Shown here: positions 1-64,000 of the stretch, in pieces | Numbering within the stretch: position 1 is the stretch's first letter | Layout of the letters: each line of letters begins with the position of its first letter | DNA from: an uncultured Candidatus Saccharibacteria bacterium | Lineage (GTDB): Bacteria > Patescibacteriota > Minisyncoccia > Phycocordibacterales > SBAW01 | DNA length: 64,000 nt | Assembly (NCBI GenBank): GCA_964650645.1 | Contig: CAZYUH010000001.1 | Coordinates: 475,099-539,098 of the forward strand | Direction: 5' to 3' | The notes under the pieces: model-generated | The model's database searches: none | Seen by the model: only the letters and a program-made list of their open reading frames with translations | Told to the model about the DNA's origin: nothing | Translations under genes and position numbers: made by a program

Positions 1-407
1 AGCTCGCTTAACAAATGCGGGGGAATCGCCGGCTCGCCGCTCCTGGGGTCGCTGTTGTATTTTTCATGTTGTATGCCAAGCTCATTGAGCGGATAAAACC
101 ACCAAAGGTTCCTGGCTTCCTCGATAAACTCCGGGTTGACATCGAAATTATCGCGATAGCCCTTCTCTGCGAGAAAGCACATCTCGCTCGCGGGTATGCG
201 CCAATCGCAATCGGTTATCGCTTTGGCTATCTTTTCAAGGTTCTCTTCGAAACGCGGGCGGGTGAGGAACGCGAGCACCTCCTCATTTCCTCCTCGCTCC
301 CGTATTTTCTTAATGAAGAGTTCGAGCAATCTCATGCCCATACCCATGCCGCGCACCATCGTTCCAACTTCCGTTCTTCTGGCCATTATGGCCTCCTGTG
401 CGCCCAT
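1..407 (-). CDS. hypothetical protein, N-terminal part (runs off the window start); possible acetyl-CoA-binding-like motif RGMGMG
   Basis: Reverse-strand ATG at 407..405; open to position 1; protein-like composition; not in the ORF track because it has no stop. The opposite-strand ORF 15..467 is low-complexity (HAHTHAAHH) and judged spurious. Confidence 0.3.
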   Translation of the reverse strand, partial: MGAQEAIMARRTEVGTMVRGMGMGMRLLELFIKKIRERGGNEEVLAFLTRPRFEENLEKIAKAITDCDWRIPASEMCFLAEKGYRDNFDVNPEFIEEARNLWWFYPLNELGIQHEKYNSDPRSGEPAIPPHLLSE

Positions 408-469
408 CCTGCCTCCCCAATGGAGACGCTCGGGTCTGTTGAAATTATACTATTTTTAAAAAATTAGTC

Positions 470-492
470 AAGCATCAAGAATGCTTTTTTTT
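470..492. terminator. rho-independent terminator (AAGCAT-caaga-ATGCTT + T8)
   Basis: 6-bp stem followed by tttttttt, directly downstream of the minus-strand gene ending at 494. Confidence 0.6.
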
Positions 493-493
493 G

Positions 494-1180
494 CTAGCGA
501 GCACCCGTCGTCGTCGCCTGCGTGGAGGAAGCGAGGGTCTCGAGCTCTGGGACGAGTTCCTGCACTTCGGCAAGGTTCTTGAAGCCGTAGACCGGCGCGT
601 GGCCGCCGACAACCATGGAGGGCAGCCTGCTGCCGTCCACCTTGTTGAGGTGTATGAGGGTCTTGAGCGCGCCGAGGTCGAGGTTGTAATCGAAGGAGTA
701 TACGCGAAGCGTGGGGTAGGTCTGGCGCAGGTAGGTGAGCACGTCGCCCTGGCGGCCGCAGTCCGTGCAGTCGCCCTCGTTGGAGTAGAAATAGAGTATG
801 AAGACGGGCTTCACCTTGGGGCACTTCTCGCTTATCTGGCGCATGAGGAGGTAGTCCTTCATCTGCAGGAGCGAGTACTGCTTCTTTATCTGTATCACTT
901 CCGCGTTGTCGATGCCCAGGTTCTGCTCGGCGACGCTGAGCCGGCCGGCGAGGTTGTTGAGCTCCTCGGAGAGGACCGGGTTCTGCGATATGGCGGCGCA
1001 GTCGAGGTTACCCAAAAGCTCGAACTGCGTCTCGGTCGAGAGGATGTCCACGGAAATCGCCTCCTGCGTGGTGCGGATGTCGGCCAGGCGCCTGGCGTCG
1101 AGCCTGGTCGTCAGGTAGAAAGCCGTGCCGAATATGGCGACCGTGATGATGAATGATAGGAGGTATTTTTGCCAGGCCAT
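494..1180 (-). CDS. membrane-anchored thioredoxin-fold protein (CxxC = CTDC)
   Basis: Internal ATG at 1180 gives MAWQKYLLSFIITVAIFGTAFYL (N-terminal TM); motif SNEGDCTDCG; 16 nt downstream of the GT2 gene, so same operon. Confidence 0.55.
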   Translation of the reverse strand: MAWQKYLLSFIITVAIFGTAFYLTTRLDARRLADIRTTQEAISVDILSTETQFELLGNLDCAAISQNPVLSEELNNLAGRLSVAEQNLGIDNAEVIQIKKQYSLLQMKDYLLMRQISEKCPKVKPVFILYFYSNEGDCTDCGRQGDVLTYLRQTYPTLRVYSFDYNLDLGALKTLIHLNKVDGSRLPSMVVGGHAPVYGFKNLAEVQELVPELETLASSTQATTTGAR

Positions 1181-1196
1181 AGCGTTTAAGGGCGTA

Positions 1197-2432
1197 TTAG
1201 GTGAGCCACCCGCGCTCGCGGGACAGCGCCGCGTCCCACGCGGCGCGCGCGAGCCACATCGGCGCCAAAAGCCCGAAGAGGAAGAAATAGGAGACAAGGT
1301 GCTTGGCGTCGAGCCGGCTGCCGGCGATGCGCTGGCCCAGAAGGACCGCGACGAGGGTCATGAGGAACATGACGACCATCAGGAAGAGCATCATGCCCGT
1401 GTTGAGGTAGAACCAGTCGAACTGGAAGTGCGGCAGGCGGGGCGGTATGCCGGTCAGGTAGTAGTTCGCCGCCTTTTCAATGCCGGCGCTCGCGAGATGG
1501 TAGGCGAGGTAGCACGCGCTGTAGAGGCCCATCGCGAAGGCCGCGAGCCCGAAGGGCAATACCAGCATCCCGAAGTTCCCGTACTTGCGGTTGAAGTACA
1601 TGTGCGCGTAGTCGCGCGAGTTCTCGAGGAATCCGCGCGACCAGCGGGTGCGCTGGCGTATGAGCGCCGGCACCGTGGTGGGCACGTTGGTGTGCACGAG
1701 CGCCGTGTGCACGTTCACCAGCTTGAGCCCGTGCATGTGCATGCGGAAGGCCATCTCCATGTCTTCCGTATGGTGCGCGCGGCGGAAGGGACCCACGATA
1801 TCAAAGAGCGCGCGCCGGTAGATGGAGAACGGCCCGGGCAGGACCGATATCGCGTTCATGTTGTCGAACATCTTCTTGTAGAAGATGCCGAAGGTGTACT
1901 CGACCGCCTGCATGAGCTCGAGCATGGTGCGCGGCTGGTTGACCTTCATGGAAGGGGCGGCGGCGTACGCCTCCGGGTCGGCCTCGAACGCCTTTACCAT
2001 CTCTATGAGGGCGTCCTTCTCCACGAACGAGTCGGCGTCGAGGCAGCCCACGAGCTCCGAGTCGGTGTGCGCGAGCCCGAAGTTGAGCGCCGAGAACTTG
2101 CTGCCCTCGTTCTCCTTCCGGTAGAGCTTCACCTGCGGGTTGCTCGCGAACTCCTGCGCGGCCTCCCACGTGTTGTCGGTCGAGCCGTCGTCGATGATGA
2201 CGATGGAAAGCTTGTCCTTGGGGTAGTCAAGCTGGAGGAGTGAATGGATGGTGGGGGCGAGCGTCGCGCCCTTGTTCCAGCAGGGCACCAATACGGCCAC
2301 GGTGGGGTAGCGCTTGGGGAGGCCGGGGGACTTCACCTCGGGGCGCTTCTCGAAGAAGGAAATGAGCAGAAACACCTCGAAGAAGAGGGCGAAAAAGAGG
2401 GCTGCATATACGCCGAGGGCGCCCGCATCCAT
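1197..2432 (-). CDS. family-2 glycosyltransferase (processive, NodC/cellulose-synthase-like) with C-terminal TM helices
   Basis: DxD-type motif LDADS, QRTRWSRG (QxxRW) motif, multiple C-terminal hydrophobic segments; start placed at ATG 2432 (MDAGALGVYAALFF); track start 2462 is a GTG. Confidence 0.8.
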   Translation of the reverse strand: MDAGALGVYAALFFALFFEVFLLISFFEKRPEVKSPGLPKRYPTVAVLVPCWNKGATLAPTIHSLLQLDYPKDKLSIVIIDDGSTDNTWEAAQEFASNPQVKLYRKENEGSKFSALNFGLAHTDSELVGCLDADSFVEKDALIEMVKAFEADPEAYAAAPSMKVNQPRTMLELMQAVEYTFGIFYKKMFDNMNAISVLPGPFSIYRRALFDIVGPFRRAHHTEDMEMAFRMHMHGLKLVNVHTALVHTNVPTTVPALIRQRTRWSRGFLENSRDYAHMYFNRKYGNFGMLVLPFGLAAFAMGLYSACYLAYHLASAGIEKAANYYLTGIPPRLPHFQFDWFYLNTGMMLFLMVVMFLMTLVAVLLGQRIAGSRLDAKHLVSYFFLFGLLAPMWLARAAWDAALSRERGWLT

Positions 2433-2485
2433 AACCGCCCCACTATAGCATTTTTCGCCCACTTAGGCCATACTTTGGTGGATAT

Positions 2486-3247
2486 ATGCAAGAGCAGACG
2501 CCCGATACCCCGCCGGCCGCAGAACGGGGCCACATCCACCCTATTTCAAGCCTCATCCGGGAGGCCAATCGTATCTTTTTTAACATGGGCTTCACGCTCG
2601 TTGACGGCCCGCTTATAGAAAGCGAGCATTACAACTTCGACGCGCTCAACGTGCCCAAGGACCATCCGGCGCGCGACATGCAGGACACGTTCTTCGTAAA
2701 GGACATGCCCGGGCACGTGCTGCGTACCCATACCTCGGGCCTGCAGATACGCTATATGACCGAGCAGATGCGCAAAGGTGTACTGCCGCCGTACCGCGTC
2801 ATCGCGCCGGGCAAGGTGTTTCGCAATGAGGCGACAGACATGACGCACGAGGCCGAGTTCTTCCAGATAGAAGGCCTTGCCGTGGGGGAGGACATAAGCC
2901 TCGCGCACCTGAAGGGCACGCTCTCCAAATTCTGCAGCGAGATATTCAAGGGTTCCGCGGAGATACGCTTCCGCCCGTCGTTCTTCCCCTTCACCGAGCC
3001 CAGCATCGAGTTCGACGTCCGCGCGGTAGGGGATGACGTTCCGGAGAAGCTGCGCGGCAGGTGGATAGAGCTTGGCGGCGCGGGCATGATACACCCCAAA
3101 GTGCTCGAGGCGTGCGGCGTGGACTCGAAAAAGTACCGGGGATGGGCCTTCGGTCCCGGCCTCGACCGCTTCGCCATGCTCAGGTGGGGCATTGATGACG
3201 TGCGCCTGATGCACTCGGCCGACCTGCGCTTCATCAACCAGTTCTAA
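2486..3247 (+). CDS. pheS: phenylalanine--tRNA ligase alpha subunit, catalytic core only (253 aa)
   Basis: Motifs FFVKDMP...RTHTS, FRNEA, FQIEG, PSFFPFTEPS, GWAFGPGLDR typical of PheS; lacks the N-terminal extension. Confidence 0.9.
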   Translation: MQEQTPDTPPAAERGHIHPISSLIREANRIFFNMGFTLVDGPLIESEHYNFDALNVPKDHPARDMQDTFFVKDMPGHVLRTHTSGLQIRYMTEQMRKGVLPPYRVIAPGKVFRNEATDMTHEAEFFQIEGLAVGEDISLAHLKGTLSKFCSEIFKGSAEIRFRPSFFPFTEPSIEFDVRAVGDDVPEKLRGRWIELGGAGMIHPKVLEACGVDSKKYRGWAFGPGLDRFAMLRWGIDDVRLMHSADLRFINQF

Positions 3248-3250
3248 ATT

Positions 3251-5032
3251 ATGAAAGTATCCCGCAATTGGCTCCAGAAATTCTTCGATGAACCGCTGCC
3301 CGACGCGCAGGCGCTGTCCGATGCGCTCACGTTCCACGTATTCGAGATAGACGGGATAGAAAAGCGCGGCGACGACGACATTCTCGACGTCAAGGTAACG
3401 GCCAACCGCGGGCACGACTGCCTGTGCCACCGCGGAATCGCCAAGGAGCTCTCGGCCATCCTCAGGCTGCCTCTCAAGGACGACCCGTTCGCGCTGCAGT
3501 TCGACATGTCGAAGAAGGCGGAAGCGGTGACCCTCAGCATAGAAGATCCGGCGCTGTGCCGCCGCTACATTGCCGGGCATTTCACCGGCGTGAAGGTGGG
3601 CCCGAGTCCCGCGTGGCTCTCGCAGGCGCTCGAGGCGATGGGCCAGCGAAGCGTCAACAACGTGGTGGACATGACCAATCTCGTGATGTTCAACACGGGC
3701 CAGCCGCTGCACGCGTTCGACGCCAAGCGCCTCGGCTCTCTAAATATCGGCGTGCGCGCCGCGCGCGAGGGTGAATCGCTTGAAGCTTTGGATAAAAAGA
3801 CATACGAGCTTAATTCTTCGCAGCTGGTCATTGCCGCGGCCGGCAGGCCGGTGGGCATCGCGGGCGTCAAGGGCGGCGAGGCCGACAGGATAGACGAGAG
3901 CACGACAGATGTCATCATCGAGGCGGCGACCTTTGACGGCGTCGCCGTGCGCCGGGCGGCCCAGGCGCTCAAGCTGCGCACCGACGCCTCGAGCAGGTTC
4001 GAGCAGGGACTAAGCCCGTACCTGGCCGAGGTCGGCATGCGCCAGATGGCCAAGCTGCTCGTGGATCTTGCCGGCGCTACGTGCGAGGGCTTCGTCGATA
4101 TGTATCCCGATCCGCAGAAGCAGGCGTACGTCGCGGTCACGGTCGAGAAGATAAACGCGGTGCTGGGCACGGCGCTTACCGGCGCGGATATTGCGGACGC
4201 GTTCGCGCGCCTGGGCTTTGCATACAAGGAAGAAGACGGCGTGTTCGAGGTCCAGCCGCCGCCCGAGCGCCTCGATATAACGATCGCCGAAGACCTTATA
4301 GAAGAAGTGGCGCGCATCGTCGGCTACGACAAGATTCCGGCAATCCCGCTGCCTGCGCCCGCCGCGGCGCCGGAAATAAGCAAGAACTTTTACGCGGCGG
4401 AAAAGGCCCGCGAGGAGTGGACGGCCAAGGGCTACAGCGAGGTGTTCACGTCCGTGTTCGCCGACCGCGGCGAGCGCGTCGTGCTCAACAAGGTGGACGG
4501 CGTGCGCCCGTACTTGCGCGACTCGCTCATCCCGGGGCTTACCGCCGCGCTCGCAAAAAACAAGCCCAACCGCGACCTCCTGGGCCTTAAGGAAATAAGG
4601 CTGTTTGAAATCGGCACGGTCTGGAAGGGTGGCAAGGAAGCCGTGATGCTCGGCACGGTGAGCGAGAAGGAGAAAGCGGCCGAGGTGCCGCTGGTCGGGG
4701 CCGAAACCCCCGAAGCGTACGACGACCTCCCGCTCTCGCAGGCGGCGCGCTACAGCGCCTTCTCGAAGTACCCCTGCATCGTGCGCGACATCGCCGTGTG
4801 GGTCCCGCCCGACACCAGCGCCGAGGCGTTCAAAGAGAACGTGCGGGCCGAGGCGGGCGAATTGCTTCAAAATATATTCCTGTTCGACACGTTTTCAAAA
4901 GAGGGGAGGGTGTCGCTCGCGCTGCGCCTGGTGTTCCAGTCGTTCGAGCGCACGCTCACCGAGGCAGAGGCGAATGCCGCGATGGAGAGGGTCGCGTCAA
5001 AGCTCAGGGCGCAGGGTTTCGAAATACGATAA
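3251..5032 (+). CDS. pheT: phenylalanine--tRNA ligase beta subunit (short, 593 aa)
   Basis: Starts MKVSRNWLQKFFDEPLP, 4 nt after the pheS stop; B3/4 and B5 region similarity; short C-terminus. Confidence 0.88.
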   Translation: MKVSRNWLQKFFDEPLPDAQALSDALTFHVFEIDGIEKRGDDDILDVKVTANRGHDCLCHRGIAKELSAILRLPLKDDPFALQFDMSKKAEAVTLSIEDPALCRRYIAGHFTGVKVGPSPAWLSQALEAMGQRSVNNVVDMTNLVMFNTGQPLHAFDAKRLGSLNIGVRAAREGESLEALDKKTYELNSSQLVIAAAGRPVGIAGVKGGEADRIDESTTDVIIEAATFDGVAVRRAAQALKLRTDASSRFEQGLSPYLAEVGMRQMAKLLVDLAGATCEGFVDMYPDPQKQAYVAVTVEKINAVLGTALTGADIADAFARLGFAYKEEDGVFEVQPPPERLDITIAEDLIEEVARIVGYDKIPAIPLPAPAAAPEISKNFYAAEKAREEWTAKGYSEVFTSVFADRGERVVLNKVDGVRPYLRDSLIPGLTAALAKNKPNRDLLGLKEIRLFEIGTVWKGGKEAVMLGTVSEKEKAAEVPLVGAETPEAYDDLPLSQAARYSAFSKYPCIVRDIAVWVPPDTSAEAFKENVRAEAGELLQNIFLFDTFSKEGRVSLALRLVFQSFERTLTEAEANAAMERVASKLRAQGFEIR

Positions 5033-5041
5033 GTAAGGAAT

Positions 5042-5072
5042 CCCCGGACCTGTCAGGTCCGGGGATTTTCTC
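5042..5072. terminator. bidirectional intrinsic terminator (CCCCGGACC-tgtca-GGTCCGGGG + ATTTTCTC)
   Basis: Perfect 9-bp GC stem between convergent pheT (+) and the 151-aa gene (-). Confidence 0.7.
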
Positions 5073-5080
5073 GGCCGCCC

Positions 5081-5536
5081 TTACGAACAGGGGCGGTACA
5101 TGCTCCTCAGGCTCTCTCCCTTAAGCCATAGCAGTTTGCCGCCCGGAGGCGGAAGCCCGCCGCGGGCGTATATCCAGCGCCGCACGGGCGCGGGATACAG
5201 GTCAAGCAGGAAGGCTGTCGCCTCGGCGTCGGGAACGGAGACCGCTGCGCCGTACTGGGCCCGGCCTTCCCTCCATGCCTGGTGGAAGCCGAGCCTCGCC
5301 CGGGGCGTGACGCATATGCGATCCTGCGGCATGATGCCCAGGACGATGGTGCATGCCGATTTGCATGAGCCGTCTATCATCACCGCCTTGCCCGAGTTTC
5401 GAACGGCCTCGTATTTCTCAACGTAGTCGCCTATGCGCCCTCCGTCGTCACCGGCTATTACCGTTACGAAGCGGGCCTCGGCCGCCAGTGGAAATGAACC
5501 AAGCAGGCACAGCGCGAGCGCGAGCCTCTGCAGCAT
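5081..5536 (-). CDS. secreted hypothetical protein (151 aa, signal peptide MLQRLALALCLLGSFPLAAEA)
   Basis: Internal ATG at 5536 preceded by AGGAG (spacing about 7); signal peptide followed by a Cys-containing soluble domain. The upstream part of the listed 409-aa ORF is Arg-rich junk. Confidence 0.5.
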   Translation of the reverse strand: MLQRLALALCLLGSFPLAAEARFVTVIAGDDGGRIGDYVEKYEAVRNSGKAVMIDGSCKSACTIVLGIMPQDRICVTPRARLGFHQAWREGRAQYGAAVSVPDAEATAFLLDLYPAPVRRWIYARGGLPPPGGKLLWLKGESLRSMYRPCS

Positions 5537-5608
5537 GTCTCTACTCCTGTTATGAAGGGTCCGATCCTGCAAAAACCATAGCATATGCCCGCGTTCGCGC
5601 AAAAAAGA

Positions 5609-5633
5609 ATCCCCGGGCCTTTCGGTCCGGGGA
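5609..5633. terminator. intrinsic terminator hairpin, near-copy of the 5042 hairpin (CCCCGGGCC-tttc-GGTCCGGGG)
   Basis: GC stem with one G:T wobble, downstream of the minus gene 5653..6231. Confidence 0.5.
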
Positions 5634-5652
5634 TGCGCCGCTCGTCTTGGGG

Positions 5653-6231
5653 CTATTGTTCGGGGATGATTTCCTCTCCGTCGTATATGAGCACCGTGTA
5701 GCTTCCGCGCGGCGTGACGCACGTGATGATAGGGTCGGGCCCTATGGTCTTGATAGTAAACGAGCTGTCCGGAATGGCCGCGCGTATCCGCAGGAGCAGG
5801 TCGCGCGCGAAGTCCGGCACGCGGCGCTCTTCGCGCCTTTCGATGTACGTCCCGTCGCTCTCGAGCCGGTGCGTAGCCCATTCCGATGAGGGGCGGCACA
5901 GCGTGCGGCCCAGGAGCGTGAACGCGAGCGCCGGCATCGCTGCGGCGGACAGGATCGTGACGCATACGAGGGCCATGCTGTCCCCGTATCCTCCAAGAGC
6001 CGCTTCTCCCGCCGCAACGGTTAAGCAGAATACGGCGACCGATGCGAAGAAACGTATGGTGTCTGACCATGCATCGCCCATGCGCCGCGCGATGAGGCCC
6101 GGCGGGTGCTTGAGAAGCTCGGCGTCCATATAGCGCTGCACGTATCCGTCGTCGTATATGCATGCTCCGGCCGCCTCTAAGAGGGTTGCGTCGCTTGCAC
6201 GGTCTTCCTTGCGGTACCCGGGCTGGGTCAT
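5653..6231 (-). CDS. hypothetical membrane protein (2 TM)
   Basis: ATG 6231 preceded by AGGAGCGACTG; TM segments ASVAVFCLTVAAG and ALVCVTILSAAAMPALAFTLLG. Confidence 0.5.
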   Translation of the reverse strand: MTQPGYRKEDRASDATLLEAAGACIYDDGYVQRYMDAELLKHPPGLIARRMGDAWSDTIRFFASVAVFCLTVAAGEAALGGYGDSMALVCVTILSAAAMPALAFTLLGRTLCRPSSEWATHRLESDGTYIERREERRVPDFARDLLLRIRAAIPDSSFTIKTIGPDPIITCVTPRGSYTVLIYDGEEIIPEQ

Positions 6232-6411
6232 CAGTCGCTCCTATGTTTTGGGGTGTGTCCGGACCCACCATAGCACGGCGCGCTGCGCGCGCAATGCGCG
6301 GCGCCGCCACGGCCTATCCAAGCGCTTTTTATTTGACCATAAAAGCCTTATATAGCAAGGCTTTTTGCGCACCGCCGTCCGTGCAGAGGGGCTCGGAATT
6401 TGGTATACTAA

Positions 6412-8484
<2,073 letters not shown>

Positions 8485-8592
8485 CTCCGTAAAAGCAAGC
8501 GTTCCGGAGTGCGGGAATTTTTTGCTAAAAATTCCCTAACCTCGATTCCGTCGAATCTACGGACACTCCGGAACGCTTGCTTTTGCTCCGTA
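8485..8592. repeat. MITE-like palindromic element: 21-bp near-perfect terminal inverted repeats (AAAAGCAAGCGTTCCGGAGTG / CACTCCGGAACGCTTGCTTTT) flanked by direct CTCCGTA, with a nested 10-bp hairpin
   Basis: Seen directly: arms at 8491-8512 and 8564-8584, direct CTCCGTA at 8485-8491 and 8586-8592, inner GGGAATTTTT-tgct-AAAAATTCCC hairpin; begins right after the gyrB stop codon. Confidence 0.5.
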
Positions 8593-8594
8593 CC

Positions 8595-8627
8595 AAAAAA
8601 CTCCCCGGATATTCCGGGGAGTTTTTT
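8595..8627. terminator. bidirectional terminator (A6-CTCCCCGG-atat-CCGGGGAG-T6)
   Basis: Perfect hairpin flanked by an A-tract and a T-tract between gyrB (+) and the CARDB gene (-). Confidence 0.75.
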
Positions 8628-8654
8628 GCATAGCGTATGTTATTCCGCGAAGCC

Positions 8655-9620
8655 CTAGAACACCTGGTAGGTCGTAACCGCGGTGTTGTTGTAGTCGCTC
8701 GACTCCTGCACCTGGTTCATGGGGTCGACCTCGATGGTCGCCTGGGCCTGGCCGCCGTAGTAGCCGCCCTGCGCCGGCACGACGTCGTAGCCGAGCGTGT
8801 AGACTATCCTGTCGCCCGGGTAGAGCATCTGCTGGCCGCCCGAAGGATAGACGTAGAGGGGCTGGTAGGGAAGCACGGCGTTGAAGGTCCAGCCCGCGGG
8901 CGCCGCGTTGGTGCCGATGTTGGTGATGACGAACTGGAGGCTGATGCGCGAGCCCGCCTGCGCCTGCGTCGGAGCGGCGGTAATCTGCACCGCGAGGTCG
9001 GGCGCGCCGTAAAGATTCTGGGTGCGGCCCGACGGGACGTAAGTCGTCGCGGGCTTGGCGGGCGTCACCGGCTTTGCAGCGGGGGCGGCCGGCTTGGGCT
9101 CGGCGGGCGCGGCCGGGGCGGCTGCGGGCGTGGTGCTCGCGCTCACGGTCGTCTTCGCCGTCCCTTTTACCGCTATGGTGCCGTCGGAGAGGCGGGTCGC
9201 GGCGACGGTAAGCGTGGTCGACGCCTCCTTAACGCCCGGCGCGAGCACGGGGATTATCGGCATGGACGAGGTCGCGTTCACGTAATTGAACGGCGTGTCG
9301 CACTTCACGAGCTGGAAGGCGCCGGTAGGGACGGGCGCGGCGAACGCGAGGCCCGGGGAGCAGGCGTAGGAAACGGCGTACGAGTACTCGCCGTCCTTGC
9401 CCGCATGCTTCCATGAAAGAGGGAACGCCTTGTCGGATACCGACTGCGCGGGGGCGGACGCGGTCAGGGTCTCCTTGGTCTGGCCGATGGAGCCGAAGAA
9501 CGTGGGGAGGTAGAACGCGAGCTGGATAATGCCCCATGCGCCCAGCAATAAAATAGCTATCAGGCCGATGACGGCTATGACGCGCAGGAAGTTCTCCCGG
9601 AACGTAGGTGTGGGTGCCAT
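8655..9620 (-). CDS. membrane-anchored surface protein with Pro/Ala/Thr-rich linker and C-terminal CARDB-like domain
   Basis: Internal ATG 9620 (MAPTPTFRENFLRVIAVIGLIAILLLGAWG signal anchor); linker AAPAAPAEPKPAAPAAKPVTPAKP; C-terminal pattern DLAVQITAAP...ITNIGTNAAP...EVDPMNQVQESSDYNNTA resembles CARDB. Confidence 0.55.
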   Translation of the reverse strand: MAPTPTFRENFLRVIAVIGLIAILLLGAWGIIQLAFYLPTFFGSIGQTKETLTASAPAQSVSDKAFPLSWKHAGKDGEYSYAVSYACSPGLAFAAPVPTGAFQLVKCDTPFNYVNATSSMPIIPVLAPGVKEASTTLTVAATRLSDGTIAVKGTAKTTVSASTTPAAAPAAPAEPKPAAPAAKPVTPAKPATTYVPSGRTQNLYGAPDLAVQITAAPTQAQAGSRISLQFVITNIGTNAAPAGWTFNAVLPYQPLYVYPSGGQQMLYPGDRIVYTLGYDVVPAQGGYYGGQAQATIEVDPMNQVQESSDYNNTAVTTYQVF

Positions 9621-9695
9621 GGGCGGCACTGTAGCATGGCCGTATGCTCTTGTCAATAATCGTAAAAAGTGGTATAACGCTGGTACACACACCGT

Positions 9696-10292
9696 ATGCG
9701 CGCCCTCGCTTTCGCCGCCACCTTCATATGCTTCTTCTTCATGACCTACGCCTTTCTGGGGCTGGTCGACGCCCTGCCTAATCCGCCGGAGTCTGCTGAC
9801 ACCGCGTCGCGCGAGCCTGCCAGCGCGCCGGAGCCTGTCGCGCAGGATGCGCGCGAATTGCCGGTGCGCGTCGTGGTAAAGGACGCGGGCATAGACTCCA
9901 AGGTGCTCAACCCGGCCTCGACCGACCTCGATACGCTTAACGCCGCAGTGGACGAGGCGGCGATGCGCTGGCCCACCTCGGGCCTGCTTGGCCAGAACGG
10001 CACCGTGGCGCTCTTCGGCCACTCGTCGCATTTGCCGGTGGTCTACAACCAGGCGTACAAGACGTTCAACGGGATAGAGCACCTCAAGAAGGGCCAGATC
10101 GTGAGCGTCTATTCGGGCACGGCCGAATACCGCTACGCGGTTACGGGCGTGCGCGTCGCCAGCGCCGAGGAGGACGTCGTCGAGCTTCCGTCCGACGGGA
10201 AGCACCTCGTGCTCATCACCTGCGACAATTTCGGCAGCAAGTCCGACCGCTATGTCGTGACCGCGGATTTCCAGGGCGCGTACGCCCTTTAG
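9696..10292 (+). CDS. sortase-family transpeptidase
   Basis: N-terminal TM; catalytic-triad context ALFGHSS (His), LVLITCDNF (TLxTC Cys), downstream Arg (DRYVVTA); divergent from the CARDB gene. Confidence 0.7.
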   Translation: MRALAFAATFICFFFMTYAFLGLVDALPNPPESADTASREPASAPEPVAQDARELPVRVVVKDAGIDSKVLNPASTDLDTLNAAVDEAAMRWPTSGLLGQNGTVALFGHSSHLPVVYNQAYKTFNGIEHLKKGQIVSVYSGTAEYRYAVTGVRVASAEEDVVELPSDGKHLVLITCDNFGSKSDRYVVTADFQGAYAL

Positions 10293-10334
10293 GCTCTTAA
10301 AATAAGGACATTTTAATCGTCCTGTAGCAAGATA

Positions 10335-10363
10335 TTGACAAAAGGGGTCTAAGGTGATATACT
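10335..10363 (+). promoter_or_regulatory. consensus sigma70 promoter TTGACA-17-TATACT
   Basis: TTGACA 10335-10340, TATACT 10358-10363; about 160 nt upstream of the 10527 ATG. Confidence 0.7.
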
Positions 10364-10423
10364 CAACCTAATACTGCTCTTGGGGATTTTGGGGAGCACG
10401 CGTTGTAGGGGAGCGTTTGGACG

Positions 10424-10489
10424 GCTGGCAAGCCGTACAGGCGCTTTCCTGTAATGGGAAATGCGCCTTGCCGCGGGGCTTAGCCGCGG
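10424..10489 (+). promoter_or_regulatory. structured 5'-leader element related to the 28257 and 53983 repeats (GGCAAGC...GCTTGCC outer stem enclosing a CTTTCC-loop-GGAAA hairpin, then a CCGCGG hairpin)
   Basis: CTGGCAAGCCGTACAGGCGCTTTCCTGTAATGGGAAATGCGCCTTGCCG matches the core of elements A and B. Confidence 0.4.
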
Positions 10490-10526
10490 ATGAATCAGTA
10501 CTTCAACTCAAAAATAGGAGGGCCGC

Positions 10527-12305
10527 ATGGCCAAGCCAATCTACGTAAATGCGAAAGGTCAGCGCGTCGCTGAGGCTGATTCGGGCCAGTGGAGGGAAGT
10601 AAACGCTGCGGGCGAGCCGAAAGGCCCGTTCGCGGATTCTCCATTCAAGCATGGAGCCAATCCCCAGCCTGAATCATCGCCAGCTGCGCGAGCGGATGTG
10701 CCGGACGAAATCCGGCGCGTCGCTTCCGAGCTGGAATCGCTCAAAGCAAAGCTTAACGCCTTGCAGGAGTCGAAACCGGATCGCGGCCAGCTCAACCGGG
10801 CTGTCGAGGAGCTAGTAAGCCTCGCCAAGCAGGTGGGTGAACTGCGTGTCGCCTTTGGCGGCGCGGAACAGATCGAAGCGTTCGTTAAGAGCGTTGGCGA
10901 TCTGGCCGGGCAAATCCAAGAGCTGGACAAGCGCATCAACCAAGTCAGTGACAAGGTGGATGCCACTGCCGATACTCTCAATGAGGCCGGCAGAGGGGTA
11001 GTCGATCGCTTCAAGGCGGTTGAAGCCCGCATCAAGGAGCTCGAAAGCCGTCCGGCTGAAACCGTAGAACCTTCCAATCCTCACCCCCATACATCATCGC
11101 CCCGCGATGATGCGGGGCAAAAGAAGGAGGAGGCAATGCCTCAGACTGAGAATCGAACTGAGACGACGTCTAATTCCCAAGCTTCGCAACCGCCTCGCGG
11201 CGATGCGGGGCAAAAGGAGAAGTTCATGTCATCCTTCAGGTCTAATCCTATCGCGGTTTTCGGAGCTGCGGCGGTCGTTGCTTTCCTTGGCTGGTTGGTA
11301 TTCGGCTTCAGTCATGCGCCGCAGAAGGTAACGACCGCACTGGGCACCGTCGATAACGGCTCTGCCGTTGTTGCCGAGACCCCGGCCCAGCGCGACCGCC
11401 GCTTCGCGGAGATCGCGGGAGCGACCTTCGACCAGCGCATCCAGCCGATCGACAGGGACCTGGAGAAGCTCAAGTCAAAGACTGACGGCTTGACCAGCAA
11501 CCTTTCCGACCTGGGCACCCAGGTTGCCAAGGTTGAAAAGAGCGTCGCGTCGGGCATCGAGAAGGTGATGGCCCAGCTGGAGAAGGTGGTAAACGCCAAG
11601 ACGTCGTCCGATACGGACGAGGTCGAGGCCAAGCGCCTTGCCCAGATTAAGGCAGAATGTTTGCCTGATTCGGAAACGACGAAGGGCTTGGACCTGAAGA
11701 AGGACCTGCCCGAAGAAACGTTCCAGTCTGTCTTGCGCATCTGCCGCGCGGAGAAAGAGGAGAAGATGCGCCAGGCTCAGACGCCTGTCGGGTCCCTTCC
11801 TTCGCCTCAGGCGCGGACGCTTCCCGCGTCCGTGAACGCGGCGGACCTTCCCGAGGCTGCGGATGATTCGTCATTCCAGCCGCAGGGTGCCGATGCATCC
11901 GGGGATGCGGGGGACGGACAGTCCGCCGCTTCCTTGGGAGGCGACGACCTGACGGGGCCCTACGACCCCCGGACGGCCAAGGCAATGTCACCAGGCGTTG
12001 CGCACGTTGCGCAGGCGGGGTACATGGGCCCGGGCGTCGGCGGCCCCGGATTCGGACCTGTAGGTCCCGGGTTCGGGCCTGGTCCCCGCGGCGGCCGTAT
12101 CAGCGGTCCTCGGTGTCCTCGCGGAAGCGCCTTCAATCCGCGGTACGGGAAGTGCATCGGAACCCGATTGCATGATTTACCCGTATCTCCCCAGATGGGG
12201 CAAATACTCAGCACGTGCAGGGATATTGTCACGCGCGAAGTGTGGAAGAACGGACACCTCACCCAGCAGCAGAAGGGAATCGGCTGCCGGCGTCCGGCCT
12301 ACTAA
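10527..12305 (+). CDS. bitopic coiled-coil membrane protein (592 aa), internal duplicated PRxDAGQK motif, Gly/Pro- and Cys-containing C-terminus
   Basis: AGGAGGG RBS 5 nt before the ATG; heptad-like segments on both sides of the single TM (AVFGAAAVVAFLGWLVFGF); no homolog recognised. Confidence 0.6.
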   Translation: MAKPIYVNAKGQRVAEADSGQWREVNAAGEPKGPFADSPFKHGANPQPESSPAARADVPDEIRRVASELESLKAKLNALQESKPDRGQLNRAVEELVSLAKQVGELRVAFGGAEQIEAFVKSVGDLAGQIQELDKRINQVSDKVDATADTLNEAGRGVVDRFKAVEARIKELESRPAETVEPSNPHPHTSSPRDDAGQKKEEAMPQTENRTETTSNSQASQPPRGDAGQKEKFMSSFRSNPIAVFGAAAVVAFLGWLVFGFSHAPQKVTTALGTVDNGSAVVAETPAQRDRRFAEIAGATFDQRIQPIDRDLEKLKSKTDGLTSNLSDLGTQVAKVEKSVASGIEKVMAQLEKVVNAKTSSDTDEVEAKRLAQIKAECLPDSETTKGLDLKKDLPEETFQSVLRICRAEKEEKMRQAQTPVGSLPSPQARTLPASVNAADLPEAADDSSFQPQGADASGDAGDGQSAASLGGDDLTGPYDPRTAKAMSPGVAHVAQAGYMGPGVGGPGFGPVGPGFGPGPRGGRISGPRCPRGSAFNPRYGKCIGTRLHDLPVSPQMGQILSTCRDIVTREVWKNGHLTQQQKGIGCRRPAY

Positions 12306-12307
12306 CA

Positions 12308-12372
12308 GCTACCTGGAGCGGTTCGCCGCTCCAGTTCGGGGCTACTGTTTAAGTAGCCCCTCATTCTCTGAG
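12308..12372 (+). terminator. double-hairpin terminator (CTGGAGCGG-ttcg-CCGCTCCAG; GGGGCTACT-gttta-AGTAGCCCC + T-rich)
   Basis: Two perfect 9-bp hairpins then tcattctct. Confidence 0.6.
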
Positions 12373-12405
12373 CTTAATCTAACAATTGAGCCCGGAGCGT
12401 GAGTA

Positions 12406-12434
12406 TTGACAGTATTATCAAGGTCTTGTAAGTT
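12406..12434 (+). promoter_or_regulatory. sigma70-type promoter TTGACA-17-TAAGTT
   Basis: The track start 12406 is the TTG of the -35 hexamer; the real ATG is 12463, preceded by AGGAG. Confidence 0.65.
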
Positions 12435-12462
12435 GCGTGCGTTTATTAGGAGCGAATATAAT

Positions 12463-13524
12463 ATGACTACCATTATAAAGAACATCATCGGTGCAGCGTT
12501 CGCGCTCATGGCGCTCGCCCTCCCGGTCGGTTCCGCTTTCGCGGCCGATCTTGACCTGGGTAGCTATGACACCGGCTGGTCGGATACGGGTTACTACGAT
12601 TCATACGATGCGTCGTACGACAGCTACTACGACACCGGCTGGACGGACACCGGCTACTACGATACGTACGATGCGTCGTACGATACCGGCTGGGTCGACA
12701 CCGGCTACTACGATACGTACGATGCGTCGTATGACACTGGCTGGGTCGACACCGGCTACTATGACACCTACTCTCCGTCGTACAGCACCGGCTACTCGAT
12801 GCCTTCCTTCGGCGGGATGTCCTTCGGCGGCTCCTCGTTCGGCGGCGGCTACGGCTACGGGATGCCTTCGTTCGGCACGCCCAACTACGCCTACCGCCAG
12901 GCCAACTACCCCCAGTTCCTGCCCCCGTCCAATACGGTAGTCGAGACCAACACCTGCACCGACAACTCCTGCAACTACGTCGACAACAGCATCGTCGACA
13001 ACAGCGTGGTGGACAACAGCGTCGTCGACAACAGCGTCACCATAGAGAACTCCTTCAACAACCAGGAGAAGAAGCGCGAGCGCCGCGACGACTACTGCTA
13101 CGACTACAACTACGGCAACCAGCAGGGCTACGGCCAGCAGGGCTACACCTACGGCTCGTACGCTTACCAGGGCAACTGCTACAGCTACGCCGCCCCGATA
13201 CCGCTGCCGCCGGTCAACACCACCCCGTACATCACGCTCTCGCAGACCCCGTACACCGGCCTCGACCTCGGGCCCTTCGGCGAGGTGCTCTACTGGACCT
13301 TCCTCGTCCTGTGGTGCCTGGGCGCCGCGTACCTGGTCGTCGTCAAGCGCGTCCAGAACAGGCTCGTCGGCTTCCTTAACGGCTTCCTGTTCGGCGGCGC
13401 ATCCGCCGCGGCCGCAGCGCCCGCTGCCCGCGCCGCTCACGCTCCGCAGGCTGCCGCAGCATCCGCTCCGCTCGTAGAAGAGGGCATCGACCCCTTCATC
13501 ATGAGCCAGATCAAGCGCTCCTAA
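12463..13524 (+). CDS. secreted Tyr/Asp/Gly/Thr-rich tandem-repeat protein with C-terminal TM segment
   Basis: Signal peptide MTTIIKNIIGAAFALMALALPVGSAFA; 4 x 17-aa repeats (YDTGWxDTGYYDTYDAS); VDNS pentapeptide repeats; GY/YG-rich tract; TPYTG + hydrophobic + KR near the C-terminus. Confidence 0.65.
   Translation: MTTIIKNIIGAAFALMALALPVGSAFAADLDLGSYDTGWSDTGYYDSYDASYDSYYDTGWTDTGYYDTYDASYDTGWVDTGYYDTYDASYDTGWVDTGYYDTYSPSYSTGYSMPSFGGMSFGGSSFGGGYGYGMPSFGTPNYAYRQANYPQFLPPSNTVVETNTCTDNSCNYVDNSIVDNSVVDNSVVDNSVTIENSFNNQEKKRERRDDYCYDYNYGNQQGYGQQGYTYGSYAYQGNCYSYAAPIPLPPVNTTPYITLSQTPYTGLDLGPFGEVLYWTFLVLWCLGAAYLVVVKRVQNRLVGFLNGFLFGGASAAAAAPAARAAHAPQAAAASAPLVEEGIDPFIMSQIKRS
12571..12780 (+). repeat. 4 x 51-nt tandem direct repeats, coding (inside CDS 12463..13524)
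   Basis: Units tacgatacgtacgatgcgtcgtacgataccggctgggtcgacaccggctac, nearly identical at 12655-12705 and 12706-12756. Confidence 0.8.
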
Positions 13525-13597
13525 TCCCTACAGGGAAGCGCCGTCCGCTAGTCCTAACGTGCAGCGAATCCACTGCATGGCGAGTGCCCCGAGAAAC

Positions 13598-13625
13598 CCC
13601 CGCCCACGGCGGGGGTTTCGCCTTA
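13598..13625 (+). terminator. intrinsic terminator (AAACCCCCGCC-cac-GGCGGGGGTTT)
   Basis: GC hairpin + T-tract after the CDS ending 13524. Confidence 0.7.
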
Positions 13626-13654
13626 TTGCTATCTTCATGCAAGTCGGCTATTAT
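13626..13654 (+). promoter_or_regulatory. sigma70-type promoter TTGCTA-17-TATTAT
   Basis: Upstream of the ATG 13685 (RBS GGAAAGAG). Confidence 0.55.
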
Positions 13655-13684
13655 GGCGGCCATTAGCAGGAAAGAGCATATTTT

Positions 13685-14131
13685 ATGAAGAACTACGCGG
13701 TTTCAGCGGCATCGGCGCTCGCGCTCGCAATGGCGGTACTGGCCCCCTCGTCCGCCCTGGCCTATTGCAACGGGGCGGGGAGCACGTGCGTCCAGAGCAA
13801 CGCCTACTCGAAGCCGTACTACAACAGCCAGTACGTGAACCCGAACGCGTTCGCGGGGCAGTACGGAGGCTACGGCTACGGCGGGTACGCGCCGTACGGC
13901 GGCTATGGCGGGTTCGGCGGCTACTACGGGCAGGGCTACGGGTACGGCTACCAGCAGCCCCTGTACTTCCCGGTCTACAACACGACCTTCCCGGGCTACT
14001 ACGGGTTCGGCGGCTACTACGGCCAGAACTACGGGTACAACAATTACGCCTACAACTACGGATACGACTACGGCTATAACTACGGGTACGACTACGGCGG
14101 GTACGACTACGCCTACGATTACTGGTACTAG
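13685..14131 (+). CDS. small secreted Gly/Tyr-rich low-complexity protein (148 aa)
   Basis: Signal peptide MKNYAVSAASALALAMAVLAPSSALA; remainder about 60% G/Y with GYGYG, YGGY and NYGY repeats; own promoter and terminator. Confidence 0.6.
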   Translation: MKNYAVSAASALALAMAVLAPSSALAYCNGAGSTCVQSNAYSKPYYNSQYVNPNAFAGQYGGYGYGGYAPYGGYGGFGGYYGQGYGYGYQQPLYFPVYNTTFPGYYGFGGYYGQNYGYNNYAYNYGYDYGYNYGYDYGGYDYAYDYWY

Positions 14132-14145
14132 GTAAAGCGCGCCGG

Positions 14146-14176
14146 TCGCAAAAACCCCCGCCACAAAGGCGGGGGT
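14146..14176. terminator. bidirectional terminator (A5-CCCCCGCC-acaaa-GGCGGGGG-T5)
   Basis: Between convergent 13685..14131 (+) and thrS (-). Confidence 0.75.
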
Positions 14177-14185
14177 TTTTCTGGC

Positions 14186-15394
14186 CTAGCTGCGGGTTTT
14201 TATCTCGTCCGCGAGCCTCGTGACGATGTCCTGTATGGGAAACGCGCCCAGCTTGCCCTCGCGGCCTTCAAGGGTGACGGTGCCGGAGGCGACCTCGGCA
14301 TCGCCTATGACCATGAGGTAGGGGACCTTCGCGGTTTTCGCGTTGCGTATCTTCTTGCCGAGGCTCTCGCTTGAATAGTCGGCTTCGGCGCGGATGCCGG
14401 CCTCGCGCAGGCGCTCGAGCGTGTCCTGCGCGAACGCGGCGTGCGCCTCGCCTATGGGGATGACGATGGCCTGCACCGGCGAGAGCCATGTGGGAAGGAT
14501 GCCGTCGAGGTGTTCGAGCAGCACCGCGATGCACCGCTCGAGGGAGCCGGTGATGGCCGAGTGGATCATGACGATGCGCTCCTTTTTTCCTTCTTCATTG
14601 ATGCACGCGAGGTCAAAGCGCTCGGGCTGGTTGAGGTCGAGCTGGATGGTGGCGACCTGCCACTCGCGGCCCGCGGCGTTCTTGGCCATGAAGTCGAGCT
14701 TGGGGCCGTAGAGCGCCGCCTCGCCCGGGCCCTCGAAGAAGTCCGCGCCGCGCTCCACCGCTATCTCGCGCAGGGCGCCTTCGGCGCTGTCCCACACCGC
14801 GGGCGTGCCTATGTATTTTTCCGGCGCCGACGGATCACGGAACGAGAGGCGCACGCGGAGCGTGAACCCGAACTGGCGGTAGAAGCGGTCCACGATGTCC
14901 CAGATCTTCAGGAACTCGTCCTTTATCTGCGACGTGCGGCAGAATACGTGGCTGTCGTCCTGCGTGATGGACAGCACGCGCGTGAGGCCGCCGAGCTCGC
15001 CGGACTGCTCGTCGCGGTAGACCATGGTGGTCTCGGCGTAGCGCTGGGGCATCTCGCGGTAGGAGTGCGGCCGGCGCGCGAATATCTGCGTGTGGTGCGG
15101 GCAGTTCATGGGCTTGAGCGCGTACTCCTTTCCCTCGCGCGAGGTGATGCGGAAGAGGTCGTCGGAGAACTTGTCCCAATGGCCGCTCGTCTCGTACAGG
15201 CTCTTTTTGGTGATGTGGGGGATGGTGACGCGGTCGTAGCCGTGCGCGTTGCGCAGTTCCCAGACGAAGCGGTCTATTTCCTCGCGCACCACGGTGCCCT
15301 TGGGGGTCCACAGCGGGAGCCCCGAGCCCACCAGGTCGCTGAACGTAAAAAGGTCGAGCTCGCGCCCGATGGTCCTGTGATCGCGTTCTTCCAT
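14186..15394 (-). CDS. thrS: threonine--tRNA ligase, catalytic + anticodon-binding domains only (402 aa; no TGS/editing domain)
   Basis: RDHRTIGRELDLF, class II motifs (FRITSREGKEYALKPMNCPHH, FCR...GELGGLTRV); C-terminal anticodon-binding fold. Confidence 0.9.
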   Translation of the reverse strand: MEERDHRTIGRELDLFTFSDLVGSGLPLWTPKGTVVREEIDRFVWELRNAHGYDRVTIPHITKKSLYETSGHWDKFSDDLFRITSREGKEYALKPMNCPHHTQIFARRPHSYREMPQRYAETTMVYRDEQSGELGGLTRVLSITQDDSHVFCRTSQIKDEFLKIWDIVDRFYRQFGFTLRVRLSFRDPSAPEKYIGTPAVWDSAEGALREIAVERGADFFEGPGEAALYGPKLDFMAKNAAGREWQVATIQLDLNQPERFDLACINEEGKKERIVMIHSAITGSLERCIAVLLEHLDGILPTWLSPVQAIVIPIGEAHAAFAQDTLERLREAGIRAEADYSSESLGKKIRNAKTAKVPYLMVIGDAEVASGTVTLEGREGKLGAFPIQDIVTRLADEIKTRS

Positions 15395-15469
15395 ACGTAT
15401 CTCAATACTACATCGATTTTCCCGTTTGGAAAGATAAAAGCGCCGGCCCGTCAGGGCCGGCGCTCCGGC

Positions 15470-15682
15470 TTACGCCAGCGCCGCTTCTTCTTCCTGCCCG
15501 CGCTTCGCGCGCCCGCAATGGGTGCGCCATGCCGCGAACAGCTCGTCGCGCTGCTTTTCCGTGCGGACGAATCCCATGCGCGCCGGCAGGCAGCCGGGAC
15601 ACACCGTTTCTTCGTAGGCGCCGCCGAACAGGTACTTCTTGGCGCATTCTCCGCATTCCCGATACTCCAGACGCTTGCTCAT
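15470..15682 (-). CDS. small zinc-ribbon protein (70 aa; CGEC...CPGC)
   Basis: ATG 15682 preceded by GGGAGGAAGCG; flanked by hairpin terminators at 15436-15463 and 15760-15790. Confidence 0.45.
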   Translation of the reverse strand: MSKRLEYRECGECAKKYLFGGAYEETVCPGCLPARMGFVRTEKQRDELFAAWRTHCGRAKRGQEEEAALA

Positions 15683-15795
15683 CGCTTCCTCCCCGCGCCG
15701 TGCTTCCTCGTCTGAGAACCGTTATACCACCCCGGAAGTGTCCAAGGAAAAGAAAAGGCCGGCCCCTGTGGAGAGGCCGGCTGCTTTGCGGGGAC

Positions 15796-15948
15796 TCAGC
15801 ATCCCCGAACGATATCCCCGAGGTCTCCGCTGCGGTTGAGCCGGACCCGCTCTTCGAATACTTTTCTCATCTTCTGCTCGAGGCTTTCTTCCTTCTCCGT
15901 TTGACGGTCTTTCAGCGGCGAATCGGCGCGTTCTTGCTTCCGTATCAT
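15796..15948 (-). CDS. small charged protein (50 aa, MIRKQERADSPLKDRQTEKEESLEQKMRKVFEERVRLNRSGDLGDIVRGC)
   Basis: Below the track's length cut-off. ATG 15948 with GGAGAG 5 nt upstream; consensus promoter 15984-16012 upstream; hairpin terminator 15760-15790 downstream. Confidence 0.4.
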   Translation of the reverse strand: MIRKQERADSPLKDRQTEKEESLEQKMRKVFEERVRLNRSGDLGDIVRGC

Positions 15949-15983
15949 CGCACTCTCCGTGCTGTAGTAGTGAACCTGTGTTA

Positions 15984-16012
15984 ATTATACTCCCGTTTAC
16001 GCAAAAAGTCAA
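15984..16012 (-). promoter_or_regulatory. consensus promoter on minus strand TTGACT-17-TATAAT
   Basis: + strand shows attata (15984-15989) and agtcaa (16007-16012) with a 17-nt spacer. Confidence 0.65.
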
Positions 16013-16078
16013 TATCCCTCTAACAAAGTTGTATCAAGGTTCAACCTTGATATGGGTGGCTTTGATAGGGGTGCGGAG

Positions 16079-19000
16079 TTACAGGGCCTTGAGCGCCTCG
16101 GTGACTATCGAGAACTCGCCGTTGCGGTTGGAGATGCGGCCCTTTATCGCGATGCAGGCGTCGGGGCGCAGGATGGGCTTGTACTCGGCGTAGCTCTTGG
16201 GGAAGACCACTGCTTCGACCGCGCCCGAGAAGTCGGCAAGCTTTATAAACGCCATCTGGTCGCCATTCTTGGTAAGCAGAACGCGCAGGCTCTCTATCAT
16301 GCCGGCGACCACGGTGGTGGTGCCGGGGTAGGAGCGCTCCTTTATCTGCGCGAGGTTGAGGGGGCGCCGGTCGAGCTTCTCCTTGAACTTGTCCAAAGGG
16401 TGGCCCGAAACGTAGAGGCCCAGCAGCTCCTTCTCCCACGCGAGGCGCTGGTCCTGGGTCGCGGGCGGGGCCGGCGGCACGCGTATCTCGCTCATGCCCT
16501 CGACGTCGGCGAAGAGGGAATCGTGCATCTTCTCGGCGCCGGCGTCGCGGTGGTACTGCAGGAGCTGCTCGATGTGCGCGAGCATCGCGCCGCGCTCGCC
16601 CATGGAGTCGAGCGCCCCGCACATGATGAGGCTCTCGAGCCCCTTCTTGTTGAGCCCGTTGTCGGTGACGCGGGTAAGGAAGTCCGACAGCGAGGCGAAG
16701 GGGCCGTTCGCGCGCCGCTCATTGATGATGGAGTCGGCCACGCCGCGGCCGAAGTTCTTTATGGAATAGAGGCCGAAGCGGATGGAATCGGGGGAGGCCG
16801 GGGAGGTTTCGGAAGCTGTAGGCGTGGCGGAAGCAACAGGTGCCCCGGCGACGCTATCCTCCTCTCTTGCGGATCGGAGCGTCGCCGAAACACCTGTTGC
16901 TTCCGCCGGGCTTGCAGTCTCTGCCTTGCCTGCCGGAGCGCTCCCCAGTATCACCGTGAAGTCGCCGAAGGACTCGTTGACGTCGGGCGCGAGCATGGGG
17001 ATGCCCATGCGCTTGCACTCGGCGACCATGACGGACACCTTCTCCACGTCGCCCGCTTCCGCCGTGAGCACCGCGGTCATGTACTCGACCGGGTAGTTGG
17101 CCTTCATGTAGGCGGTCTGGTAGGAGACGCGCCCGTAGCTCGCAGAGTGCGCCTTGTTGAAGCCGTACGCGGCGAAGGGCTCAATCCATGCCCACACCTG
17201 CTCTGCCTTCTTCTGCGGCCACCCGGAATGCTCGACGCATCCCTTGATGAACTTCTCGCGCTGGGCGGCCATCTCCTCGGGGATCTTCTTGCCGACCGCC
17301 TTGCGGAACTTGTCCACCTCGCCCCAGCTGTAGCCCGCCAGCTGGTTGGCCATGATGAGCAGGTCGTCCTGGTACACGAGGATGCCGTAGGTCTGCCTGA
17401 GGATGGGCTCCATCGCGCGGTCGAGGTAGCGGATGAGCGCGGGGTTGTGCTTGCGCTCGATGTACTGCGGGATGAACTGCATCGGGCCCGGGCGGTAGAG
17501 CGCCACCATCGCGTTGATGTCGTGGATGGTCGTGGGGCGCAGCTCCTTGAGGAAGCGCGTCATGCCCGAGCCGTTGAGCTGGAACGTGGCCTCGGTCTCG
17601 CCGCGCGTGAGCATGTCGAAGGTGCGCTTGTCGTCCAGAGGTATCGCCTCGATGTCTATCCTTTCGCCGCGCGTGCGCTCCACGAGGTTGACCGCGTTGG
17701 CGAGGATGGTGAGGTTGCGTATGCCGAGGAAGTCGAACTTGGTGAGCCCCGCGCCGTCCTCGCCCACGGAGTACATGTCGTACTGCGTGATTATCTTGCC
17801 GCCCTTGGGGTCGAGCTGGAGCGGCGCGAACTCCACCAGCGGCACGGGCGAAATGACGACGCCCGCGGCGTGCACGCCCACGTGGCGCGCGCACCCTTCT
17901 ATCTTCTGGCCGAGGCCTATTATCTCGCGCACCTGCGGGTCGGCCTTGTGCATCTTCGCGAGCTCGGGGTTCTCCTGCATGGCGCGCTCGAGCGTCATGG
18001 GGAAGCCCTGGCTGCCCATCGGGATTTCCTTGGCTATCGCGTCGCCCAGGCCGTAGGGCAGGCCCAGCGCGCGGGCAACGTCGCGCACGACGCCGCGCGC
18101 GAGCATGGTGCCGAAGGTGCCTATCTGCGCCACATGCTCCGTGCCGTACTTGGCGCGGGCGTAGTCTATGACCTCGTCGCGCCTGTCGTCGGCGAAGTCC
18201 ATGTCGATGTCGGGGGCCGAGGGGCGCTCGGGGTTGAGGAAGCGCTCGAAGGGGATCTTGTAGGAAAGCGGCTCGATCTTGGTTATCCGCAGGAGGTAGG
18301 TGACCATGGAGCCCGCGACCGAGCCGCGGATGTTGGTGTAGATGTCGTTCTCGCGCGCGAAGCGTATGAGGTCCTCCACCACCAGGAAGTACGCCGCGTA
18401 GCCCTTGAACTTGATGATGCCCAGCTCGTACTCGAGCCGCTCCATGACGTCGTCGCGGCCCTCGAGCCCGCGCGGCCTGAGGCCCGCCAGGCACAGCTCG
18501 CGCAGGCGGTCGTCGGCGGTCACGCCCTCGGGCAGGGCGAAATGGGGGAACACGAACTTGCCGAGCGTGAGCTCCAGATTGCACTTTTCCGCGATCTCGA
18601 GCGACGCCTTCAGCGCCTCGTCGCCGAGCTTCGCGCGCATCTCGCTTTCGTTCAGGAACGAGTAGTCTATCTCCTCGCCGTCCATGGTCATGCCGTCGTC
18701 CGCCGGGCCGCGGTTCTCTATCGCGCGCATCGTCTCCCATGCGCGGCGGTCCTCCGGGGAAAGGTAGTACGTCTCGTGCGTCGGCATGATGTAGAAGTCG
18801 CCGCCCCAGCGCTTCCTGTGCGCGGCGCTCAGGGACGACTCCGCCCGCTCGAGTGCGACGAGGCCGCCCGCGCGCGCGTCGAGCATCGCGGCGGTGATGG
18901 GGCGGCCCTGGGGGTCCTCGATGTGCGACTCGGTGACGAGCTTCATGAGGTTCTTGTAGCCCTCGAGGTCCTTGGCGTAGAGCAAAATCCGGTGGTGGTC

Positions 19001-19216
19001 CTCAAGCGTCGCGTCGAGCCCGATGATGGGCTTGATGCCTTTCTTATCGCACTCCATGTAGAACTCTATCGCGCCGTAGAGGTTATCCATGTCGGTTAGC
19101 GCGAGCGCCTCGACGCCCTCTTCCTTGGCCTTCTTCACGAGATCGCCGATTTTGGGCAGGGCGCGCAGCAGCGAGAAGTGCGAGTGGACATGCAGCGGTA
19201 CGAAGGAGGCGGCCAT
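16079..19216 (-). CDS. dnaE: DNA polymerase III alpha subunit, with a low-complexity Ala/Ser/Thr/Pro insert
   Basis: PHP domain start (FVPLHVHSHFSLL), polymerase core motifs, OB fold near the C-terminus; insert AGKAETASPAEATGVSATLRSAREEDSVAGAPVASATPTASETSPASPDS. The antisense ORF 16052..19099 is spurious. Confidence 0.95.
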   Translation of the reverse strand: MAASFVPLHVHSHFSLLRALPKIGDLVKKAKEEGVEALALTDMDNLYGAIEFYMECDKKGIKPIIGLDATLEDHHRILLYAKDLEGYKNLMKLVTESHIEDPQGRPITAAMLDARAGGLVALERAESSLSAAHRKRWGGDFYIMPTHETYYLSPEDRRAWETMRAIENRGPADDGMTMDGEEIDYSFLNESEMRAKLGDEALKASLEIAEKCNLELTLGKFVFPHFALPEGVTADDRLRELCLAGLRPRGLEGRDDVMERLEYELGIIKFKGYAAYFLVVEDLIRFARENDIYTNIRGSVAGSMVTYLLRITKIEPLSYKIPFERFLNPERPSAPDIDMDFADDRRDEVIDYARAKYGTEHVAQIGTFGTMLARGVVRDVARALGLPYGLGDAIAKEIPMGSQGFPMTLERAMQENPELAKMHKADPQVREIIGLGQKIEGCARHVGVHAAGVVISPVPLVEFAPLQLDPKGGKIITQYDMYSVGEDGAGLTKFDFLGIRNLTILANAVNLVERTRGERIDIEAIPLDDKRTFDMLTRGETEATFQLNGSGMTRFLKELRPTTIHDINAMVALYRPGPMQFIPQYIERKHNPALIRYLDRAMEPILRQTYGILVYQDDLLIMANQLAGYSWGEVDKFRKAVGKKIPEEMAAQREKFIKGCVEHSGWPQKKAEQVWAWIEPFAAYGFNKAHSASYGRVSYQTAYMKANYPVEYMTAVLTAEAGDVEKVSVMVAECKRMGIPMLAPDVNESFGDFTVILGSAPAGKAETASPAEATGVSATLRSAREEDSVAGAPVASATPTASETSPASPDSIRFGLYSIKNFGRGVADSIINERRANGPFASLSDFLTRVTDNGLNKKGLESLIMCGALDSMGERGAMLAHIEQLLQYHRDAGAEKMHDSLFADVEGMSEIRVPPAPPATQDQRLAWEKELLGLYVSGHPLDKFKEKLDRRPLNLAQIKERSYPGTTTVVAGMIESLRVLLTKNGDQMAFIKLADFSGAVEAVVFPKSYAEYKPILRPDACIAIKGRISNRNGEFSIVTEALKAL

Positions 19217-19271
19217 GCACGGATTATACGCGCGAAGGGCCTACTTGGGCCACCCTTGCTACAATGCGCCA

Positions 19272-19877
19272 ATGCGCACTGAGTGGCTGGTCGGCGTGGA
19301 CGAGGCGGGGCGCGGGCCCCTGGCGGGGCCGGTGGCCGTGGGCGTGGCGGCGGTGCCCGCGCGCTTTGACGTACGGAAGGCGTTTCCGGGCATTAACGAT
19401 TCAAAGAAGATGAGCGAGGCCCTGCGCGAGGAGGCGTACGATGAGGCGCTCGGGCGCGCGCGGGCGGGCGACATCCGCCTGTGCGTACGCTTGGGCGGCG
19501 CTCCTTATATAGACGCGCACGGCATCGCGCGCGCCGTGCGGCGCGCGGCGTGGAGCGGGGTGCGGCAGGTCGCCGCACCCGATGAGTCTTTCGTAAGGCT
19601 CGACGGCCTCCTGAATGCTCCGCCGGAGTACCGGCAGGAAACGATAGTGAAAGGCGACGCGCTCGAGCCGGTGATATCGCTCGCCTCCGTGCTCGCAAAG
19701 GTCCGGCGCGACCGGCTCATGAAGCGGCTCGCCGCGCAGTACCCGCAGTACGGGTTCGAGCTGCACAAGGGCTACGGCACGCGCAGGCACCTCGAGGCGA
19801 TAGGGGAGTTCGGCCTGTGCGCGCTCCACCGGCGCACGTTCTGCGGCTTTCCGCGCCCGCCCGCGGGAAGTGCATAA
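19272..19877 (+). CDS. rnhB: ribonuclease HII
   Basis: Internal ATG 19272 gives MRTEWLVGVDEAGRGPLAGPV (RNase HII DEAGRG motif); divergent from dnaE with a 55-bp spacer. Confidence 0.88.
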   Translation: MRTEWLVGVDEAGRGPLAGPVAVGVAAVPARFDVRKAFPGINDSKKMSEALREEAYDEALGRARAGDIRLCVRLGGAPYIDAHGIARAVRRAAWSGVRQVAAPDESFVRLDGLLNAPPEYRQETIVKGDALEPVISLASVLAKVRRDRLMKRLAAQYPQYGFELHKGYGTRRHLEAIGEFGLCALHRRTFCGFPRPPAGSA

Positions 19878-20001
19878 GCCGATTGACTGGCCGCGGCCGC
19901 GGGCGTACTGTTTTTAGCAGTTGTTCTCGTTTTGCGTACAGCTCCGAGCCGCCGGACTGGTCCGGCATGTGCAATATCTGCAACTACGGGGAAACCGCGT
20001 G

Positions 20002-20241
20002 ATGGAAGCGGAGGAACTGGTCCGACTGCCGGCGAACGCCGGCGCGGTCCAAGTAAAAAAGAAGGCAAAGAGCCCCTGCAAGGGGTGTCAGCACAATATC
20101 AACGGCACGTATGCCGTCGATTACGACGACCATGACGTCGAGATAGGCTGCAGGGCGCGGCAGCGCCTCAGCCGGGGAAAGCTGTTCGTCCCGGTCAAGC
20201 CGACCGAGACGGCGAAAAAAGGCTGCAAGTACCGCCTGTAA
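20002..20241 (+). CDS. small Cys-containing hypothetical protein (79 aa; CKGC...C...C)
   Basis: ATG 20002; CxxC plus two further Cys; followed by hairpin terminator 20278-20325. Confidence 0.35.
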   Translation: MEAEELVRLPANAGAVQVKKKAKSPCKGCQHNINGTYAVDYDDHDVEIGCRARQRLSRGKLFVPVKPTETAKKGCKYRL

Positions 20242-20277
20242 GGCTGATTTTTAGAGTGGAGACAGGGCAAGGGTAAG

Positions 20278-20325
20278 ACCCCCCTCCGTGCCGCGTGCAC
20301 AGGAGGGGGTTTGTCTTTTTGGGGG
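20278..20325 (+). terminator. intrinsic terminator (CCCCCTCC-loop-GGAGGGGG + TTTGTCTTTTT)
   Basis: 8-bp GC stem and T-tract. Confidence 0.65.
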
Positions 20326-20346
20326 TTATTTGCTATATATAGAGCC

Positions 20347-20574
20347 ATGGTAGTCAGGATGAGACACACCCGGGCGCACACGGCTAACCGCCGTTCGCAC
20401 CATGCCCTCAAGGCCCAGAAGCTCGCGGTATGCGAGTGCGGGGCCCCGCGCGTGTCCCATCGCGCATGCCCGTCCTGCGGGCGCTACCGCGGCCGCGTCG
20501 TAGTCGACGTGGCGGCCAAAGCGGCCGCCAAGTCGGCCCGCAAGGCAAAGAGGGATAAGAGCGAGGCGCGCTAA
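20347..20574 (+). CDS. rpmF: 50S ribosomal protein L32 (zinc-binding form) with Lys/Ala-rich C-terminal tail
   Basis: [23 protein letters not shown] aligns with the L32 N-terminus (MAVPxRRTSKxRxRxRRxH); CECG...CPSCG zinc ribbon. Confidence 0.75.
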
Positions 20575-20641
20575 TACGTAGGCGGTTCGCTCTTGATTCT
20601 CTGTTCGGTTCGCGCAGGTTCGCCCGATTGCTCTACACATA

Positions 20642-21562
20642 ATGGCCAACAGGCACCTCTCACGCTCAGTCGTTCTCCAGACACTCTTCGAGTGGGACTT
20701 CCGACATCTCTCGGCGGACGACTGCCTCGAATCCCTCGAGCGCATCGCGGAGGAGTCCGTGCCGCAGGGCGGCGACGCGCCGTTCATGGAGGACCTCCTG
20801 AGGGGCGTGCTCAGCCGCGCCGCGGACCTCGACATGGTCATAGGCAAGGCCGCGCCCGAGTGGCCCATTGACCGCATCGCGCCAGTTGACCGCAACGTCC
20901 TGCGCCTCGGGCTCTACGAGCTCCTGTTCGCCGACCGCGAGAAGGTTCCCGCAAAGGTCGCCATCAACGAGGCGATAGAGCTCGCCAAGAGCTTCGGCGG
21001 CGAGCATTCGGGCCGCTTCGTCAACGGGGTGCTCGGCGCCGTCTACAAGGAATTGGGCGAGCCGGGCAAGGACGAGGTGTCCAAGAAGAAGAAGGAGGTT
21101 CCGTGGGAGGAGATGCCGCAGGAGCGCCTGGTGGGCGCGGTCGTCTACGCCCGCTCGGGCAACGAGCTGTACCTCGCGCTGGTGCACGACATCTTCGGCC
21201 ACTGGACCCTCTCCAAGGGCAAGCTCACTCCCGATGAGACGCCGGAGGCCGGCGTGGTGCGCAAGATAAAGGAGGAGATAGGCTTGAATATCGAGCCCGA
21301 GCTGAGGCTGGGCGAGAACGAGTACGTCGCTTCCGACCCTGCGGCCGGCAAGAAGCGCAAGCACGTCATCTACTTCCTCGCGAAGTCGCCGTTCGCCGAG
21401 GTGGAGCTCGCTAAGAAGGGCGGCTTGGACGACGCGCGCTGGTTCAAGCTCCAGGACGCGCTCGAATTGAATTTTTACGAGGACATGCTTCCCATCGTCA
21501 TGAAGGCTGTCGAGCACCTCGGCGCCGATGCGAAAGGTAGAGCGAAGCTGAACGCTAATTAG
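20642..21562 (+). CDS. nusB: transcription antitermination factor NusB fused to a C-terminal NUDIX hydrolase domain (306 aa)
   Basis: N-terminal about 150 aa contains KVAINEAIELAKSFGGEHSGRFVNGVLGAV (NusB signature); C-terminal part has a Nudix box KGKLTPDETPEAGVVRKIKEEIGLNI and Nudix fold. Confidence 0.85.
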   Translation: MANRHLSRSVVLQTLFEWDFRHLSADDCLESLERIAEESVPQGGDAPFMEDLLRGVLSRAADLDMVIGKAAPEWPIDRIAPVDRNVLRLGLYELLFADREKVPAKVAINEAIELAKSFGGEHSGRFVNGVLGAVYKELGEPGKDEVSKKKKEVPWEEMPQERLVGAVVYARSGNELYLALVHDIFGHWTLSKGKLTPDETPEAGVVRKIKEEIGLNIEPELRLGENEYVASDPAAGKKRKHVIYFLAKSPFAEVELAKKGGLDDARWFKLQDALELNFYEDMLPIVMKAVEHLGADAKGRAKLNAN

Positions 21563-21570
21563 ACACATGT

Positions 21571-22263
21571 ATGGCAGCCGATTTCAATACGTTCCAGCAA
21601 AAGCTCGGGCTCGAGTTTAACGAGCCCGACCTCCTGCGCCAGGCCTTCACGCACCGCTCCTACCTCAACGAGCACCGCGGCGAGGTAAAGGGCCACAACG
21701 AGCGGCTGGAGTTCCTGGGCGACGCCGTTTTGGAGCTCATCGCCACGCACTTTTTGTACGAGAAGTTCCCGACGCAGACCGAGGGCGACCTCACGGCGTA
21801 CCGCGCCGCGCTCGTCAACGCGGTAACGTGCGCCGAAGTGGCGCAGGAGCTGGGCATGAACGACTGCCTCCTCTTGTCGCGCGGCGAGGCGAAAGACACC
21901 GGCCGCGCGCGCGGTATCCTCCTGGCGAACGCCTTCGAGGCGCTTGTCGGCGCTATTTACCTCGACCAGGGCTACGACGCCGCGCGCGAGTTCATCGCGG
22001 CGCACCTGTTCCCGAAAATAGACAACATCATCCAGAAGAAGCTCTGGCTCGACGCCAAGTCGTCCCTGCAGGAGAAAGTGCAGGACGTCGAGGGCGTGAC
22101 GCCGTCCTACAGCGTTTTGCGCGAGTGGGGGCCCGACCACGACAAGCACTTCGTCGTGGGCGTGCACGTGAAGGACAGGCTTTTGGCGCAGGGCGAGGGC
22201 AAGAGCAAGCAGGAGGCCGAGCAGGACGCCGCGCGCGCGGCGCTCGACGCGCGCGGGTGGTAG
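21571..22263 (+). CDS. rnc: ribonuclease III
   Basis: ERLEFLGDAVLEL catalytic signature and C-terminal dsRBD (KSKQEAEQDAARAAL). Confidence 0.92.
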   Translation: MAADFNTFQQKLGLEFNEPDLLRQAFTHRSYLNEHRGEVKGHNERLEFLGDAVLELIATHFLYEKFPTQTEGDLTAYRAALVNAVTCAEVAQELGMNDCLLLSRGEAKDTGRARGILLANAFEALVGAIYLDQGYDAAREFIAAHLFPKIDNIIQKKLWLDAKSSLQEKVQDVEGVTPSYSVLREWGPDHDKHFVVGVHVKDRLLAQGEGKSKQEAEQDAARAALDARGW

Positions 22264-22337
22264 CCGGCACGGGGCACGCGGCGCTATACTGCCCGTAGAG
22301 ACGCCCGTTCCGTATCCTTGAACCCCAGGAGGACTTA

Positions 22338-22745
22338 ATGCGCTTGCTTGCCGCGCCCGTTCTTGCTGCCGCGCTGTGCGCCGCGACTCCCGCGTGCGCG
22401 CAGACCGTCCAGCTTTTCTCCCTCGTCGACACTCTTGTCGCGCTGTACGGCGACTTCAACGGGGTGCCGGTCCGCGAGGTGGAGCGCAGGCTCTGCCGGG
22501 AGCTTCTGCTTGTTTCGCCGGAAAAGGTGCGCCCCTGCGCGGAGGAAAGCGCGCGGCGCAACGACGCGTTCGATAAGGCCGTCAAGAGCGTCGAGTCGGC
22601 GCGCAAGGAGGGCTCTCTTGACGAGCGGCGGCGTCTGCTCGAATCGGCGGCGTCATCCCTCTTGTTCGTCAAGAGCGACTTGTATCGGTGGACCAGGCTG
22701 TACTTCCGCGAGACCGCGGAAAGGCTTGGAGGGCGCGGGACGTGA
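22338..22745 (+). CDS. small secreted hypothetical protein (135 aa)
   Basis: AGGAGG RBS 7 nt upstream; signal peptide MRLLAAPVLAAALCAATPACA; terminator hairpin 22758-22795 downstream. Confidence 0.55.
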   Translation: MRLLAAPVLAAALCAATPACAQTVQLFSLVDTLVALYGDFNGVPVREVERRLCRELLLVSPEKVRPCAEESARRNDAFDKAVKSVESARKEGSLDERRRLLESAASSLLFVKSDLYRWTRLYFRETAERLGGRGT

Positions 22746-22805
22746 GTCCGCGCCAACGGGCCCGGCGGCAATCCGCCGGGCCTTTTTCTTGCTACAATAG
22801 GCGCA

Positions 22806-25010
22806 ATGCGGCTCAAATCGATAGAGCTCACGGGCTTCAAGTCTTTCGCCAGGAAGACGCCCCTTAGCTTCGAGTCGTCCATAACCGCCATCGTCGGCCC
22901 CAACGGCTCGGGCAAATCGAACGTCGCCGAGGCGTTCCGCTTCGCCCTGGGCGAGCAGTCCATGAAGAGCATGCGCGGCAGGCGCGGCGAGGACCTCATT
23001 TGGAACGGCTCGGCGCACGTGCCGCGCGGCGGGCGCGCCTCGGTCAAGCTCGTCTTCGACAACGCCGACCGCATGCTCAACCTCGATTTCGACGAGGTGT
23101 CGATAGAGCGCGTGGTGCACCGCGACGGCGGCAACGACTACCTGCTCAACAACTCCCCGGTGCGCCTGCGCGACGTCGCGGAACTCCTGGCGGGCGCCAA
23201 CATTGGCGCGTCGGGCCACCACATCATCTCCCAGGGCGAGGCGGACAGGATACTGTCGGCCGGCGCGCGCGAGCGGCGCGAGATGGTCGAGGACGCGCTC
23301 GGGCTCACCGCCTACCTGTACAAGCGCGAGGAGGCGCAGCGCAAACTGGAGAAGACCGGCGAGAACAGCGCCAAGGTCGAGGCCCTGCGCCGCGAGCTCG
23401 CGCCCCACCTGAAGTTCCTGAACGGCCAGGTGCGCAAGATAGAGGAGGCGCAGGGCCTGCGCGACGAGCTGAAAGCGCGCTACCTCGAGTACTTCAAGCG
23501 CGAGAGCGTGTACCTGAAGCTCAATGAGGCCGAGATTGCCGGGGCGCTCGACGCTCCCGAGCGCGAGCGCGCCGAGCTCGATTCGCGCGTCGAGCGCCTG
23601 CGCGCCGACCTCTCGCGCCAGCACGGCGGCGACGCCCAGACCCGGGAGCTCATGCGCCTCGAGCAGGAAGGCCGCGCGGCCGCGCATAGGCGCCAGGAAA
23701 TTCACCGCGAGCTGGGCCGCATCGAGGGCTCCATTGCCGCGCACGAGGCCATGGGGCAGGCAGAGGAGTCCATACCGGCGTCCGAGGCGCGCGCCTTCGG
23801 CGAGCGGGTGCTGGCCGAATTGGAGCTTCCGTACAACGACATGGAGGCGTTCAAGAAGCGCGTGTCGGCGCTCATCATACTCGCTGGGGAGTTCCTGCGC
23901 CGGCTTTCGCGCGCGAGCGATGCGAAGGGCGAGAGCGCCGCCGGGCTCAGGGCGAAGAAAGCCTCGCTCGAAGAGGAGCTCAAGGCGCTCGGCGCGGCCG
24001 AGGACGAGGCTGCCAGGGCGGTGGCAAGCCTGCGCCAGGCGATAGAGAGCGAGAAGGACGCCTCGCGCGACGCCGAGCGCGAGCTCTTCTCCGCCATGGC
24101 GCGCCGCAGCGAGCTTGAGGCGCGGCTTTCGGGCCTGCGCGCGCGCCGCGACGCGCTCGCGCGCGAGCGCGAGGCGCTCAGGCGTGAATTGGGGGAGGCT
24201 GCGGCGCTCGTGGGCGCCGATATCGCGGGCTACGAGACGCACGCCCTTGAAGGCTTCGATGCGGACGCCGCGCTCGAGGAGCGCTCCAAGCAGGAGGAGC
24301 GCCGCCGCAAGCTGGAGCGCATGAAGATAAAGCTGGAGGAGTCGGGGCTGGGGAACTCGTCGGACATCCTGCGCGAGCACAAGGACACGGCCGAGCGCGA
24401 CGAATTCCTGGCCCGCGAGCTCGCCGACCTCGCGCAGAGCCGTGAATCGCTCGAGGGCCTCATAGGGGAGCTTACCGCCACGCTCGAGTCGCGCTTCAGC
24501 GAAGGGGTCGAGAAGATAAACCGTGAATTCGACGCCTTCTTCAAGCTCATGTTCGGCGGCGGCGCGGCGTCCCTGCAGGTGGTGAGGGAGAGGAAACCGC
24601 GGCGCGGAGCCTCAGAAGAAGAGGGCGGCGATGACGAGGACGATGCCGCGGCAGAGCAGGGGATAGACCTCTCCGTGTCCCTGCCGCACAAGCGCGTTAA
24701 GGGCATACAGATGCTCTCGGGCGGCGAGCGCGCGCTTACGTCCATCGCCCTCATATTCGCGATGAGCCAGGTCAACCCGCCGCCGTTTTTGATACTGGAC
24801 GAGACCGAGGCGGCGCTCGACGAGGCCAATAGCCGGCGCTACGGCGACATGATAGAGACGCTCGCGAAGCGCTCCCAGCTCATCGTCATTACCCACAACC
24901 GCGAGACCATGAGCCGCGCGGGCATTTTATACGGCATCACCATGGGCTCAGACGGCGGCTCCAGGCTCTTGTCGGTCAAATTCGACGAAGCGGTGGCGGT
25001 GGCGAAGTAA
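22806..25010 (+). CDS. smc: SMC-family chromosome segregation ATPase, short form (734 aa)
   Basis: N-terminal Walker A (GPNGSGKSN), long coiled coil, C-terminal signature LSGGERALTSIAL and Walker B (LILDETEAALD); TACAAT -10 hexamer 6 nt upstream of the ATG suggests a leaderless mRNA. Confidence 0.85.
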   Translation: MRLKSIELTGFKSFARKTPLSFESSITAIVGPNGSGKSNVAEAFRFALGEQSMKSMRGRRGEDLIWNGSAHVPRGGRASVKLVFDNADRMLNLDFDEVSIERVVHRDGGNDYLLNNSPVRLRDVAELLAGANIGASGHHIISQGEADRILSAGARERREMVEDALGLTAYLYKREEAQRKLEKTGENSAKVEALRRELAPHLKFLNGQVRKIEEAQGLRDELKARYLEYFKRESVYLKLNEAEIAGALDAPERERAELDSRVERLRADLSRQHGGDAQTRELMRLEQEGRAAAHRRQEIHRELGRIEGSIAAHEAMGQAEESIPASEARAFGERVLAELELPYNDMEAFKKRVSALIILAGEFLRRLSRASDAKGESAAGLRAKKASLEEELKALGAAEDEAARAVASLRQAIESEKDASRDAERELFSAMARRSELEARLSGLRARRDALAREREALRRELGEAAALVGADIAGYETHALEGFDADAALEERSKQEERRRKLERMKIKLEESGLGNSSDILREHKDTAERDEFLARELADLAQSRESLEGLIGELTATLESRFSEGVEKINREFDAFFKLMFGGGAASLQVVRERKPRRGASEEEGGDDEDDAAAEQGIDLSVSLPHKRVKGIQMLSGGERALTSIALIFAMSQVNPPPFLILDETEAALDEANSRRYGDMIETLAKRSQLIVITHNRETMSRAGILYGITMGSDGGSRLLSVKFDEAVAVAK

Positions 25011-25058
25011 GAAAGCGGTGGTATAGTACCCTTCAGGCTCGTACAGAGGAGGTGTCCA

Positions 25059-25244
25059 ATGGCTCAGAAGGTGGCGAAAGCTGACGCAGGCGACTATAGC
25101 TTCGAGCTTCACAAGAAGGAGAACGGCGAATTCGCATGCTTCCGCAGCGACGTGTCCGATCCGATGCGGAATCTCGAGGAGGTGACGGATATACAGCAAA
25201 TCCCCCCGCAGGTCTTCTCCATCTTCAGGAACTGCATGCACTAA
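25059..25244 (+). CDS. small hypothetical protein (61 aa)
   Basis: GAGGAGG RBS 5 nt upstream; hairpin terminator 25247-25285 downstream. Confidence 0.45.
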   Translation: MAQKVAKADAGDYSFELHKKENGEFACFRSDVSDPMRNLEEVTDIQQIPPQVFSIFRNCMH

Positions 25245-25289
25245 CGCAAACGCCCCGGCATTACGCCGGGGCTTCCTTTTTGCCGCACG

Positions 25290-27284
25290 CTAGCGCACCA
25301 GCTCGAAATCCAGGGTGCGGGCCGCAAGGTCCGCGCCTATTAATTTTACCTTTACCGCGTCGCCCAGCGTGTACTTGCGCTTGTTGCGCTCGCCGACGAG
25401 CGCGTAGTCCTTCTGCGAGTAATTGTAGAAATCGTCGCCTATGGAGCGCACGCGCACCAGGCCTTCGGCCGCGGACTCCTTCTCCTCCACGTACAGGCCC
25501 CAGTCGGTGACGCCCGAGATGACGCCGTCGAAGACCTCGCCGATGCGGCCCATGAGGAACTCGACCTGCTTGTAGCGGATGGATTCGCGCTCGGCGTCGA
25601 CGGCCTTGGCTTCCTGCTCTGATGCGAGGATGCACATGCGCTCGAGGCCCTCGTAGTCGGCCGCCGATATCGGCTCGCCGCCCAGGTGCGATGCGAGTAT
25701 GCGGTGCACGAGCATGTCCGGGTAGCGGCGTATGGGCGAGGTGAAGTGCGTGTAGTACTCGAACGCGAGGCCGAAGTGCCCGATGTTGCGGGTGGTGTAG
25801 ATGGCCTTGGCCATTGAGCGCAGGGTCGCGGTGCGTATCAGGTGCTCTTCGGGCTTGCCCTTTATCTGCTCGAGCAGGCTCTGTATGTCCTTGGCGTTTA
25901 TCTTGTGCTTGGGGCGGCCGAACTCGTAGCCTATGGCGCGCACGAAGGTCTGCAGCTCTGCGATGCGGTCGGCCTTGGGCTCGTCGTGGATGCGGTAGAG
26001 GAACGCGAAGCGCTTCTGCGGCGCGCCCTCGGCGAGCTTCGAGACGTATTTCGCGACCTCGCGGTTGGCGAGCAACATGAACTCCTCGATGAGCCAGTTG
26101 GTGTCGATGCGGACCTTGCGGACGATGCGCAGCGGCTTGCCCGTCTCCTCGTCGAGCTCGAACTTGACCTCGTTGTCGCCGAAGTCTATGGCGCCGTCCT
26201 CCTGGCGCTCCGCGCGCATCTTCTTTGCCAGGGCGAAGAGCTGGTTGAGCTCCAGAAGGTACGGCCCGGCCTGGGTGTCCAGCACCTCCTGCGCCTCCTC
26301 GTAGGTAAAGCGCTTCTTGGAACGGATGACCGACTTGGTGAACGTGCGGCTCACCACGTGCGCGTCGCGGTCGAGTATGAATACGGCCGAAAAGGCCAGG
26401 CGGTCCACGTCGGCCTTGAGCGACGCGACGCCGCCGGAGATCTGGTGGGGGAGCATGGGGATGGTCGCGTCTACCAGGTAGACCGACGTGCCGCGGTTGC
26501 GCGCCTCCTTGTCTATGGCGGTGCCCGGGGCGCAATAATAGCTCGCGTCGGCGATGTGCACGCCCACCTCGAACGTGCCGTCAGGGAGCGCGCGCACGGA
26601 GAGCGCGTCGTCGAAGTCCTTCGCGTCCTTGGGGTCTATGGTCATGACGTCCAGGCCGCGGAAGTCGGCCCGCTTGGGGAGCTCAGACGCGATAATCTCG
26701 TCGTGGCGCTTCTCGTAGCTGTCGGCCTCCGCTTCTGCCTCGGGCGGGAAGCTGGTGCGGAAGCCCTTCTCCATAACGATGGCGTTCATCTCGGTGCGGT
26801 GCTCGCCCGCCTTGCCGATCACCTCGATGACCTCGCCGACGGGATCCGCGGCGCCGTCAAAGGACACGAGCCGCACGATTACCTTTGAGCCGTCCTGCGC
26901 CGGCTGCGCGAGCTTGAAGGGGCGGTAGACTTTCTGGTCTGCAGCGATGGCGGCGCCGTCCTTTACGGTGGCGACGAACTCGGTCTTGGCGCGCGAGACT
27001 ACGCGGACGACCTTGCCGGACATGCGTGCGGGCTTGGGCGCCTGGCCGCGGAACGCGCGGGGCTGTATGAGGCCGCGCAGCTCCACCTCGACCTCGTCGC
27101 CGTTGAGCGCGCCGCCCAAGTCGCGGGTGTCTATCTCTATGTCCTCCTTTTCCTTGGGAGCGCCCTTGGGCAGGGGCGCCTGGCCTTCGGGGAGCGGCCA
27201 CGGCAGGTAGCCCACGCCCTTGCGGGTGACCTGCACGATGCCGCGTACCGTCTTCTTATGGCGCTGTTCGGGGGCCTTGGTCAT
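25290..27284 (-). CDS. rnr: ribonuclease R / RNB-family 3'-5' exoribonuclease
   Basis: Cold-shock/OB N-terminus, RNB catalytic domain, C-terminal S1 domain (VGERNKRKYTLGDAVKVKLIGADLAARTLDFELV); start placed at internal ATG 27284, alternative 27326. Confidence 0.82.
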   Translation of the reverse strand: MTKAPEQRHKKTVRGIVQVTRKGVGYLPWPLPEGQAPLPKGAPKEKEDIEIDTRDLGGALNGDEVEVELRGLIQPRAFRGQAPKPARMSGKVVRVVSRAKTEFVATVKDGAAIAADQKVYRPFKLAQPAQDGSKVIVRLVSFDGAADPVGEVIEVIGKAGEHRTEMNAIVMEKGFRTSFPPEAEAEADSYEKRHDEIIASELPKRADFRGLDVMTIDPKDAKDFDDALSVRALPDGTFEVGVHIADASYYCAPGTAIDKEARNRGTSVYLVDATIPMLPHQISGGVASLKADVDRLAFSAVFILDRDAHVVSRTFTKSVIRSKKRFTYEEAQEVLDTQAGPYLLELNQLFALAKKMRAERQEDGAIDFGDNEVKFELDEETGKPLRIVRKVRIDTNWLIEEFMLLANREVAKYVSKLAEGAPQKRFAFLYRIHDEPKADRIAELQTFVRAIGYEFGRPKHKINAKDIQSLLEQIKGKPEEHLIRTATLRSMAKAIYTTRNIGHFGLAFEYYTHFTSPIRRYPDMLVHRILASHLGGEPISAADYEGLERMCILASEQEAKAVDAERESIRYKQVEFLMGRIGEVFDGVISGVTDWGLYVEEKESAAEGLVRVRSIGDDFYNYSQKDYALVGERNKRKYTLGDAVKVKLIGADLAARTLDFELVR

Positions 27285-27337
27285 GCTCGGCCGCCCTTCG
27301 TTACTCAGAGGCATTAATGGGGCCATTCTAGCGCATT

Positions 27338-27366
27338 TGTTGACCAAACGCCAGCGGCCTGCTAGA
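27338..27366 (+). promoter_or_regulatory. sigma70-type promoter TTGACC-17-TAGAGT for rpsP
   Basis: In the 139-bp divergent region between rnr and rpsP. Confidence 0.5.
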
Positions 27367-27423
27367 GTAGGGCCACGCCCGCTAGGGGCCCTTTTTCGGA
27401 AGGATAAAGAATACTTTAGATAC

Positions 27424-27843
27424 ATGCTAGCAATCCGACTCACCCGCGTAGGCAAGAAGAAGGACGCCTCTTTCCGCGTGGTCGTCATAGACTCCAAGCG
27501 CAAGGTCCAGGCCGGCAACTACCTCGAGATGGTGGGCTCTTACGACCCGCGCTCTAACAGGGCCGACCTGAAGGCGGACCGCATCAAGCATTGGCTGTCC
27601 GTGGGCGCCAAGCCGTCGGACACGGTGCACAACCTCTTCGTTTCAAACAAGATAATCGACGCCAAGAAGATCAACGTGCTTCCTAAGAAAGTCCTGCCGA
27701 AGCCCGAAGCGCCCGCCGCCGAGGCCGCTCCCGAGGCCGCCGCTGCCGCCGAGACCGCCGAAGAGAAGGCTGCAGAGGCTCCCGTTGACGAGGCTCCCGC
27801 AGCAGAGGATAACGCTGTTGTAGAGGAAAAGCCGGCAGAGTAG
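27424..27843 (+). CDS. rpsP: 30S ribosomal protein S16 with Ala/Glu/Pro-rich C-terminal extension
   Basis: MLAIRLTRVGKKKDASFRVVVIDSKRK...MVGSYDPR matches S16; real ATG at 27424. Confidence 0.9.
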   Translation: MLAIRLTRVGKKKDASFRVVVIDSKRKVQAGNYLEMVGSYDPRSNRADLKADRIKHWLSVGAKPSDTVHNLFVSNKIIDAKKINVLPKKVLPKPEAPAAEAAPEAAAAAETAEEKAAEAPVDEAPAAEDNAVVEEKPAE

Positions 27844-27881
27844 AATTAAGGAGGGTTTACTATAAAATAAAATATCCAGTT

Positions 27882-28256
27882 ATGGCCACGGAGAAGGACC
27901 AGGAGTTTTTGGAATTCGTCGTCAAGGGGCTCGTCGAGCATCCCGAGGACATAAAAGTGAGCCGGGTCGTGGACGAGATGGGCGTTCTCCTGACGCTCGA
28001 CCTCAATGCCGAGGATATGGGCAAGGTCATAGGCCGCTCGGGCAATACCGCCAAGGCCATCCGCACCCTCCTGCGCGTCGTCGGGATGAAGCACAACGCG
28101 CGCGTCAATTTAAAGATTAACGAGCCGGTCGGCGGCCAGCGCAGCATGGACGCCGGCGGCTCAGCGGCCCAGGGCTGGGACGGCACCCACGAGGCGCCCG
28201 CCACTCCCGCCATGAAGTCCATAGACGAGGCCATGGGCGAGCTCGATAATTTCTAA
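27882..28256 (+). CDS. KH-domain RNA-binding protein (KhpA/YlqC-like)
   Basis: GxxG loop VIGRSGNTAKAIRTLL; conserved position after rpsP. Confidence 0.85.
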   Translation: MATEKDQEFLEFVVKGLVEHPEDIKVSRVVDEMGVLLTLDLNAEDMGKVIGRSGNTAKAIRTLLRVVGMKHNARVNLKINEPVGGQRSMDAGGSAAQGWDGTHEAPATPAMKSIDEAMGELDNF

Positions 28257-28378
28257 AGCTCCGCGAAATCGGCCGGCAAGCGATACCCGACTTTTCTGAT
28301 GAAAATCGGCTGATCCTCATTCCCGAGGGTCGTCAGACGATGCCTGCGGAGCCGCTTGCCGGCCGATTTCGCTTCGAC
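28257..28378 (+). repeat. structured intergenic element, copy A: CTCCGC / GAAATCGGCCGGCAAGCG stems enclosing a CCGAC-TTTTC-tgat-GAAAA-TCGG hairpin; begins at the stop codon
   Basis: Second copy at 53983..54092 (about 80% identical over about 110 nt) and a related core at 10424..10489; 18-bp inverted repeat GAAATCGGCCGGCAAGCG / CGCTTGCCGGCCGATTTC. Confidence 0.55.
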
Positions 28379-28380
28379 AC

Positions 28381-28416
28381 GCGAAAGCCGCCTGCAGGGC
28401 GGCTTTCGCTTTTGCG
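28381..28416 (+). terminator. intrinsic terminator (GAAAGCCGCC-tgcag-GGCGGCTTTC + GCTTTTG)
   Basis: 10-bp stem followed by a T-run. Confidence 0.65.
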
Positions 28417-28438
28417 CGTTCCGCGCTACCTTGGGTGC

Positions 28439-28873
28439 ATGGAGAAGGGGCTTATACGCGTATCGGTCATCGCCTTCTGCCATGACGGCAAGGGCAGGTA
28501 TCTCCTGGGCAAGCGCTCGGCGAATTGCCGCGACGAGCAGGGCAGATGGGATCCGGTCGCGGGCGGCGGCCTCAAGTTCGGGGAGACGGTAGAGGATGCC
28601 GCGCGCCGCGAAATAATGGAAGAAGGCTGCGCGGAAGCGAAAGAGCTGGAATTTCTCGGGTATCGAAACGTCTTCCGCGAGCAGGACGGCCAGCCGACGC
28701 ACTGGGTGGCCATGGACTTCAGGGCGCTTATAGACCCGGCGGAGGCGAAGATAGGCGAGCCGCACAAGTGCGATGAGCAGAAGTGGGTTACTATCGATGA
28801 GCTTGAAAGGATGCCCGACCTGCACTCGCAATTCCCAGTATTTATAGAAAGCTACCGAAGCAAACTTGTATGA
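28439..28873 (+). CDS. NUDIX hydrolase (144 aa)
   Basis: Nudix box GGGLKFGETVEDAARREIMEEGCAE; start at internal ATG 28439 (MEKGLIRVSVIAF); the 5' part of the track ORF lies over repeat A. Stop overlaps the trmD ATG (ATGA). Confidence 0.8.
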   Translation: MEKGLIRVSVIAFCHDGKGRYLLGKRSANCRDEQGRWDPVAGGGLKFGETVEDAARREIMEEGCAEAKELEFLGYRNVFREQDGQPTHWVAMDFRALIDPAEAKIGEPHKCDEQKWVTIDELERMPDLHSQFPVFIESYRSKLV

Positions 28874-29520
28874 ATTTCCACGTCGTAACGCTCTTTCCGG
28901 AGGTTGTCGAGGCGTACGCGCAGGCCTCGATACTCGGCCGCGCGCAGAAGCAGAAGCTCCTGAAAGTGAAGGCTTACCAGCTGCGCGATTACGCCGGCAA
29001 CAAGTGGGGTAAGGTGGACGAGCGCCCCTACGGCGGCGGCCCGGGCATGGTCCTGCGCGCCGAGCCCGTCATAAAGGCGGTGGAGAAGATCAGGAAGGGC
29101 AAGGCGAAAGTGAAGGTGCTCGTCACTTCCGCGGGCGGCAAGCCGCTCACCAATGCCTATGCGAAGGCCCTTTTGAAGAACAAGGACGTCGTCATCGTCT
29201 GCGGCCGCTACGAAGGCATCGACGCGCGCGCCATGAAGGCGCTCAGGGCCGAGGAGGTATCCGTAGGCCCGTACATCCTGACGGGCGGCGAGGTGCCGGC
29301 CATGGCGATCATCGACTGCGCCGCGCGCCAGATAAGGGGCGTGCTCGGAAAGTTCGAGAGCCTGGAAGAGAGCAGGGTAGCGAGCCACGATATCTACACC
29401 CGCCCCGAGGTCCTGGAGGTGAAGGGCAAAAAGTACCGCGTGCCCAAGGTCCTGCTGAGCGGCCATCATGCCAAAAAAGACGAATGGAAGAATGAGCGGC
29501 GCTCGAATCCCGGTGCATAA
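28870..29520 (+). CDS. trmD: tRNA (guanine37-N1)-methyltransferase
   Basis: SPOUT/TrmD motifs (VVIVCGRYEGIDARA, GPYILTGGEVPAMAIID). Confidence 0.9.
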   Translation: MNFHVVTLFPEVVEAYAQASILGRAQKQKLLKVKAYQLRDYAGNKWGKVDERPYGGGPGMVLRAEPVIKAVEKIRKGKAKVKVLVTSAGGKPLTNAYAKALLKNKDVVIVCGRYEGIDARAMKALRAEEVSVGPYILTGGEVPAMAIIDCAARQIRGVLGKFESLEESRVASHDIYTRPEVLEVKGKKYRVPKVLLSGHHAKKDEWKNERRSNPGA

Positions 29521-29603
29521 CCCGCATTGACCCATAGTCCCGCTTTGATACGCTCATGGAGGTGTTCGTTCCCGCACCTTTTCATGCAAAGGAGGATGAC
29601 CGC

Positions 29604-29885
29604 ATGTCCCAGGTAAAGCAGAATCGGGCGCATTCGGCAGGACAGGAGAACGGCAGGCTTGTCGCAGGCGCGCTGGTTATGGTTAAGCGGAGCTTCAGCG
29701 CCGTGCCGGCCTCCGGCTCAAGGGCGAAAATACGCATTTCCGCCGGCACTACGGGCATAATCGAGGACGGCGTCGTAAAGTCGTGCGTCGTAGGGGAGCC
29801 GGACCTCCCTTTCATCAGCTTTGAAAAGCCCGGCGGCCGCGTCGTGTGCGTCGCCGCCGACCCTTCCGCTATAGCGCCGCTGTAG
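29604..29885 (+). CDS. hypothetical protein (93 aa)
   Basis: GGAGGA RBS 7 nt before ATG 29604; occupies the position usually taken by rplS but has no L19 similarity. Confidence 0.4.
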   Translation: MSQVKQNRAHSAGQENGRLVAGALVMVKRSFSAVPASGSRAKIRISAGTTGIIEDGVVKSCVVGEPDLPFISFEKPGGRVVCVAADPSAIAPL

Positions 29886-29906
29886 CGCATAGGGCCCGAT
29901 TCCAGA

Positions 29907-29935
29907 GCCGCCGGCGCATGCCGGCGGCTTTTTCC
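29907..29935 (+). terminator. intrinsic terminator (GCCGCCGGC-gcat-GCCGGCGGC + TTTTTCC)
   Basis: Perfect 9-bp hairpin. Confidence 0.7.
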
Positions 29936-29950
29936 TTGTGGACGGGCCGT

Positions 29951-29978
29951 TTGACAGCCCTGCATATATGGCTATACT
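29951..29978 (+). promoter_or_regulatory. consensus promoter TTGACA-16-TATACT upstream of rpoBC (about 280-nt leader)
   Basis: TTGACA 29951-29956, TATACT 29973-29978. Confidence 0.65.
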
Positions 29979-30255
29979 GAATAGCGAAACCAACGGGCAG
30001 GCCGCGGGGGCCATGAGTGAGTATCGAGTGGGGGTTTCGATACAACTAAAGAGGTGTGGATACTTTCACCTAAAGCTTCATAAGGAAGCAGGGGAGCCCT
30101 TTGGGCGACCCGGATTTTTCGTGTTTTGGCTGTGTGCATAAGTCAGTTGACTCCTAAGCATTTGTGCGAATAGCCATTGCCAGGAAAGAGAGAGGTGGGT
30201 GCGTCGGGCGCAGGTGCGGGTCCCTTTATCAACGTCCCTTCATCTTACAATCATC

Positions 30256-37107
<6,852 letters not shown>

Positions 37108-37127
37108 CGCGAAAAATTATAAAAAAG

Positions 37128-37158
37128 ATAAAGGCCGCGGATGGAAATCCGCGGCCTT
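37128..37158. terminator. terminator hairpin (AAGGCCGCGGAT-ggaa-ATCCGCGGCCTT)
   Basis: 12-bp stem between convergent rpoBC and the GNAT gene. Confidence 0.6.
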
Positions 37159-37163
37159 GTCCG

Positions 37164-37805
37164 TTATTCGTCACCTTCGAGCTTCCAGGCAAGGCTATGG
37201 CTTGTCTGCCCGCCGCCCGCTTCTTCCTTGCGGAAGGCGCCGGCTTCGAATCTCTTCCAAGCCTCCCGCCATTCATTTGCATGCGCCTCGAGTATGAGCT
37301 CGTCGTGGAACGCGCCGCGGCGCAGCGTGTGCTTCTTGAGCCGGGCGACGACCTTGTACCCGCACTTCTCGCTATACGCCTTGCTGCGGCCGTTGAAGGC
37401 TATGACCCTCGATTCGACCTTGCGCAGCCCCAGCTCATTGAATGCCCAGTTAAGGAGCAGCATCTTGGCATCGCTGCCGAAGCCTTTGTTGCAGTGGTCC
37501 TCGAGCATGACGGCCCCGGTTACGGCCCGGCGGTTTATCCAGTCTATCCTGTGGAGCCCCATGGTTCCGACAGGGGTCCGTTTCCCATCCTTGAGCGCTA
37601 TGACGAACACGGCGTTGTTGTCGGACGTGTTCGCCCTCTCTACCCACTCCAGTTCTTGCTTCTCGCCTATGGGCATGGCGCGTCCGAGGTATTGCCGGCT
37701 TTCAGGCTCGTTCTGGAGCCTTAGCGCGAGCGGTATGTGCGCCCGCCCGGGCACGATAAGCGAGCAGCGGGCGTTTGCATGCGTTAGGAACGGCGGCATC
37801 TGCAT
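37164..37805 (-). CDS. GNAT-family N-acetyltransferase (RimJ/RimL-like)
   Basis: NKGFGSDAKMLLLNWAFNELGLRKVESRVIAFNGRSKAYSEKCGYK; ATG 37805 with AGGAG 6 nt upstream. Confidence 0.75.
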   Translation of the reverse strand: MQMPPFLTHANARCSLIVPGRAHIPLALRLQNEPESRQYLGRAMPIGEKQELEWVERANTSDNNAVFVIALKDGKRTPVGTMGLHRIDWINRRAVTGAVMLEDHCNKGFGSDAKMLLLNWAFNELGLRKVESRVIAFNGRSKAYSEKCGYKVVARLKKHTLRRGAFHDELILEAHANEWREAWKRFEAGAFRKEEAGGGQTSHSLAWKLEGDE

Positions 37806-37988
37806 ATGAATCTCCTGTTGTGAAAGAACCGCGCTGGTACGAAAAGCTCCGGCTTTCGTCCAGCCGGAGTCCTTCAATACTGAGCGTGAGGAGATGTATT
37901 AAATGACTGCGCTTGGACGAATTGCACGGGCAAGGGCCCCCGAGATGGAGGTCCATGCATGCTTATTCATCTGTGCGCAGCGATTCTG

Positions 37989-38017
37989 CATATTCCACAT
38001 ATATCCTGCAAATGCAT
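37989..38017 (-). promoter_or_regulatory. minus-strand promoter TTGACA-17-TATATG with an about 175-nt structured leader before the GNAT gene
   Basis: + strand catata (37989-37994) and tgtcaa (38012-38017); leader contains a GC hairpin + TTTTCG (37836-37870). Confidence 0.45.
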
Positions 38018-38044
38018 TCCTGTCAATATAAAGAAAAAAGCCGC

Positions 38045-38068
38045 CTCCGTAAGGAGTGCGGCCTTTTC
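38045..38068 (-). terminator. terminator (GCCGC-loop-GCGGC, T-tract on minus strand)
   Basis: Downstream of the 31-aa peptide gene. Confidence 0.5.
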
Positions 38069-38084
38069 GATGCGCCCCGGCTTT

Positions 38085-38180
38085 CTAGAAGAAGTCGAAG
38101 CTGACCAGTGTGGAGCAGAAAAGGATAGCGCCGAAGAAGAAAGGAGAGACGAAGACGGTGAGCGCGACGGTCTTGAACAT
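38085..38180 (-). CDS. 31-aa hydrophobic peptide (MFKTVALTVFVSPFFFGAILFCSTLVSFDFF)
   Basis: ATG 38180 with GGAGG 7 nt upstream; consensus promoter 38211-38239; terminator 38045-38068; below the track's length cut-off. Confidence 0.45.
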   Translation of the reverse strand: MFKTVALTVFVSPFFFGAILFCSTLVSFDFF

Positions 38181-38210
38181 CGAAACCTCCTGAATGAACT
38201 GTATAGATTA

Positions 38211-38239
38211 ATTATACACCCAAATAGTATACTTGTCAA
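38211..38239 (-). promoter_or_regulatory. consensus minus-strand promoter TTGACA-17-TATAAT
   Basis: + strand attata 38211-38216 and tgtcaa 38234-38239. Confidence 0.65.
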
Positions 38240-38319
38240 GTATGTTGGGTGTGGGGTAAAAAAGCTTGCAGGACACAAGAAAAGCGCCGCTCCCGAAGGA
38301 TGCGGCGCTTGTGTATGGG

Positions 38320-38547
38320 TTATGGGTGTTTTATTAAGGCTATCACTGTCCCAAAACAAGCTATACCTATTAGAACCAGAATTACATACTCCACTAGTTT
38401 CCTCCTGGTATTGGCGGGCGTCTCCCGTTCCTTCTCGTCGGGCTCTTCAGCCAGGAGCCTTTTACAGAAAGGACACTGTGCTTTGTCTTTTCCTCCTCTT
38501 GCTCCTTTTATGAGCAGTCCGCAATGGGGGCATGCAACGGTCTTCAT
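38320..38547 (-). CDS. small zinc-ribbon (CPHC...CPFC) protein with C-terminal TM helix (75 aa)
   Basis: ATG overlaps the stop of the upstream gene (ATGA at 38544-38547); terminator hairpin 38280-38306 downstream. Confidence 0.55.
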   Translation of the reverse strand: MKTVACPHCGLLIKGARGGKDKAQCPFCKRLLAEEPDEKERETPANTRRKLVEYVILVLIGIACFGTVIALIKHP

Positions 38548-38732
38548 TCTTCTCTCCGTCCTGTGCCGTCATTCTCCGGGCGCTTCTCTATGAGGTGGAA
38601 TATTATGCCGGCGCCCGCTAAGATGCCGGCAACCTCTCCGCCGGATCCCAACAGGGAGCGCCCTGCGAGCGCAAGCAGCGCCATTAGGGCGAACATGAGG
38701 ATGCTCACCTTCCTGTAATGCTTGGCGGGCAT
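38544..38732 (-). CDS. small membrane protein (62 aa)
   Basis: ATG 38732 preceded by GAGGAGGAATAGGAG, which is made up of the EEE* codons of the upstream gene (translational coupling). Confidence 0.5.
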   Translation of the reverse strand: MPAKHYRKVSILMFALMALLALAGRSLLGSGGEVAGILAGAGIIFHLIEKRPENDGTGRREE

Positions 38733-38737
38733 CTCCT

Positions 38738-38849
38738 ATTCCTCCTCGTCGGGTTCGTCCATGAGCGGCTTGAGGGGCTTGCCGCAGTGCGGGCACTCGT
38801 AGTCGTCTTCATCCACTACGCCATCGCATTCATCGCAATACTCATCCAA
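38738..38849 (-). CDS. tiny acidic zinc-ribbon protein (CDEC...CPHC; 37 aa from the TTG start, 48 aa if ATG 38882)
   Basis: Promoter TTGACA-17-TATTTG (38886-38914, minus) ends 3 nt before ATG 38882. A TTG at 38849 with upstream AAAGAAAGGGA fits better as the start. Confidence 0.35.
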
Positions 38850-38932
38850 CGGGAATCCCTTTCTTTTCCAATGAGCCTGCATACACAAATACGCTTAAAT
38901 AAAGGTCATGTCAAGTGGTATACTATGGCTAC

Positions 38933-40576
38933 ATGGATACCGAGGTGCAGCAGGTGAAGGACCGCGTCAACATCGCCGAGGTGGTGGGGCAGTACGTGCA
39001 GCTGAGGCGCGCGGGGCGCAACTTCTCGGGCCGCTGCCCGTTCCACAACGAGCGCACGCCTTCCTTTATGGTGTCTCCCGAGCGCGGCACCTACATATGC
39101 TTCGGGTGCGGCGAGAAGGGCGACGTGTTCAGCTTCCTCCAGAAGATGGACGGCACCGACTTCCCGACGGTCCTCAAGCAGCTGGCAGAGAAGGCGGGCG
39201 TCACGCTCAAGCCCCGCGCGCGCGACCCGCGCGCCGCAGAGGCGCGCGAGCAGGAGAAGGAGAGGGAAGAGAGGCTCCGCGAGGCCTGCGAAGAGGCGGT
39301 GGCGTTCTATGAGGCGGAGCTTGCGAAGCGCGCCGACGTCCTGGAGTATCTGAAGGCGCGCGGCGTGACGCAAGAAAGCGCCAAGTCGTGGCGGCTGGGC
39401 TACGCGCCCGCCGCGTGGGAGGCGCTGTCGAAGCATCTCGTCGCGAAGGGGTTCGGGCACCCCGATATCGTCGAGGCGGGCTTCGCCGTGCGCTCGGAAA
39501 AGCGGCCGGGCGAGATATTCGACCGCTTCCGCGGGCGCATCATCTTCCCCATATTCGACGCGGGCGGCGCGCCCATTGCCGTGTCGGGCCGGTTCTATGA
39601 GAAGATTCCGGGGCAGTCGGACGGCGCGGAGCCCGCGAAATACGTGAATTCGCCCGAGACGGCGCTGTTCAGGAAGTCCAGGGTCCTGTACGGGTTCGAC
39701 CGCGCGCGCGCGGCTATTCGCCGCGCCGACTGCATCCTCTTAGTAGAGGGCCAGTTCGACCTCGTCATGGCCCACCAGTCGGGCCTGCCGTTCGCCGTGG
39801 CGCTCTCCGGCACGGCGCTTACGCAGGAACACCTTGCCCTTCTCGGGCGCCTTTCCAAGCGGCTCGTGCTCGCGCTCGATGCCGACGCGGCAGGCCTGCG
39901 CTCGGGGCTCAAGTCGGCGCTCATGGCCATGCAGGCGGGCTTCGACGTGAAAGTGCCCGCGTTCGCGCCCGGGAAGGATCCGGCCGACGTCGCGCGCGAC
40001 AACCCCGAGCTCCTCAAGGCGGCGGTGCGCACCTCGGCGACCGCCATAGAGTTCTTCATGGACGCCCTGCGCCCCGCGGCACGGGACGCGCGCGCGTACC
40101 AGAAGGCGGTCGAGCTCCAGGTGTTGCCGCTCGTCGCGGCCGTCGAAAGCACCATTGAGCGCGAGCATTTCATACGCATCATCGCGCAGAAGCTCAGCGT
40201 GCCTGAGGCGGCGGTCCGCGACGAAGTCGCCAAGCGGCCGAGCCTGCCCGAGGAGGATTCACCGCTTCTTCACCAGCCGGACGCACAATTGGCATCTGAT
40301 CCGCTAGGGAGCTTGAGCCCGCTCGACAGGAAGGCCGCCATGCTCGTATTCAATTTCAGCCGCGATTCCGCGGAGCGCGGGCGGCTGGACGCCCTCGTGG
40401 GCGCCGACCGCGCGGCGCGCCTGGAGGCCGACCTTGCGGAGCAGGCCGAGGCCCTGCGGTTCAGGTTCGAGGCCGAGGTGGGGGAGCATACGACGCCTGA
40501 AGCCATAGCGGCGGACATGCTCGCCGACATCGAGCGCGTGGCGGCGCGCGAGCGCATCAAGCTGAGGTTCCTGTAG
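38933..40576 (+). CDS. dnaG: DNA primase
   Basis: Zinc finger CPFHNERTPSF...CFGCG, TOPRIM (LLVEGQFDLV...DADAAG); TATACT at 38919-38924 only 8 nt before the ATG, so leaderless. Confidence 0.9.
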   Translation: MDTEVQQVKDRVNIAEVVGQYVQLRRAGRNFSGRCPFHNERTPSFMVSPERGTYICFGCGEKGDVFSFLQKMDGTDFPTVLKQLAEKAGVTLKPRARDPRAAEAREQEKEREERLREACEEAVAFYEAELAKRADVLEYLKARGVTQESAKSWRLGYAPAAWEALSKHLVAKGFGHPDIVEAGFAVRSEKRPGEIFDRFRGRIIFPIFDAGGAPIAVSGRFYEKIPGQSDGAEPAKYVNSPETALFRKSRVLYGFDRARAAIRRADCILLVEGQFDLVMAHQSGLPFAVALSGTALTQEHLALLGRLSKRLVLALDADAAGLRSGLKSALMAMQAGFDVKVPAFAPGKDPADVARDNPELLKAAVRTSATAIEFFMDALRPAARDARAYQKAVELQVLPLVAAVESTIEREHFIRIIAQKLSVPEAAVRDEVAKRPSLPEEDSPLLHQPDAQLASDPLGSLSPLDRKAAMLVFNFSRDSAERGRLDALVGADRAARLEADLAEQAEALRFRFEAEVGEHTTPEAIAADMLADIERVAARERIKLRFL

Positions 40577-40628
40577 GGCTTTCTGCAGAACCTCCCATTT
40601 TTGCCGGTAATGTGATATAATAATGAAA

Positions 40629-41879
<1,251 letters not shown>

Positions 41880-41985
41880 CACCCGGCCCCGTTATGCCGC
41901 TTGAATATCGAAGGGATTCGTACTAAAATCTTCATTTGGTGCGAAGGCGCCATTAACGCATCCTTCAGATTCAAAGCATAAGCAT

Positions 41986-42486
41986 ATGGACCACGGAAAG
42001 AAATTCGCCACCGCCTTCAACTGCATGGACGGCCGCTGCCAGGACGAGGTGCGCCGCTTCGCGTGCTCGCACTCGGGCGCGGGGTACGTCGACATGGTCG
42101 CGCTCGCCGGCATGGACGGCGTGCTGGCTGGCAAGACCCCGGCAGTGCCGCTCGACTCGGCGGCGGCCATAGCGCTGGCGCGCTACGAGGCAGAGGTGTC
42201 CACTAAGACGCACGGCTCGACGCGCGCGTTCGTCATAGGGCACACGGGGTGCGCCGGCAACCCGGTGACCGACGAGGAGCATATGCATGACATACGCAAG
42301 GCGGTCGAGACCGTGCGCTCGTGGGGGCTGTTCGAGTCCGTCGAAGGCCTCATGGCCATGCCCGACGCGCTGGGCGAATGGTGCCTGTATTCGGTGGAGG
42401 GCGCCGCGCCGGTGAAGGTGGTAACGGGCAGGCGCGGATGGGGCATCATCCGCTTCCCGATGCTGCGCCCGCAGGCGCGGCCGTAG
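41986..42486 (+). CDS. hypothetical protein with beta-carbonic-anhydrase-like CxDxR / HxxCG signatures
   Basis: NCMDGRC (residues 12-18) and VIGHTGCAGN (residues 84-93); weak, from motifs only. Confidence 0.3.
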   Translation: MDHGKKFATAFNCMDGRCQDEVRRFACSHSGAGYVDMVALAGMDGVLAGKTPAVPLDSAAAIALARYEAEVSTKTHGSTRAFVIGHTGCAGNPVTDEEHMHDIRKAVETVRSWGLFESVEGLMAMPDALGEWCLYSVEGAAPVKVVTGRRGWGIIRFPMLRPQARP

Positions 42487-42579
42487 CCGCCCGAAGGCCC
42501 GCTTCCTGAGAACTCCCGCCGCGACGGCGGTTTTTTTCTGCCTGATTCCTTCATGCGGCCGCTTGGTATACTAAAGGGG

Positions 42580-43446
42580 ATGGCGGCGAAACGAGCCAAG
42601 CAGAACGCGCTCCCCATACGGCACTGGAGCCACTCGAGCCTCATGGCGTTCCTTAGGAACCCCCTGGCGTGGCACAAGCGCTATGTCGAGATGGTGTTCG
42701 ATACGCCGTCGGGGCCCGCGGGCGTGGTGGGCCGCGCCTGCCACAAGGCGCTGGAGCACTATTATTCGGGCATGGGAAGCGAAGCAGCCGTCGAGCTGGG
42801 GCTCGAGTACCTGCGAGGGGTGGCGGACTTCGAGATCAATTTCGGCAAGGCGGTAACGACCAAGGCGGCCCGCCGCAAGAAGCGCGAGAGCATGGAGCGC
42901 GAGTACGCGCAGGCCGCGGGCTTCTTCCTTTCGAACCCGCCCCGGTACAAGGTGGTGGCGGTCGAGCACAAGGCGACCGTCGAGGTGAGCGGCCTGCCCC
43001 TTCCCATAAAGGCGGTGTCGGACCTGGTGGCGGTCTCCAAGGTGGACCCTAAGGGGCTCGATATCGTCGACTACAAGTTCGTCGCGGCGTTCAGCCCCAC
43101 CAAGGCCGACAAGGCGCTCTTCGTCATGCAGGCGATATTCAACTACTACGCGGTCAAGAAGACGTTCGGCAAGCCGGTGCGGCGCTTCATCGTCCACGAG
43201 GTGAAGGTTACGCGCAATGCCGACGGCCGCCCGCAGGTGCGCCGCTACATCATCGATTTCAGGACGTTCAGGCGCGAGTTCATCGTGTTCAACCGGCTCT
43301 TGCGCGACGCCACCGCGGCGCTCGCGGGCATGCGCGTGTTCCTCCCCAACCCTTCCGACATTTTCGAGGGCGAGAACAGCTTCGACATCTACCGCATCAA
43401 CCTGCCCATGGAAGAGTCGGACGCCCGCTTCCGGCCCGACGAATGA
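42580..43446 (+). CDS. PD-(D/E)XK nuclease superfamily protein (RecB/Cas4-like fold, no Fe-S cysteines)
   Basis: N-terminal WSHSSLMAFLRNPLAWHKRY, GRACHKALEHYY, ...VSDLVAV...IVDYKF..., terminal QAIFNYYAV (QxxxY); leaderless (TATACT 42567-42572, ATG 42580). Confidence 0.55.
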   Translation: MAAKRAKQNALPIRHWSHSSLMAFLRNPLAWHKRYVEMVFDTPSGPAGVVGRACHKALEHYYSGMGSEAAVELGLEYLRGVADFEINFGKAVTTKAARRKKRESMEREYAQAAGFFLSNPPRYKVVAVEHKATVEVSGLPLPIKAVSDLVAVSKVDPKGLDIVDYKFVAAFSPTKADKALFVMQAIFNYYAVKKTFGKPVRRFIVHEVKVTRNADGRPQVRRYIIDFRTFRREFIVFNRLLRDATAALAGMRVFLPNPSDIFEGENSFDIYRINLPMEESDARFRPDE

Positions 43447-43450
43447 AAAA

Positions 43451-43473
43451 CCCCCGGCCGTTCGGCCGGGGGT
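43451..43473. terminator. bidirectional terminator (A5-CCCCCGGCC-gttc-GGCCGGGGG-TTTC)
   Basis: Between the convergent nuclease (+) and DsbA-like (-) genes. Confidence 0.7.
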
Positions 43474-43485
43474 TTCATTGTGCGC

Positions 43486-44262
43486 TTACTGCGTCTCCGG
43501 AGAGGAAGTGGGCTGGGGCGCGCCGGCCTCGACCGTGCCGCCCGCTGCCGAGCCGCCGGCCGGGGCGACGTCGGCGCCGCCCGGGACCGAGGAGAGGACC
43601 GCGTCAATGGCCGCGCGCATCGAGGAGTACGGCTGGGCGCCCGAGAGCGCTACCGCGTCCTCGCCGACCATGATGAGCGTGTAGGGCGTGCCCTGGCCGC
43701 CGGCCTTTATAGCCTCGTTGTAGCTGTCGGTAATCTTCTTGGTGAACTTGCCTGAAGAAAGGCAGGCGTTGAAGGTGTCGGTGTTAAGGCCGACCTGGCC
43801 CGCGATGACGGGGAGCTGTGCGAGGTCCAGCCCGTTATTGGACGGCGTTACCTCGAACAGCTTGCTGATGTAGGAGAAGTACGCCGTATCGCCGCCCTGG
43901 TCCGCCGCGCACTCGGCCGCCTCGGCTTCTTTAGGGGCCTTGGGGTGGATGGATGCGAGAGGGAAGGGGCGCAGGACCCATGCCACCTTGCCGGAAGGGC
44001 CGTAGTACTCCATTACCTGGTGCATGGTGGCATCGAAGAGCTTGCAGTGCTGGCACTCGAGGTCCATGTACTCGACGACCTTGACCGGCGCGTCCGGGTT
44101 GCCGAGGATGTGGTCCAGGGCAGGGTCGTAGGCGCGCACGTTCTGCGGGTTGTCGGTGTTGGACGGGGTGGCCGTGCCCGACTTGCCGGCCCAGAAGACC
44201 GCGCCCGCGATAACGAGCCCTGCGACGACGATGGTAATAGGCAGTGCGTAATTTCTGTTCAT
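43486..44262 (-). CDS. membrane-anchored DsbA-like thiol:disulfide oxidoreductase (CQHC)
   Basis: N-terminal TM, thioredoxin fold with a CxxC motif, Ala/Gly/Pro-rich C-terminal tail. Confidence 0.7.
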   Translation of the reverse strand: MNRNYALPITIVVAGLVIAGAVFWAGKSGTATPSNTDNPQNVRAYDPALDHILGNPDAPVKVVEYMDLECQHCKLFDATMHQVMEYYGPSGKVAWVLRPFPLASIHPKAPKEAEAAECAADQGGDTAYFSYISKLFEVTPSNNGLDLAQLPVIAGQVGLNTDTFNACLSSGKFTKKITDSYNEAIKAGGQGTPYTLIMVGEDAVALSGAQPYSSMRAAIDAVLSSVPGGADVAPAGGSAAGGTVEAGAPQPTSSPETQ

Positions 44263-44363
44263 ATGGGACTATTGTAGCCCCGCTATGCCCGCCTGCAAAC
44301 TACTTGACACTAATGCTTAATTAATTTTAAATATTCACAGATTTCAAAAACAGGAGTAGTCTT

Positions 44364-44642
44364 GTGACCTTATTCAAACGCCGCATCCTATGCGCCCTTA
44401 TGTTTCTCGCTGGCGCCGCGTTCTGCAATATCGCCTTCCAGTACCTTGGGTTCGTTCCCGGCTTGGTGGTGACCGAGCGCTCCAGCGTCTGCGGGCATGC
44501 AAGGCAAGGGCTGCCGGACTGGGATGCGTTCCTCAACTACGTCAGTTTCGTCGGGCTCCTCCTGCTTTCGTTCGTCCTTATCCAGCAGGTCGTCGAGCGC
44601 GCGGCAGAGAAGCCGCGCAATGGGTATGAGCGGCGCGAATGA
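44364..44642 (+). CDS. small membrane protein (92 aa; GTG start)
   Basis: AGGAG 7 nt before the GTG; promoter TTGACA 44304-44309; terminator hairpin 44654-44689. Confidence 0.4.
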   Translation: MTLFKRRILCALMFLAGAAFCNIAFQYLGFVPGLVVTERSSVCGHARQGLPDWDAFLNYVSFVGLLLLSFVLIQQVVERAAEKPRNGYERRE

Positions 44643-44687
44643 CGCCGCAATGCGGCCCCGCTTCATACGGAAGCGGGGCCTTTTCCT

Positions 44688-45260
44688 TTAAAAGGGGAGC
44701 GTGTGGGTGATGGAGGGCGCGTCGGAAGCCTCCTCCCATTTGGAGGTGTCGAGCTTGATGTCGCGCACGCCGTCGTAATCCTTGTACTTGAGCCTCTTGT
44801 GCTTCATGGCGTAGCGGTACAGCTCGTCGGTTATCGCGACGTCGTCGAGGCAGTACTGCATGACCTTCTCCTTGAGCCCCTGCTTCCACCATTCAACGGC
44901 CTCGAGCCCGTGGCCGGTCTTCTTCTTGCCGAGCGTCGCCTCGGCGACGCCGTCGAGCTTGAGCCTGCGGCCCAATACCGCGCGTATCTCCTTGAGGAGG
45001 TCGACGCTCTTGAACTTCGTGAGGTCGCCGGCGTAGTACTTGTTGAGGATGGGGATGTCGAAGTGGTCCGAGTTGTAGCCCACCAGGAGGTCGGCGCTCT
45101 CCATGAGCGGCCAGAGCTTCCCGAGGTCCTCCTTGTAGTAGCCGGTGAGCTTTTTCGTCTCGGAGTCGTACGCGCCCACGACCGTGACCTCGAGCTGGCT
45201 GAAGTCGCCGTTGCCCTTGAACACCCCCTCCGTTTCTATGTCAAACGTGATGCGCCGCAT
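44688..45260 (-). CDS. DEDD-family 3'-5' exonuclease (RNase H-like fold)
   Basis: Exo motifs FDIETEG, YNSDHFDIP, HGLEAVEWW...YCLDDV; its ATG directly follows the hisS stop. Confidence 0.7.
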   Translation of the reverse strand: MRRITFDIETEGVFKGNGDFSQLEVTVVGAYDSETKKLTGYYKEDLGKLWPLMESADLLVGYNSDHFDIPILNKYYAGDLTKFKSVDLLKEIRAVLGRRLKLDGVAEATLGKKKTGHGLEAVEWWKQGLKEKVMQYCLDDVAITDELYRYAMKHKRLKYKDYDGVRDIKLDTSKWEEASDAPSITHTLPF

Positions 45261-46505
45261 TTAATTATCGTTCAGCAGAAAATCCGCTAACGCCTCAAGG
45301 GGCAGGGTCTCTTCGCGGCCGCTTTCGAGATTGCGCACGGTGTAGTGCCCCTGCGCCAGCTCATCCTCGCCGACGACCATGAGCCACGGGATGCGGTGCC
45401 GGGCGGCGGCCTTTATCTGGTCGCCGAGCTTCTTCTCGCCGAAGTCGACGGCGACGTTGACGCCGGCGCGCCTGAGCGCTCCCGCCAGGGACTGCACCTG
45501 GTAGGCGAGCTCGGGCGAGGGCGTGGCGATGTAGAGCCGGGTGGGCGGGGCGTACGGGGGGATGAGGCCGCGCACCTCGAGGAAGAGCCGCATGGTCTCG
45601 TCGCCCATCCCGAAGCCCGCGCCCGGGAGGGGCTCGTTGTCAAAGAGGCTGGTGAGGTTGTCGTAGCGCCCGCCGCCGAACATCGCGCGGTTGTTATCGG
45701 GGTGCGCGTCGAACACCTCGAAGACCATGCCGGTGTAGTACGCGAAGCCGCGCACGATGGACGGGTCCCAGACGATGTTGCCAAGCCCCGCGTCCCTGAG
45801 CTGGGCGAGCATTTCGGCGATATCCTCCGGCGGCTCCTCGGGCAGTATCGCGCTCTCGGGCACGCTCAATTCGGAGAGCGCGTGGAGGAAGGCCTCGCGC
45901 GGCATCTTCTCGCGCTTGTCCAGGAGCGCGAAGAGCTTCGCGGCATCGCCCTCGCCAAGCCCCAGCTCGGCAATGGCGCCGTTTATGTGGGCGCGCGAGC
46001 CGACGCGGATAATAAAGTCGCTCTCGGACGCGCCGAACGCCATGACCATGCCGTAGGCGACGGCGAGTATCTCGGCGTCGGCCGCGGGGGAGCGCGAGCC
46101 GAACAGGTCCACGTTGAGCTGCCAGAACTCGCGCAGGCGGCCGCGCTGGGGCCGCTCGTAGCGGAAGCAGTTGGGGATGGAATAGTAGCGAAGCGGCATC
46201 CCCAGCTCGCGCCGGCGCGCCGCCACCATGCGCGCCACCGTCGGGGTCATCTCGGGCCTGAGCGTCACCTCGCGCTCGCCGCGGTCCGCGAAGGTGTACG
46301 TCTGCTCGGACACCATTTCCTCGTTGTCGGCGCCCTTCGCGCGGTACAGGCTCGCGGGCTCCAGGATGGACGCCCCGTATTCGACGTAGCCGGCACGTTC
46401 GGCGACCTCGCGCCAGATTTTGAAGATGTAATTCTGGAGCGCCTGGTCCTCGGGATAGAAGTCGCGCACGCCCTTATAGGGCTCGGTAGGGAGTTTTTTG
46501 GACAT
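45261..46505 (-). CDS. hisS: histidine--tRNA ligase
   Basis: Class II motifs (RYYSIPNCFRYERPQRGRLREFWQ), HisRS-specific motifs and anticodon-binding domain. Confidence 0.92.
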   Translation of the reverse strand: MSKKLPTEPYKGVRDFYPEDQALQNYIFKIWREVAERAGYVEYGASILEPASLYRAKGADNEEMVSEQTYTFADRGEREVTLRPEMTPTVARMVAARRRELGMPLRYYSIPNCFRYERPQRGRLREFWQLNVDLFGSRSPAADAEILAVAYGMVMAFGASESDFIIRVGSRAHINGAIAELGLGEGDAAKLFALLDKREKMPREAFLHALSELSVPESAILPEEPPEDIAEMLAQLRDAGLGNIVWDPSIVRGFAYYTGMVFEVFDAHPDNNRAMFGGGRYDNLTSLFDNEPLPGAGFGMGDETMRLFLEVRGLIPPYAPPTRLYIATPSPELAYQVQSLAGALRRAGVNVAVDFGEKKLGDQIKAAARHRIPWLMVVGEDELAQGHYTVRNLESGREETLPLEALADFLLNDN

Positions 46506-46639
46506 GTTTTGGAAATTCGGGGCCTTGCTGGTATTCTAGCAGTAATATGAGGGGTTTGCCTCATACGGCGGCCTGCTTTCCCGGAGGAAAGCGGCGCCTT
46601 TCCGCCCCGCCGCCCCAGGCCACGGACGATATTCTGCAC

Positions 46640-47434
46640 ATGCCCGGTACTCCTCCCATCAAACGAAATACCTCAGGACAAGTCCTCAATCTCTACAAGA
46701 AGCTCGGCGAGACGCCCCGGGAGCGCCTTGAGCGCCTCCGCGCGCAGAAGCCCCACTATGCGCACGAAGTCCTTTCCTACGCCGGGCGGCTCGACCCCAT
46801 GGCCGAGGGCGTCCTCTTGTGCCTCGTAGGCTCGGCCAACAAGCGCCGCGATGCGTACCTTGACCTGTCCAAGGAGTACGTGCTCGACATACTCTTCGGA
46901 TTCTCCACCGATACGTACGACATCCTGGGGCGCGTCATGGAGACGGGCGACGCGTCGGGCCTGAGCAAGAAGCTGCTCCTGCGGGCGCTCGATGAGTTCA
47001 GGGGGCAGCTGAGCCAGGAGTATCCGCCGTACTCGAGCAAGCCGGTGGAGGGCAAGTCGCTGTTCGAGTGGGCGCGCGCCAACGCGCTGTCCTCCATACT
47101 CCTGCCGACCCGCAGCGTGACCATATACGACATCGAGATAGAGAAGCTCTACAAGGTGAAGGAGCCGCAGCTTTTGCAGTACATAGAGGAGAGCGTCGGC
47201 CGCGTCGGCGGCGACTTCAGGCAGGAGGAGATACTCGCGGCCTGGCACAAGAACCTCAAGAAGAAGGGCGACCGCGAGTTCCCGTGCGCGACGGTGCGCA
47301 TCGCCTGTTCCTCCGGCACCTACGCACGCTCCATTGCTCACGGCGTCGGAGGGCACCTGGGCGTCCCCGCGCTCGCGCTCCATATTTTGCGCACCCGGGC
47401 GGGGGAGTACGAGGTAGAAAAGAGCCTCAAATAG
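46640..47434 (+). CDS. truB: tRNA pseudouridine55 synthase (PUA domain absent)
   Basis: Catalytic Asp motif GRLDPMAEGVLLCLVG; start at internal ATG 46640. Confidence 0.82.
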   Translation: MPGTPPIKRNTSGQVLNLYKKLGETPRERLERLRAQKPHYAHEVLSYAGRLDPMAEGVLLCLVGSANKRRDAYLDLSKEYVLDILFGFSTDTYDILGRVMETGDASGLSKKLLLRALDEFRGQLSQEYPPYSSKPVEGKSLFEWARANALSSILLPTRSVTIYDIEIEKLYKVKEPQLLQYIEESVGRVGGDFRQEEILAAWHKNLKKKGDREFPCATVRIACSSGTYARSIAHGVGGHLGVPALALHILRTRAGEYEVEKSLK

Positions 47435-47479
47435 CCTGCCGGAGCGGCGCCTGTACAAAACGGGCCGCGCGGGGTATTT

Positions 47480-48088
47480 TTGCAATGGAGTATCCGCAAT
47501 AGAGCCCGGGAGGAGCCTTTGGCATTGGCATTCAAGAGGGCGCCCCTGGCGCCGACAGTACGCGAGTCCGGCTGGACGGCCGTCGGGTTTCCCGACTCGT
47601 ATTCCATCGCGCTCGAGGCGTGCGTGCGCCCGTCGGACTCGCTAGAGTCCGCCATAGCAAGCGGCGCGGGCGACACGTCGGGGCTGGTGTCCGAGCGGCT
47701 ATGCCGCGCGCAGGAAGAGGCTCCCAGGGAGTCCGGCCGCCCGCGCAGGGAGGTCCTGCTCGTGTGCTTCGGCGCGTTCGTGAGGCAGCGCGTCTTCGAT
47801 AAATTCGCCGCGCAGGTCATGAGCGAGGAAGGAGTGCGGTACATGGGGCTCAGGACCCTGCTTGCCATCGGGAGCCAGCACGGCGACCTGTGCCGCGCAC
47901 GGGGAATGAGCCGCATGCGGCTCGTGTCCCTGGCGCGCCACGTGCAGCACGATTCCTTATGGCGCGTTCCCGTGCTCCATCAGGAGGACTGGGGGGACGG
48001 CATTGCCAGCGCGCTGAAGCTCGAGCCGTATGACTACGGCTGGAGCGCCGAGCACGTGTTCGGGTTCGAGAGGGACGCGGACACATGA
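47480..48088 (+). CDS. hypothetical protein (TTG start; uncertain)
   Basis: Only long ORF with coding-like GC3 and balanced composition in this gap; followed by a +-oriented terminator (48108-48148); no RBS or ATG start seen. Confidence 0.3.
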   Translation: MQWSIRNRAREEPLALAFKRAPLAPTVRESGWTAVGFPDSYSIALEACVRPSDSLESAIASGAGDTSGLVSERLCRAQEEAPRESGRPRREVLLVCFGAFVRQRVFDKFAAQVMSEEGVRYMGLRTLLAIGSQHGDLCRARGMSRMRLVSLARHVQHDSLWRVPVLHQEDWGDGIASALKLEPYDYGWSAEHVFGFERDADT

Positions 48089-48107
48089 AGCAGACGCGCT
48101 TCGGGCC

Positions 48108-48148
48108 GCGCTCATGCGCAAGGAAAGGCCGCCCCTTCGGGGCGGCCT
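48108..48148. terminator. bidirectional terminator (GGCCGCCCC-ttcg-GGGGCGGCC + TTTATTTTT)
   Basis: Perfect 9-bp hairpin between 47480..48088 (+) and nrdB (-). Confidence 0.7.
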
Positions 48149-48173
48149 TTATTTTTCCAAGAAGGGGGCGGCC

Positions 48174-49166
48174 CTACCAATCGAGTTCGCCGGTCTTGTA
48201 CTCGGTCACGCGCGTCTCGAAGAAGTTCTTCTCCTTGGGCATGTCCATTATCTCGCTCATCCACGGGAAGGGGTTGTCCTTGTGGTACTGGCGCTCGAGC
48301 CCGATGCGCTCCAGGCGTCTGTCGGCAATATGCTCGACGTACTGCTTGACCGTCGCGGGCACGAGGCCCACCACGCCGCGCGGCAGGGCGTCATCGGCGT
48401 ACTTCTTCTCGAGCTCGACGGCGGCCTTTATGTTGTCGGTGAGCGTCTTCCTGAACTCGGGCGTCCATATCTCAGGGTTCTCCTGCACTATCGTGTTGAT
48501 GAGGTCGACGCCGAACGCGAGGTGCACCGATTCGTCGCGCAGGATGAACTGGAACTGCTCGCCGATGCCGACCATGCGGTTCTTGCGGAGCATCGAGAGC
48601 ATCATCGCGAAGCCGGCGTAGAAGAACACGCCCTCCATGATGACGTAGAAGCCTACGAGGTCGTGCACGAACTTCTGGATGTTCTCGGTGCCCTGGGTGG
48701 TGAAGCTGTCGTCGAACACCGACTTGGTGAGGTTGACCACGAACTCGTCCTTCTCCTTGATGGAGGGGATGGTCTCGTACATCTTGTATATCTCGTCGGG
48801 GTTGAGGCCGAGCGTGTCGCAGCAGTAGATGAACGTGTCGGTGTGCACGGCCTCCTCGTAGGCCTGGCGCAGGAGGTACTGGCGGCACTCGGGGTTGGTG
48901 ATGTGCTTGTAAATGGCCAGCACGAGGTTGTTGGCGGTCAGCGACTCGGCCGTCGAGAAGAACCCGAGGTTCCACAGTATCATGCGGCGCTCGTCCTCGG
49001 AGAGCGCGCCCGGCTTCTTCCAGAGCTCTACGTCCTGCTGCATGGACACCTCCTCGGGCACCCAGTTGTTGGCGACGCCCTTCTTGTAGTGCGTGCGCGC
49101 CCACTTGTACTTCATCGGCAGGATCTTGTTCGGATCCGTCGTGCTTGCGCCGTTTATCACTCCCAT
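48174..49166 (-). CDS. nrdB: ribonucleotide reductase class Ia beta (small) subunit
   Basis: Di-iron ligand motifs (EEAVHTDTF...MEGVFFYAGFA...RDESVHLAF), conserved Tyr-radical region. Confidence 0.9.
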   Translation of the reverse strand: MGVINGASTTDPNKILPMKYKWARTHYKKGVANNWVPEEVSMQQDVELWKKPGALSEDERRMILWNLGFFSTAESLTANNLVLAIYKHITNPECRQYLLRQAYEEAVHTDTFIYCCDTLGLNPDEIYKMYETIPSIKEKDEFVVNLTKSVFDDSFTTQGTENIQKFVHDLVGFYVIMEGVFFYAGFAMMLSMLRKNRMVGIGEQFQFILRDESVHLAFGVDLINTIVQENPEIWTPEFRKTLTDNIKAAVELEKKYADDALPRGVVGLVPATVKQYVEHIADRRLERIGLERQYHKDNPFPWMSEIMDMPKEKNFFETRVTEYKTGELDW

Positions 49167-49368
49167 ACCGCGTGGCTGAAATTTAATCGGTTCATTGGCT
49201 TTATTTTACCCGCCCCGCATGGGGCGGGGCAAGTATAATCCATATAGCGGCACTTATTTCTCCCCGTGCAAGGAGTTGACACCGTGCTTCGGGAGGTGTG
49301 TAATAGCTCATGGACTGACGCGGGCCCATAAAAGGGCCCTCGTATCCTTTGCTCGAGAGGGGGAGAGT

Positions 49369-49680
49369 ATGGATTTTAATATAAATGTTCTTATCGCGCT
49401 GTCGGGGCTCGCGCTCCTGTGCGTCTGCCTTGCCGTCCACGGATATGTGCAGGCGGAGATCGGCCTGTTTTTCCTAGCGGGCCTCGTGTCTCCCGAGTCC
49501 GGCCTGCACGAGGTGCGGCCGCTGCGCCTGCCCAAGATCGATGCGCTCGACCTGCGGGGCGGCTCCGAGTTCGAGCGCTTCCTCGCCGCCCGGCTCAGGA
49601 AAAGGGAGCTTGAGCGCGCCGCTGCGCCCAGGCCCGGCGGGTTCGAGCCGTTCCCGCCCGGCTGGTATGCCGCCTGCTAG
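49369..49680 (+). CDS. small membrane protein (103 aa) encoded between nrdA and nrdB on the opposite strand
   Basis: Promoter TTGACA-17-TGTAAT (49276-49304), strong purine RBS GAGAGGGGGAGAG before ATG 49369, TM helix LIALSGLALLCVCLAV. Confidence 0.4.
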   Translation: MDFNINVLIALSGLALLCVCLAVHGYVQAEIGLFFLAGLVSPESGLHEVRPLRLPKIDALDLRGGSEFERFLAARLRKRELERAAAPRPGGFEPFPPGWYAAC

Positions 49681-49756
49681 GGCCTGTGCGGCCAAAAGGC
49701 CCAAACGAAAAGACCCCGCGTCTAGTTTGGGGCCTTTTCTTTATGTATTCGCTTGG

Positions 49757-52700
49757 TTACGCGCTGCAGGACTCGCAGGCCTCGCTCAATACTTCGAGCT
49801 TGGGGCGGTTCGTCACCGCGACCTTTCCGGCGCCGAACGAGGGGATGCCGGCCGAGCCGCCCAAGGGCGACGCGGCGGCCGCTTCGAACATCGAGCCCGG
49901 GGCGTACGGCGCCTGCTTTGCCTGCTCGATGAGCTCCAGCTGGCCCGCCGCGACCTGCTCGTTCTCCACCTCGGCGACCACCTGGCCGACGCTCATCATC
50001 GAGACGGCTTCCTGGGCGCTGTGCGCGTGCATGGCCTGCGCCATGAGGGTGTCCTGGCTTACCGCGGCCGCGGTTTCCTGCAGTGTCACCGGGCTTGGCA
50101 TGGGCGCCGGGGAGGGCGCTCCCGTGCCTGCGCCGGCGGCGTGCTTGGCGCTGTCTATAGTCGACTTCTCGACGCGCGACGCGCCGAGCGAGCGCAGGTA
50201 GTAGGTGGTCTTCAATCCCATGCTCCACGCGTACTGGTAGATTTCCGAGAGCACGCGGCCCGAGGTGCCGCCGTAGAATATGTTCAAGGACTGCGACTGG
50301 TCGATCCAGCGGCCGCGGTAGGCGGCGGCCTTGATGAGCCACTGCGGCTCCATCTCGAACACCTCCTTGTACTTCTCGCGCACCTGCGGCGGGATTTCCA
50401 GTATCGACTGCACGGAGCCGTCGTGGAACTTGATCTTCTCGAGCATGTCCTGGTTCCACAGCCCGAGCGCCTTGAGGTCGGCAACGAGGAACTCGTTGAC
50501 TATCATGAAGTCGCCGGCCATGTTGGACTTCACGTAGATGTTCTTGTAAATGGGCTCGACGGTGGGATAGCAGCCGGCGATGTTGGCCGTGGTGGCCGTG
50601 GGCGCGTGGGCCTGGGTGTTGGAGTTGCGCATGCCCCACTGGCGCACGGCCTCGCGCACCAGGCGCCAGTCGAGCGTCTCGTGGCGCGGCACGTCAATCT
50701 TCTGGCCGCGCTCCTGCTCCAAGAGGGCGAGCGTGTCCTGCGGGAGTATGCCGCGGTCCCACTTGGAGCCCTTGTAGGTCTCGTAGGTGCCGCGCTCCTT
50801 GGCGAGCAGGGCGGAGGAGAGCACCGCGTGGTAGGAGATGACCTCCTGGCTCTCGTCGCTGAACTTGACCGCCTGGTCGGTATCGAAGTTGATGCCCATC
50901 TTGTAGAGCGCGTCCATGAGCCCGCGAAGCCCTAAGCCCACGGGGCGGTGGCGCATGTTGGAGTTCTTCGTCTTTTCGGTCGGGTAGAAGTTGACGTCGA
51001 TGACGTTGTCGAGCATGCGCATGGCGACCGGCACCACGCGCGCCACCAGGTCGCGGTCGAACTTAGCGTCGGCAGTCACGAAGGCGCCGAGGTTGAGGCT
51101 CCCGAGGTTGCACACGGCGGTCTCGGTCTTGCTGGTGTTGAGCGTTATCTCGGTGCAGAGGTTGGAGGAGTGCACGACGCCCACGTGGTCCTGAGGCGAG
51201 CGCACGTTGGAGGGGTCCTTCCATGTTATCCACGGGTGGCCCGTCTCGAAGAGCATGGTGATGTGCTTGCGCCACAGCTCCTGCGCGCGGATGACCTTAT
51301 GGAGCTTTATCTTCCCCTCCTGGGCCATCTGCTCGTAGCGCTCGTACGCCTCGTCGAAGCGCTTGCCGTACAGGTCGTGGAGGTCGACGACGTCCGACGG
51401 GCTGAACAGCGTCCATGTGCCGTCCTCCTTCAGGCGCTTCATGAACAAATCCGGTATCCAGGTAGCGGTGTTGAGGTCGTGCGCGCGGCGGCGCTCGTCG
51501 CCGGTGTTCTTGCGCAGGTCGATGAAGTCCTCTATTTCAAGGTGCCAGTACTCGAGGTACACGGCCGTGGCGCCGCGGCGGCGCCCCGAGCGGTTGATGG
51601 AGATGGTGACGTCGTTCTGGATGCGCAGGAACGGCACCACGCCCTGGCTTTCCACGCCGGTCTTCGATACCAGCGAGCCCGCGGCGCGGATGTAGGACCA
51701 GTCGACGCCCAGGCCGCCCGCGTACTTCAAAAGCTGGGCGCCGTCCTTGTACTCGTCGAATATGGAATGGAGGTCGTCCGGCACGGTGGAAAGGAAGCAC
51801 GAGGAGAGCTGGGGCACGGTGGTGCCGGCATGGTAGAGCGTGGGGGAGGACGGCATGTAGTACATGGCCGACATTATCTCGTAGAACTCTATGGCCTGGG
51901 CCTCGCGCGCCTCGGGTGTCTTCTCGGCCAGGGCGCAGCCCATGGCGACGCGCATCCAGAACATCTGCGGGGTCTCGAGGAGCTTGCGGGTCTTCACTTC
52001 CTTTGAAAGGTAGTTGGAGTGCAGGGTCTGGAGGCCGAGGTACTTGAAGTCGTTGTCGCGCTCGATGACGAGGGCGTCGGCGAGCTTGGCCAAGTCGAAC
52101 GAAAGAAGCTCCTTGTCAAACCAGCCGGTCTCGACGCCGCGGGCAATATTGCGCGCGAAGGCCGCCTTGTGCTCGTCCTCGAGCTTTGAGTAGTCGGCTA
52201 TGTCGCCTATGGCCTCGCGGTACATGTGCTGCAAAAGGAGGCGCGCGGCGACGTAGGAGTAGGCCGGGTCGCGCTCGATGAGCGAGCGGGTCACCATGAT
52301 GAGCACGTCGTGGATGTCCTTGGTCTTGATGCCGTCGTACATTTCCTGGCGCACGCGCGATATGACGGTCGGCGCGTCGATGACGCTCTCGTAGCCCGCA
52401 GAGGCGAACGCGAGGGTGCGCGCGAGCTTCGCCTCGGAGAAGGGCTCGCGGGCGCCGCCGCGCTTCTCAATAAGAAGGGCGTTCTCCTCTATCTTCTCCG
52501 CGACCTCCTGCTTTGCCTCCTCGCGGGCCTTGGCGTGCTCGTAGCGGTAGATGATGTAGTCCTTGGCGACGCCGAAGTACCCGCGCTCCATGAGCGCGTT
52601 CTCAACGAGGTCCTGCACGTCCTCGACGGTGGGGATGAACGCCGTGTTGCCGTACTTTGCTTCCAGGGTATCGACGACCGCCTTGGTAATGGCGATGGCG

Positions 52701-52819
52701 TCGCGGTCGTGGCTGTCGCCCAGCACTGCGGCGAACGCCTTCTGCACCGCGACGGTTATCTTTGCGGGCTCGAAATCCGCTATGGACCCGTTGCGCTTCT
52801 TGACTTTAGGCGTTGCCAT
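49757..52819 (-). CDS. nrdA: ribonucleotide reductase class Ia alpha subunit (ATP-cone N-terminus, long low-complexity C-terminal tail ending CESCSA)
   Basis: ATP-cone VKKRNGSIADFEPAKI; active-site region NLCTEI...; C-terminal redox Cys pair. Confidence 0.95.
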   Translation of the reverse strand: MATPKVKKRNGSIADFEPAKITVAVQKAFAAVLGDSHDRDAIAITKAVVDTLEAKYGNTAFIPTVEDVQDLVENALMERGYFGVAKDYIIYRYEHAKAREEAKQEVAEKIEENALLIEKRGGAREPFSEAKLARTLAFASAGYESVIDAPTVISRVRQEMYDGIKTKDIHDVLIMVTRSLIERDPAYSYVAARLLLQHMYREAIGDIADYSKLEDEHKAAFARNIARGVETGWFDKELLSFDLAKLADALVIERDNDFKYLGLQTLHSNYLSKEVKTRKLLETPQMFWMRVAMGCALAEKTPEAREAQAIEFYEIMSAMYYMPSSPTLYHAGTTVPQLSSCFLSTVPDDLHSIFDEYKDGAQLLKYAGGLGVDWSYIRAAGSLVSKTGVESQGVVPFLRIQNDVTISINRSGRRRGATAVYLEYWHLEIEDFIDLRKNTGDERRRAHDLNTATWIPDLFMKRLKEDGTWTLFSPSDVVDLHDLYGKRFDEAYERYEQMAQEGKIKLHKVIRAQELWRKHITMLFETGHPWITWKDPSNVRSPQDHVGVVHSSNLCTEITLNTSKTETAVCNLGSLNLGAFVTADAKFDRDLVARVVPVAMRMLDNVIDVNFYPTEKTKNSNMRHRPVGLGLRGLMDALYKMGINFDTDQAVKFSDESQEVISYHAVLSSALLAKERGTYETYKGSKWDRGILPQDTLALLEQERGQKIDVPRHETLDWRLVREAVRQWGMRNSNTQAHAPTATTANIAGCYPTVEPIYKNIYVKSNMAGDFMIVNEFLVADLKALGLWNQDMLEKIKFHDGSVQSILEIPPQVREKYKEVFEMEPQWLIKAAAYRGRWIDQSQSLNIFYGGTSGRVLSEIYQYAWSMGLKTTYYLRSLGASRVEKSTIDSAKHAAGAGTGAPSPAPMPSPVTLQETAAAVSQDTLMAQAMHAHSAQEAVSMMSVGQVVAEVENEQVAAGQLELIEQAKQAPYAPGSMFEAAAASPLGGSAGIPSFGAGKVAVTNRPKLEVLSEACESCSA

Positions 52820-53069
52820 GATGGGAAGGGGGAATTAGGTGCTAAAAATGACTCCTCGTGCTCCTGCGAAGTATCGTAGGAGTTTCATTATCGCCCCGCG
52901 CGCGTGAAATCGGCCTGTGCATAACCAATCAGAGAACCAAATTCATCAAAATGCAACCAATTTTGCGCGAAACGGCGCAAAAGCGGGCCTTTTTGCCCTA
53001 AAAATGCCTTGTTTTTGGCTGTTTTCTCCCACCGCGAATGAGGGGCTAGTTGGGCTGTTTTGGGGTGTA

Positions 53070-53098
53070 TTGACAAATAGTTTTATAGGGTGTATAAT
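53070..53098 (+). promoter_or_regulatory. consensus promoter TTGACA-17-TATAAT
   Basis: Drives the small membrane gene at 53153; lies in an AT-richer patch (52880-53140). Confidence 0.65.
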
Positions 53099-53152
53099 TA
53101 GTGTGAAGTGGGCAGATAGGCTGTTCACGTTTTTCCGATGGGGGTAATTAGA

Positions 53153-53383
53153 ATGTTCGTTTCATACTGCGCTTGCGTTCCAGTGCTTCTGTTCGCCGCG
53201 CTCAAGGCGTACTCCGTATTCCATTTCCATTTCGGCCTGAGCGTGCGGCAATCGCAGGCGATTGCGGTGCTGGCCTACCTGGCGGTCCTGTTCGCGGTAA
53301 ACGCGCTGGCGTGGTCGGTATACGGGAAGAAAGAAGCCGTGCCGAAGTATGAGCTCGTTAAGGATCTTCCTAAAAGTTCTTGA
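53153..53383 (+). CDS. small membrane protein (76 aa, 2 TM)
   Basis: ATG 53153; hydrophobic segments CACVPVLLFAALKAY and AIAVLAYLAVLFAVNALAW; double-hairpin terminator 53395-53445. Confidence 0.45.
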   Translation: MFVSYCACVPVLLFAALKAYSVFHFHFGLSVRQSQAIAVLAYLAVLFAVNALAWSVYGKKEAVPKYELVKDLPKSS

Positions 53384-53394
53384 ACAGGCGGCGC

Positions 53395-53445
53395 AAGCCG
53401 CCCTAAAGGCCCCGCACGTGCGGGGCCTTTTCTTTTCAAGCGGGA
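53395..53445 (+). terminator. double-hairpin terminator (GGCGGC-gcaa-GCCGCC; GGCCCCG-cacgtg-CGGGGCC + TTTTCTTTTC)
   Basis: Sequence-visible stems and T-tract. Confidence 0.7.
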
Positions 53446-53460
53446 GTGTACAATAGGGGC

Positions 53461-53982
53461 ATGCATACCATAAGGCCCAAGGAGGACCAGAACTTCTGGA
53501 ACTTCCTCTTTTCCGTATTCTTTATCATCGTGCTGGTCGCGGGGCTCTGGGTCATGCGCGACGTGCGCGGCGGGTTCCTGACCTCGGTGCCGGCGTTCGA
53601 CGCCTTCATGATGGCCTTCGCCGCGTTCCGCATCACGCGCCTCGTGGTGTACGACAAGATAACCCGCTGGTTCCGCGAGCTCTTCGCGAAGAGGGCCGTA
53701 GTGGAGCGCGACGGCGTGCCGTACGTGGAAGTGACGCCGTACTCCAAGGGCTTTGCCGCCACGGTCTACGACCTCCTCAGCTGCCCGTGGTGCATCGGCA
53801 TCTGGTCCTCGGCCATAGTCGTGTTCGCGTACTTCATATTCCCGTGGGCGTGGTCGGTCATCTTCTTCCTCGCCATCGCGGGCGCAGGCTCGCTCCTGCA
53901 GGTTATCGCGAACGGTGTCGGCTGGCGCGCCGAGATCCTCAAGATGGAGGCCCAGGAGCAGAAGCGCGACCTGCGCTTGTAA
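53461..53982 (+). CDS. DUF1360-family membrane protein (CPWCIGIW motif)
   Basis: ATG 53461 after AGGGGC; TM helices and the conserved LSCPWCIGIWSS segment. Confidence 0.6.
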   Translation: MHTIRPKEDQNFWNFLFSVFFIIVLVAGLWVMRDVRGGFLTSVPAFDAFMMAFAAFRITRLVVYDKITRWFRELFAKRAVVERDGVPYVEVTPYSKGFAATVYDLLSCPWCIGIWSSAIVVFAYFIFPWAWSVIFFLAIAGAGSLLQVIANGVGWRAEILKMEAQEQKRDLRL

Positions 53983-54092
53983 AGGCTCCGCAAATCCTGA
54001 CCGGCAAGCGGTACCCGGCTTTTCTGGGGAAAACCGGCTGATCCTCGGTCGCCGCCTGCGGAGCCGCTTGCCGGTCAGATTCGCTCCGCATC
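53983..54092 (+). repeat. structured intergenic element, copy B (homolog of 28257..28378), begins at the stop codon; flanked by direct GCTCCGC
   Basis: GCTCCGCaaatcctgaCCGGCAAGCGGTACCCGGCTTTTCTGGGGAAAACCGGCTGATCCTC...CTGCGGAGCCGCTTGCCGGtcagattcGCTCCGC; compensatory A:T -> G:C change in the inner hairpin relative to copy A. Confidence 0.55.
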
Positions 54093-54127
54093 AAAAAAAC
54101 TCCCCGAGGGGAGTTTTTTCGCGAAAT
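54093..54127. terminator. bidirectional terminator (A7-CTCCCC-gag-GGGGAG-T6), same type as the one after gyrB
   Basis: Perfect hairpin with flanking A-tract and T-tract. Confidence 0.75.
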
Positions 54128-54143
54128 TGATTCCGCGGAGCCT

Positions 54144-54614
54144 TTAGAACCTGACCGGAATCTCGAGCGACTTGTCGTTCTCGGGGAGGCCGGAGGGGTT
54201 GTCGTTGCGCAGCACTACGGTGCCCACGGAGCCCGCGGGCTGGGCCGGGAAGGGGAGCGTTATCATGAACGGCACGTACTCCTCGGTCATCCAGTCGCCC
54301 TGCGCCTGCGCCGGGCCTTCGGCTATGACCGCGCCCGCCGCGTCCTTTATCTGGACGGGGAAGGAGGCCTCGAAGTACCAGGTGCCGCGCGCGCGGCCCC
54401 ACATGGTGAGCGGCGAGGAGATCGAGTCGTTGTCCTTGAGGGACTCGACGACCAGCAAGTCCTCGTAGGAGGGGTTCGGCGCCGGCGGCGTCGTGGCCGC
54501 CTGGCCGTCGCCCAGCGTCGGGGCCTTGGTGTTGCCCGGGAGCATGAAAAGGATAATGGCCGCGATAATGATAAGTATGCCCACTATGATGACCGCCCAT
54601 CCTGTCTTGTTCAT
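54144..54614 (-). CDS. membrane-anchored hypothetical protein (N-terminal TM, Pro/Thr linker, beta-rich domain)
   Basis: ATG 54614; TATACT -10 ends 6 nt upstream, so leaderless; last gene of the GH130 operon direction. Confidence 0.5.
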   Translation of the reverse strand: MNKTGWAVIIVGILIIIAAIILFMLPGNTKAPTLGDGQAATTPPAPNPSYEDLLVVESLKDNDSISSPLTMWGRARGTWYFEASFPVQIKDAAGAVIAEGPAQAQGDWMTEEYVPFMITLPFPAQPAGSVGTVVLRNDNPSGLPENDKSLEIPVRF

Positions 54615-54639
54615 ATGCAAAGTATACCCGCGGCGCGCC

Positions 54640-55395
54640 TTACCGCAATAGGAACTCTATGAGCGTGGCGGTCTCCTGCGGGCTGAAGACCGGGTGGGCG
54701 CGCACGCCGGTCTTTACCACCACCGCGTCATTGCCGCCCTCTTCCAGGGCGTCGCCCACGTAGAGCATGTCTTTTGCGGGAATGCCCGAAATCTCGCTGA
54801 GGCGCTTGATGCCGTATGCCTTGTCTATGCCCTTGCGGGTGATGTCGACCGACGTCGAGCCGCCCGTGGCCACCGAGAACTCGGGGAGGCGCTTTTCAAC
54901 GGCCTCGCGCAGGACGCGGCGCTTCTCGCCCGAGGGGTCCCATTTGAGCTTCTCGTCGAGCGGCGCCTCCTGCCCCAGTCCCGAGAACACTATTTCCGCG
55001 CCGCGGTCCTCGATGCGCTCGCCCCATACGCGCTCCGGCTCCTGCGCGAGGCCGGCGTCTCCAAGCGCCTCCTTGAGCCCCGCGAGGATGCGCCCGCGCT
55101 CTTCTTCCGTAAAGGCGTAGTCGTAGTGCGGGTGCCACGAGCCTGTCTTGTGAACGAAGCACTGCGCCGCGTTGTCGGGAAAGAGGTAGAGGTTGCGCAG
55201 GGGCGCATCGTCGGAGAGCGCCGAGAGGAACTGCTTCTCGAACTGCGGGAAGCCGGCGCCGGACATGACGGCCACCGGCATCCTCGAAAGGAGGCGCGAT
55301 ACGAGCGCGCCCATTTCGGGGCTCAGCGGCTGCTTTGACTCGGCGAGCGTGCCGTCGAGGTCGAAGGCGACGAGTTTCGGGAGCGGCGTGGTCAT
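54640..55395 (-). CDS. HAD-superfamily hydrolase (subfamily IIB, Cof/phosphomannomutase-like)
   Basis: Internal ATG 55395 (MTTPLPKLVAFDLDGTLAESKQPL: DxDGT motif I); ...SGAGFP..., C-terminal GDALEEGGNDAVV (motif IV). ATGA overlap with the upstream GH130 gene. Confidence 0.72.
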   Translation of the reverse strand: MTTPLPKLVAFDLDGTLAESKQPLSPEMGALVSRLLSRMPVAVMSGAGFPQFEKQFLSALSDDAPLRNLYLFPDNAAQCFVHKTGSWHPHYDYAFTEEERGRILAGLKEALGDAGLAQEPERVWGERIEDRGAEIVFSGLGQEAPLDEKLKWDPSGEKRRVLREAVEKRLPEFSVATGGSTSVDITRKGIDKAYGIKRLSEISGIPAKDMLYVGDALEEGGNDAVVVKTGVRAHPVFSPQETATLIEFLLR

Positions 55396-57317
55396 GACAG
55401 GGTATCGGGCAGGAGTATCTTCAGGAGCTTCTTGAGCGACATCTTCGCGACGCCGATCACGGTGTCGGCACCGCCGTAGTATACAAGAAGCGTGTCGCCG
55501 CGCAGCACCGCCCCGCAGGAGAACACGACGTTGCGTATCTGGCCCACGCGCTCGTACTCCTCTATGGGCTCGAATATCGTGTCGACGCTGCGCGAGAGCA
55601 CGATGGCGGGGTTCTTGAGGTCCAGAAGCACCGCGCCCAGCCGGTAGGTGCTCGTCTTTGATACGCCGTGGTAGATGAGCAGCCAGCCCTTGGGGGTCTT
55701 TATAGGCGGCCCGGCGATGCCGACCTTCTTGGAGTCCCACATGCCGGCGCGCGGGCCCATGAGCTCGATGCAGCGCGTGAGCCTGCTCTTCTTGAAATCG
55801 AGCGTGTCGAGGAAGTCCGCGCAGATCATGGGGTCGATGCGGTGCATGAGCATGTACTGGCCGCCGACCTTCTCTTCAAGGAGGCACGTGTCCTTGTCCT
55901 GCACGTTGTCGGGCGTGACGAGCTGGGGCGCGCTCCACTTGTCGAAGCGCTTCGCGACGAAATCCTTCACTGAAATGCTCGAGAGCGCGGCGCGCCACGG
56001 GTCGGCGCCGTTGTAGGCGGTATAGGCGAGGTAGATGGTGTTGCCGATGCGGGTGAGCCGCGGGTCCTCGCAGCCCGAGCCCGAGCCGGGCGGCCCCTTC
56101 TTCATCTCGAACTCCTCGCGCGGCAGGTAGGCGGGCGTCGCCATGCGCTCCAGTATCTTCGTGCCGTTCTTGGTAGAGGCGTACCCGAGTACGGACGTGT
56201 TGTCGTCGCCGAGCGCCCGGTACAAAAGGTGCACGGTGCCGTCGATGTCTATCGCGGCCGCGTTGAAGACCGCCCGGTTCTCCCACGTATGCTCCGGCAC
56301 GGGGGAAAGGAGGGGGTTCTCCTTGGCCCTCTTGGCAAGCTCGACGCGGCGCGCGGGGATTATGGCCGAGAGGAGGTCGGGGAGGTTCACCGACGCGCGG
56401 GCGCATACGGTGTCGGCGCCTCCGTAGTAGATGTCCACGCGCCCGTTCTTTTCAATGAGCGCGCCGGTGGGGAAGACGATGTTGGGCACGATGCCGTAGC
56501 GCTCGTAGATCTCCTCGGGCACCATGATGGGGCCGCGCGTGGCGCCCGCTATCCGGTAAGGGTCGTTCAGGTCAAGGAGGAGCGCCTCGATGCCGAAGAC
56601 CCGCTCGCCGCCGCCGAAGTAGTTCTGTATGTAGGAATAGAACATGAGCCAGCCGTCCTTGGTCTTTATTGGCGCGGAGCCCACCTCGACGTGGTCGTGC
56701 TCGAAGCGCAGGGGGTTGATGACATGGTCGTCGAGGTTCGCGTGCCACTTCTCCCAGAAGGAGAGGTCCCACAGCTCCTCCATTTCGTCGCACTGGGCTA
56801 TGGCTATCTTGGCCGGCGGCTCGTCGGTGTGCGCGGTGAGGATGACGGTTATCTTGCCGTTGATACGCTCCGGGAAGAGCGCCATCGCCTTGGCGTTGAA
56901 CGGCGTGATGAGGTGGCGCTCCTCTATGGTCTCGAGGTCCTTTGAGATAGCGCATGCGACCTTGATGTTGCCCGGGCCGAACGGCATGCCGCCGAGCGCC
57001 GTGTAGAAGATATAGTACTTGCCCTCGAAGAACGTCGCGCGCGGGTCCTCGCAGCCGTACTTCTCCCAGGGCTCTTCCGGCACGATGAACTGCCGGCGGT
57101 TCTGGAAGTGGCGGCCGTCGAGCGTGAGCGCCTTGCCGATAGTCGAGACGCCGTCGGGCGCCATGAGCGCGTCGGGGCGCCCGAGCGCGCGGTACAGGAC
57201 GTGCGTGATTGCGCCCTTTTTTACGGGCGAGGGGTTGAAGGTGCCGTGCGCCTCCCATGGCTTGTCGCCGATGGGGGAGATGAGGGGGTTGTGGCCGCTG
57301 CGCTTGATAACGTACAT
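55392..57317 (-). CDS. tandem double GH130-family (DUF377) glycoside phosphorylase/hydrolase (two complete 5-bladed-propeller units in one 641-aa polypeptide)
   Basis: Each half carries GCEDPR(A/L) and YYGGADT signatures (YGCEDPRATFFEGKYYIFYTALG / VDIYYGGADTV; GSGCEDPRLTRIG / LLVYYGGADTV). Start at internal ATG 57317; the upstream part of the ORF is Arg-rich junk. Confidence 0.78.
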   Translation of the reverse strand: MYVIKRSGHNPLISPIGDKPWEAHGTFNPSPVKKGAITHVLYRALGRPDALMAPDGVSTIGKALTLDGRHFQNRRQFIVPEEPWEKYGCEDPRATFFEGKYYIFYTALGGMPFGPGNIKVACAISKDLETIEERHLITPFNAKAMALFPERINGKITVILTAHTDEPPAKIAIAQCDEMEELWDLSFWEKWHANLDDHVINPLRFEHDHVEVGSAPIKTKDGWLMFYSYIQNYFGGGERVFGIEALLLDLNDPYRIAGATRGPIMVPEEIYERYGIVPNIVFPTGALIEKNGRVDIYYGGADTVCARASVNLPDLLSAIIPARRVELAKRAKENPLLSPVPEHTWENRAVFNAAAIDIDGTVHLLYRALGDDNTSVLGYASTKNGTKILERMATPAYLPREEFEMKKGPPGSGSGCEDPRLTRIGNTIYLAYTAYNGADPWRAALSSISVKDFVAKRFDKWSAPQLVTPDNVQDKDTCLLEEKVGGQYMLMHRIDPMICADFLDTLDFKKSRLTRCIELMGPRAGMWDSKKVGIAGPPIKTPKGWLLIYHGVSKTSTYRLGAVLLDLKNPAIVLSRSVDTIFEPIEEYERVGQIRNVVFSCGAVLRGDTLLVYYGGADTVIGVAKMSLKKLLKILLPDTLS

Positions 57318-57331
57318 GCTCGTATTATATG

Positions 57332-58465
57332 TCAGGCTTTTACGGGCACGAGGTCCGCGCGCTGGCCGTGGGCCAGTTTCAGCAGGAAGTCGTCGAGATT
57401 GGCGCGCGCGGCGGCCACGTACTTGTCGCCGCCGCCGTAGTACACCAAGAGGTCCTCGCCGACGATGACCGCGCCCGAGACGTACACGACGCCGGGCTTC
57501 CAGTCGTTCTCGTACCACTCATCGGGCTCCAGCACGGGCTCCTTCGAGCGGTGCAGGATTTTCTTGGGGTTCTTGAGGTCAAGGAGCATCGCGCCCACCT
57601 TGTACTTGTGCGGCTCGCGCTCGTCTATGGCGTGGTAGAACAGGAGCCACCCGTCCTTGGTGCGAAGCGGCGGCGCGCCCGCGCCGCGCAGGCGGCTGTC
57701 CCACGCCTTGGGGCGCTGGGCGCGCTCGAAGCGGCTGCGTATGTAGGCGGAGTCGTTCGCGTCGCCCGGCTGTATGTAGGCGATCTGTATCTCGGGCTCC
57801 AGGTTGTGCAAGATGCCGTAGCGCCCGCGTATCTTCTCGGGGAAGAGCACCCAGTTCTTCTGCACCTCGCCGGGCGGCGAGAGGTACACGCCGCGCTCCC
57901 AATTGAAAAATCCCTGCTCGAGCTCGGTGAGCGGCAGGAAGGAGAGCATCATGCGCACGTTGCTCCATCCCTCGAACGAAGTGAACGTCATGCAGACGTG
58001 CCCGTCGATGACGACGGCGCGCGGGTCTTCCGTGCCGCCCCAGCCGCCGCCCGAGCCGTGCGTCGTGGTGTCGTAGGAGAGCGGCGCGTACTTCCTCGCA
58101 CCGCGCCGCGCGCGCTCCAGGCTCGCGGGCGACGGGTCGTAGGCGGGGGAGCTTGAGCGCGTAAAATGCACGCCGTCGTCGCTGTGCGCGTAGCCGATGC
58201 GCGATACGCCGTCCTGCCCTATGGCGCGGTACAGGAGGTGCACCTTGCCGCCGTGCACGAACGCCGCCGGGTTGAACACCGCCTCGGACTCCCACCAGTT
58301 CGCGGGATCGGGCGAAAGAACGGGGTTGTTTTCCGCGCGCTCGAGCCTGAGGCTGGGCTTGTAGGCGGCGTAGAGCCTGCCTAGGATATAGAAAACGGCC
58401 AACAGGCACGCAAAAAGAAGGGCGACGACGAGGAATGGGAGATACCAGGCGCTAAGCGCGTCCAT
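57332..58465 (-). CDS. GH130-family (DUF377) glycoside phosphorylase/hydrolase with N-terminal membrane anchor
   Basis: TM LPFLVVALLFACLLAVFYILG; GGTEDPRAVVIDG and LLVYYGGGDKYV signatures. Confidence 0.78.
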   Translation of the reverse strand: MDALSAWYLPFLVVALLFACLLAVFYILGRLYAAYKPSLRLERAENNPVLSPDPANWWESEAVFNPAAFVHGGKVHLLYRAIGQDGVSRIGYAHSDDGVHFTRSSSPAYDPSPASLERARRGARKYAPLSYDTTTHGSGGGWGGTEDPRAVVIDGHVCMTFTSFEGWSNVRMMLSFLPLTELEQGFFNWERGVYLSPPGEVQKNWVLFPEKIRGRYGILHNLEPEIQIAYIQPGDANDSAYIRSRFERAQRPKAWDSRLRGAGAPPLRTKDGWLLFYHAIDEREPHKYKVGAMLLDLKNPKKILHRSKEPVLEPDEWYENDWKPGVVYVSGAVIVGEDLLVYYGGGDKYVAAARANLDDFLLKLAHGQRADLVPVKA

Positions 58466-58805
58466 ACCGGTCCTCTATCCTTGTAATGTCGCGCTCGTCG
58501 AAGTCGCCGAAGGCTATCTCGAGGAACTCAACGCCCTCGGGGCCGGCTTCCATGCGGTGCGCGCGCCCGGCAGGGCAGAAGAACTGCGCTCCCGGGGCGG
58601 CCTCGTGCGTCTCGCTGCCGAGCGTCACGCGCCCGGAGCCCGCGAGGATGCGCCAGAACTCGCCGCGGTGCTCGTGAGTCTGCAGGCTGAACGCCTCGCC
58701 GGGGCGCACGGCGATGATCTTGACGGTCGAGGGCTCGTTGAGGGTGAAGCGCTCATAGCCTCCCCACGGACGCGCGTCCTTCTCGTACCCTGAAAGGCCT
58801 TCCAT
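58452..58805 (-). CDS. cupin-domain protein (small mannose-6-phosphate isomerase-like cupin)
   Basis: Two-motif cupin (G(X)5HxH...E / P.G..H: SLQTHEHRGEFWRILAGSG...FCPAGRAHRMEAG); ATG 58805 with AAGGGG RBS; overlaps the GH130 start by 14 nt. Confidence 0.6.
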   Translation of the reverse strand: MEGLSGYEKDARPWGGYERFTLNEPSTVKIIAVRPGEAFSLQTHEHRGEFWRILAGSGRVTLGSETHEAAPGAQFFCPAGRAHRMEAGPEGVEFLEIAFGDFDERDITRIEDRYGRA

Positions 58806-59128
58806 GCCCCTTATTGTACGCCTCAAATCAAGCGGCTCATGGAAGGCCGAGTGGATAGCCGCTCGCGCCGGAGGGCCAGGACGCCTTTGGCGGCCCGGCC
58901 CTCCGGCTCAGGTGCTTAATTGTTCCATCTTGTTCTTTTCGACCGCGTTATGGCTTGTATGCCTGTTATAACCTCGCGCTGTCTTTCAAAGTGACGGCGG
59001 CCGCCATGCGGCTCATGTGCGCCGTCCTTCCAGTAGCGCGGCTTTTCCCGCCTGCGCTACATCGCACATGCTAGCAAGGCGCGATAAAGCCAGGATGAAT
59101 ATCCGCATGAAGGAATCGCATTAAGCGC

Positions 59129-60166
59129 TCATGCCTTCCTGTCCGAGAAGTCGAGCGTCGTCTTGCTCGACTCCTGCGCATGGCGCGCCGCGGCGCCGCC
59201 CAGCGGCAGCATGACGGATACCGTCGTGCCGCCCCGGCGCTTCTGGCTCTTGCGGCGGCTCTCGACGAGTATCTTGCCGCGGTGCGCGCGCACCATCTCG
59301 TTGACGATGGTAAGCCCCAGTCCCGAGCCCTCTTCCTGGCCGCGGCGGTTGCGCGACCCGTCCGCGCGGTAGAACGGCTCGAATACGTGCAGCAATTCCT
59401 CGTGCGTCATCCCCACGCCCGTATCCGCGACCTCGAAGAGCACCATGCCTTCCTGCGGCCTGAGGGTCACGGTGACGCTCCCGCCGTCCTTTTGGGGAGT
59501 GTAGGAGAGCGCGTTCTTCACGATATTGCTTATGACCTGCTCGAGCGCTACGGCATTGCCCCAGACTATCGAGCCGCGCTCGCAGCGCGCAGAGAGCTTG
59601 ATGCCGCGCTCGCGCGCAAGGGCCTGGTGGCGCGCGACGACCGCTTCGGTGAGCGGGATGAGGTCGAGGTTCTTGAATTGCATGCGCTCGGGGCGGGCGA
59701 GCGCGTTTAGGGAGAGCAGGTTGTTAATGATGTCGGAGATGCGGTTGAGCTCCCCGATTATCTCCTTGAACGTGGCGCCGAGCTCCTCCCTGAGCGCGGG
59801 GTCCATGAGCGCCACCTCGCTGTTGGTCTTTATTATGGAAAGCGGCGTGCGCAATTCGTGGGCGATGTTGGAGATGAAGAGCTTCTGGTGGCGCAGGTTG
59901 TCGCGCGCGGGCTTCAGGCTCAGCCGTATCAGCATGCCCGAGGCGGCGATGGAGAGCGCCAAGAGGACCGTGAGCATGACAAGGCTCTGGCCGGCGCTTG
60001 CCGCCACGAATAAGAGCGCGCCTATGCACAGGAGGGTGAAGCCGAGCTGGAGAGCGACGATATGGACGGCGGTGCGGAAGAAGATGTCGCTCTGGTAGCT
60101 ATGCGCGTACCTCCCCCATAAGGCGGTAGCCCACGCCGCGAACTGTCTCAAATAGTTGTTCACCAT
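59129..60166 (-). CDS. sensor histidine kinase (2 TM, HisKA + HATPase_c)
   Basis: H-box NIAHELRTPL; N, G1, G2 boxes (VISNIVKNALSY, DTGVGM, GSGLGLTIV). Annotated start overlaps the regulator gene by 68 nt. Confidence 0.8.
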   Translation of the reverse strand: MVNNYLRQFAAWATALWGRYAHSYQSDIFFRTAVHIVALQLGFTLLCIGALLFVAASAGQSLVMLTVLLALSIAASGMLIRLSLKPARDNLRHQKLFISNIAHELRTPLSIIKTNSEVALMDPALREELGATFKEIIGELNRISDIINNLLSLNALARPERMQFKNLDLIPLTEAVVARHQALARERGIKLSARCERGSIVWGNAVALEQVISNIVKNALSYTPQKDGGSVTVTLRPQEGMVLFEVADTGVGMTHEELLHVFEPFYRADGSRNRRGQEEGSGLGLTIVNEMVRAHRGKILVESRRKSQKRRGGTTVSVMLPLGGAAARHAQESSKTTLDFSDRKA

Positions 60167-60788
60167 CGTCGTTTTGGCCGAGCTTCTTGCGCAGGTTCTT
60201 CATGTGCACGTCGAGCACGTTGCTCCAGGAGAGGGAATTGAAGTCCCACACGTGGTCGAACAGCTTCTCGCGCGAAAGGACCTCGTTGGGCTGGCGCATG
60301 AAGCACTCCAGCAGCGAGAACTCCTTGAGCGTGAGCGATATCTCCTCGCCGTCGCGCTTGACCGTGCGCGTGGCCATGTCCATCTCCAAGGGGCCGACCT
60401 TGAGCGTGACGGGCTTCTGCTGCGCGGGGCGGCGCAGGACGGCGTTGATGCGCGAGAGCAGCTCCTCGAAGGAGAACGGCTTGACGATGTAGTCGTCGGC
60501 GCCCTTGTTGAGCAGGTCCACCTTGTGCTCTGTCTCGTTGCGCGCGGTGAGTATGACAATGGGCGTCACGACGCCCTCGCGGCGCACGGACTCGGTGATG
60601 GTCGCGCCGTCGAGCCCCGGGAGCATGAGGTCGAGTATGATGAGGTCGTACTCGTTGCGGTAGAGGAGTATGCGGCTGCGGGCCTTCTCGGGGTCGGGAA
60701 GCCAGTCGACCGCGAACCCCTTGAGTTCCAGCCCCTTCTTAAGGGCTTTCGCCAAGCGCTCCTCGTCTTCGACGATAAGTAAGTGCAT
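60099..60788 (-). CDS. OmpR-family response regulator
   Basis: Receiver DLIILDLMLPGLDG, winged-helix C-terminus (...VRGVGYRL); TACACT -10 immediately upstream of the ATG suggests a leaderless mRNA. Confidence 0.85.
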   Translation of the reverse strand: MHLLIVEDEERLAKALKKGLELKGFAVDWLPDPEKARSRILLYRNEYDLIILDLMLPGLDGATITESVRREGVVTPIVILTARNETEHKVDLLNKGADDYIVKPFSFEELLSRINAVLRRPAQQKPVTLKVGPLEMDMATRTVKRDGEEISLTLKEFSLLECFMRQPNEVLSREKLFDHVWDFNSLSWSNVLDVHMKNLRKKLGQNDDGEQLFETVRGVGYRLMGEVRA

Positions 60789-60900
60789 AGGGGAGTGTAT
60801 GAACGATTAATACCACTACAGTGTGACCCAAACAACCTGAACTATTCATGAATTGTTCCGTTAGATGAAAAAATACCGCCCGGTTGAGCGGTATTCCGGC

Positions 60901-61566
60901 TTATGCTGACTTGAAGAGCGCCCAGTCGCGGGGCATGAGCCATTGCGCGATGTGCAGTATGCCGTAGGTGATGAAGAACGCCGAGGCTACGTCGATGGTG
61001 TAGTGGATGTGCGCCAGAAGGACGACCGCGGCGAAGAAGAGGGAGGCGGCGAGGAAGAACGCGGCCTCGCGCTTCTGTATGCGCCACAGGGCGAGCGCGC
61101 CCAGGAACGGCATGCCGGTGTGCGCCGAGAAGAACTGGTCCGCGCCGAAGAAGGAGCGCACGATGGTGTCGCCGAAGTCGGTCACGTACTGCGCCTCCGG
61201 CGGGCCCAGGTGCGTCATGAGCGTGAAGAGCGAGCGGATGACGATGAACAGCGCTACCGCCTTGAGCGCGAAGGGAATCCGCTTGGGGCGGCTGAATATT
61301 ATCGAGGCGCTCACCGCGGCGACGACGAAAGTGCCGTACACGAACACGCCGTCAAGATCGAAGACGGGGATATTGGAGAGGATGATGTCCTGGACGCCGG
61401 CGCCGGCGCGGGCCGTCGCCTGCGCTATCGCCCAGAAATTCACGCAGAGCGCGGCGCCAAGCGCCGCGCTCCCGGCCGCCGCGGAAGCGATGAAGCCGGG
61501 CTCTCGGAAGGCGTCCCGGTACCGTCTGGCCACTATTGAAACCACCCTCCAATGATACAATGCCAC
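60901..61566 (-). CDS. PAP2-like integral membrane protein with sphingomyelin-synthase/AUR1-type motifs (GADQFFSAHTG, HYTIDV)
   Basis: 6 predicted TM segments; conserved SGHT- and HYTxDV-like motifs; GTG start overlapping the divergent DedA start. Confidence 0.5.
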   Translation of the reverse strand: MALYHWRVVSIVARRYRDAFREPGFIASAAAGSAALGAALCVNFWAIAQATARAGAGVQDIILSNIPVFDLDGVFVYGTFVVAAVSASIIFSRPKRIPFALKAVALFIVIRSLFTLMTHLGPPEAQYVTDFGDTIVRSFFGADQFFSAHTGMPFLGALALWRIQKREAAFFLAASLFFAAVVLLAHIHYTIDVASAFFITYGILHIAQWLMPRDWALFKSA

Positions 61567-62183
61567 TGCAGATACCCGCCATGTCCCCCTTTACGCTCGA
61601 AGGCTCCATAGCGCTCCTCTCGGCCTGGGGCTACGCCGTCCTGCTTCCCTTGTCGATAATCGAGGGCCCCATCGTGGGCATCTTCGCGGGCTTCCTGGTG
61701 TCATTGGGGCAGATGAACTGGGCCATCGCGTTCGCGGTGCTGTTCGCGGGGGACATGATAGGCGACGTCATCTACTACTATGTCGGCCGGTGGGGCCACG
61801 GGCCGTGGGCGCACCGCCTGGCGGCGCGCTTCGGGGTGACGCAGGAGCGCCTGGAAAAATTCGACGCGGCGTTCCATAAGCACGCGGTCAAGATACTCCT
61901 CATAAACAAGACGCAGGCGCTCGGCTCGCTCACGCTGTACTACGCGGGCGCGGTGCGCATGCCGATGTTCACGTTCCTGTGGGTCAACACGGTAGGCACC
62001 ATACCAAAAAACGCGCTGTTCCTGGCCGCCGGCTACTATTTCGGGGAGAGCTACCGGAGCATCGACAGGTACCTGGGCTACGCGGGCTGGGCGACGCTCG
62101 CGATACCCGTCCTTCTCATCGCGGGCTACTGGCTCTTCAAACTCTACTACAAGGGCCGCAACGAGGTCGAGGAGATCGTATGA
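61560..62183 (+). CDS. DedA/VTT-domain membrane protein
   Basis: Characteristic hydrophobic profile and G(Y/F)xxGxxxP-like segment (LLPLSIIEGPIVGIFAGF); stop overlaps the GT4 start (ATGA). Confidence 0.72.
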   Translation: MPLQIPAMSPFTLEGSIALLSAWGYAVLLPLSIIEGPIVGIFAGFLVSLGQMNWAIAFAVLFAGDMIGDVIYYYVGRWGHGPWAHRLAARFGVTQERLEKFDAAFHKHAVKILLINKTQALGSLTLYYAGAVRMPMFTFLWVNTVGTIPKNALFLAAGYYFGESYRSIDRYLGYAGWATLAIPVLLIAGYWLFKLYYKGRNEVEEIV

Positions 62184-63214
62184 AGAGGCTCCTCATCGTG
62201 ACCGACACCTGGGCGCCGAAAATCGACGGCGTCGTGCGCTCCATAGAGTTCCGCGCGCGCGAGCTCGAGCGGATGGGGTTTGCCGTAACGGTCGCGCATC
62301 CGGGACAGTTCAGGACGGTGCCGTTTCCGCTGTACCCGGAGCTGAGGCTCGCAGTGTTTCCCAAGCGGCGCCTGCGCGGGACGATTGCCGCCCTGCGGCC
62401 CGATTACATACATATAGAAACGGAAGGGACGCTCGGGCTCGCCGCGCGCTCGCTGTGCCGGCGCCAGGGCCTGCGCTTCACGTCCTCGTACCATACCCAC
62501 TTCCAGCTGTACGCCGACGTGTACGCCCGCCTGCCTATCCGCTTTCTGCTGGTGCCCGCCGCCGCGGCCCTGCGCTGGTTCCATGGCGCGGCCGCGCGCA
62601 CGTTCGTCTCGACCGAGAGCCTGCGCGAGGAGCTTGCGCGCCAGGGGTTCAAGAACCTTGCCGTGTGCCCGCTCGGGGTGGATACGAGCCTGTTCGTCCG
62701 CGCTCCGCAGGGGCATGACCGCGGGCTCGCGCGCCCGGTGTTCGCGTTCTTCAGCCGCGTCGCCCCCGAGAAGAGCCCGGAGGAATTCCTGAAGCTCGAT
62801 TTGCCGGGCACCAAGCTCGTCATCGGCGACGGGCCTGACCGCAAGCGCCTGGAGAAGAAATATCCTAAGGCCGTGTTCGCGGGCTTCCAGCGCGGGCGCG
62901 ATTTGGCGGACTGGCTTTCGTCGGTGGACGTCGTCGTGATGCCGTCGCGCACCGAGACCTTCGGGCTCGTGGTCATCGAGTCGCTCGCGATGGGCATCCC
63001 GGTGGCGGCGCACGACGTGATGGGCCCGCGCGACATCGTGAAAAGCGGCGTGCACGGGTGCCTGTCCGAGGACTTGCGCGAAGCGGCGCTCAAGTGCCTC
63101 GATATACCGCGCGAGGCGTGCCGCGCCCGCGCGCTCGAGTTCTCGTGGAAAGCGTCGGCCGAGGCGTACGCGGGGAACCTGGAGCCGGCGGGGGAGTCTG
63201 GCGCACACAAGTAA
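62180..63214 (+). CDS. family-4 glycosyltransferase (GT-B; EX7E motif)
   Basis: Internal ATG 62180 (MKRLLIVTDTWAPKIDGV) with GAGGAGA RBS; C-terminal PSRTETFGLVVIESLAMGIPVAAHD. Confidence 0.8.
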   Translation: MKRLLIVTDTWAPKIDGVVRSIEFRARELERMGFAVTVAHPGQFRTVPFPLYPELRLAVFPKRRLRGTIAALRPDYIHIETEGTLGLAARSLCRRQGLRFTSSYHTHFQLYADVYARLPIRFLLVPAAAALRWFHGAAARTFVSTESLREELARQGFKNLAVCPLGVDTSLFVRAPQGHDRGLARPVFAFFSRVAPEKSPEEFLKLDLPGTKLVIGDGPDRKRLEKKYPKAVFAGFQRGRDLADWLSSVDVVVMPSRTETFGLVVIESLAMGIPVAAHDVMGPRDIVKSGVHGCLSEDLREAALKCLDIPREACRARALEFSWKASAEAYAGNLEPAGESGAHK

Positions 63215-63270
63215 AAGGCCCGGCTGGTGTACAGCCGGGCTCTTGCCTGCGTCATCTCGCCCGCTCCTTT

Positions 63271-63423
63271 TTAGGGGCCGACGGGCGGGACCATTGTCGC
63301 CAGCGCGAAGGCTGTCAGCAGGAAGATAATGATGATCGGCCATATGCGCGCCGTCCGATCCGGTTGCGCGGACTCGTCGGAAAACCGGCCAGCCTCTTCA
63401 AGGGCGTCAGGGTGTCGTTTCAT
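63271..63423 (-). CDS. small membrane protein (50 aa)
   Basis: ATG 63423 with GGAGG 8 nt upstream; TM IWPIIIIFLLTAFALATMV; hairpin 63217-63247 downstream. Confidence 0.35.
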   Translation of the reverse strand: MKRHPDALEEAGRFSDESAQPDRTARIWPIIIIFLLTAFALATMVPPVGP

Positions 63424-63541
63424 TAAGCAGCCTCCGTAGCATGCGTGTGGGCCCCGCTACTAGTTAGACACCCGCGGGACGAAAAGGTCAAGCGTGCCGC
63501 GCAGCGCGGCCGAAAACCAGTGCTAGGATGGGGAAACAGCC

Positions 63542-64000
63542 ATGAGGTTCCCGAGGCTAAAAGCGCTTTTGTTCGCGGCCGTAGCGGGCGTTGTCGCCGT
63601 GGCCGGGGTGCGCTATGCGCAGCTCGGGCTTGTCGATATGGCGCCCCAGCAGGCGGCCGCCGTGCTCGGTGCCGCGGCCGCTTCCGGAGATGCTCCCGAC
63701 GCGACCCTCCAATGGGTCATCGCGGGCGGCTACGCGCTCGTCTTCTTCGGCATGATGATAGAGGGGCCGATTGTTACTGCGGCCGCGGCATTCGCCGCGT
63801 CGCTCGGGTATTTCAACATCTGGGCAGTGCTCGCGCTTTCCATTGCAGGCGACCTCACGGTGGACTCGTGCCTGTTCTTCGCGGGCCGGATGCTGCGCAC
63901 GAGGGTCGTGGAGCGCTACGGGCACCGCGTGGGGCTTTCGAGTGCGCGCATGCGCCGCATCGAGCAGGTGCTCAAGACCCACCCGCGCAAGGCTATTGTC
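63542..64000 (+). CDS. second DedA/VTT-domain membrane protein (C-terminus beyond window)
   Basis: MRFPRLKALLFAAVAGVVAVAG...MMIEGPIVTAAAAFAASLGYFNIWAVLALSIAGDLTVD; open to the window end. The antisense ORF 63557..63982 is spurious. Confidence 0.6.
   Translation, partial: MRFPRLKALLFAAVAGVVAVAGVRYAQLGLVDMAPQQAAAVLGAAAASGDAPDATLQWVIAGGYALVFFGMMIEGPIVTAAAAFAASLGYFNIWAVLALSIAGDLTVDSCLFFAGRMLRTRVVERYGHRVGLSSARMRRIEQVLKTHPRKAIV

What the first reader, a model, noticed from the sequence alone, without database searches (positions are those of the whole stretch)
13685..14131. 148-aa secreted protein that is about 60% Gly+Tyr (GYGYG/NYGY/YGGY repeats) with a dedicated promoter and bidirectional terminator
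After a clean signal peptide the protein is almost purely G/Y/N/Q/F/P. Its composition resembles self-assembling or cross-linkable structural proteins such as FUS-like [GS]Y[GS] low-complexity domains. No enzymatic fold is possible. It sits immediately after the Tyr-rich repeat protein, suggesting a two-component extracellular material.
Basis: partly seen in the sequence, partly recalled or inferred. Interest (0 to 1): 0.5.

Follow-up and report, generated by a model that had tools for sequence, protein, structure and literature searches.

The report
Secreted tyrosine-rich disordered protein, CPR bacteria
This is a real, conserved gene for a small secreted protein that is about 30% tyrosine, has no predicted fold, and occurs only in one narrow group of ultra-small (CPR/Patescibacteria) bacteria beside a membrane-anchored tyrosine-rich surface protein; its function is untested, but it most likely acts as a self-sticking surface-coat component.

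Summary
The ORF at 13685-14131(+) is a real gene. Only this frame is open in nine orthologous loci. GC3 is 0.92, as in neighbouring genes, and close orthologue pairs give dN/dS of 0.08-0.26. The dedicated promoter and the terminators on both sides are supported by conservation across loci.

The protein belongs to a tiny unnamed family of about a dozen sequences in public data, all from one CPR/Patescibacteria clade. It has no Pfam, NCBIfam or PDB match, and AlphaFold gives pLDDT 40. The family shares:
- a signal peptide ending ALA;
- an N-terminal CNGxGxxC loop;
- 24-31% evenly spaced Tyr in an almost uncharged polar chain;
- an invariant central motif QP[LI]YFPVYNT;
- usually a C-terminal Cys loop, which the window copy lacks.

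The gene always lies between a membrane-anchored Tyr-rich protein carrying an invariant xPYTG motif and thrS, in a cluster that includes a sortase. Two related lineages keep the cluster but lack this gene.

My best reading, an inference, is a secreted, self-associating sticker-and-spacer surface-coat protein that partners the neighbour's disordered ectodomain. Interest is moderate.

The parts
13685..14131 (+). GY gene: 148-aa precursor of a secreted Tyr/Gly-rich low-complexity protein (coordinates include the stop codon)
   Evidence: ORF; GC by codon position 0.50/0.45/0.92; only frame open in 9 orthologous loci; dN/dS 0.08-0.26 in close pairs; the exact protein is on 4 contigs, 3 places shown from 3 different samples
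13685..13762 (+). Sec-type signal peptide, residues 1-26, with predicted cleavage after A-L-A
   Evidence: Hydrophobic core and A-x-A site; same layout in all family members, P21/A24/L25/A26 invariant. No signal-peptide predictor was available; this is inferred from the -3/-1 rule.
13766..13789 (+). N-terminal Cys loop C28-N-G-A-G-S-T-C35 (family consensus CNG[VA]G[NS]xC), presumed disulfide
   Evidence: C28, G30 and C35 invariant, N29 nearly invariant; a DsbA-like membrane-anchored thioredoxin is encoded at 43486-44262
13949..13993 (+). Central conserved motif Y89-QQPLYFPVYNTTF-P103, the only non-repetitive conserved block of the mature chain
   Evidence: Q91 Y94 F95 P96 Y98 T100 P103 invariant and P92 nearly invariant in the 10-sequence alignment (P92 invariant in the 8-sequence one); only stretch of the mature chain with pLDDT at or above 50; resembles the neighbour's motif next to xPYTG
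14016..14122 (+). C-terminal [ND]YGY / DY tandem repeats (periods 6, 12, 24 nt). They replace the C-terminal Cys loop found in most relatives.
   Evidence: Tandem Repeats Finder; alignment; an indel within this repeat block distinguishes P0001, which is 95% identical
13626..13654 (+). Dedicated promoter: -35 TTGCTA, 17-nt spacer, -10 TATTAT
   Evidence: Consensus scan; block TATTGCnAnCTTCATG-N8/9-TAyyAT conserved in 7 loci; unique in the window
13668..13676 (+). Shine-Dalgarno-like AGGAAAGAG, 8 nt before the ATG
   Evidence: Read from the sequence; a similar GGAAAGGAAA in L004; other relatives have almost no leader
13593..13619 (+). Terminator hairpin of the upstream gene, which separates the two transcription units
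   Evidence: Terminator scan and folding; an equivalent hairpin in L004, L006, L007 and L008
14150..14180 (.). Bidirectional intrinsic terminator AAAAACCCCCGCC-ACAAA-GGCGGGGGTTTTT, shared with convergent thrS
   Evidence: Folding of the 60-nt stretch after the stop codon, -34 kcal/mol; equivalents in L004, L006 and L008. The scan tool missed it, probably because the A/T tracts extend the stem.
12457..13524 (+). Neighbour: 355-aa type I membrane protein. It has a signal peptide, a disordered Asp/Tyr-repeat and Gly/Tyr/Gln-rich ectodomain, a CTDNSC loop, an invariant xPYTG motif, a TM helix, KRVQN and a conserved cytoplasmic tail.
   Evidence: xPYTG in 58/58 homologues; AlphaFold2: residues 25-247 below pLDDT 50, TM helix 272-311 with pLDDT 87-96
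9696..10292 (+). Sortase gene of the same conserved envelope cluster
   Evidence: Pfam Sortase, 1.2e-18; conserved position in L001, L004-L008, L010, L012-L015

Best explanation
The ORF is a genuine, monocistronic gene. It has its own promoter and a terminator on each side.

Its product is exported by the Sec pathway and cleaved after A-L-A. The mature chain of about 122 aa is intrinsically disordered and nearly uncharged. About 30% of it is tyrosine, spaced every 2-4 residues by Gly, Asn, Gln or Pro. It carries a small N-terminal disulfide loop and one conserved central motif (QPLYFPVYNTTFP).

The gene is the orthologue of a tiny, previously unnamed family confined to one clade of CPR/Patescibacteria. 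It is always encoded next to a membrane-anchored (possibly sortase-processed) protein with a disordered Tyr-rich ectodomain. Its central motif looks like that protein's juxtamembrane motif. I therefore read it as an anchorless, paralogue-like companion of the neighbour.

Inferred mechanism: the evenly spaced tyrosines act as multivalent stickers (pi-pi, Tyr-Tyr and Tyr-glycan contacts). The protein would self-associate and bind the neighbour's Tyr-rich brush, forming or thickening a cohesive, adhesive coat on the cell surface. In these probably host-attached bacteria, such a coat may also take part in contact with the host.

Shown here: gene reality, export signal, disorder, composition and patterning, conservation, synteny, promoter and terminators. 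Inferred: disulfides, self-association, binding to the neighbour, and the coat or adhesion role.
For: Real gene:
- GC3 is 0.92 and codon usage matches the genome.
- Only frame +1 is open in nine loci.
- dN/dS is 0.08-0.26 for close pairs.
- The exact protein was recovered from independent metagenomes.

Family and anatomy:
- Homologues P0001-P0008 and P0010 share the signal peptide, the CNGxGxxC loop, the QP[LI]YFPVYNT motif and usually a C-terminal CxnC[YH] loop.

Disorder and lack of a known family:
- AlphaFold2 gives pLDDT 40 with no secondary structure.
- Pfam, NCBIfam and PDB give nothing.

Sticker-and-spacer features:
- Tyr is 24-31% of the mature chain. K+R is at most 2 and D+E at most 4. 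Q+N+S+G+Y+P is 74-83% in every member.
- Adjacent aromatic pairs are depleted in all 8 members tested (P=0.0002-0.044; 0.0006 in the window protein). Gap variance is below the shuffles in 6 of 8, but not in the window or L004 proteins.

Partner and envelope context:
- The order CARDB-like TM protein - sortase - secreted/coiled-coil genes - xPYTG Tyr-rich protein - (YkuD in two loci) - GY - thrS holds wherever the flanks were recovered.
- The neighbour's ectodomain is also predicted to be disordered.
- The motif similarity YQQP[LI]YFPVYNTTFP versus YQQP[VI]..YN[TQ]TPY falls at a consistent place: 23 of 55 best hits end 8-14 residues before xPYTG. Real scores exceed shuffled ones (median -0.1 versus -3.3 bits).
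- A DsbA-like protein is present.

Own transcription unit:
-.
Against: - There is no experimental or expression data of any kind.
- Self-association is inferred from composition alone.
- The [GS]Y[GS] density of the window protein is low: 5 in 122 aa.
- The gene is missing from two related lineages that keep the neighbour and the rest of the cluster. It is therefore dispensable and not an obligate partner.
- Profile-profile comparison with the neighbour family gave only a weak, different match (60% probability).
- The motif-HMM scores are low in absolute terms, and hits in related sequences are not independent.
- The window copy has lost the C-terminal Cys loop that most relatives keep, so the family's function may need a feature that this copy lacks.
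- No tyrosine-oxidising enzyme was seen nearby.
Confidence: 0.4

Rival explanations
1. It is a secreted antimicrobial or host-directed effector peptide. Possible parallels are the Gly/aromatic-rich nematode NLP/caenacin peptides (YGGYG motifs), glycine-rich bacteriocins, or a disulfide-looped bacteriocin such as class IIa.
For: - It is small, secreted and rich in Gly/Tyr, with two YGGYG motifs.
- NLP and caenacin peptides are described as enriched in glycine and aromatic residues, with YGGYG motifs (PMC6780910).
- Terminal Cys loops are typical of many secreted peptides.
- Its fast evolution (43-57% identity where ThrRS is 82-93%) would fit an interaction or arms-race protein.
Against: - NLP and caenacin peptides are basic. 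This family is neutral to acidic, with K+R at most 2 and a window net charge of about -3.
- The mature chain is 103-168 aa, with no amphipathic segment and no processing sites.
- There is no immunity gene, ABC exporter or modification gene in the conserved neighbourhood.
- The N-terminal loop CNGVGNSC does not match the pediocin box YGNGVxCxxxxC (read; the box is recalled from my own knowledge).
- The same review says antimicrobial activity has not been directly tested even for the NLP and caenacin peptides.
Confidence: 0.1
2. It is a glycan- or cell-wall-binding adhesin. The many tyrosines would stack on sugar rings of peptidoglycan or polysaccharide, of the producer's own wall or of the host cell, and glue the epibiont to its host without forming a self-assembled material.
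For: - The context is a cell-envelope cluster with a sortase, and in two loci a YkuD L,D-transpeptidase gene sits directly upstream.
- The chain is Tyr-rich and uncharged.
- A conserved short linear motif could be a docking site.
- The Patescibacteria cultivated so far live attached to host cells (abstract of PMC11623550, listed).
Against: - There is no recognisable carbohydrate-binding or wall-binding domain.
- Disordered chains rarely bind glycans specifically.
- Nothing distinguishes this reading from the coat model with the tools available, and the two overlap.
Confidence: 0.15
3. It is covalently cross-linked structural material. Tyrosines would be oxidised to dityrosine or DOPA-quinone links, as in plant cell-wall glycine-rich proteins, resilin, insect or schistosome eggshell proteins and Bacillus spore-coat Tyr-rich proteins.
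For: - Tyr content is extreme.
- A signal peptide followed by a Gly/Tyr-rich chain with terminal Cys motifs recalls class II plant glycine-rich proteins (my own knowledge).
- It sits next to a second Tyr-rich extracellular protein.
Against: - No peroxidase, laccase, tyrosinase or superoxide dismutase was found in the conserved cluster or among the window genes examined. Only part of the window was annotated.
- CPR bacteria are generally described as anaerobic fermenters (abstract of PMC5220378, listed), which makes oxidative cross-linking less likely.
- There is no Pfam GRP or coat-protein match.
Confidence: 0.1
4. It is a spurious ORF, or an ORF on the wrong frame or strand, in a repeat-rich GC-rich stretch.
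For: The TAC/GGC-rich repeats leave several frames nearly free of stops in the window: -3 has 0 stops, and +3 and -1 have 1 each. Long shadow ORFs exist.
Against: - Those other frames are interrupted in the relatives, while +1 is intact in all nine loci.
- The GC3 peak is in frame +1.
- The gene shows purifying selection.
- The signal peptide, Cys residues and central motif are conserved at 43-57% overall identity.
- The promoter is conserved.
Confidence: 0.03

Closest known systems
FUS-type / prion-like low-complexity domains ([G/S]Y[G/S] sticker-and-spacer domains)
   Same: A polar, almost uncharged chain dominated by G/Q/N/S/P with about 25-30% Tyr. Aromatic residues are evenly spaced and rarely adjacent. 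No predicted fold.
   Different: It is a stand-alone, Sec-exported bacterial protein, not an intracellular domain of an RNA-binding protein. It is bracketed by Cys loops and carries one invariant non-repetitive motif. The window copy has only 5 [GS]Y[GS] triplets. There is no sequence homology, and its phase behaviour is untested.
Plant cell-wall glycine-rich proteins, classes I/II (own knowledge)
   Same: A signal peptide followed by a Gly/Tyr-rich repetitive chain. Class II members add a C-terminal Cys-rich motif, as most members of this family do. Both are extracellular, wall-associated structural proteins.
   Different: Those proteins are eukaryotic. There is no Pfam GRP match. Here Tyr, not Gly, is the conserved residue. 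No peroxidase partner was seen.
Nematode NLP / caenacin Gly- and aromatic-rich peptides (PMC6780910)
   Same: Signal peptide and YGGYG-type motifs.
   Different: Those peptides are basic and short. This family is neutral to acidic, with a mature chain of 103-168 aa. It is bacterial and shows no homology to them.
Curli CsgA and other secreted bacterial functional amyloids
   Same: Sec-exported, rich in Gln/Asn/Gly/Tyr, and a plausible self-assembling extracellular subunit.
   Different: No Curlin repeat match. No nucleator, chaperone or channel genes nearby. There is no regular 19-23-residue strand-loop-strand repeat. Pro is frequent (5-9%), which disfavours a long cross-beta core.
The adjacent xPYTG Tyr-rich membrane protein family (unnamed; 58 homologues in Patescibacteria MAGs)
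   Same: Same locus, signal peptide, disordered Tyr-rich extracellular chain, a short CxnC loop containing 'NSC', and a similar YQQP[VI]..YN[TQ]T motif.
   Different: The GY protein lacks the Asp/Tyr repeats (except a DY-rich tail in the window copy), the xPYTG motif, the TM helix and the cytoplasmic tail. Profile-profile similarity is not significant. The neighbour family has a far wider distribution.

Membership tests
GY family defined here (orthologues P0001-P0008, P0010; loci L004-L011, L014-L016) | Signal peptide ending A-L-A, followed by x-C-[NT]-G-x-G-x-x-C | tested here: met
   Window residues 24-35 read ALAYCNGAGSTC; C28, G30 and C35 are invariant
GY family defined here | Central motif QP[LI]YFP[VA]Y[NS]T[TY][FI]P | tested here: met
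   Window residues 91-103 read QPLYFPVYNTTFP
GY family defined here | C-terminal Cys loop C-x(2-8)-C-[YH] at or within 4 residues of the C-terminus | tested here: not met
   The window protein and P0001 end ...DYAYDYWY with no Cys. All other full-length members have the loop. I read this as a lineage-specific loss, not as grounds for exclusion.
GY family defined here | Position between the xPYTG protein gene and convergent thrS | tested here: met
FUS-like / prion-like low-complexity domain (a compositional class, not a homology family) | Polar uncharged composition with Tyr as the main aromatic residue | tested here: met
   Mature chain: Y 31%, G 24%, Q+N+S+G+Y+P 78%, K+R 1, D+E 4
FUS-like / prion-like low-complexity domain | Uniformly patterned aromatic residues | tested here: met
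   7 adjacent aromatic pairs against 15.5 expected, P=0.0006 in the window protein. Gap variance is not below the shuffles in the window protein (P=0.47) but is in 6 of 8 members.
FUS-like / prion-like low-complexity domain | High density of [G/S]Y[G/S] triplets | tested here: inconclusive
   5 in 122 aa in the window protein and 3-13 in relatives. FUS has about 27 in 214 aa (from memory).
FUS-like / prion-like low-complexity domain | Reversible phase separation, hydrogel or cross-beta polymer formation | not testable with these tools
   Needs purified protein
Curli / CsgA functional amyloid | Curlin repeat signature and csgB/E/F/G-type accessory genes | tested here: not met
   No Pfam hit at E<=1; no such genes in the conserved neighbourhood
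Nematode NLP / caenacin-type Gly/aromatic antimicrobial peptides | Basic net charge | tested here: not met
   K+R=1 and D+E=4 in the window protein; K+R at most 2 in all members. The peptides are described as basic in PMC6780910.
Class IIa (pediocin-like) bacteriocins | YGNGVxCxxxxC box in a cationic peptide of about 40 aa (own knowledge) | tested here: not met
   The motif here is xCNG[VA]G[NS]xC; the mature chain is 103-168 aa and uncharged
Sortase substrates (LPXTG cell-wall sorting signal) | C-terminal LPXTG-like motif, hydrophobic segment and basic tail | tested here: not met
   The GY protein ends in Tyr with no hydrophobic segment. The neighbour, by contrast, has xPYTG + TM + KRVQN, but with an 80-270-aa tail in full-length homologues.
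Bacterial lipoproteins | Lipobox [LVI][ASTVI][GAS]C | tested here: not met
   Position -1 is Y, I, V or L in 9 of 10 members. Only P0010 (ALASC) fits.

The most novel reading that the evidence does not exclude
This would be the first described extracellular bacterial sticker-and-spacer protein: a Sec-exported, prion-like Tyr-rich chain that condenses outside the cell into a gel or coacervate coat. It would do so on the Tyr-rich brush of its membrane-anchored neighbour, from which it arose by partial duplication, and would give ultra-small CPR epibionts a tunable adhesive for attaching to host cells.
Probability: 0.15. Interest if true: 0.7.

Novelty: new variant of a known kind. Interest (0 to 1): 0.4.

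Why it matters
CPR/Patescibacteria make up a large share of bacterial diversity, yet their envelopes and attachment mechanisms are largely unknown. This locus offers a compact, conserved envelope cluster: a sortase, a Tyr-rich protein carrying an invariant xPYTG motif, and a secreted chain that is about 30% Tyr.

If the protein self-assembles outside the cell, it would extend sticker-and-spacer (prion-like) phase behaviour to the bacterial cell surface. It would also provide a very small natural Tyr-rich material-forming sequence for biomaterials work.

If it does not self-assemble, the result is a well-delimited orphan family whose interest is mainly descriptive. Its narrow distribution (about a dozen sequences, one clade, lost in some members) limits its general importance.

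Tried and rejected
- **Family searches.** Pfam and NCBIfam scans of the GY protein gave nothing at E<=1. A PDB profile search gave nothing at E<=10.
- **Exhaustive profile search.** Against 1.84 billion representatives it gave 6 hits. P0009 is compositional noise (no signal-peptide/Cys/motif framework). P0004 matches only over its N-terminal half and then diverges into unrelated sequence.
- **Structure.** AlphaFold2 on the 8-sequence alignment produced no usable model (pLDDT 40), so no fold search was run.
- **Homology to the neighbour.** hhalign of the GY family against the neighbour family gave only a 60%-probability, 18-column match at the 'NSC' loops, which I do not accept as homology. BLASTP between the two gave E of about 1e-4 with composition correction, and stronger values only without it. 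I treated this as compositional, except for the motif that recurs at one position.
- **Gene conversion.** A blastn-short search for conversion between the GY 3' repeats and the neighbour's repeats found only 11-20-nt matches typical of TAC/GGC repeats.
- **RNA genes.** An Rfam scan and a tRNA scan of the window found no RNA element overlapping the ORF.
- **Literature.** Searches for bacterial Gly/Tyr-rich secreted proteins in CPR bacteria found nothing relevant. The 2026 CPR pilus preprint (Pam pilins, Ig-like folds) is unrelated.
- **Other readings considered and rejected.** These were lipoprotein (no lipobox), sortase substrate (no sorting signal), class IIa bacteriocin (motif and charge do not fit) and mobile-element cargo (native codon usage, housekeeping synteny).
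- **A correction.** I first read the absence of the gene in L012 and L013 as showing a recent gain. The ThrRS tree nests those two among GY-bearing lineages, so loss is more likely. This rests on a single-gene NJ tree and is not robust.
Full report

The window has an ORF from ATG 13685 to TAG 14131 on the + strand, encoding 148 aa. Tyr makes up 26% and Gly 20% of the precursor. After the predicted signal peptide (26 residues), the 122-aa chain is 31% Tyr and 24% Gly, followed by N 9%, Q 6%, A 6%, P 5% and F 4%. It has one Lys, four Asp and two Cys.

The measured values are 46% for the precursor, 55% for the mature chain and 66% for residues 58-148. The cited repeat motifs are present: GYGYG x2, NYGY x3, YGGY x4.

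By comparison, 26 other genes of the window average 3.2% Tyr. Only this gene and its upstream neighbour are Tyr-rich.

**2. Is it a gene?**

The window is 63% G+C, and the TAC/GGC repeats leave several frames almost free of stops, so shadow ORFs exist. Four lines of evidence single out frame +1.

- GC at codon positions 1/2/3 is 0.50/0.45/0.92, the pattern of bona fide genes here. Synonymous codon choice matches the genome: TAC is 92% of Tyr codons in both.
- In nine orthologous loci only +1 is open from start to stop. The other frames acquire 1-30 stops.
- Nei-Gojobori dN/dS is 0.08-0.26 for close pairs (L007/L009/L010/L014) and 0.25-0.64 for distant ones, where the alignment of the repeats is less certain.
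- The exact protein is on four contigs, of which three from three different samples were shown, and a 95%-identical variant was recovered separately.

The 'spurious ORF' reading is therefore rejected.

**3. Transcription signals**

A GC-rich hairpin at 13593-13619 ends the upstream gene. It is followed by TTGCTA-N17-TATTAT at 13626-13654, an AGGAAAGAG Shine-Dalgarno-like element at 13668-13676, and the ATG. Between the stop codon and the convergent thrS lies AAAAACCCCCGCC-ACAAA-GGCGGGGGTTTTT (14150-14180), a textbook bidirectional intrinsic terminator. Folding the 60 nt after the stop codon gives about -34 kcal/mol. The scan tool missed it, probably because the A/T tracts extend the stem.

Comparison across loci supports the promoter strongly. 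In seven loci the block TATTGCnAnCTTCATG-N8/9-TAyyAT is invariant, while the surrounding intergenic DNA has diverged. This holds even in L010, which carries an insertion of a few hundred nt upstream. The 16-mer occurs once in the window.

It also means that the gene and its neighbour are separate transcription units.

**4. The family**

The word-indexed search found eight relatives. The exhaustive HMMER profile search of 1.84 billion cluster representatives found only six proteins at E<=1e-3. One of these is compositional noise (P0009) and one matches only over its N-terminal half (P0004). Motif-based scans found two loci among 185,579 species genomes and two in JGI metagenomes. There is no match in Pfam, NCBIfam or PDB.

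The members are 129-189 aa long and share a precise framework:

- a signal peptide ending P-x-x-A-L-A;
- x-C-[NT]-G-[VA]-G-[NS]-x-C immediately after the cleavage site;
- a Tyr-rich low-complexity stretch;
- the motif [QSG][QP]P[LIM]YFP[VA]Y[NS]T[TY][FI]P, in which Q91, Y94, F95, P96, Y98, T100 and P103 are invariant;
- a second Tyr-rich stretch;
- in all full-length members except the window protein and its 95% variant, a terminal C-x(2-8)-C-[YH] loop.

The window copy instead ends in [ND]YGY/DY repeats (periods 6, 12 and 24 nt). It differs from P0001 by an indel within that repeat block, which suggests that the repeats evolve by slippage.

Across the family the conserved property is not Gly+Tyr. 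Tyr stays at 24-31% of the mature chain, charge is almost absent (K+R at most 2, D+E at most 4), and Q+N+S+G+Y+P is 74-83%. Gly ranges from 12 to 25% and is exchanged for Gln or Ser.

The aromatic residues are spaced more evenly than chance. Adjacent pairs are depleted in all 8 members tested (7 against 15.5 expected in the window protein, P=0.0006; P=0.0002-0.044 overall). Gap variance is below the shuffles in 6 of 8, but not in the window or L004 proteins.

AlphaFold2 on the family alignment gives mean pLDDT 40, pTM 0.12 and no secondary structure. Within the mature chain, only the central motif reaches pLDDT 50.

**5. Organism and locus**

The contigs are 56-65% G+C. Two species-representative MAGs are labelled 'uncultured Candidatus Saccharibacteria'. 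Homologues of the neighbouring gene are labelled Candidatus Adlerbacteria, Pacebacteria/Paceibacterota or 'Patescibacteria group'. These labels disagree for organisms whose ThrRS is 79-93% identical. I therefore conclude only that this is one clade of CPR/Patescibacteria.

The gene order is conserved wherever the flanks were recovered: gyrB - CARDB-like TM protein (-) - sortase (+) - variable coiled-coil and Cys-containing secreted genes - a protein of roughly 290-370 aa rich in Tyr - GY - thrS (-, a short 402-aa form) - dnaE (-). In L006 and L015 a YkuD L,D-transpeptidase gene sits between the neighbour and GY.

GY evolves fast. It is 43-57% identical to the window copy, where ThrRS is 82-93% and the sortase 67-80%.

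Two lineages, L012 (named Ca. Adlerbacteria) and L013, keep the entire cluster but have only a 75-84-nt terminator-bearing spacer where GY should be. They have no Tyr-rich ORF within about 5 kb. In a ThrRS NJ tree they are nested among GY-bearing lineages, so loss is more likely than late gain. This rests on a single gene and is not robust.

**6. The neighbour**

The gene at 12457-13524 encodes, in order:

- a signal peptide;
- rapidly evolving Asp/Tyr repeats (DTGWxDTGYYDxYDASY here, DYYGGDY or YSYDYSYPMDSG in relatives);
- a conserved NTC-x(4-5)-SCN loop followed by DNS repeats;
- a Gly/Tyr/Gln-rich stretch;
- ...TPY[IV]TLSQ-xPYTG-LDLGP, a TM helix, KRVQN, and a conserved tail ending GIDPFIxSQIxR.

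The xPYTG motif (VPYTG 25, APYTG 15, TPYTG 6, LPYTG 6, IPYTG 4, MPYTG 2) is present in 58 of 58 homologues.

AlphaFold2 with 49 sequences predicts a disordered ectodomain (residues 25-247, pLDDT below 50) and a confident TM helix (272-311, pLDDT 87-96).

The motif, hydrophobic segment and basic residues, together with the conserved sortase gene, look like a sortase sorting signal. However, the 80-270-residue conserved tail of the full-length homologues is not canonical. I record this as a lead, not a conclusion.

**7. Relation between the two proteins**

Profile-profile comparison gives only a weak match at the 'NSC' Cys loops (60% probability). Pairwise BLASTP repeatedly aligns the GY central motif with the neighbour's segment just before xPYTG. 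Two examples:

- L004: GY reads QQPLYFPAYNTTFP, and the neighbour reads AAPITFPVNTTPY.
- L007: GY reads YQQPIYFPVYNTTFP, and the neighbour reads YQQPVYQPQRPVSYNTTPY.

An HMM of the 17-residue GY motif, searched against the 58 neighbour homologues, places its best hit 8-14 residues before xPYTG in 23 of 55 cases. My estimate of the chance expectation is about 2. Real scores exceed those of shuffled ectodomains, with a median of -0.1 against -3.3 bits. The absolute scores are low, and related sequences are not independent.

I regard origin of GY by partial duplication of the neighbour's ectodomain (an 'anchorless paralogue') as suggested but not shown.

**8. Mechanism**

Shown here: the export signal, disorder, Tyr valence and patterning, conserved Cys pairs, an envelope gene context and an independent promoter. 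A DsbA-like membrane-anchored thioredoxin is also encoded in the window (43486-44262).

Inferred: the Cys pairs form small disulfide loops. The evenly spaced Tyr residues act as multivalent stickers in an otherwise inert polar spacer. This is the architecture that, in prion-like domains, drives reversible condensation while limiting aggregation (established knowledge: Martin et al. 2020, Science, cited from memory). The secreted chain would self-associate and bind the neighbour's Tyr-rich brush, possibly docking through the shared motif. The result would be a cohesive or adhesive surface layer.

I put this at about 0.4. The rivals are:

- a glycan- or wall-binding adhesin (0.15, overlapping with the main reading);
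- an oxidatively cross-linked material as in plant glycine-rich proteins, resilin or eggshell proteins (0.10; no oxidase seen, and the lineage is probably anaerobic);
- an antimicrobial or effector peptide like the nematode NLP/caenacins (0.10; those are basic and this is not);
- a spurious ORF (0.03).

**9. Comparison with known kinds and novelty**

By behaviour, the protein most resembles FUS-type or prion-like low-complexity domains and plant cell-wall glycine-rich proteins. By descent, it belongs to none of them, nor to curli, class IIa bacteriocins, lipoproteins or sortase substrates (see the membership tests).

It is an unnamed, lineage-restricted family. I rate it a new variant of a known kind: secreted Tyr-rich low-complexity structural proteins, here in bacteria and with a distinctive framework of Cys loops and a central motif.

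Interest is moderate (0.4). The composition is extreme, and the locus is a tractable entry point to CPR envelope biology. However, the family is tiny, dispensable in related lineages, and has no functional data.

Noticed in passing
window 30199-37107 (+): A single 2302-aa ORF carries all RpoB domains (residues 38-1066) followed by all RpoC domains (1085-2187). The two largest RNA polymerase subunits appear to be fused into one gene.
   Followed up: no
window 12457-13524 (+); homologues P0011-P0068: The Tyr-rich neighbour family has an invariant [VALTIM]PYTG[LF][DE]xG motif (58 of 58), followed by a TM helix, KRVQN and a conserved tail of 80-270 aa in full-length members ending GIDPFIxSQIxR. 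A sortase gene is conserved in the same cluster. It looks like a sorting signal but has a non-canonical long tail.
   Followed up: partly
window 13582-13591; also L004, L007, L008, L012, L013 just after the stop of the neighbour gene: A conserved GAGTGCCCCG element (GAGTGTCCCG in L008) lies between the neighbour's stop codon and its terminator. It is also present in the lineages that lack the GY gene. Its function is unknown.
   Followed up: no
L010, within 5505-5976 (between the neighbour gene and the GY promoter): An insertion of a few hundred nt encodes a small GIY-YIG-like ORF (MFYVYVLENTSDRSWYIGYSADLKKRIKDHHAG...). The GY promoter block downstream is kept intact.
   Followed up: no
L006 7381-7902 and L015 4614-5132: A YkuD-type L,D-transpeptidase gene is inserted between the xPYTG protein gene and the GY gene in two lineages. 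This reinforces the cell-wall context.
   Followed up: no
window 14186-15394 (-): The threonyl-tRNA synthetase is a short 402-aa form, with only the class II core and anticodon-binding domains and no N-terminal TGS or editing domains. L015 has a 407-aa ThrRS only about 50% identical to the others, despite the same synteny.
   Followed up: partly
window 1-64000: No tRNA gene and no Rfam family at the gathering threshold in 64 kb.
   Followed up: no
L006, L007, L008, L010, L014 GY upstream regions versus window and L004: In five lineages the conserved -10 box lies only about 9-10 nt from the annotated ATG, which implies a leaderless or near-leaderless mRNA. The window and L004 have a spacer of about 30 nt between the -10 box and the ATG, with a GGAAAG Shine-Dalgarno element.
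   Followed up: partly
window 10527-12305 (+) and counterparts (L004 4653-6621, L008 7406-8695, L010 3113-4279): The 592-aa coiled-coil/TM protein ends in a conserved Cys-rich module (...GPRCPxGSxFxPxxGKCIGTRLH...C...GIGCRRP). In relatives it is split into, or replaced by, two or three smaller secreted or membrane proteins, so this part of the cluster is variable.
   Followed up: no
window 43486-44262 (-): A membrane-anchored DsbA/thioredoxin-like protein (Pfam Thioredoxin_4, 7e-24). This is consistent with disulfide formation in the many Cys-pair-containing exported proteins of this organism.
   Followed up: no

Follow-up and report, generated by a model that had tools for sequence, protein, structure and literature searches.

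A NusB–Nudix fusion widespread in Parcubacteria, with an ApnA hydrolase-like domain and a relaxed Nudix box

An ultra-small bacterium of the Parcubacteria and hundreds of its relatives carry the transcription antitermination factor NusB joined, in a single ORF, to a C-terminal Nudix domain. We analyzed this fusion in a 64,000-nt stretch (the window) of a genome of roughly 0.75 Mb. The fusion is widespread and conserved. It appears to be undescribed, as literature searches, which included a review of the Nudix clan (PMC5389931), found no account of a NusB–Nudix fusion, and sources annotate the protein solely as "transcription antitermination factor NusB." A survey of its spread, suggested with the original prediction from this DNA, returned at least 599 Nudix-motif matches when one genome from each GTDB species was scanned. 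All named ones are from Patescibacteria/Parcubacteria, under the names Adlerbacteria, Kaiserbacteria, Nomurabacteria, Yonathbacteria, Campbellbacteria, Zambryskibacteria, Taylorbacteria, Paceibacterota, and Minisyncoccia. Clustering at 50% identity gave 134 clusters at E ≤ 1e-30. Of 150 listed representatives, some 56 contain both domains at full length, with identities as low as 32%.

The first 150 or so residues had been predicted to be NusB. PF01029 matches residues 7 to 136 (118 bits against a cut-off of 23.1, E = 5e-34, profile positions 3–133 of 133), and the NCBIfam nusB equivalog TIGR01951 matches at 125.5 bits against a cut-off of 88.35. PF00293 (NUDIX) matches residues 164 to 285 (E = 6.6e-15, 55.7 bits against a cut-off of 21.1). 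Both Pfam domains named in the original prediction are thus found above their cut-offs, and both peptides that it quoted occur in the 306-aa protein. The Lys-rich linker that it placed between the halves is also present (SKKKKE), and two AlphaFold2 models fold both halves well with this low-confidence segment between them. The first model, built from 14 sequences, has a pLDDT of 83.3 and a pTM of 0.50, with residues 141 to 151 below pLDDT 50; the second, from 82 sequences, has a pLDDT of 89.6 and a pTM of 0.61, with residues 141 to 149 below 50. A fixed interdomain arrangement was rejected, as the deeper alignment lifted pTM from 0.50 to 0.61 only and left the linker below pLDDT 50. The models therefore back two domains on a flexible tether with no fixed packing.

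The identical 306-aa protein, with the same neighbors, is present on 17 contigs from independent samples in JGI and Logan assemblies. Both Pfam domains occur in all 120 of the closest homologs (73–100% identity), and NusB and Nudix form one ORF in one frame in 79 of the best 80 loci of at least 599, the exception ending at a contig edge. No split nusB/nudix pair was found in these best 80 loci, and no compositional break in GC separates the two halves. An artifact in which a frameshift or misassembly joined two genes, a concern raised with the original prediction, found no support and can be dismissed on the 17 identical contigs, the 79 single-frame loci, and the continuous GC content. Stand-alone versions of the fusion-type Nudix domain were also rejected: apparent "Nudix-only" proteins are truncated fusions, as in P0218, a fusion truncated where its contig starts, beside adapter sequence.

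Table 1. Features of the fusion gene, its neighbors, and an unfused comparator. Positions are those of the window, except in the last row, where they are those of the comparator contig.
Feature	Coordinates	Strand	Details or basis
rpmF (ribosomal protein L32), upstream neighbor	20347..20574	+	PF01783
nusB-nudix fusion ORF, complete	20642..21562	+	306 aa, ATG..TAG
NusB domain, residues 7–136, seven helices	20660..21049	+	Pfam PF01029
Codon of F126, equivalent of E. coli NusB F122	21017..21019	+	Alignment to E. coli NusB
Linker, residues 137–163, Lys-rich (SKKKKE); 141–151 predicted disordered	21050..21130	+	pLDDT
Nudix domain, residues 164–285, ApnA-hydrolase type	21131..21496	+	Pfam PF00293
Nudix box GKLTPDETPEAGVVRKIKEEIGL, residues 193–215, non-canonical	21218..21286	+	Read from sequence
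Codon AAG of K208, in place of the first Glu of REUXEE	21263..21265	+	Sequence and alignment
rnc (RNase III)	21571..22263	+	PF14622, PF00636, PF00035
Terminator-like hairpin after orf135, 11-bp stem, 10 G-C pairs, T-rich tail	22758..22783	+	Consensus scan only
rpmF, stand-alone nusB (144 aa), and rnc of L088 (Logan SRR22315509 contig)	202-1026		No Nudix domain

The predicted conserved position upstream of rnc is borne out: rnc lies downstream in 80 of the best 80 loci of at least 599, and the gene order rnhB-rpmF-fusion-rnc-smc is kept in 54 of these 80 species loci. The start of rnc is 8 nt past the fusion stop codon, and the two genes are probably co-transcribed. The terminator-like hairpin farther downstream likely marks the end of the transcription unit, judging by its match to the consensus. 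An RNase R/II gene also lies near the fusion locus. An Rfam scan of the 64-kb window for an rRNA leader, BoxA context, and other RNAs returned nothing at gathering thresholds, and a sigma-70 promoter scan around the fusion gene found no sites. Several neighboring genes have features of their own. Directly after rnc, at 22338-22745 (+), orf135 encodes a conserved protein of 135 aa with no Pfam match and an N terminus resembling a signal peptide (MRLLAAPVLAAALCAATPACAQ); every related contig has it among its gene calls, and the strongest terminator-like hairpin of the region comes next. The SMC-like protein encoded at 22806-25010 (+) has just 734 aa, with SMC_N head halves at residues 3 to 717. 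A typical bacterial SMC has about 1200 aa, so that a much shorter coiled coil is implied here. Between rnhB and rpmF, at 19980-20241 (+), a small gene of 79 to 88 aa with no Pfam match is called in related contigs, and its length differs among otherwise identical loci.

The all-helical NusB fold of the predicted model superposes on solved NusB structures. F126 corresponds to E. coli NusB F122, the α7 aromatic that stacks on BoxA U8 (PMC3177189), and is invariant in both family alignments checked. In alignment to E. coli NusB, the S10-pocket residues Y18, E75, and E81 are matched by F16, D77, and D83, which are conservative changes. Relative to E. coli NusB, known from the NusB–S10–BoxA complex (PDB 3d3b, 3r2c/3r2d), the fusion has about 170 extra C-terminal residues (linker and Nudix domain) and a Phe for Y18; binding of S10 and BoxA by the fusion is predicted, and its NusB half should function normally. 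In L088, a low-GC relative, an unfused NusB of 144 aa is encoded in the same rpmF-nusB-rnc slot, and its gene overlaps rnc by 11 nt. No second NusB was found within the 64-kb window of the fusion. Because the fusion shares this slot with a stand-alone NusB, it occupies the orthologous nusB position and its Nudix domain is a C-terminal addition; by position, the fusion protein is probably the organism's orthologous NusB. L088 also offers a useful natural unfused comparator. A precedent exists in RsmB/Sun/Fmu, in which a NusB-like N-terminal domain is fused to an rRNA-directed enzyme, the 16S rRNA m5C methyltransferase. There, however, the partner is a SAM methyltransferase, and the NusB-like domain is not the antitermination factor but a paralog of it.

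In sequence and structure, the Nudix domain is closest to Thermus thermophilus Ndx1 (1vc8), Aquifex aq_158 (3i7u), Chlamydia CT771 (4ilq), Mycobacterium tuberculosis Rv2985 (9cxx), and human NUDT2 (3u53). The domain contains the HWTxxKG motif. Y228, 13 residues past the box and aligned to the Tyr of Ndx1, is the X-loop Tyr, which Dunn et al. took as a marker of ApnA specificity (reviewed in PMC5389931), and alignment makes Y279 the second stacking aromatic, equivalent to human Phe128. H187, K192, and K240 fall on the P1-phosphate contacts, where Lys, His, and Lys have assigned roles in Ap4A hydrolase (PMC4734340); this mapping of ligand residues was made on sequence alignment and the AlphaFold model, not on a ligand complex. 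Across 55 divergent representatives, W188 and K192 are each kept in 51, Y228 in 44 (Phe in six others), K240 in 41 (Arg in seven others), Y279 in 51, and W267 in 52, and H187 varies in distant members (Lys, Tyr, or Phe). That the best-conserved positions are the adenine and phosphate contacts of Ap4A hydrolases argues for a retained nucleotide pocket.

The five matching proteins are stand-alone enzymes with a canonical REUXEE, whereas the fusion domain is joined to NusB, its box reads RKIKEE, and throughout its family the catalytic Glu residues are relaxed. In both sequence and fold the fusion protein belongs to NusB and to the Nudix superfamily. It resembles ApnA hydrolases most closely, yet it is not filed as an ApnA hydrolase because its box is not canonical. 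Membership in the RppH, NudC, or MutT groups was rejected, as their matches are below threshold. RppH and NudC, which are RNA 5′-end hydrolases, have the Nudix fold in common with the C-terminal domain of the fusion, and a 5′-end role for the fusion is conceivable because E. coli RppH hydrolyzes ApnA and removes Np4 caps. Bacterial RNA can be capped with dinucleoside polyphosphates (NpnN), which RppH, a Nudix enzyme, removes (PMC7044304, PMC8833179).

The complete Nudix fold expected from the original prediction is borne out by the PF00293 match and by an α/β/α fold; the accompanying Nudix box departs from the canonical form at one position. Set against the consensus GX5EX7REUXEEXGU (PMC5389931), the box reads G193-x5-E199-x7-R207-K208-I-K-E211-E212-I-G214-L215, with Lys for the glutamate of "RE" and every other consensus position kept. 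In NUDT9, this first Glu of REUXEE coordinates the catalytic Mg2+, and the RILGEE mutant has no activity; in human TRPM2, the NUDT9-H domain (RILRQE) binds ADP-ribose but leaves it unhydrolyzed (PMC6461439). Position 208 is Lys in 86, Glu in 33, and Ser in one of 120 close homologs; in 75 species loci it is Glu in 32, Lys in 23, Ala in 12, Val in five, Gly in two, and Ile in one; and Glu is found in 12 of the 55 divergent representatives. With K208, the set of metal-binding catalytic Glu residues in the protein is incomplete; the canonical RE is kept in about 40% of closer species. In the query's wider clade, E199 is kept in 71, R207 in 73, E211 in 70, and E212 in all 75 of the 75 species loci; in the divergent representatives, R207 is found in 31, E211 in 28, and E212 in 41 of 55. 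Eroded boxes such as RIVKKE, KIMKEK, and QVMKEK occur in distant members, the full canonical residue set is present in only nine of 56 representatives, and four family members of about 300 aa fall below Pfam NUDIX. On a neighbor-joining tree of the NusB domain with 131 taxa, which is crude but the same for all sites, at least 27 state changes are needed at the first Glu, 15 at E211, and 10 at E212, versus two each at K192 and W188 and four at Y279.

A sub-clade of the family has a five-residue insertion (IGDAPE) between the Gly and the Glu of the box, which turns G-x5-E into G-x10-E, and the canonical RE glutamate is present in 16 of its 17 species loci. Since the insertion sub-clade is mostly RE and the query-type sub-clade combines normal spacing with RK, the two deviations largely segregate. 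The window also encodes a stand-alone Nudix protein (28439-28873, +; 144 aa; PF00293, E = 3.6e-19) whose box, G-x5-E-x7-REIMEE, matches the consensus in full and which has no specific NCBIfam assignment. A canonical box is thus maintained in a stand-alone paralog of the same genome. Its gene is placed between the rpsP/KH-domain genes and trmD, a slot that is usually occupied by rimM.

The best explanation, to which we give somewhat less than an even chance, is that the fusion is an orthologous NusB with a tethered ApnA-type domain that binds nucleotides or RNA 5′ ends, its catalysis weak or absent. A NusB of the parcubacterial lineage would have gained a C-terminal Nudix domain of the diadenosine polyphosphate (ApnA) hydrolase type through a flexible Lys-rich linker. 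The NusB half would bind BoxA RNA and S10 in the rRNA antitermination complex. The Nudix half, which appears to have kept the residues with which Ap4A hydrolases sandwich adenine and contact phosphate but has a weakened metal site (RK, not RE), would be a tethered binder, at best a slow hydrolase, of an adenine-nucleotide polyphosphate. Candidate ligands are a free Ap4A-type alarmone or the ppp- or Np4-capped 5′ end of the nascent leader RNA, and either would be coupled to rRNA transcription and processing. A conserved nucleotide pocket combined with relaxed catalytic Glu residues marks Nudix domains that changed from an enzyme into a ligand-binding module, as TRPM2 NUDT9-H, DBC1, NrtR, and NUDT21 did; the last three are non-enzymatic Nudix proteins (PMC5389931). 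In TRPM2 NUDT9-H and in NrtR, as in the fusion, a Nudix domain is covalently joined to a non-enzymatic host protein. TRPM2 has kept its pocket while its box is degenerate in some lineages, being canonical and active in invertebrates and RILRQE and inactive in human. These are ADP-ribose-type Nudix domains, hosted by an ion channel and a wHTH repressor, so the analogy is one of principle only.

A bifunctional active enzyme, in which NusB would deliver an Ap4A/ApnA hydrolase or an RNA 5′-ppp/Np4 decapping activity to the transcription complex and the leader RNA, is the main rival, though on the unlikely side. The near invariance of E199, R207, E211, and E212 in the query's clade suggests that the metal site may still function and the domain may still be catalytic. 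The nearest structures are all active ApnA hydrolases, the removal of dinucleoside polyphosphate caps by RppH provides a relevant Nudix activity, and rnc and the RNase R/II gene are nearby. A Nudix protein with an altered box can also be active, as is GDP-mannose hydrolase (PMC5389931). However, the residue replaced by Lys here, and drifting among Lys, Glu, Ala, Val, Gly, and Ile in the family, is the Mg2+ ligand without which NUDT9 is inactive; the box is widely degenerate in distant members; and the RppH models (NF001936/NF001937/TIGR02705) match weakly, none above 18 bits where the cut-offs are 116 or more. Of the earlier proposal that NusB is coupled to a putative hydrolase, perhaps for decapping or alarmone turnover, the coupling holds as a one-ORF fusion, and K208 and the drifting first Glu count against competent catalysis.

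Erosion of the box in many lineages, and the four members of about 300 aa that fall below Pfam NUDIX, would also fit a nucleotide-independent scaffold, in which the Nudix domain serves as a protein–protein or RNA-binding surface, for example by replacing an rrn antitermination partner such as SuhB or in the manner of the RNA-binding NUDT21/CFIm25. The known non-enzymatic Nudix proteins named above, NUDT21 with its box GX5EX7RLX2EIXGR among them, lend this reading precedent. We nevertheless regard it as improbable, as the best-conserved positions are those that contact adenine and phosphate in Ap4A hydrolases.

It is quite improbable, in our judgment, that the fusion is mechanistically neutral, with a housekeeping Ap4A hydrolase and nusB as independent halves that share expression in a streamlined genome. 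Such a fusion would not be expected to persist throughout many groups of Parcubacteria (at least 599 matches) with no split in the best 80 loci, and the erosion of catalytic residues would not be tolerable for an independent housekeeping hydrolase. Within the clade, moreover, the linker is as conserved as the domains (0.67 versus 0.67–0.68). The flexible linker and the lack of confident interdomain packing (pTM 0.50–0.61) would fit a neutral fusion, as would the presence of rpoB and rpoC in one ORF of the same genome. That ORF (30199-37107, +) encodes 2302 aa, with RNA polymerase β (Rpb2, residues 38–1066) and β′ (Rpb1, residues 1085–2187) in frame across a junction with a short linker (…DVELMRDGAPVGGSRKTPGAEASDFDAVRIR…) and no stop codon. 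Fusions of rpoB and rpoC of like kind are found in Helicobacter and Wolbachia. The occurrence of one here suggests a tendency toward gene fusion in this genome.

For the tethered nucleotide- or 5′-end-binding domain that we favor, the partly degraded catalytic site suggests that a signaling nucleotide or an RNA 5′ end is read at the transcription complex. Taken further, parcubacterial rRNA antitermination complexes would contain a built-in sensor, in which the attenuated Nudix domain reads Ap4A-type alarmones, or the ppp/Np4-cap status of the leader 5′ end, and directly tunes rRNA transcription or RNase III processing. We consider this extension unlikely as it stands. If true, NusB would have a regulatory input without counterpart in model bacteria, and an enzyme would have evolved into a sensor as in TRPM2.

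NusB is a core, near-universal transcription factor that, to our knowledge, has so far been studied solely in its small, single-domain form. In the Parcubacteria, a very large lineage of the candidate phyla radiation, the annotation name "NusB" hides a Nudix domain. Recombinant protein would make the fusion easy to test. Should the domain bind Ap4A-type molecules or capped RNA 5′ ends, or cleave them slowly, alarmone or RNA-cap biology would be physically tied to rRNA antitermination and processing, and the orthologs, whose boxes range from canonical to fully degenerate, would form a natural series for the study of how an enzyme becomes a sensor.

Follow-up and report, generated by a model that had tools for sequence, protein, structure and literature searches.

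Three homologous hairpin elements, copies A, B and D, lie directly behind stop codons in a 64,000-nt stretch of DNA (hereafter the window) from a member of Candidatus Adlerbacteria, and we suggest, at a probability of roughly 0.6, that they form a small family of nonautonomous palindromic mobile DNA elements that are target-specific and co-transcribed in the 3' UTRs of their host genes. We favour mobility because orthologous sites are found empty, because each copy is bounded by direct repeats of 6–7 nt, and because the three copies occupy unrelated loci. The first-pass annotation of this DNA had offered either an RNA motif or a mobile element; the second has been strengthened by these same three observations, and a functional 3'-UTR or small RNA has lost ground, as the compensatory changes do not discriminate between the two and the element is dispensable.

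Three copies share one plan

Copies A and B had been described from their letters alone, and both exist as described, with long stems, an inner hairpin, starts 1–2 nt after a TAA codon, and folds far more stable than those of shuffled sequence. Copy A begins 1 nt 3' of the stop codon (TAA, 28254–28256) of a KH (KhpA-like) gene, whose protein is of the KH/KhpA type (PF13083), and copy B begins 2 nt 3' of the TAA (53980–53982) of a DUF1360 membrane-protein gene. Covariance model R1, for which A and B were the only input sequences, was run over the window with filters off and detected a third copy missed in the first reading: copy D, which follows the gyrB stop codon (TAA, 8482–8484) with 0 nt between. 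A sequence profile of A and B matches only A and B in the window. The host genes of the three copies, encoding a KH protein, a DUF1360 protein and GyrB, are unrelated.

All three copies lie in one orientation, on the coding strand of the 5' gene and between its stop codon and an intrinsic terminator, and their parts follow a common order: the stop codon, 0–2 nt, a (G)CTCCG(C/T) motif, the left arm, hairpin 1 (a T-run, a TGNN loop and an A-run), a short and variable hairpin 2, a 6–9 nt complement of the flank motif that adjoins the right arm, the right arm itself, (G)CTCCG(C/T) again, and the terminator (Table 1). Between the flank repeats the elements measure 91–106 bp, and their outer stems span 18–23 bp: that of A is perfect over 20 bp (GCGAAATCGGCCGGCAAGCG / CGCTTGCCGGCCGATTTCGC), that of B has a 15-bp perfect core extended to approximately 20 bp with one bulge and one mismatch, and that of D is perfect over 21–23 bp (21 bp at 100% in the inverted-repeat listing). 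Relative to shuffles, the folds of A, B and D score z = -7.3, -5.0 and -12.6, and the element stem is predicted at -55 to -63 kcal/mol. Hairpin 2 of B (GATC-CTC-GGTC) is shorter than that of A, and the arms of D (AAAAGCAAGCGTTCCGGAGTG) have only a GCAAGCG core and an A-rich tip in common with those of A and B (GAAATCGGCCGGCAAGCG). The same flank motif recurs at all three loci as a direct repeat of 6–7 nt (left/right GCTCCGC/GCTTCGA in A, GCTCCGC/GCTCCGC in B, and CTCCGT/CTCCGT in D), and the internal complement of the flank is 7 nt long in A (GCGGAGC), 9 nt in B (GCGGAGCC) and 6 nt in D (TACGGA). A, B and D are homologous copies, which makes a family of three in the window.

Table 1. Positions of the three copies, their parts and associated features in the window
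Feature	Position	Strand	Basis
Copy A, whole unit (left flank repeat, hairpin element, right flank repeat)	28258–28378	+	151.7 bits, A+B covariance model
A left direct repeat GCTCCGC	28258–28264	+	sequence
A left arm GAAATCGGCCGGCAAGCG	28265–28282	+	fold; stem of 20 bp counting the adjacent GC
A inner hairpin 1, CCGA-C-TTTTC / TGAT / GAAAA-TCGG	28287–28309	+	fold
A hairpin 2, GATCCTC-ATTCCC-GAGGGTC	28312–28331	+	fold
A internal GCGGAGC, reverse complement of the flank repeat, adjoining the right arm	28346–28352	+	sequence
A right arm CGCTTGCCGGCCGATTTC	28353–28370	+	fold
A right direct repeat GCTTCGA, 5/7 identical to the left repeat	28371–28377	+	sequence
Intrinsic terminator 3' of A, native to the locus and outside the element	28381–28413	+	homologous terminators in relatives without the element
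Copy B, whole unit	53985–54090	+	122.9 bits, A+B covariance model
B left direct repeat GCTCCGC	53985–53991	+	sequence
B left arm AAATCCTGACCGGCAAGCGG	53992–54011	+	fold
B inner hairpin 1, CCGG-C-TTTTC / TGGG / GAAAA-CCGG	54015–54037	+	fold
B internal GCGGAGCC, complement of flank GGCTCCGC, overlapping the start of the right arm	54058–54065	+	sequence
B right arm CCGCTTGCCGGTCAGATTC	54064–54082	+	fold
B right direct repeat GCTCCGC, perfect match to the left repeat	54083–54089	+	sequence
B terminator AAAAAAACTCCCC..GGGGAGTTTTTT and distal ATTCCGCGGAGCC, adjoining the stop of the convergent Gmad2 gene	54093–54142	+	homologous to the stretch after D
Copy D, whole unit (newly found; CTCCGT, then arms and further parts)	8485–8592	+	50.9 bits, E 2e-9
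D left flank CTCCGT, then left arm AAAAGCAAGCGTTCCGGAGTG	arm 8491–8511	+	sequence/fold
D hairpin 1	8513–8536	+	fold; 10-bp stem
D internal TACGGA	8558–8563	+	sequence
D right arm CACTCCGGAACGCTTGCTTTT	8564–8584	+	fold
D right flank stretch GCTCCGTA	8585–8592	+	sequence
D terminator CAAAAAACTCCCCGGA..TCCGGGGAGTTTTTTG and distal TTCCGCGAAGCC, adjoining the stop of the convergent gene (8655–8657)	8594–8654	+	sequence/fold
Hairpin 5' of the gene starting at 10527 ('copy C' of the first-pass annotation); not supported as a member	10424–10489	+	E 1.4

A reduced core at 10424–10489 had also been counted as a copy. It was not recovered by the A+B profile or by filter-off covariance models (at E <= 10 and E <= 1), it appeared only as the best non-self match of a core-only profile (E = 1.4), and its own fold is a different hairpin; we reject it as a member and regard it as unrelated. 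The approximately 11 kb beyond the window ends contain no further copy, which leaves three copies in the approximately 75 kb of this genome that were read, and the covariance approach that added D gave none in approximately 190 kb of related species searched with filters off. The exact 19-mer CTGCGGAGCCGCTTGCCGG, the longest block shared by A and B, has 28 matches in a genome contig collection and 37 in a metagenome contig collection, both evidently without the window's own species; all are chance occurrences in coding DNA from unrelated phyla, and none has GGCAAGCG upstream. Among viral contigs, candidates for three patterns (one of them a 17-mer) were checked by nhmmer or covariance model R2 and included no copy. 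A six-frame query with A/B chimeric peptides, aimed at spurious ORFs called across further copies, found no match among called proteins, where arginine-rich words probably swamped the candidates.

We also considered whether the flank motif is a general post-stop signal. Outside copies A, B and D and the convergent genes at B and D, dnaE alone, among the matches checked against confirmed gene ends, has a stop codon followed by the motif (TAA CTCCGC, 16073–16081, minus strand), and the motif was not seen upstream of the other terminators found.

The terminator belongs to the locus at A and to the repeated unit at B and D

Copy A had been credited with its own terminator. Homologous terminators (AAGCCGCC...GGCGGCTTT) stand directly 3' of the KH gene in relatives without the element (L103, L104 and L079), and the terminator behind A is therefore native to the locus; no distal GCGGAGCC follows it. 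At B and D the homology takes in the terminator as well: the window contains AAAAACTCCCCG at these two places and nowhere else (0.28 expected by chance), and the distal end ATTCCGCGRAGCC, i.e. ATTCCGCG(G/A)AGCC, adjoins the stop codon of the convergent gene. Since homology continues to this distal repeat, the repeated unit in B and D is the entire convergent intergenic region. Copy B is chimeric, combining A-like arms with a D-like terminator.

Base pairing is conserved on both strands

In the A/B/D alignment of the outer stem and hairpin 1, 97.7% of cells fall in standard pairs, and 16 of 29 pairs show two-sided change with pairing kept; 0 of 500 shuffles equalled the observed pairing, and slid controls were 29–53% paired, all of which is to be read as coming from three sequences only and a model-fitted alignment. 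The A:T to G:C compensation reported earlier for the inner hairpin is real, and the total is far larger than that one pair; the outer stem, for example, carries a compensated GG/CC versus TGA/TCA change. The main stems (approximately 30 pairs per copy) are entirely Watson–Crick, with G–U limited to minor hairpins or helix edges, and both DNA strands fold about equally well, so the constraint looks DNA-like rather than RNA-like. Hairpin 2 of both A and B contains one T–G wobble, which pairs on the + strand only. Because the compensation is purely Watson–Crick and strand-symmetric, and because mobile hairpin repeats such as REPINs show the same pattern, compensatory change does not discriminate an RNA function from a mobile hairpin. 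The earlier step from compensatory pairs to a functional RNA is weakened, the more so as the element is dispensable, although an RNA function may exist as a side effect.

The flank and its internal complement also covary in D, where a C-to-T change in the flank is matched by an internal G-to-A change, a single substitution event. A column count of flank/internal covariation on the model-fitted alignment gave none, a figure that is uninformative because D is shifted by one column. Searches against Rfam 15 gave no match at the gathering threshold, and none on the elements at E <= 1; neither Rfam nor the sequence supports a tRNA-like or other known RNA.

Orthologous sites are empty in relatives

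Homologues of the KH protein upstream of A belong to Candidatus Adlerbacteria (Patescibacteria/CPR), and site A is empty in five other lineages of this group, whose KH proteins are 93% (L076), 89% (L077/78), 85% (L079/80), 94% (L104/105) and 95% (L103) identical to that of the window. In four of them (L076, L077/78, L079/80 and L104/105) the KH gene is followed by trmD, directly or after a terminator, and in L103 the order is KH gene, terminator, HD-domain gene. In the window, a NUDIX gene that overlaps trmD lies 3' of A. The slot after the KH gene varies in content, being empty in L076, L077, L079 and L104, and the NUDIX gene, absent from all five lineages, is a lineage-specific insertion of its own. 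Nearby genes encode RNase III and an RNB-family exonuclease. Within the species, an identical copy A is present in 10 of 10 conspecific contigs, which are 98.8–100% identical to the window, and copy D is identical by eye in the sole other strain contig compared (L107).

Site B is empty in three other Adlerbacteria lineages: two convergent genes overlap there in L101/L102, and in L099 and L100 it comprises only the stop codon, (A)GCTTCGC / GGTTTCGT and a terminator. It is also empty in eight conspecific contigs from several samples (L106, L108–L111, L113, L115 and L116), the one measured of which, L106, is approximately 98.7% identical to the window. This empty conspecific allele has a 58-nt spacer made up of TAG GA GCTCCGC, the terminator and GCGGAGCC, with a single left GCTCCGC; the filled allele has a 161-nt spacer, carries the flank motif twice, and was found only in L114 and the window.

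On these comparisons A is fixed in the species and B polymorphic, with neither conserved beyond it, a distribution that argues for mobile or otherwise gained DNA over a conserved cis-regulatory RNA. Absent as it is from sister strains and species, the element is dispensable. Empty sites could also arise by precise deletion between direct repeats; the outgroups, being empty, argue that the empty state is ancestral and the element an insertion.

It could instead be proposed that the RNA pairing is what is selected, with the element acting in cis in the 3' UTR, for example to stabilise the mRNA 3' end, to offer a site to RNase III or to enhance termination, and its duplication being secondary. 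Lying between stop codon and terminator on the coding strand of the upstream gene, every copy is certainly transcribed; the folds are very stable at each (z -5 to -12.6), the covariation is strong and extends to the inner hairpin, a part outside the terminal repeats, the wobble in hairpin 2 of A and B favours the + strand, and the genes for RNase III and the RNB-family exonuclease are close at hand. However, the corresponding 3' UTRs lack the element in each of the other species compared, most conspecifics lack B, the three host genes are unrelated, Rfam offers no match, and some 30 main-stem pairs per copy without G–U, in strands that fold equally, would be unexpected if RNA alone were under selection. 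We therefore consider a cis-acting RNA unlikely. The elements are transcribed within the upstream gene's 3' UTR in any case, where the stem could, as a by-product, impede 3' exonucleases or recruit RNase III; since the element is dispensable, any such RNA-level effect would be secondary.

Copy B may have arrived by recombination

The filled and empty B alleles differ by more than a clean insertion. Between flanks with 0–2 differences per 100 nt lies a diverged patch of approximately 200 nt (53936–54135), which takes in the final 45 nt of the DUF1360 gene (the filled-B allele of which ends ...KMEAQEQKRDLRL) as well as the terminator, and which stops exactly at the distal repeat. Because the divergence exceeds a clean insertion, reaching the DUF1360 3' end and the terminator, the filled allele looks like a block acquired by recombination from a more distant lineage, in which it would already have contained the element and a D-like terminator. 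The patch therefore weakens a claim of recent transposition in this strain, and leaves room for recombination-based spread.

Such spread could involve cassettes, in which terminator modules bounded by GCTCCGC ... GCGGAGCC are exchanged between loci and lineages by short-homology or site-specific recombination at the 7–8 nt inverted repeats, with the hairpin as a passenger. The unit shared by B and D, which takes in the whole convergent intergenic region with the terminator and the distal repeat, fits this proposal, as do the chimeric make-up of B, the exact coincidence of the patch's end with the distal repeat, and the empty B site, which keeps the outer GCTCCGC / GCGGAGCC around a different interior. 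The left edge of the patch, however, falls inside the DUF1360 gene and not at GCTCCGC, as would be expected if a foreign allele had simply come in by homologous recombination; the terminator behind copy A is native, and copy A lacks the distal GCGGAGCC; and no recombinase was seen in the approximately 75 kb read. Exchange of cassettes is in our view improbable as an account of the family.

The CTCCGC...GCGGAG complementarity that had been reported to cross the long stem is real in A and B, and a pseudoknot had been suggested from it; this is sterically implausible, because zero linker nucleotides separate the crossing helices and the long stem is 18–23 bp. The least probable reading is a stand-alone small RNA or riboswitch-like switch that uses these crossing helices (CUCCGC:GCGGAG versus the long stem) in pseudoknot or alternative folds. 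In its favour, the crossing complementarity occurs in three of three copies, always adjoining the right arm, and the sequence of A would allow its 3' arm (UUUCGC) to base-pair with the terminator's 5' half (GCGAAA). Against it, B and D do not preserve this anti-terminator pairing, the single promoter-like site detected falls in the KH coding sequence, leaving none within the element or immediately before it, Rfam has no match, and the element is dispensable across strains.

The family resembles several kinds of mobile repeat

Correia elements of Neisseria, ERIC/IRU of enterobacteria and bcr1 of the Bacillus cereus group are classical bacterial MITEs that are transcribed as hairpins. They share with A, B and D a small size, terminal inverted repeats and short flanking direct repeats, as well as insertion near gene ends, co-transcribed stable stem-loops, and presence/absence polymorphism among strains. 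The present elements are likewise short (91–106 bp) and non-coding with terminal inverted repeats, the arms being 20 bp in A, 15 bp plus an extension in B, and 21 bp in D. Comparison of insertion sites, which the first-pass annotation had proposed as a way to recognise target-site duplications, gave a divided answer: the repeats of 6–7 nt and the single GCTCCGC in the empty B site are as expected of a duplication, but the two repeats of A agree at only 5 of 7 positions, the patch at B extends over 200 nt, and the same motif lies at all three loci. In these elements, unlike classical MITEs, the terminal repeats diverge while the interior is kept, the reverse of the usual pattern, and one flank motif is used three times in place of a random duplicated target. 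Neither an IS nor a transposase was detected in the window or its extensions. As the terminal repeats are not conserved, the family is not one of classical MITEs.

REPINs are doublets of REP sequences that form hairpins and are mobilised by RAYT transposases; these mobile repeats show frequent compensatory changes, and a pairing tail has been proposed for them (Bertels & Rainey 2011, PMC3116915). Like A, B and D, they are extragenic and nonautonomous, measure approximately 100 nt, form one long hairpin and undergo two-sided compensation, and for both a single-stranded end complementary to another part of the element is a proposed means of target recognition (PMC3116915). The present elements show the long hairpin, extragenic position and compensation, but they differ in the flanking direct repeat of 6–7 nt, in a position specific to the gap between stop codon and terminator, and in having three copies rather than hundreds. 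They are probably not REPINs, since neither arm is a REP palindrome by itself and the approximately 75 kb read showed no RAYT gene.

IS608 offers a third comparison, since its target is chosen by pairing with an internal guide (PMC3201880, PMC5934647). According to these two papers, IS608 has a specific short target to the left of the element, an internal guide next to the foot of a hairpin, a fixed orientation, and recognition of structure rather than sequence, features that A, B and D may share, and it differs in having a separate subterminal hairpin at each end, 4-nt guides and no flanking repeat. A, B and D instead possess one long terminal stem, a complement of 6–9 nt and the motif on both sides, and no TnpA was found with them. 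The IS200/IS605 arrangement of subterminal hairpins, no terminal inverted repeats and no flanking repeat is thus not seen here; lacking subterminal hairpins and having a flank repeat, the elements are not IS200/IS605 derivatives.

Integron attC sites (RYYYAAC ... GTTRRRY) were also considered and rejected: the ends read GAAATC...GATTTC, AAATCC...GATTC and AAAAGC...GCTTTT, with no core sites, and the NUDIX gene downstream of A has no second site. The family resembles small palindromic extragenic repeats (REPINs and the Correia/ERIC/bcr1 MITEs), and falls short of full membership of each.

A pairing-guided mechanism is tentatively favoured

Mobility itself has evidence against it. The family comprises only three copies in approximately 75 kb, with none in approximately 190 kb of related species; B may be a foreign allele brought in by recombination and not the product of transposition in this strain; the terminal arms of D differ strongly from those of A and B, unlike in classical MITE families; and the arms are not self-palindromic REPs, unlike those of REPINs. 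Pfam lists over the approximately 75 kb read, window and extensions included, contain no transposase, RAYT or recombinase gene and no Y1_Tnp domain, and the parts of the window without precomputed annotation, when searched for transposases, contained housekeeping genes only. Mobile elements of this kind would depend on an enzyme acting in trans, whose gene would lie elsewhere in the genome of roughly 0.75 Mb, and the feature recognised would be the hairpin together with the flank motif rather than a fixed terminal sequence.

As to how, the internal complement of 6–9 nt always adjoins the right arm, and for this reason we lean, tentatively and at well below even odds, towards a structure- and pairing-guided single-strand mechanism of the REPIN/RAYT or IS200/IS605-like kind. 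Insertion would then be aimed at the left motif, and the right motif, as the terminus of the element itself, would only look like a duplicated target. The matched flank and internal change in D, a single event, is consistent with such a model. A classical DDE cut-and-paste MITE with a 7-bp target duplication is doubtful, and the elements fit it poorly because the arms of D differ from those of A and B, the interior plan is kept, and the same motif recurs at three sites; by analogy, these three features would be better matched by single-strand DNA enzymes that read hairpins and pairing. What probability remains would go to spread by short-homology recombination between terminator modules.

A further and more speculative proposal, which we think unlikely, is that the internal segment (GCGGAGC in A and B, TACGGA in D) is a built-in guide that chooses the insertion site by base pairing. 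The segment would pair with the (G)CTCCG(C/T) that follows stop codons at the foot of extended terminator stems, and the element would be a miniature passenger that brings its own guide and is moved by a single-strand or recombinase-type enzyme of an ultra-small CPR genome. Target specificity would shift when the guide mutates, as D suggests.

Implications

In the literature searched, we found no description of miniature mobile repeats in CPR/Patescibacteria. If the elements are mobile DNA, even an Adlerbacteria genome of roughly 0.75 Mb would carry active or recently active palindromic passengers, which vary among strains that are approximately 98.7% identical. The family also urges caution in searches for RNA motifs, as covariation, a 3'-UTR position and a very stable fold can all stem from mobile DNA hairpins. 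The B insertion can be used as a strain marker in metagenomes that contain the organism. If the internal complement does prove to be a guide, these elements would provide a compact natural case of pairing-directed insertion beside terminators.

Gene ends and strain divergence at the repeat sites

At site B, where a copy of the hairpin-forming, probably mobile repeat follows the DUF1360 gene, the two convergent genes share an identical last 12 nt, TAAAGGCTCCGC, one on each strand. Related endings occur elsewhere in the window: the partner gene of copy D, the repeat after gyrB, ends in TAG G GCTTCGC, and dnaE, encoding DNA polymerase III alpha, ends in TAA CTCCGC. This gene-end motif makes up the base of an extended stem in the terminator, and the empty B allele has it as well. 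On the minus strand of site B, GCTCCGC leads into GGAATC-AATTTC-GC, a sequence that resembles collapsed element ends (GAAATC...GATTTC GC).

Comparison of the window with L106, a conspecific contig carrying the empty B allele, revealed a hyper-divergent, sharp-edged patch of ~200 nt at the same site, in which ~21 of the 45 terminal nucleotides of the DUF1360 gene are changed, as is the terminator. Its flanks are 98-100% identical between the strains. This pattern suggests that a short segment was imported by recombination from a different lineage.

Coordinates of the features described, by locus
Feature	Locus	Position (nt)	Strand	Content
Shared gene end, site B	window	53980-53991	+	last 12 nt
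Shared gene end, site B	window	54135-54146	-	last 12 nt
Partner gene end, D	window	8647-8657	-
dnaE end	window	16073-16081	-
dnaE	window	16079-19216	-
dnaE palindrome	window	16816-16917
Divergent patch	window	53936-54135
Divergent patch	L106	1860-1965
KH-trmD slot	window	28439-28873		NUDIX gene
KH-trmD slot	L103	4066-4869		HD-domain (YfbR-like) gene
KH-trmD slot	L104	7130-7178		empty
KH-trmD slot	L076, L077, L079			empty
GH130 locus	window	~55.4-57.5 kb
GH130 locus	L110	5575-6261
Tandem repeats	window	12500-14100
RF01772 match	window	13539-13627	+
rpoB-rpoC fusion	window	~30.2-37.1 kb
rpoB-rpoC fusion	L029	12375-19226

A palindrome within dnaE

The dnaE gene contains an in-frame, near-perfect palindrome of 102 nt, with 40-nt arms of 83% complementarity and perfect stems further in, which codes for a low-complexity segment of Ala, Thr, Ser and Pro. 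Among sequences outside the repeat family, the palindrome is the top match to R2, a covariance model of that family (25 bits, E 2e-4). DnaE comprises 1044-1045 aa in the window's species and in L079 but is shorter in L076 (984 aa) and L077 (976 aa). In-frame palindromic insertions in genes are known from Rickettsia, and the dnaE palindrome could be an insertion of this kind.

Variation and gene structure in the surrounding loci

Within the rpsP-KH-trmD operon, the slot separating the KH gene and trmD differs among close relatives; where occupied, in the window and L103, its gene and the start of trmD share 4 nt. At the GH130 locus, the conspecific contigs L106, L108 and L109 encode a 641-aa GH130 protein, in place of which L110 features a 228-aa ORF that matches no Pfam family and a 497-aa GH130 gene; this change is a rearrangement or insertion at strain level.

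The window also holds long coding tandem repeats, rich in Tyr/Asp/Thr/Gly, whose units recur every 51/63 nt and every 12-15 nt. The ORFs carrying them have no Pfam match and probably code for a secreted or surface protein. RF01772, the Rfam family of the Pseudomonas rnk leader, gave a sub-threshold match (39.9 bits, where the gathering score is 55; E 0.003) that is probably due to chance.

Finally, rpoB and rpoC form a single fused gene, 2283 aa long in the window and 2288 aa long in L077. The window's species and all related Adlerbacteria loci examined carry this fusion.

What the first reader, a model, noticed from the sequence alone, without database searches (positions are those of the whole stretch)
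38045..38240. Complete mini-gene for a 31-aa hydrophobic peptide: TTGACA-17-TATAAT promoter, GGAGG RBS, MFKTVALTVFVSPFFFGAILFCSTLVSFDFF, hairpin terminator
All expression signals are near-consensus, yet the ORF is far below normal annotation cut-offs. Short single-helix hydrophobic peptides with strong promoters are typical of type I toxins or small membrane regulators of the KdpF/AcrZ class. No obvious antisense RNA promoter was seen, but the opposite strand is noncoding.
Basis: seen in the sequence. Interest (0 to 1): 0.55.

Follow-up and report, generated by a model that had tools for sequence, protein, structure and literature searches.

The report
Tiny membrane-protein gene in CPR bacterium
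This is a real, self-contained gene for a 31-residue single-helix membrane peptide in an uncultured Patescibacteria (CPR) bacterium; related species keep it, but it matches no known family and its partner and role are unknown.

Summary
On the minus strand there is a perfect TTGACA-17-TATAAT promoter, a GGAGG 5 nt before the ATG, a 31-codon ORF and a -22 kcal/mol hairpin followed by a T-run. This is one monocistronic unit, about 38239 to 38030.

It is a protein-coding gene rather than chance or an sRNA.
- GC3 is 0.84, against 0.38 and 0.34 at codon positions 1 and 2. All 9 Phe codons are TTC.
- Seven other Paceibacteria lineages (DnaG 74-84% identical where measured) carry the same unit between rpoBC and dnaG. 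Each encodes a 26-36 aa hydrophobic peptide with a mid-helix proline.
- dN/dS for the closest pair is 0.18.

No similarity was found to Pfam, NCBIfam, PADLOC, PHROGs, PDB or 1.8 billion representative proteins.

The Phe-leader reading is refuted: Phe richness is not conserved, and several orthologues have no downstream gene.

The type I toxin reading is disfavoured. No antisense promoter was found, the 5'UTR is only about 24 nt, the gene is single-copy, and it sits syntenically among housekeeping genes.

Best reading: an abundant single-pass membrane micro-protein, probably an accessory or modulatory subunit of the KdpF/AcrZ class by analogy only.

It is a new family of a known kind, of moderate-to-low interest.

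The parts
38234..38239 (-). -35 hexamer TTGACA (followed by a conserved A: TTGACAA)
   Evidence: It is invariant in all 8 orthologous units and in 4 further relatives where the slot holds another gene.
38211..38216 (-). -10 hexamer TATAAT, preceded by a conserved GGTG (38220-38217); the spacer is exactly 17 nt
   Evidence: Orthologues carry TATAAT, TATAGT, TACAAT or CATAAT at the same 17-nt spacing, while the spacer sequence varies.
38181..38204 (-). Predicted 5'UTR of about 24 nt (AUACAGUUCAUUCAGGAGGUUUCG), starting at the inferred TSS 38204 and containing the Shine-Dalgarno GGAGG (38190-38186)
   Evidence: The TSS is inferred. A conserved block AUA.AG(G)UUCA begins 5-7 nt after the -10 in seven of the eight orthologues (L022 keeps only AUAG), while the nucleotides between the -10 and that block vary. 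A GGAGG-type SD lies 5-6 nt before the start codon in all 8.
38085..38180 (-). 31-codon ORF plus TAG stop: MFKTVALTVFVSPFFFGAILFCSTLVSFDFF, a single transmembrane helix
   Evidence: GC at codon positions 1/2/3 is 0.38/0.34/0.84, and 9 of 9 Phe codons are TTC, against 117 TTC: 1 TTT in rpoBC, dnaG and rpoD. dN/dS is 0.18 against the L020 orthologue. AF2 gives a helix over residues 2-30 with pLDDT 94. The identical peptide is called on 18 contigs of the same species.
38030..38068 (-). Intrinsic terminator: an 11+4-bp interrupted stem, a UUAC loop, then UUUUUUCUUU
   Evidence: -22.4 kcal/mol. The left arm AAGGCCGCA is conserved in 6 of 8 orthologues, and all 8 have a hairpin plus T-run after the stop. 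In L063 they follow the co-transcribed 35-aa ORF.
38275..38306 (-). Terminator of the upstream gene (75-aa zinc-ribbon + TM protein, 38547-38320). It isolates the mini-gene as its own transcription unit.
   Evidence: -21.7 kcal/mol.
37998..38026 (-). Boundary feature, not part of the mini-gene: a second promoter-like site, TTGACA-17-TATATG, immediately after the terminator. It heads a structured leader of about 150 nt for the GNAT gene (37805-37164).
   Evidence: It is conserved in L011 as TTGACA-17-TATAGA.

Best explanation
The unit is an independent, monocistronic gene. A consensus sigma-70-type promoter fires from about 38204. The resulting mRNA of about 170 nt has a 24-nt leader with a strong Shine-Dalgarno sequence, is translated into a 31-residue peptide, and ends at an intrinsic terminator.

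The peptide is one continuous hydrophobic helix, uncharged from T4 to F28, with a mid-helix proline. Lys3 lies at the N-terminus and Asp29 plus the free carboxylate at the C-terminus. By the positive-inside rule it should sit N-in/C-out in the cytoplasmic membrane. It is too short to emerge from the ribosome before termination, so insertion must be post-translational.

Its most likely role is as an abundant accessory or modulatory subunit that packs against a larger membrane protein or complex. That is the way KdpF, AcrZ and CydX work. The partner is not encoded next to it.

Shown: the signals, coding character, conservation, purifying selection and helical propensity. Inferred: the TSS, high expression, topology, and the accessory-subunit role.
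For: 1. Signals. The promoter is a 12/12 match with 0.00 expected by chance in the window. GGAGG lies 5 nt from the ATG, and the terminator folds at -22.4 kcal/mol.

2. Coding signature. GC3 is 0.84 against 0.38 and 0.34 at positions 1 and 2, matching rpoBC, dnaG and rpoD (GC3 0.88-0.93). All 9 Phe codons are TTC.

3. Orthologues. The same promoter, 5'UTR, SD, short ORF and terminator lie between the rpoBC 3' end and the dnaG 5' end in L020, L017, L021, L011, L012, L022 and L063. DnaG identity is 74-84% for the six measured; it was not computed for L063. The ORFs encode 26-36 aa peptides with GRAVY 1.4-2.2 and T at codon position 2 of 0.47-0.59. Every one has a mid-helix Pro, and five of the seven share the motif (F/I/L)(F/I)Y-x-(T/I)-L-(V/I)-A; L020 and L063, like the window, carry C-S-(T/E)-L-(V/I)-(S/T)-F-D-F instead.

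4. Selection on the peptide. Window against L020 gives pS 0.49, pN 0.13 and dN/dS 0.18, and the replacements are hydrophobic-for-hydrophobic: F10A, F14A, F15L, F21L, L7I, I19V. At most 0.9% of shuffles stay open and reach the observed hydrophobicity.

5. Structure. AF2 predicts one helix over residues 2-30 with pLDDT 94.4.

6. Independence of neighbours. The upstream gene has its own terminator. The downstream gene varies: GNAT in the window and L011, a membrane protein in L012, and nothing but the convergent rpoBC end in L017, L020, L021 and L022.

7. Copy number. The unit is single-copy in the 64-kb window, and the peptide is identical in 18 contigs of the species from many samples.
Against: - There is no expression data of any kind. 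The promoter, TSS and translation are inferred from sequence and comparative conservation only.
- No partner is identified. Nothing in the +/-10 kb around the gene, nor among the nine largest ORFs of the window that were scanned, is a P-type ATPase, RND pump or oxidase.
- The gene is not universal in the clade. Relatives with 65-84% DnaG identity have the same slot empty (L013, L144) or filled with other small genes (L014, L019, L023, L126, L145, L146). That is unusual for a core subunit and fits a dispensable or fast-evolving function.
- dN/dS in the more distant pairs is 0.39-0.70, although those alignments are near saturation.
- The SD may be partly occluded by the pyrimidine-rich ORF. P(unpaired) is 0.33 in the full transcript and 0.04-0.07 in the first 85 nt.
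Confidence: 0.55

Rival explanations
1. Type I toxin-antitoxin toxin: a small hydrophobic membrane-depolarising peptide whose mRNA is normally silenced by an antisense RNA.
For: - Size, hydrophobicity and stand-alone transcription unit fit this class.
- Distribution among close relatives is patchy and the sequence diverges quickly.
- The SD is predicted to be largely paired in the 5' 85 nt of the mRNA, with P(unpaired) 0.04-0.07.
Against: - No promoter-like site of 9/12 or better lies on the opposite strand at a conserved position in any of 8 orthologues. The best are 8/12 matches inside the AT-rich -10 to +1 region.
- The 5'UTR is only about 24-33 nt with no conserved sequestering structure. 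SD pairing partners differ between orthologues (P(unpaired) 0.09-0.45), and other GGAGG genes in the window span 0.01-0.78.
- The sense promoter is a perfect consensus, which would be lethal for an unopposed toxin.
- The unit is single-copy.
- It keeps a stable syntenic position among housekeeping genes across DnaG 74-84% identity.
- No match was found to any Pfam type I toxin family, nor to PADLOC.
Confidence: 0.12
2. A fast-turnover, possibly dispensable or outward-acting micro-peptide. The strong promoter beside dnaG would be a conserved 'expression slot' whose cargo is exchanged between lineages. The peptide might act on another cell's membrane, or have only a weak or young function, rather than being a subunit of a housekeeping complex.
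For: The same TTGACAA-N16-TATAAT promoter and 5'UTR beside dnaG drive different cargoes:
- unrelated 29-30 aa (L019) and 35 aa (L126; second cistron in L063) hydrophobic peptides;
- 62-aa and 78-aa soluble proteins (L145, L023).
The slot is absent altogether in L013 and L144.
Against: - The peptide has no signal peptide, no cleavage or export motif and no adjacent transporter.
- It is uniformly hydrophobic rather than amphipathic like known membrane-lytic peptides.
- The closest pair shows clear purifying selection (dN/dS 0.18).
Confidence: 0.2
3. Noncoding sRNA, or a promoter serving a longer transcript, with a fortuitous ORF.
For: - A 31-codon open frame is not rare by itself: 33-66% of mononucleotide shuffles of the eight orthologous ORFs stay open.
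- No protein homologues were detectable in 1.8 billion representatives beyond the peptide itself.
Against: - The strong three-base periodicity (GC3, and T at position 2) is conserved in all 8 orthologues.
- The SD-ATG spacing is conserved.
- dN/dS is 0.18.
- Hydrophobicity was reached in at most 0.9% of shuffles.
- The transcript as a whole is not unusually structured (z = -1.9).
- No Rfam family reaches threshold.
- The terminator directly follows the stop codon, except in L063 where a second small ORF intervenes, and in four orthologues nothing lies downstream.
Confidence: 0.05
4. Phenylalanine-sensing leader peptide (attenuator) controlling a downstream gene.
For: - The peptide has 9 Phe in 31 residues including an FFF run, followed by a terminator hairpin.
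- There is a weak Rfam Phe_leader match (RF01859, 19.4 bits, E = 1.4).
Against: - The Rfam score is far below the gathering threshold of 55 bits.
- Phe richness is not conserved. The L020 orthologue has F10A, F14A, F15L and F21L, and the FY.TLVA-type orthologues have only 2-3 Phe.
- The downstream gene is a GNAT with its own promoter in the window. It is a different gene in L012, and there is no gene at all in L017, L020, L021 and L022.
- pheT lies 33 kb away at 3251-5029.
Confidence: 0.02

Closest known systems
KdpF / AcrZ / CydX-type small single-pass accessory subunits of membrane complexes (also E. coli YohP, MgtS and similar; own knowledge)
   Same: A length of 26-49 aa, one transmembrane helix, no enzymatic capacity, and a likely N-in/C-out topology. 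The five FY.TLVA-type orthologues even have an aromatic-Tyr-x-x-Leu motif near the C-terminus that superficially recalls KdpF's YLVYAL.
   Different: - No sequence relation: Pfam, NCBIfam and PDB profile searches are empty.
- The gene is not in an operon with, or near, any pump, P-type ATPase or oxidase gene.
- It is monocistronic with its own consensus promoter and terminator.
- It is restricted to a narrow Paceibacteria clade.
Type I toxins (Ibs, ShoB, TisB, Ldr, Fst, Hok, TxpA/BsrG)
   Same: A small hydrophobic helical peptide encoded by a stand-alone short transcript, often missed in annotation, with patchy phylogenetic distribution.
   Different: - No antisense or divergent sRNA promoter was found.
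- The 5'UTR is very short.
- The sense promoter is a perfect consensus.
- The unit is single-copy.
- It is syntenic among housekeeping genes.
- No Pfam toxin family matches.
Phe leader peptides (pheL/pheM; Rfam RF01859)
   Same: A short ORF with consecutive Phe codons followed by a terminator.
   Different: The score is 19.4 bits against a threshold of 55. The Phe run is not conserved, no alternative antiterminator is evident, and orthologues have no regulated downstream gene.
Unannotated small-ORF families catalogued from metagenomes (e.g. Sberro et al. 2019, bioRxiv 10.1101/494179; GMSC, PMC11364881, both retrieved; their content was not read, so this characterisation is from own knowledge)
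   Same: A conserved sORF of fewer than 50 aa, predicted transmembrane, with no known domain, recognisable by comparative genomics.
   Different: I did not check those catalogues for this specific family. Five of the eight members are below the 30-codon limit of standard gene callers, and those checked were not called. A profile search of 5.8 billion called proteins returned only the window peptide and the 36-aa L022 form.

Membership tests
Bona fide protein-coding small ORF | Codon-position compositional periodicity like that of the genome's genes | tested here: met
   GC at positions 1/2/3 is 0.38/0.34/0.84, against GC3 of 0.88-0.93 in rpoBC, dnaG and rpoD. Phe codons are 9/9 TTC, against 117:1 in those genes. 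The periodicity is present in all 8 orthologues.
Bona fide protein-coding small ORF | ORF, start context and peptide properties conserved in other species under purifying selection | tested here: met
   Seven further lineages carry an SD 5-6 nt before the ATG and 26-36 hydrophobic codons. dN/dS is 0.18 for window against L020, and 0.39-0.70 for more distant pairs.
Bona fide protein-coding small ORF | Direct evidence of translation (Ribo-seq, mass spectrometry, tagging) | not testable with these tools
   No expression data are accessible.
Type I toxin-antitoxin | Cis- or trans-encoded antisense RNA gene with its own promoter overlapping or adjacent to the toxin mRNA | tested here: not met
   There is no antisense promoter-like site of 9/12 or better at a conserved position in 8 orthologues. 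A consensus scan cannot exclude atypical promoters.
Type I toxin-antitoxin | Toxin mRNA kept translationally inert (long structured 5'UTR, conserved SD sequestration) | tested here: inconclusive
   The 5'UTR is about 24 nt. SD P(unpaired) is 0.33 in the full transcript and 0.04-0.07 in the 5' 85 nt. Orthologues give 0.09-0.45 with non-conserved partners, and the window background is 0.01-0.78.
Type I toxin-antitoxin | Sequence membership in a described toxin family (Hok, Ldr, Fst, TisB, Ibs, ShoB, TxpA and others in Pfam) | tested here: not met
   There are no Pfam hits at E <= 10 for the 8 peptides apart from one stray NDUF_B4 hit at E = 0.29, and no PADLOC hits.
Type I toxin-antitoxin | Toxicity or membrane depolarisation on over-expression | not testable with these tools
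   This needs an experiment.
KdpF (PF09604) | Profile match to KdpF | tested here: not met
   No hit to this family appeared among the Pfam and NCBIfam results, and no match to any PDB chain.
KdpF (PF09604) | Encoded in or next to kdpABC | tested here: not met
   Neighbours within +/-10 kb are RNR, TruB, HisRS, DsbA-like, RpoD, DnaG, GNAT, RpoBC, TrmD and NUDIX. Of the nine large ORFs scanned, seven are DnaE, RNR, RNase R, SMC-like, GH130, GyrB and PheT, and two have no Pfam hit.
AcrZ / CydX-type pump or oxidase subunits | Profile match, and adjacency or co-occurrence with acrB- or cydAB-type genes | tested here: not met
   There is no Pfam, NCBIfam or PDB match, and no RND or cytochrome bd genes in the window. 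Genome-wide co-occurrence could not be tested.
Phe leader / attenuator (RF01859) | Covariance-model score at or above the gathering threshold | tested here: not met
   The score is 19.4 bits against 55, with E = 1.4, and there is no hit at gathering threshold.
Phe leader / attenuator (RF01859) | Conserved run of regulatory Phe codons and a regulated downstream gene | tested here: not met
   The FFF run is lost in L020 (ALF) and in the five FY.TLVA-type orthologues. There is no downstream gene in L017, L020, L021 or L022.

The most novel reading that the evidence does not exclude
The strong, sequence-conserved promoter and 5'UTR placed divergently beside dnaG may be a dedicated high-expression 'cassette slot' in this Paceibacteria clade. 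Into it, unrelated micro-protein genes are repeatedly swapped or born. At least three unrelated hydrophobic peptide families and three other small proteins were seen at the slot (the one in L146 behind a somewhat divergent promoter). The window's peptide would be one cargo: an extremely abundant membrane micro-protein tuned to the episymbiotic lifestyle, for example remodelling its own envelope or inserting into the host membrane, rather than a housekeeping subunit.
Probability: 0.12. Interest if true: 0.65.

Novelty: new member of a known kind. Interest (0 to 1): 0.35.

Why it matters
CPR/Patescibacteria have tiny genomes, and a large share of their genes have no known function. A gene with the strongest possible expression signals, conserved across the lineages sampled and largely invisible to standard gene callers, is a candidate for one of the most abundant membrane components of these cells.

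Five of the eight family members are shorter than 30 codons. A profile search of 5.8 billion called proteins returned only two forms.

The gene gives a compact, testable target for metatranscriptomic or proteomic detection and for pull-downs. It also illustrates how comparative promoter, SD and terminator anatomy can recover sub-30-codon genes.

It does not by itself overturn anything. Small single-pass membrane proteins are a well-known class.

Tried and rejected
Homology searches that found nothing
- phmmer of the peptide against 1.84 billion representative proteins returned only itself.
- The search for homologous proteins refuses queries shorter than 40 aa. A profile headed by the 41-aa over-called L011 ORF found only the window peptide and the L022 peptide. 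The cluster look-up gave no names.
- Pfam, NCBIfam, PADLOC, PHROGs and PDB sequence searches on all 8 peptides gave nothing meaningful.

Searches for related loci
Most hits were unrelated promoters, and only L063 (a new member) and L126 (another peptide at the same slot) were useful.
- tblastn of the peptide against the more distant relatives L013 and L014 found nothing. There rpoBC and dnaG are adjacent or separated by other genes.
- The P0007 contig has a called 38-aa gene at exactly the same distance upstream of its GNAT gene, but no DNA could be fetched.
- In L146 the contig ends just where the mini-gene would begin.

Hypotheses tested
- The Phe-leader idea was rejected.
- An antisense promoter search was negative.
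- The SD-sequestration analysis was ambiguous, so I do not use it either way.

Other
- A literature search for small proteins in Patescibacteria found only general small-ORF papers.

Full report
WHAT IS THERE

The feature lies on the minus strand. Reading 5' to 3':
- -35 TTGACA at 38239-38234, a 17-nt spacer, and -10 TATAAT at 38216-38211;
- about 24 nt of leader containing GGAGG at 38190-38186;
- ATG at 38180, 31 sense codons and a TAG stop at 38087-38085;
- 16 nt later, an interrupted GC-rich hairpin at about 38068-38040 (-22.4 kcal/mol), followed by UUUUUUCUUU to 38030.

An exact TTGACA-N17-TATAAT occurs only twice in the window, with 0.00 expected in shuffles. The other copy, at 53070 (+), drives a 76-81 aa two-helix membrane protein. 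This is the organism's strongest promoter type, not a chance match.

The upstream gene on the same strand is a 75-aa zinc-ribbon + TM protein (38547-38320). It has its own terminator at 38306-38275. Immediately after the mini-gene's terminator comes a second promoter-like site at 38026-37998. The mini-gene is therefore an isolated monocistronic unit.

The 184-codon ORF on the opposite strand (37959-38513) has GC3 of 0.42 and is not coding.

ORGANISM AND CONTEXT

The window has about 63% GC. Around the mini-gene it encodes a fused rpoBC (2302 aa), a GNAT acetyltransferase, three tiny zinc-ribbon or TM genes, dnaG and rpoD.

The DnaG relatives are MAGs labelled Paceibacterota, Adlerbacteria, Kaiserbacteria, Nomurabacteria and, in two cases, 'Saccharibacteria'. 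The organism is therefore a CPR/Patescibacteria bacterium of the Paceibacteria group.

The identical peptide is called on 18 contigs from many samples. All belong to the same species: 98.7-100% nucleotide identity, with the unit differing by one spacer SNP.

IS IT A GENE?

Four independent lines say yes.

1. Composition. GC at codon positions 1/2/3 is 0.38/0.34/0.84, the same third-position bias as rpoBC, dnaG and rpoD (0.88-0.93). All nine Phe codons are TTC, matching the 117:1 preference in those three genes.

2. Orthologues. I used DnaG as an anchor, which does not depend on the peptide, and fetched the rpoBC-dnaG interval from relatives. A metagenome promoter-pattern scan added L063. Seven lineages carry the same unit in the same place and orientation:

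| Locus | DnaG identity | Peptide |
|---|---|---|
| L020 | 84% | MFKTVAITVAVSPALFAAVLLCSTLVSFDFIPF |
| L063 | not computed | MTKFIIFSSPALFILSILCSELITFDFF |
| L017 | 82% | MKTILFATTLSILLAPAMLFYLTLIA |
| L021 | 79% | MKSLLIAFVLAVPAVPAAFIYATLVA |
| L011 | 79% | MTSILIALALAVPSIPAVFFYITLVA |
| L012 | 79% | MFGTVVTAIVLAPPTVLVIFIYVTLVA |
| L022 | 74% | MATVARIADMTMKTALWGAVGFGSFPIVLFYVILVA |

- In all of them the -35 hexamer is invariant and the spacer length is 17. The -10 is TATAAT, TATAGT, TACAAT or CATAAT.
- In seven of the eight a conserved block AUA.AG(G)UUCA starts 5-7 nt after the -10, which marks the likely TSS; L022 keeps only AUAG.
- A GGAGG-type SD sits 5-6 nt before the ATG.
- A hairpin plus T-run follows the stop. 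In L063 a second small ORF intervenes.

3. Selection. Window against L020 gives pS 0.49, pN 0.13 and dN/dS 0.18. Every replacement is hydrophobic-for-hydrophobic. More distant pairs give 0.39-0.70 on near-saturated, gap-uncertain alignments.

4. Peptide properties. T at codon position 2 is 0.47-0.59 in all eight. GRAVY is 1.4-2.2, reached by at most 0.9% of shuffles that stay open. Each peptide has a mid-helix proline, and five of the seven orthologues share the motif aromatic-Tyr-x-(T/I)-L-(V/I)-A; L020 and L063, like the window, carry C-S-(T/E)-L-(V/I)-(S/T)-F-D-F. AlphaFold2 predicts a single helix over residues 2-30 with pLDDT 94.4.

The transcript itself is not unusually structured (z = -1.9), and no Rfam family reaches threshold. 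An sRNA with an accidental ORF is therefore unlikely.

WHAT IT IS NOT

Phe leader. The nine Phe, the FFF run and the hairpin produce a weak Rfam Phe_leader hit: 19.4 bits against a threshold of 55, E = 1.4. Three facts refute an attenuator.
- The Phe residues are replaced by Ala or Leu in the closest orthologue, and the FY.TLVA-type orthologues have only 2-3 Phe.
- Four orthologues (L017, L020, L021, L022) have nothing downstream except the convergent rpoBC end.
- pheT is 33 kb away.

Type I toxin. Size and hydrophobicity fit, but most other features do not.
- There is no antisense promoter-like site of 9/12 or better at a conserved position in any orthologue.
- The 5'UTR is about 24 nt.
- The sense promoter is a perfect consensus.
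- The unit is single-copy in the window.
- It sits stably between housekeeping genes across lineages whose DnaG is 74-84% identical to the window's.
- No Pfam toxin family or PADLOC model matches.

One caveat applies. The SD can pair with the pyrimidine-rich codons 11-14, giving P(unpaired) of 0.04-0.07 in the first 85 nt and 0.33 in the full transcript. The partners are not conserved among orthologues (0.09-0.45), and other GGAGG-preceded ORFs in the window range from 0.01 to 0.78. I treat this as uninformative.

Known small subunits. KdpF, AcrZ, CydX and similar proteins show no profile or PDB similarity to the peptide. No cognate pump, ATPase or oxidase gene lies within +/-10 kb or among the nine large ORFs scanned.

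MOST LIKELY MECHANISM

Shown: a stand-alone, comparatively conserved expression unit encoding a peptide that is under purifying selection and forms one hydrophobic helix.

Inferred:
- transcription from about 38204 by the RpoD holoenzyme at a high constitutive rate;
- translation from an SD-led 24-nt leader;
- post-translational membrane insertion, because the peptide is no longer than the ribosomal tunnel (own knowledge of small-membrane-protein biogenesis, e.g. YohP and KdpF);
- N-in/C-out topology, from Lys3 against Asp29 plus the C-terminal carboxylate under the positive-inside rule;
- action by packing, through its proline-kinked helix, against a larger membrane protein as an accessory or modulatory subunit.

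I put about 0.9 on 'real translated small membrane protein' and about 0.55 on the accessory-subunit role.

The main reservation is the locus behaviour. In other relatives the same promoter beside dnaG drives different cargoes.
- L019 has an unrelated 29-30 aa peptide.
- L126 has an unrelated 35-aa peptide, MWI..KRPIIWIPAM.., which is co-transcribed after the family peptide in L063.
- L145 and L023 have 62-aa and 78-aa soluble proteins.
- L146 has a 54-aa signal-anchor protein behind a somewhat divergent TTGACA-17-CATAAT promoter.
- L013 and L144 lack the slot.

This turnover fits a dispensable, fast-evolving function better than a core subunit. It underlies my second-ranked rival and the 'novel case'.

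NOVELTY AND SCORE

The family has no detectable relatives and no name. The window peptide is in NCBI, ENA and Logan gene calls, unnamed. Five of the eight members fall below the 30-codon limit of standard gene callers, and those checked were not called.

It is a new family of a well-known kind: bacterial single-pass micro-proteins. A specialist would find it plausible and unsurprising. Its value is as a clean, testable example of a probably very abundant micro-protein in CPR bacteria. Interest 0.35.

Noticed in passing
window 38026-37806 (minus strand); L011 5425-5215: A strongly structured noncoding leader or sRNA lies between the mini-gene terminator and the GNAT (Acetyltransf_3) gene. It has a promoter-like TTGACA-17-TATATG, then about 150 nt forming a long irregular hairpin, a second hairpin and a terminator-like hairpin (37869-37847). 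MFE is -77 kcal/mol with z = -5.25, and 0 of 200 shuffles fold as well. It is conserved in L011 with the reading frame not kept, and with 3-4 compensatory pairs in a two-sequence alignment. There is no Rfam match. It is a candidate riboswitch, attenuator or sRNA.
   Followed up: partly
window 30199-37107 (+): rpoB and rpoC are fused into a single 2302-codon ORF. The same fusion appears in relatives: 2283 aa in L001, 2285 aa in L014 and L021, and 2252 aa on the P0007 contig.
   Followed up: no
window 53070-53383 (+): This is the only other perfect TTGACA-17-TATAAT in the window, with the same TTGACAA...GGGTGTATAAT flavour. It drives a 76-81 aa two-helix membrane protein with no Pfam hit, followed by a hairpin terminator.
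   Followed up: partly
L063 425-532 (+); L126 2036-2143 (+): A second, unrelated 35-aa hydrophobic peptide family, MWI(V/I)(F/L)D(L/I)IAF..KRPIIWIPAM..G.L.W.SL.H, is 69% identical between the two loci. In L063 it is co-transcribed after the family peptide. In L126 it is alone behind the same dnaG-adjacent promoter.
   Followed up: partly
L019 3912-3823, L023 2496-2260, L145 2397-2209, L146 ~276-112, L013 ~9935-10000, L144 ~2180-2260: The promoter slot beside dnaG is variable among relatives. It holds other small genes (a 29-30 aa peptide, 78-aa and 62-aa soluble proteins, a 54-aa signal-anchor protein), or rpoBC and dnaG abut with only a shared terminator.
   Followed up: partly
window 38735-38888, 38544-38732, 38320-38547 (minus strand): A cluster of three tiny genes lies upstream of the mini-gene on the same strand: a 48-aa acidic zinc-ribbon protein, a 62-aa TM protein and a 75-aa zinc-ribbon + TM-anchor protein. 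Zinc-ribbon homologues recur upstream of the peptide slot in L017, L020 and L146. Their function is unknown.
   Followed up: no
window 38915-38935 (+) and orthologous dnaG starts: dnaG probably starts at the ATG for Met7 (38933), where all relatives begin (MDTEVQQ...). A TATACT/TAGAAT-like -10 lies only about 10 nt upstream, which suggests a leaderless or near-leaderless dnaG mRNA.
   Followed up: no
window 3251-5029 (+): pheT (phenylalanyl-tRNA synthetase beta subunit) is in the window, 33 kb from the Phe-rich peptide. No link was found.
   Followed up: yes
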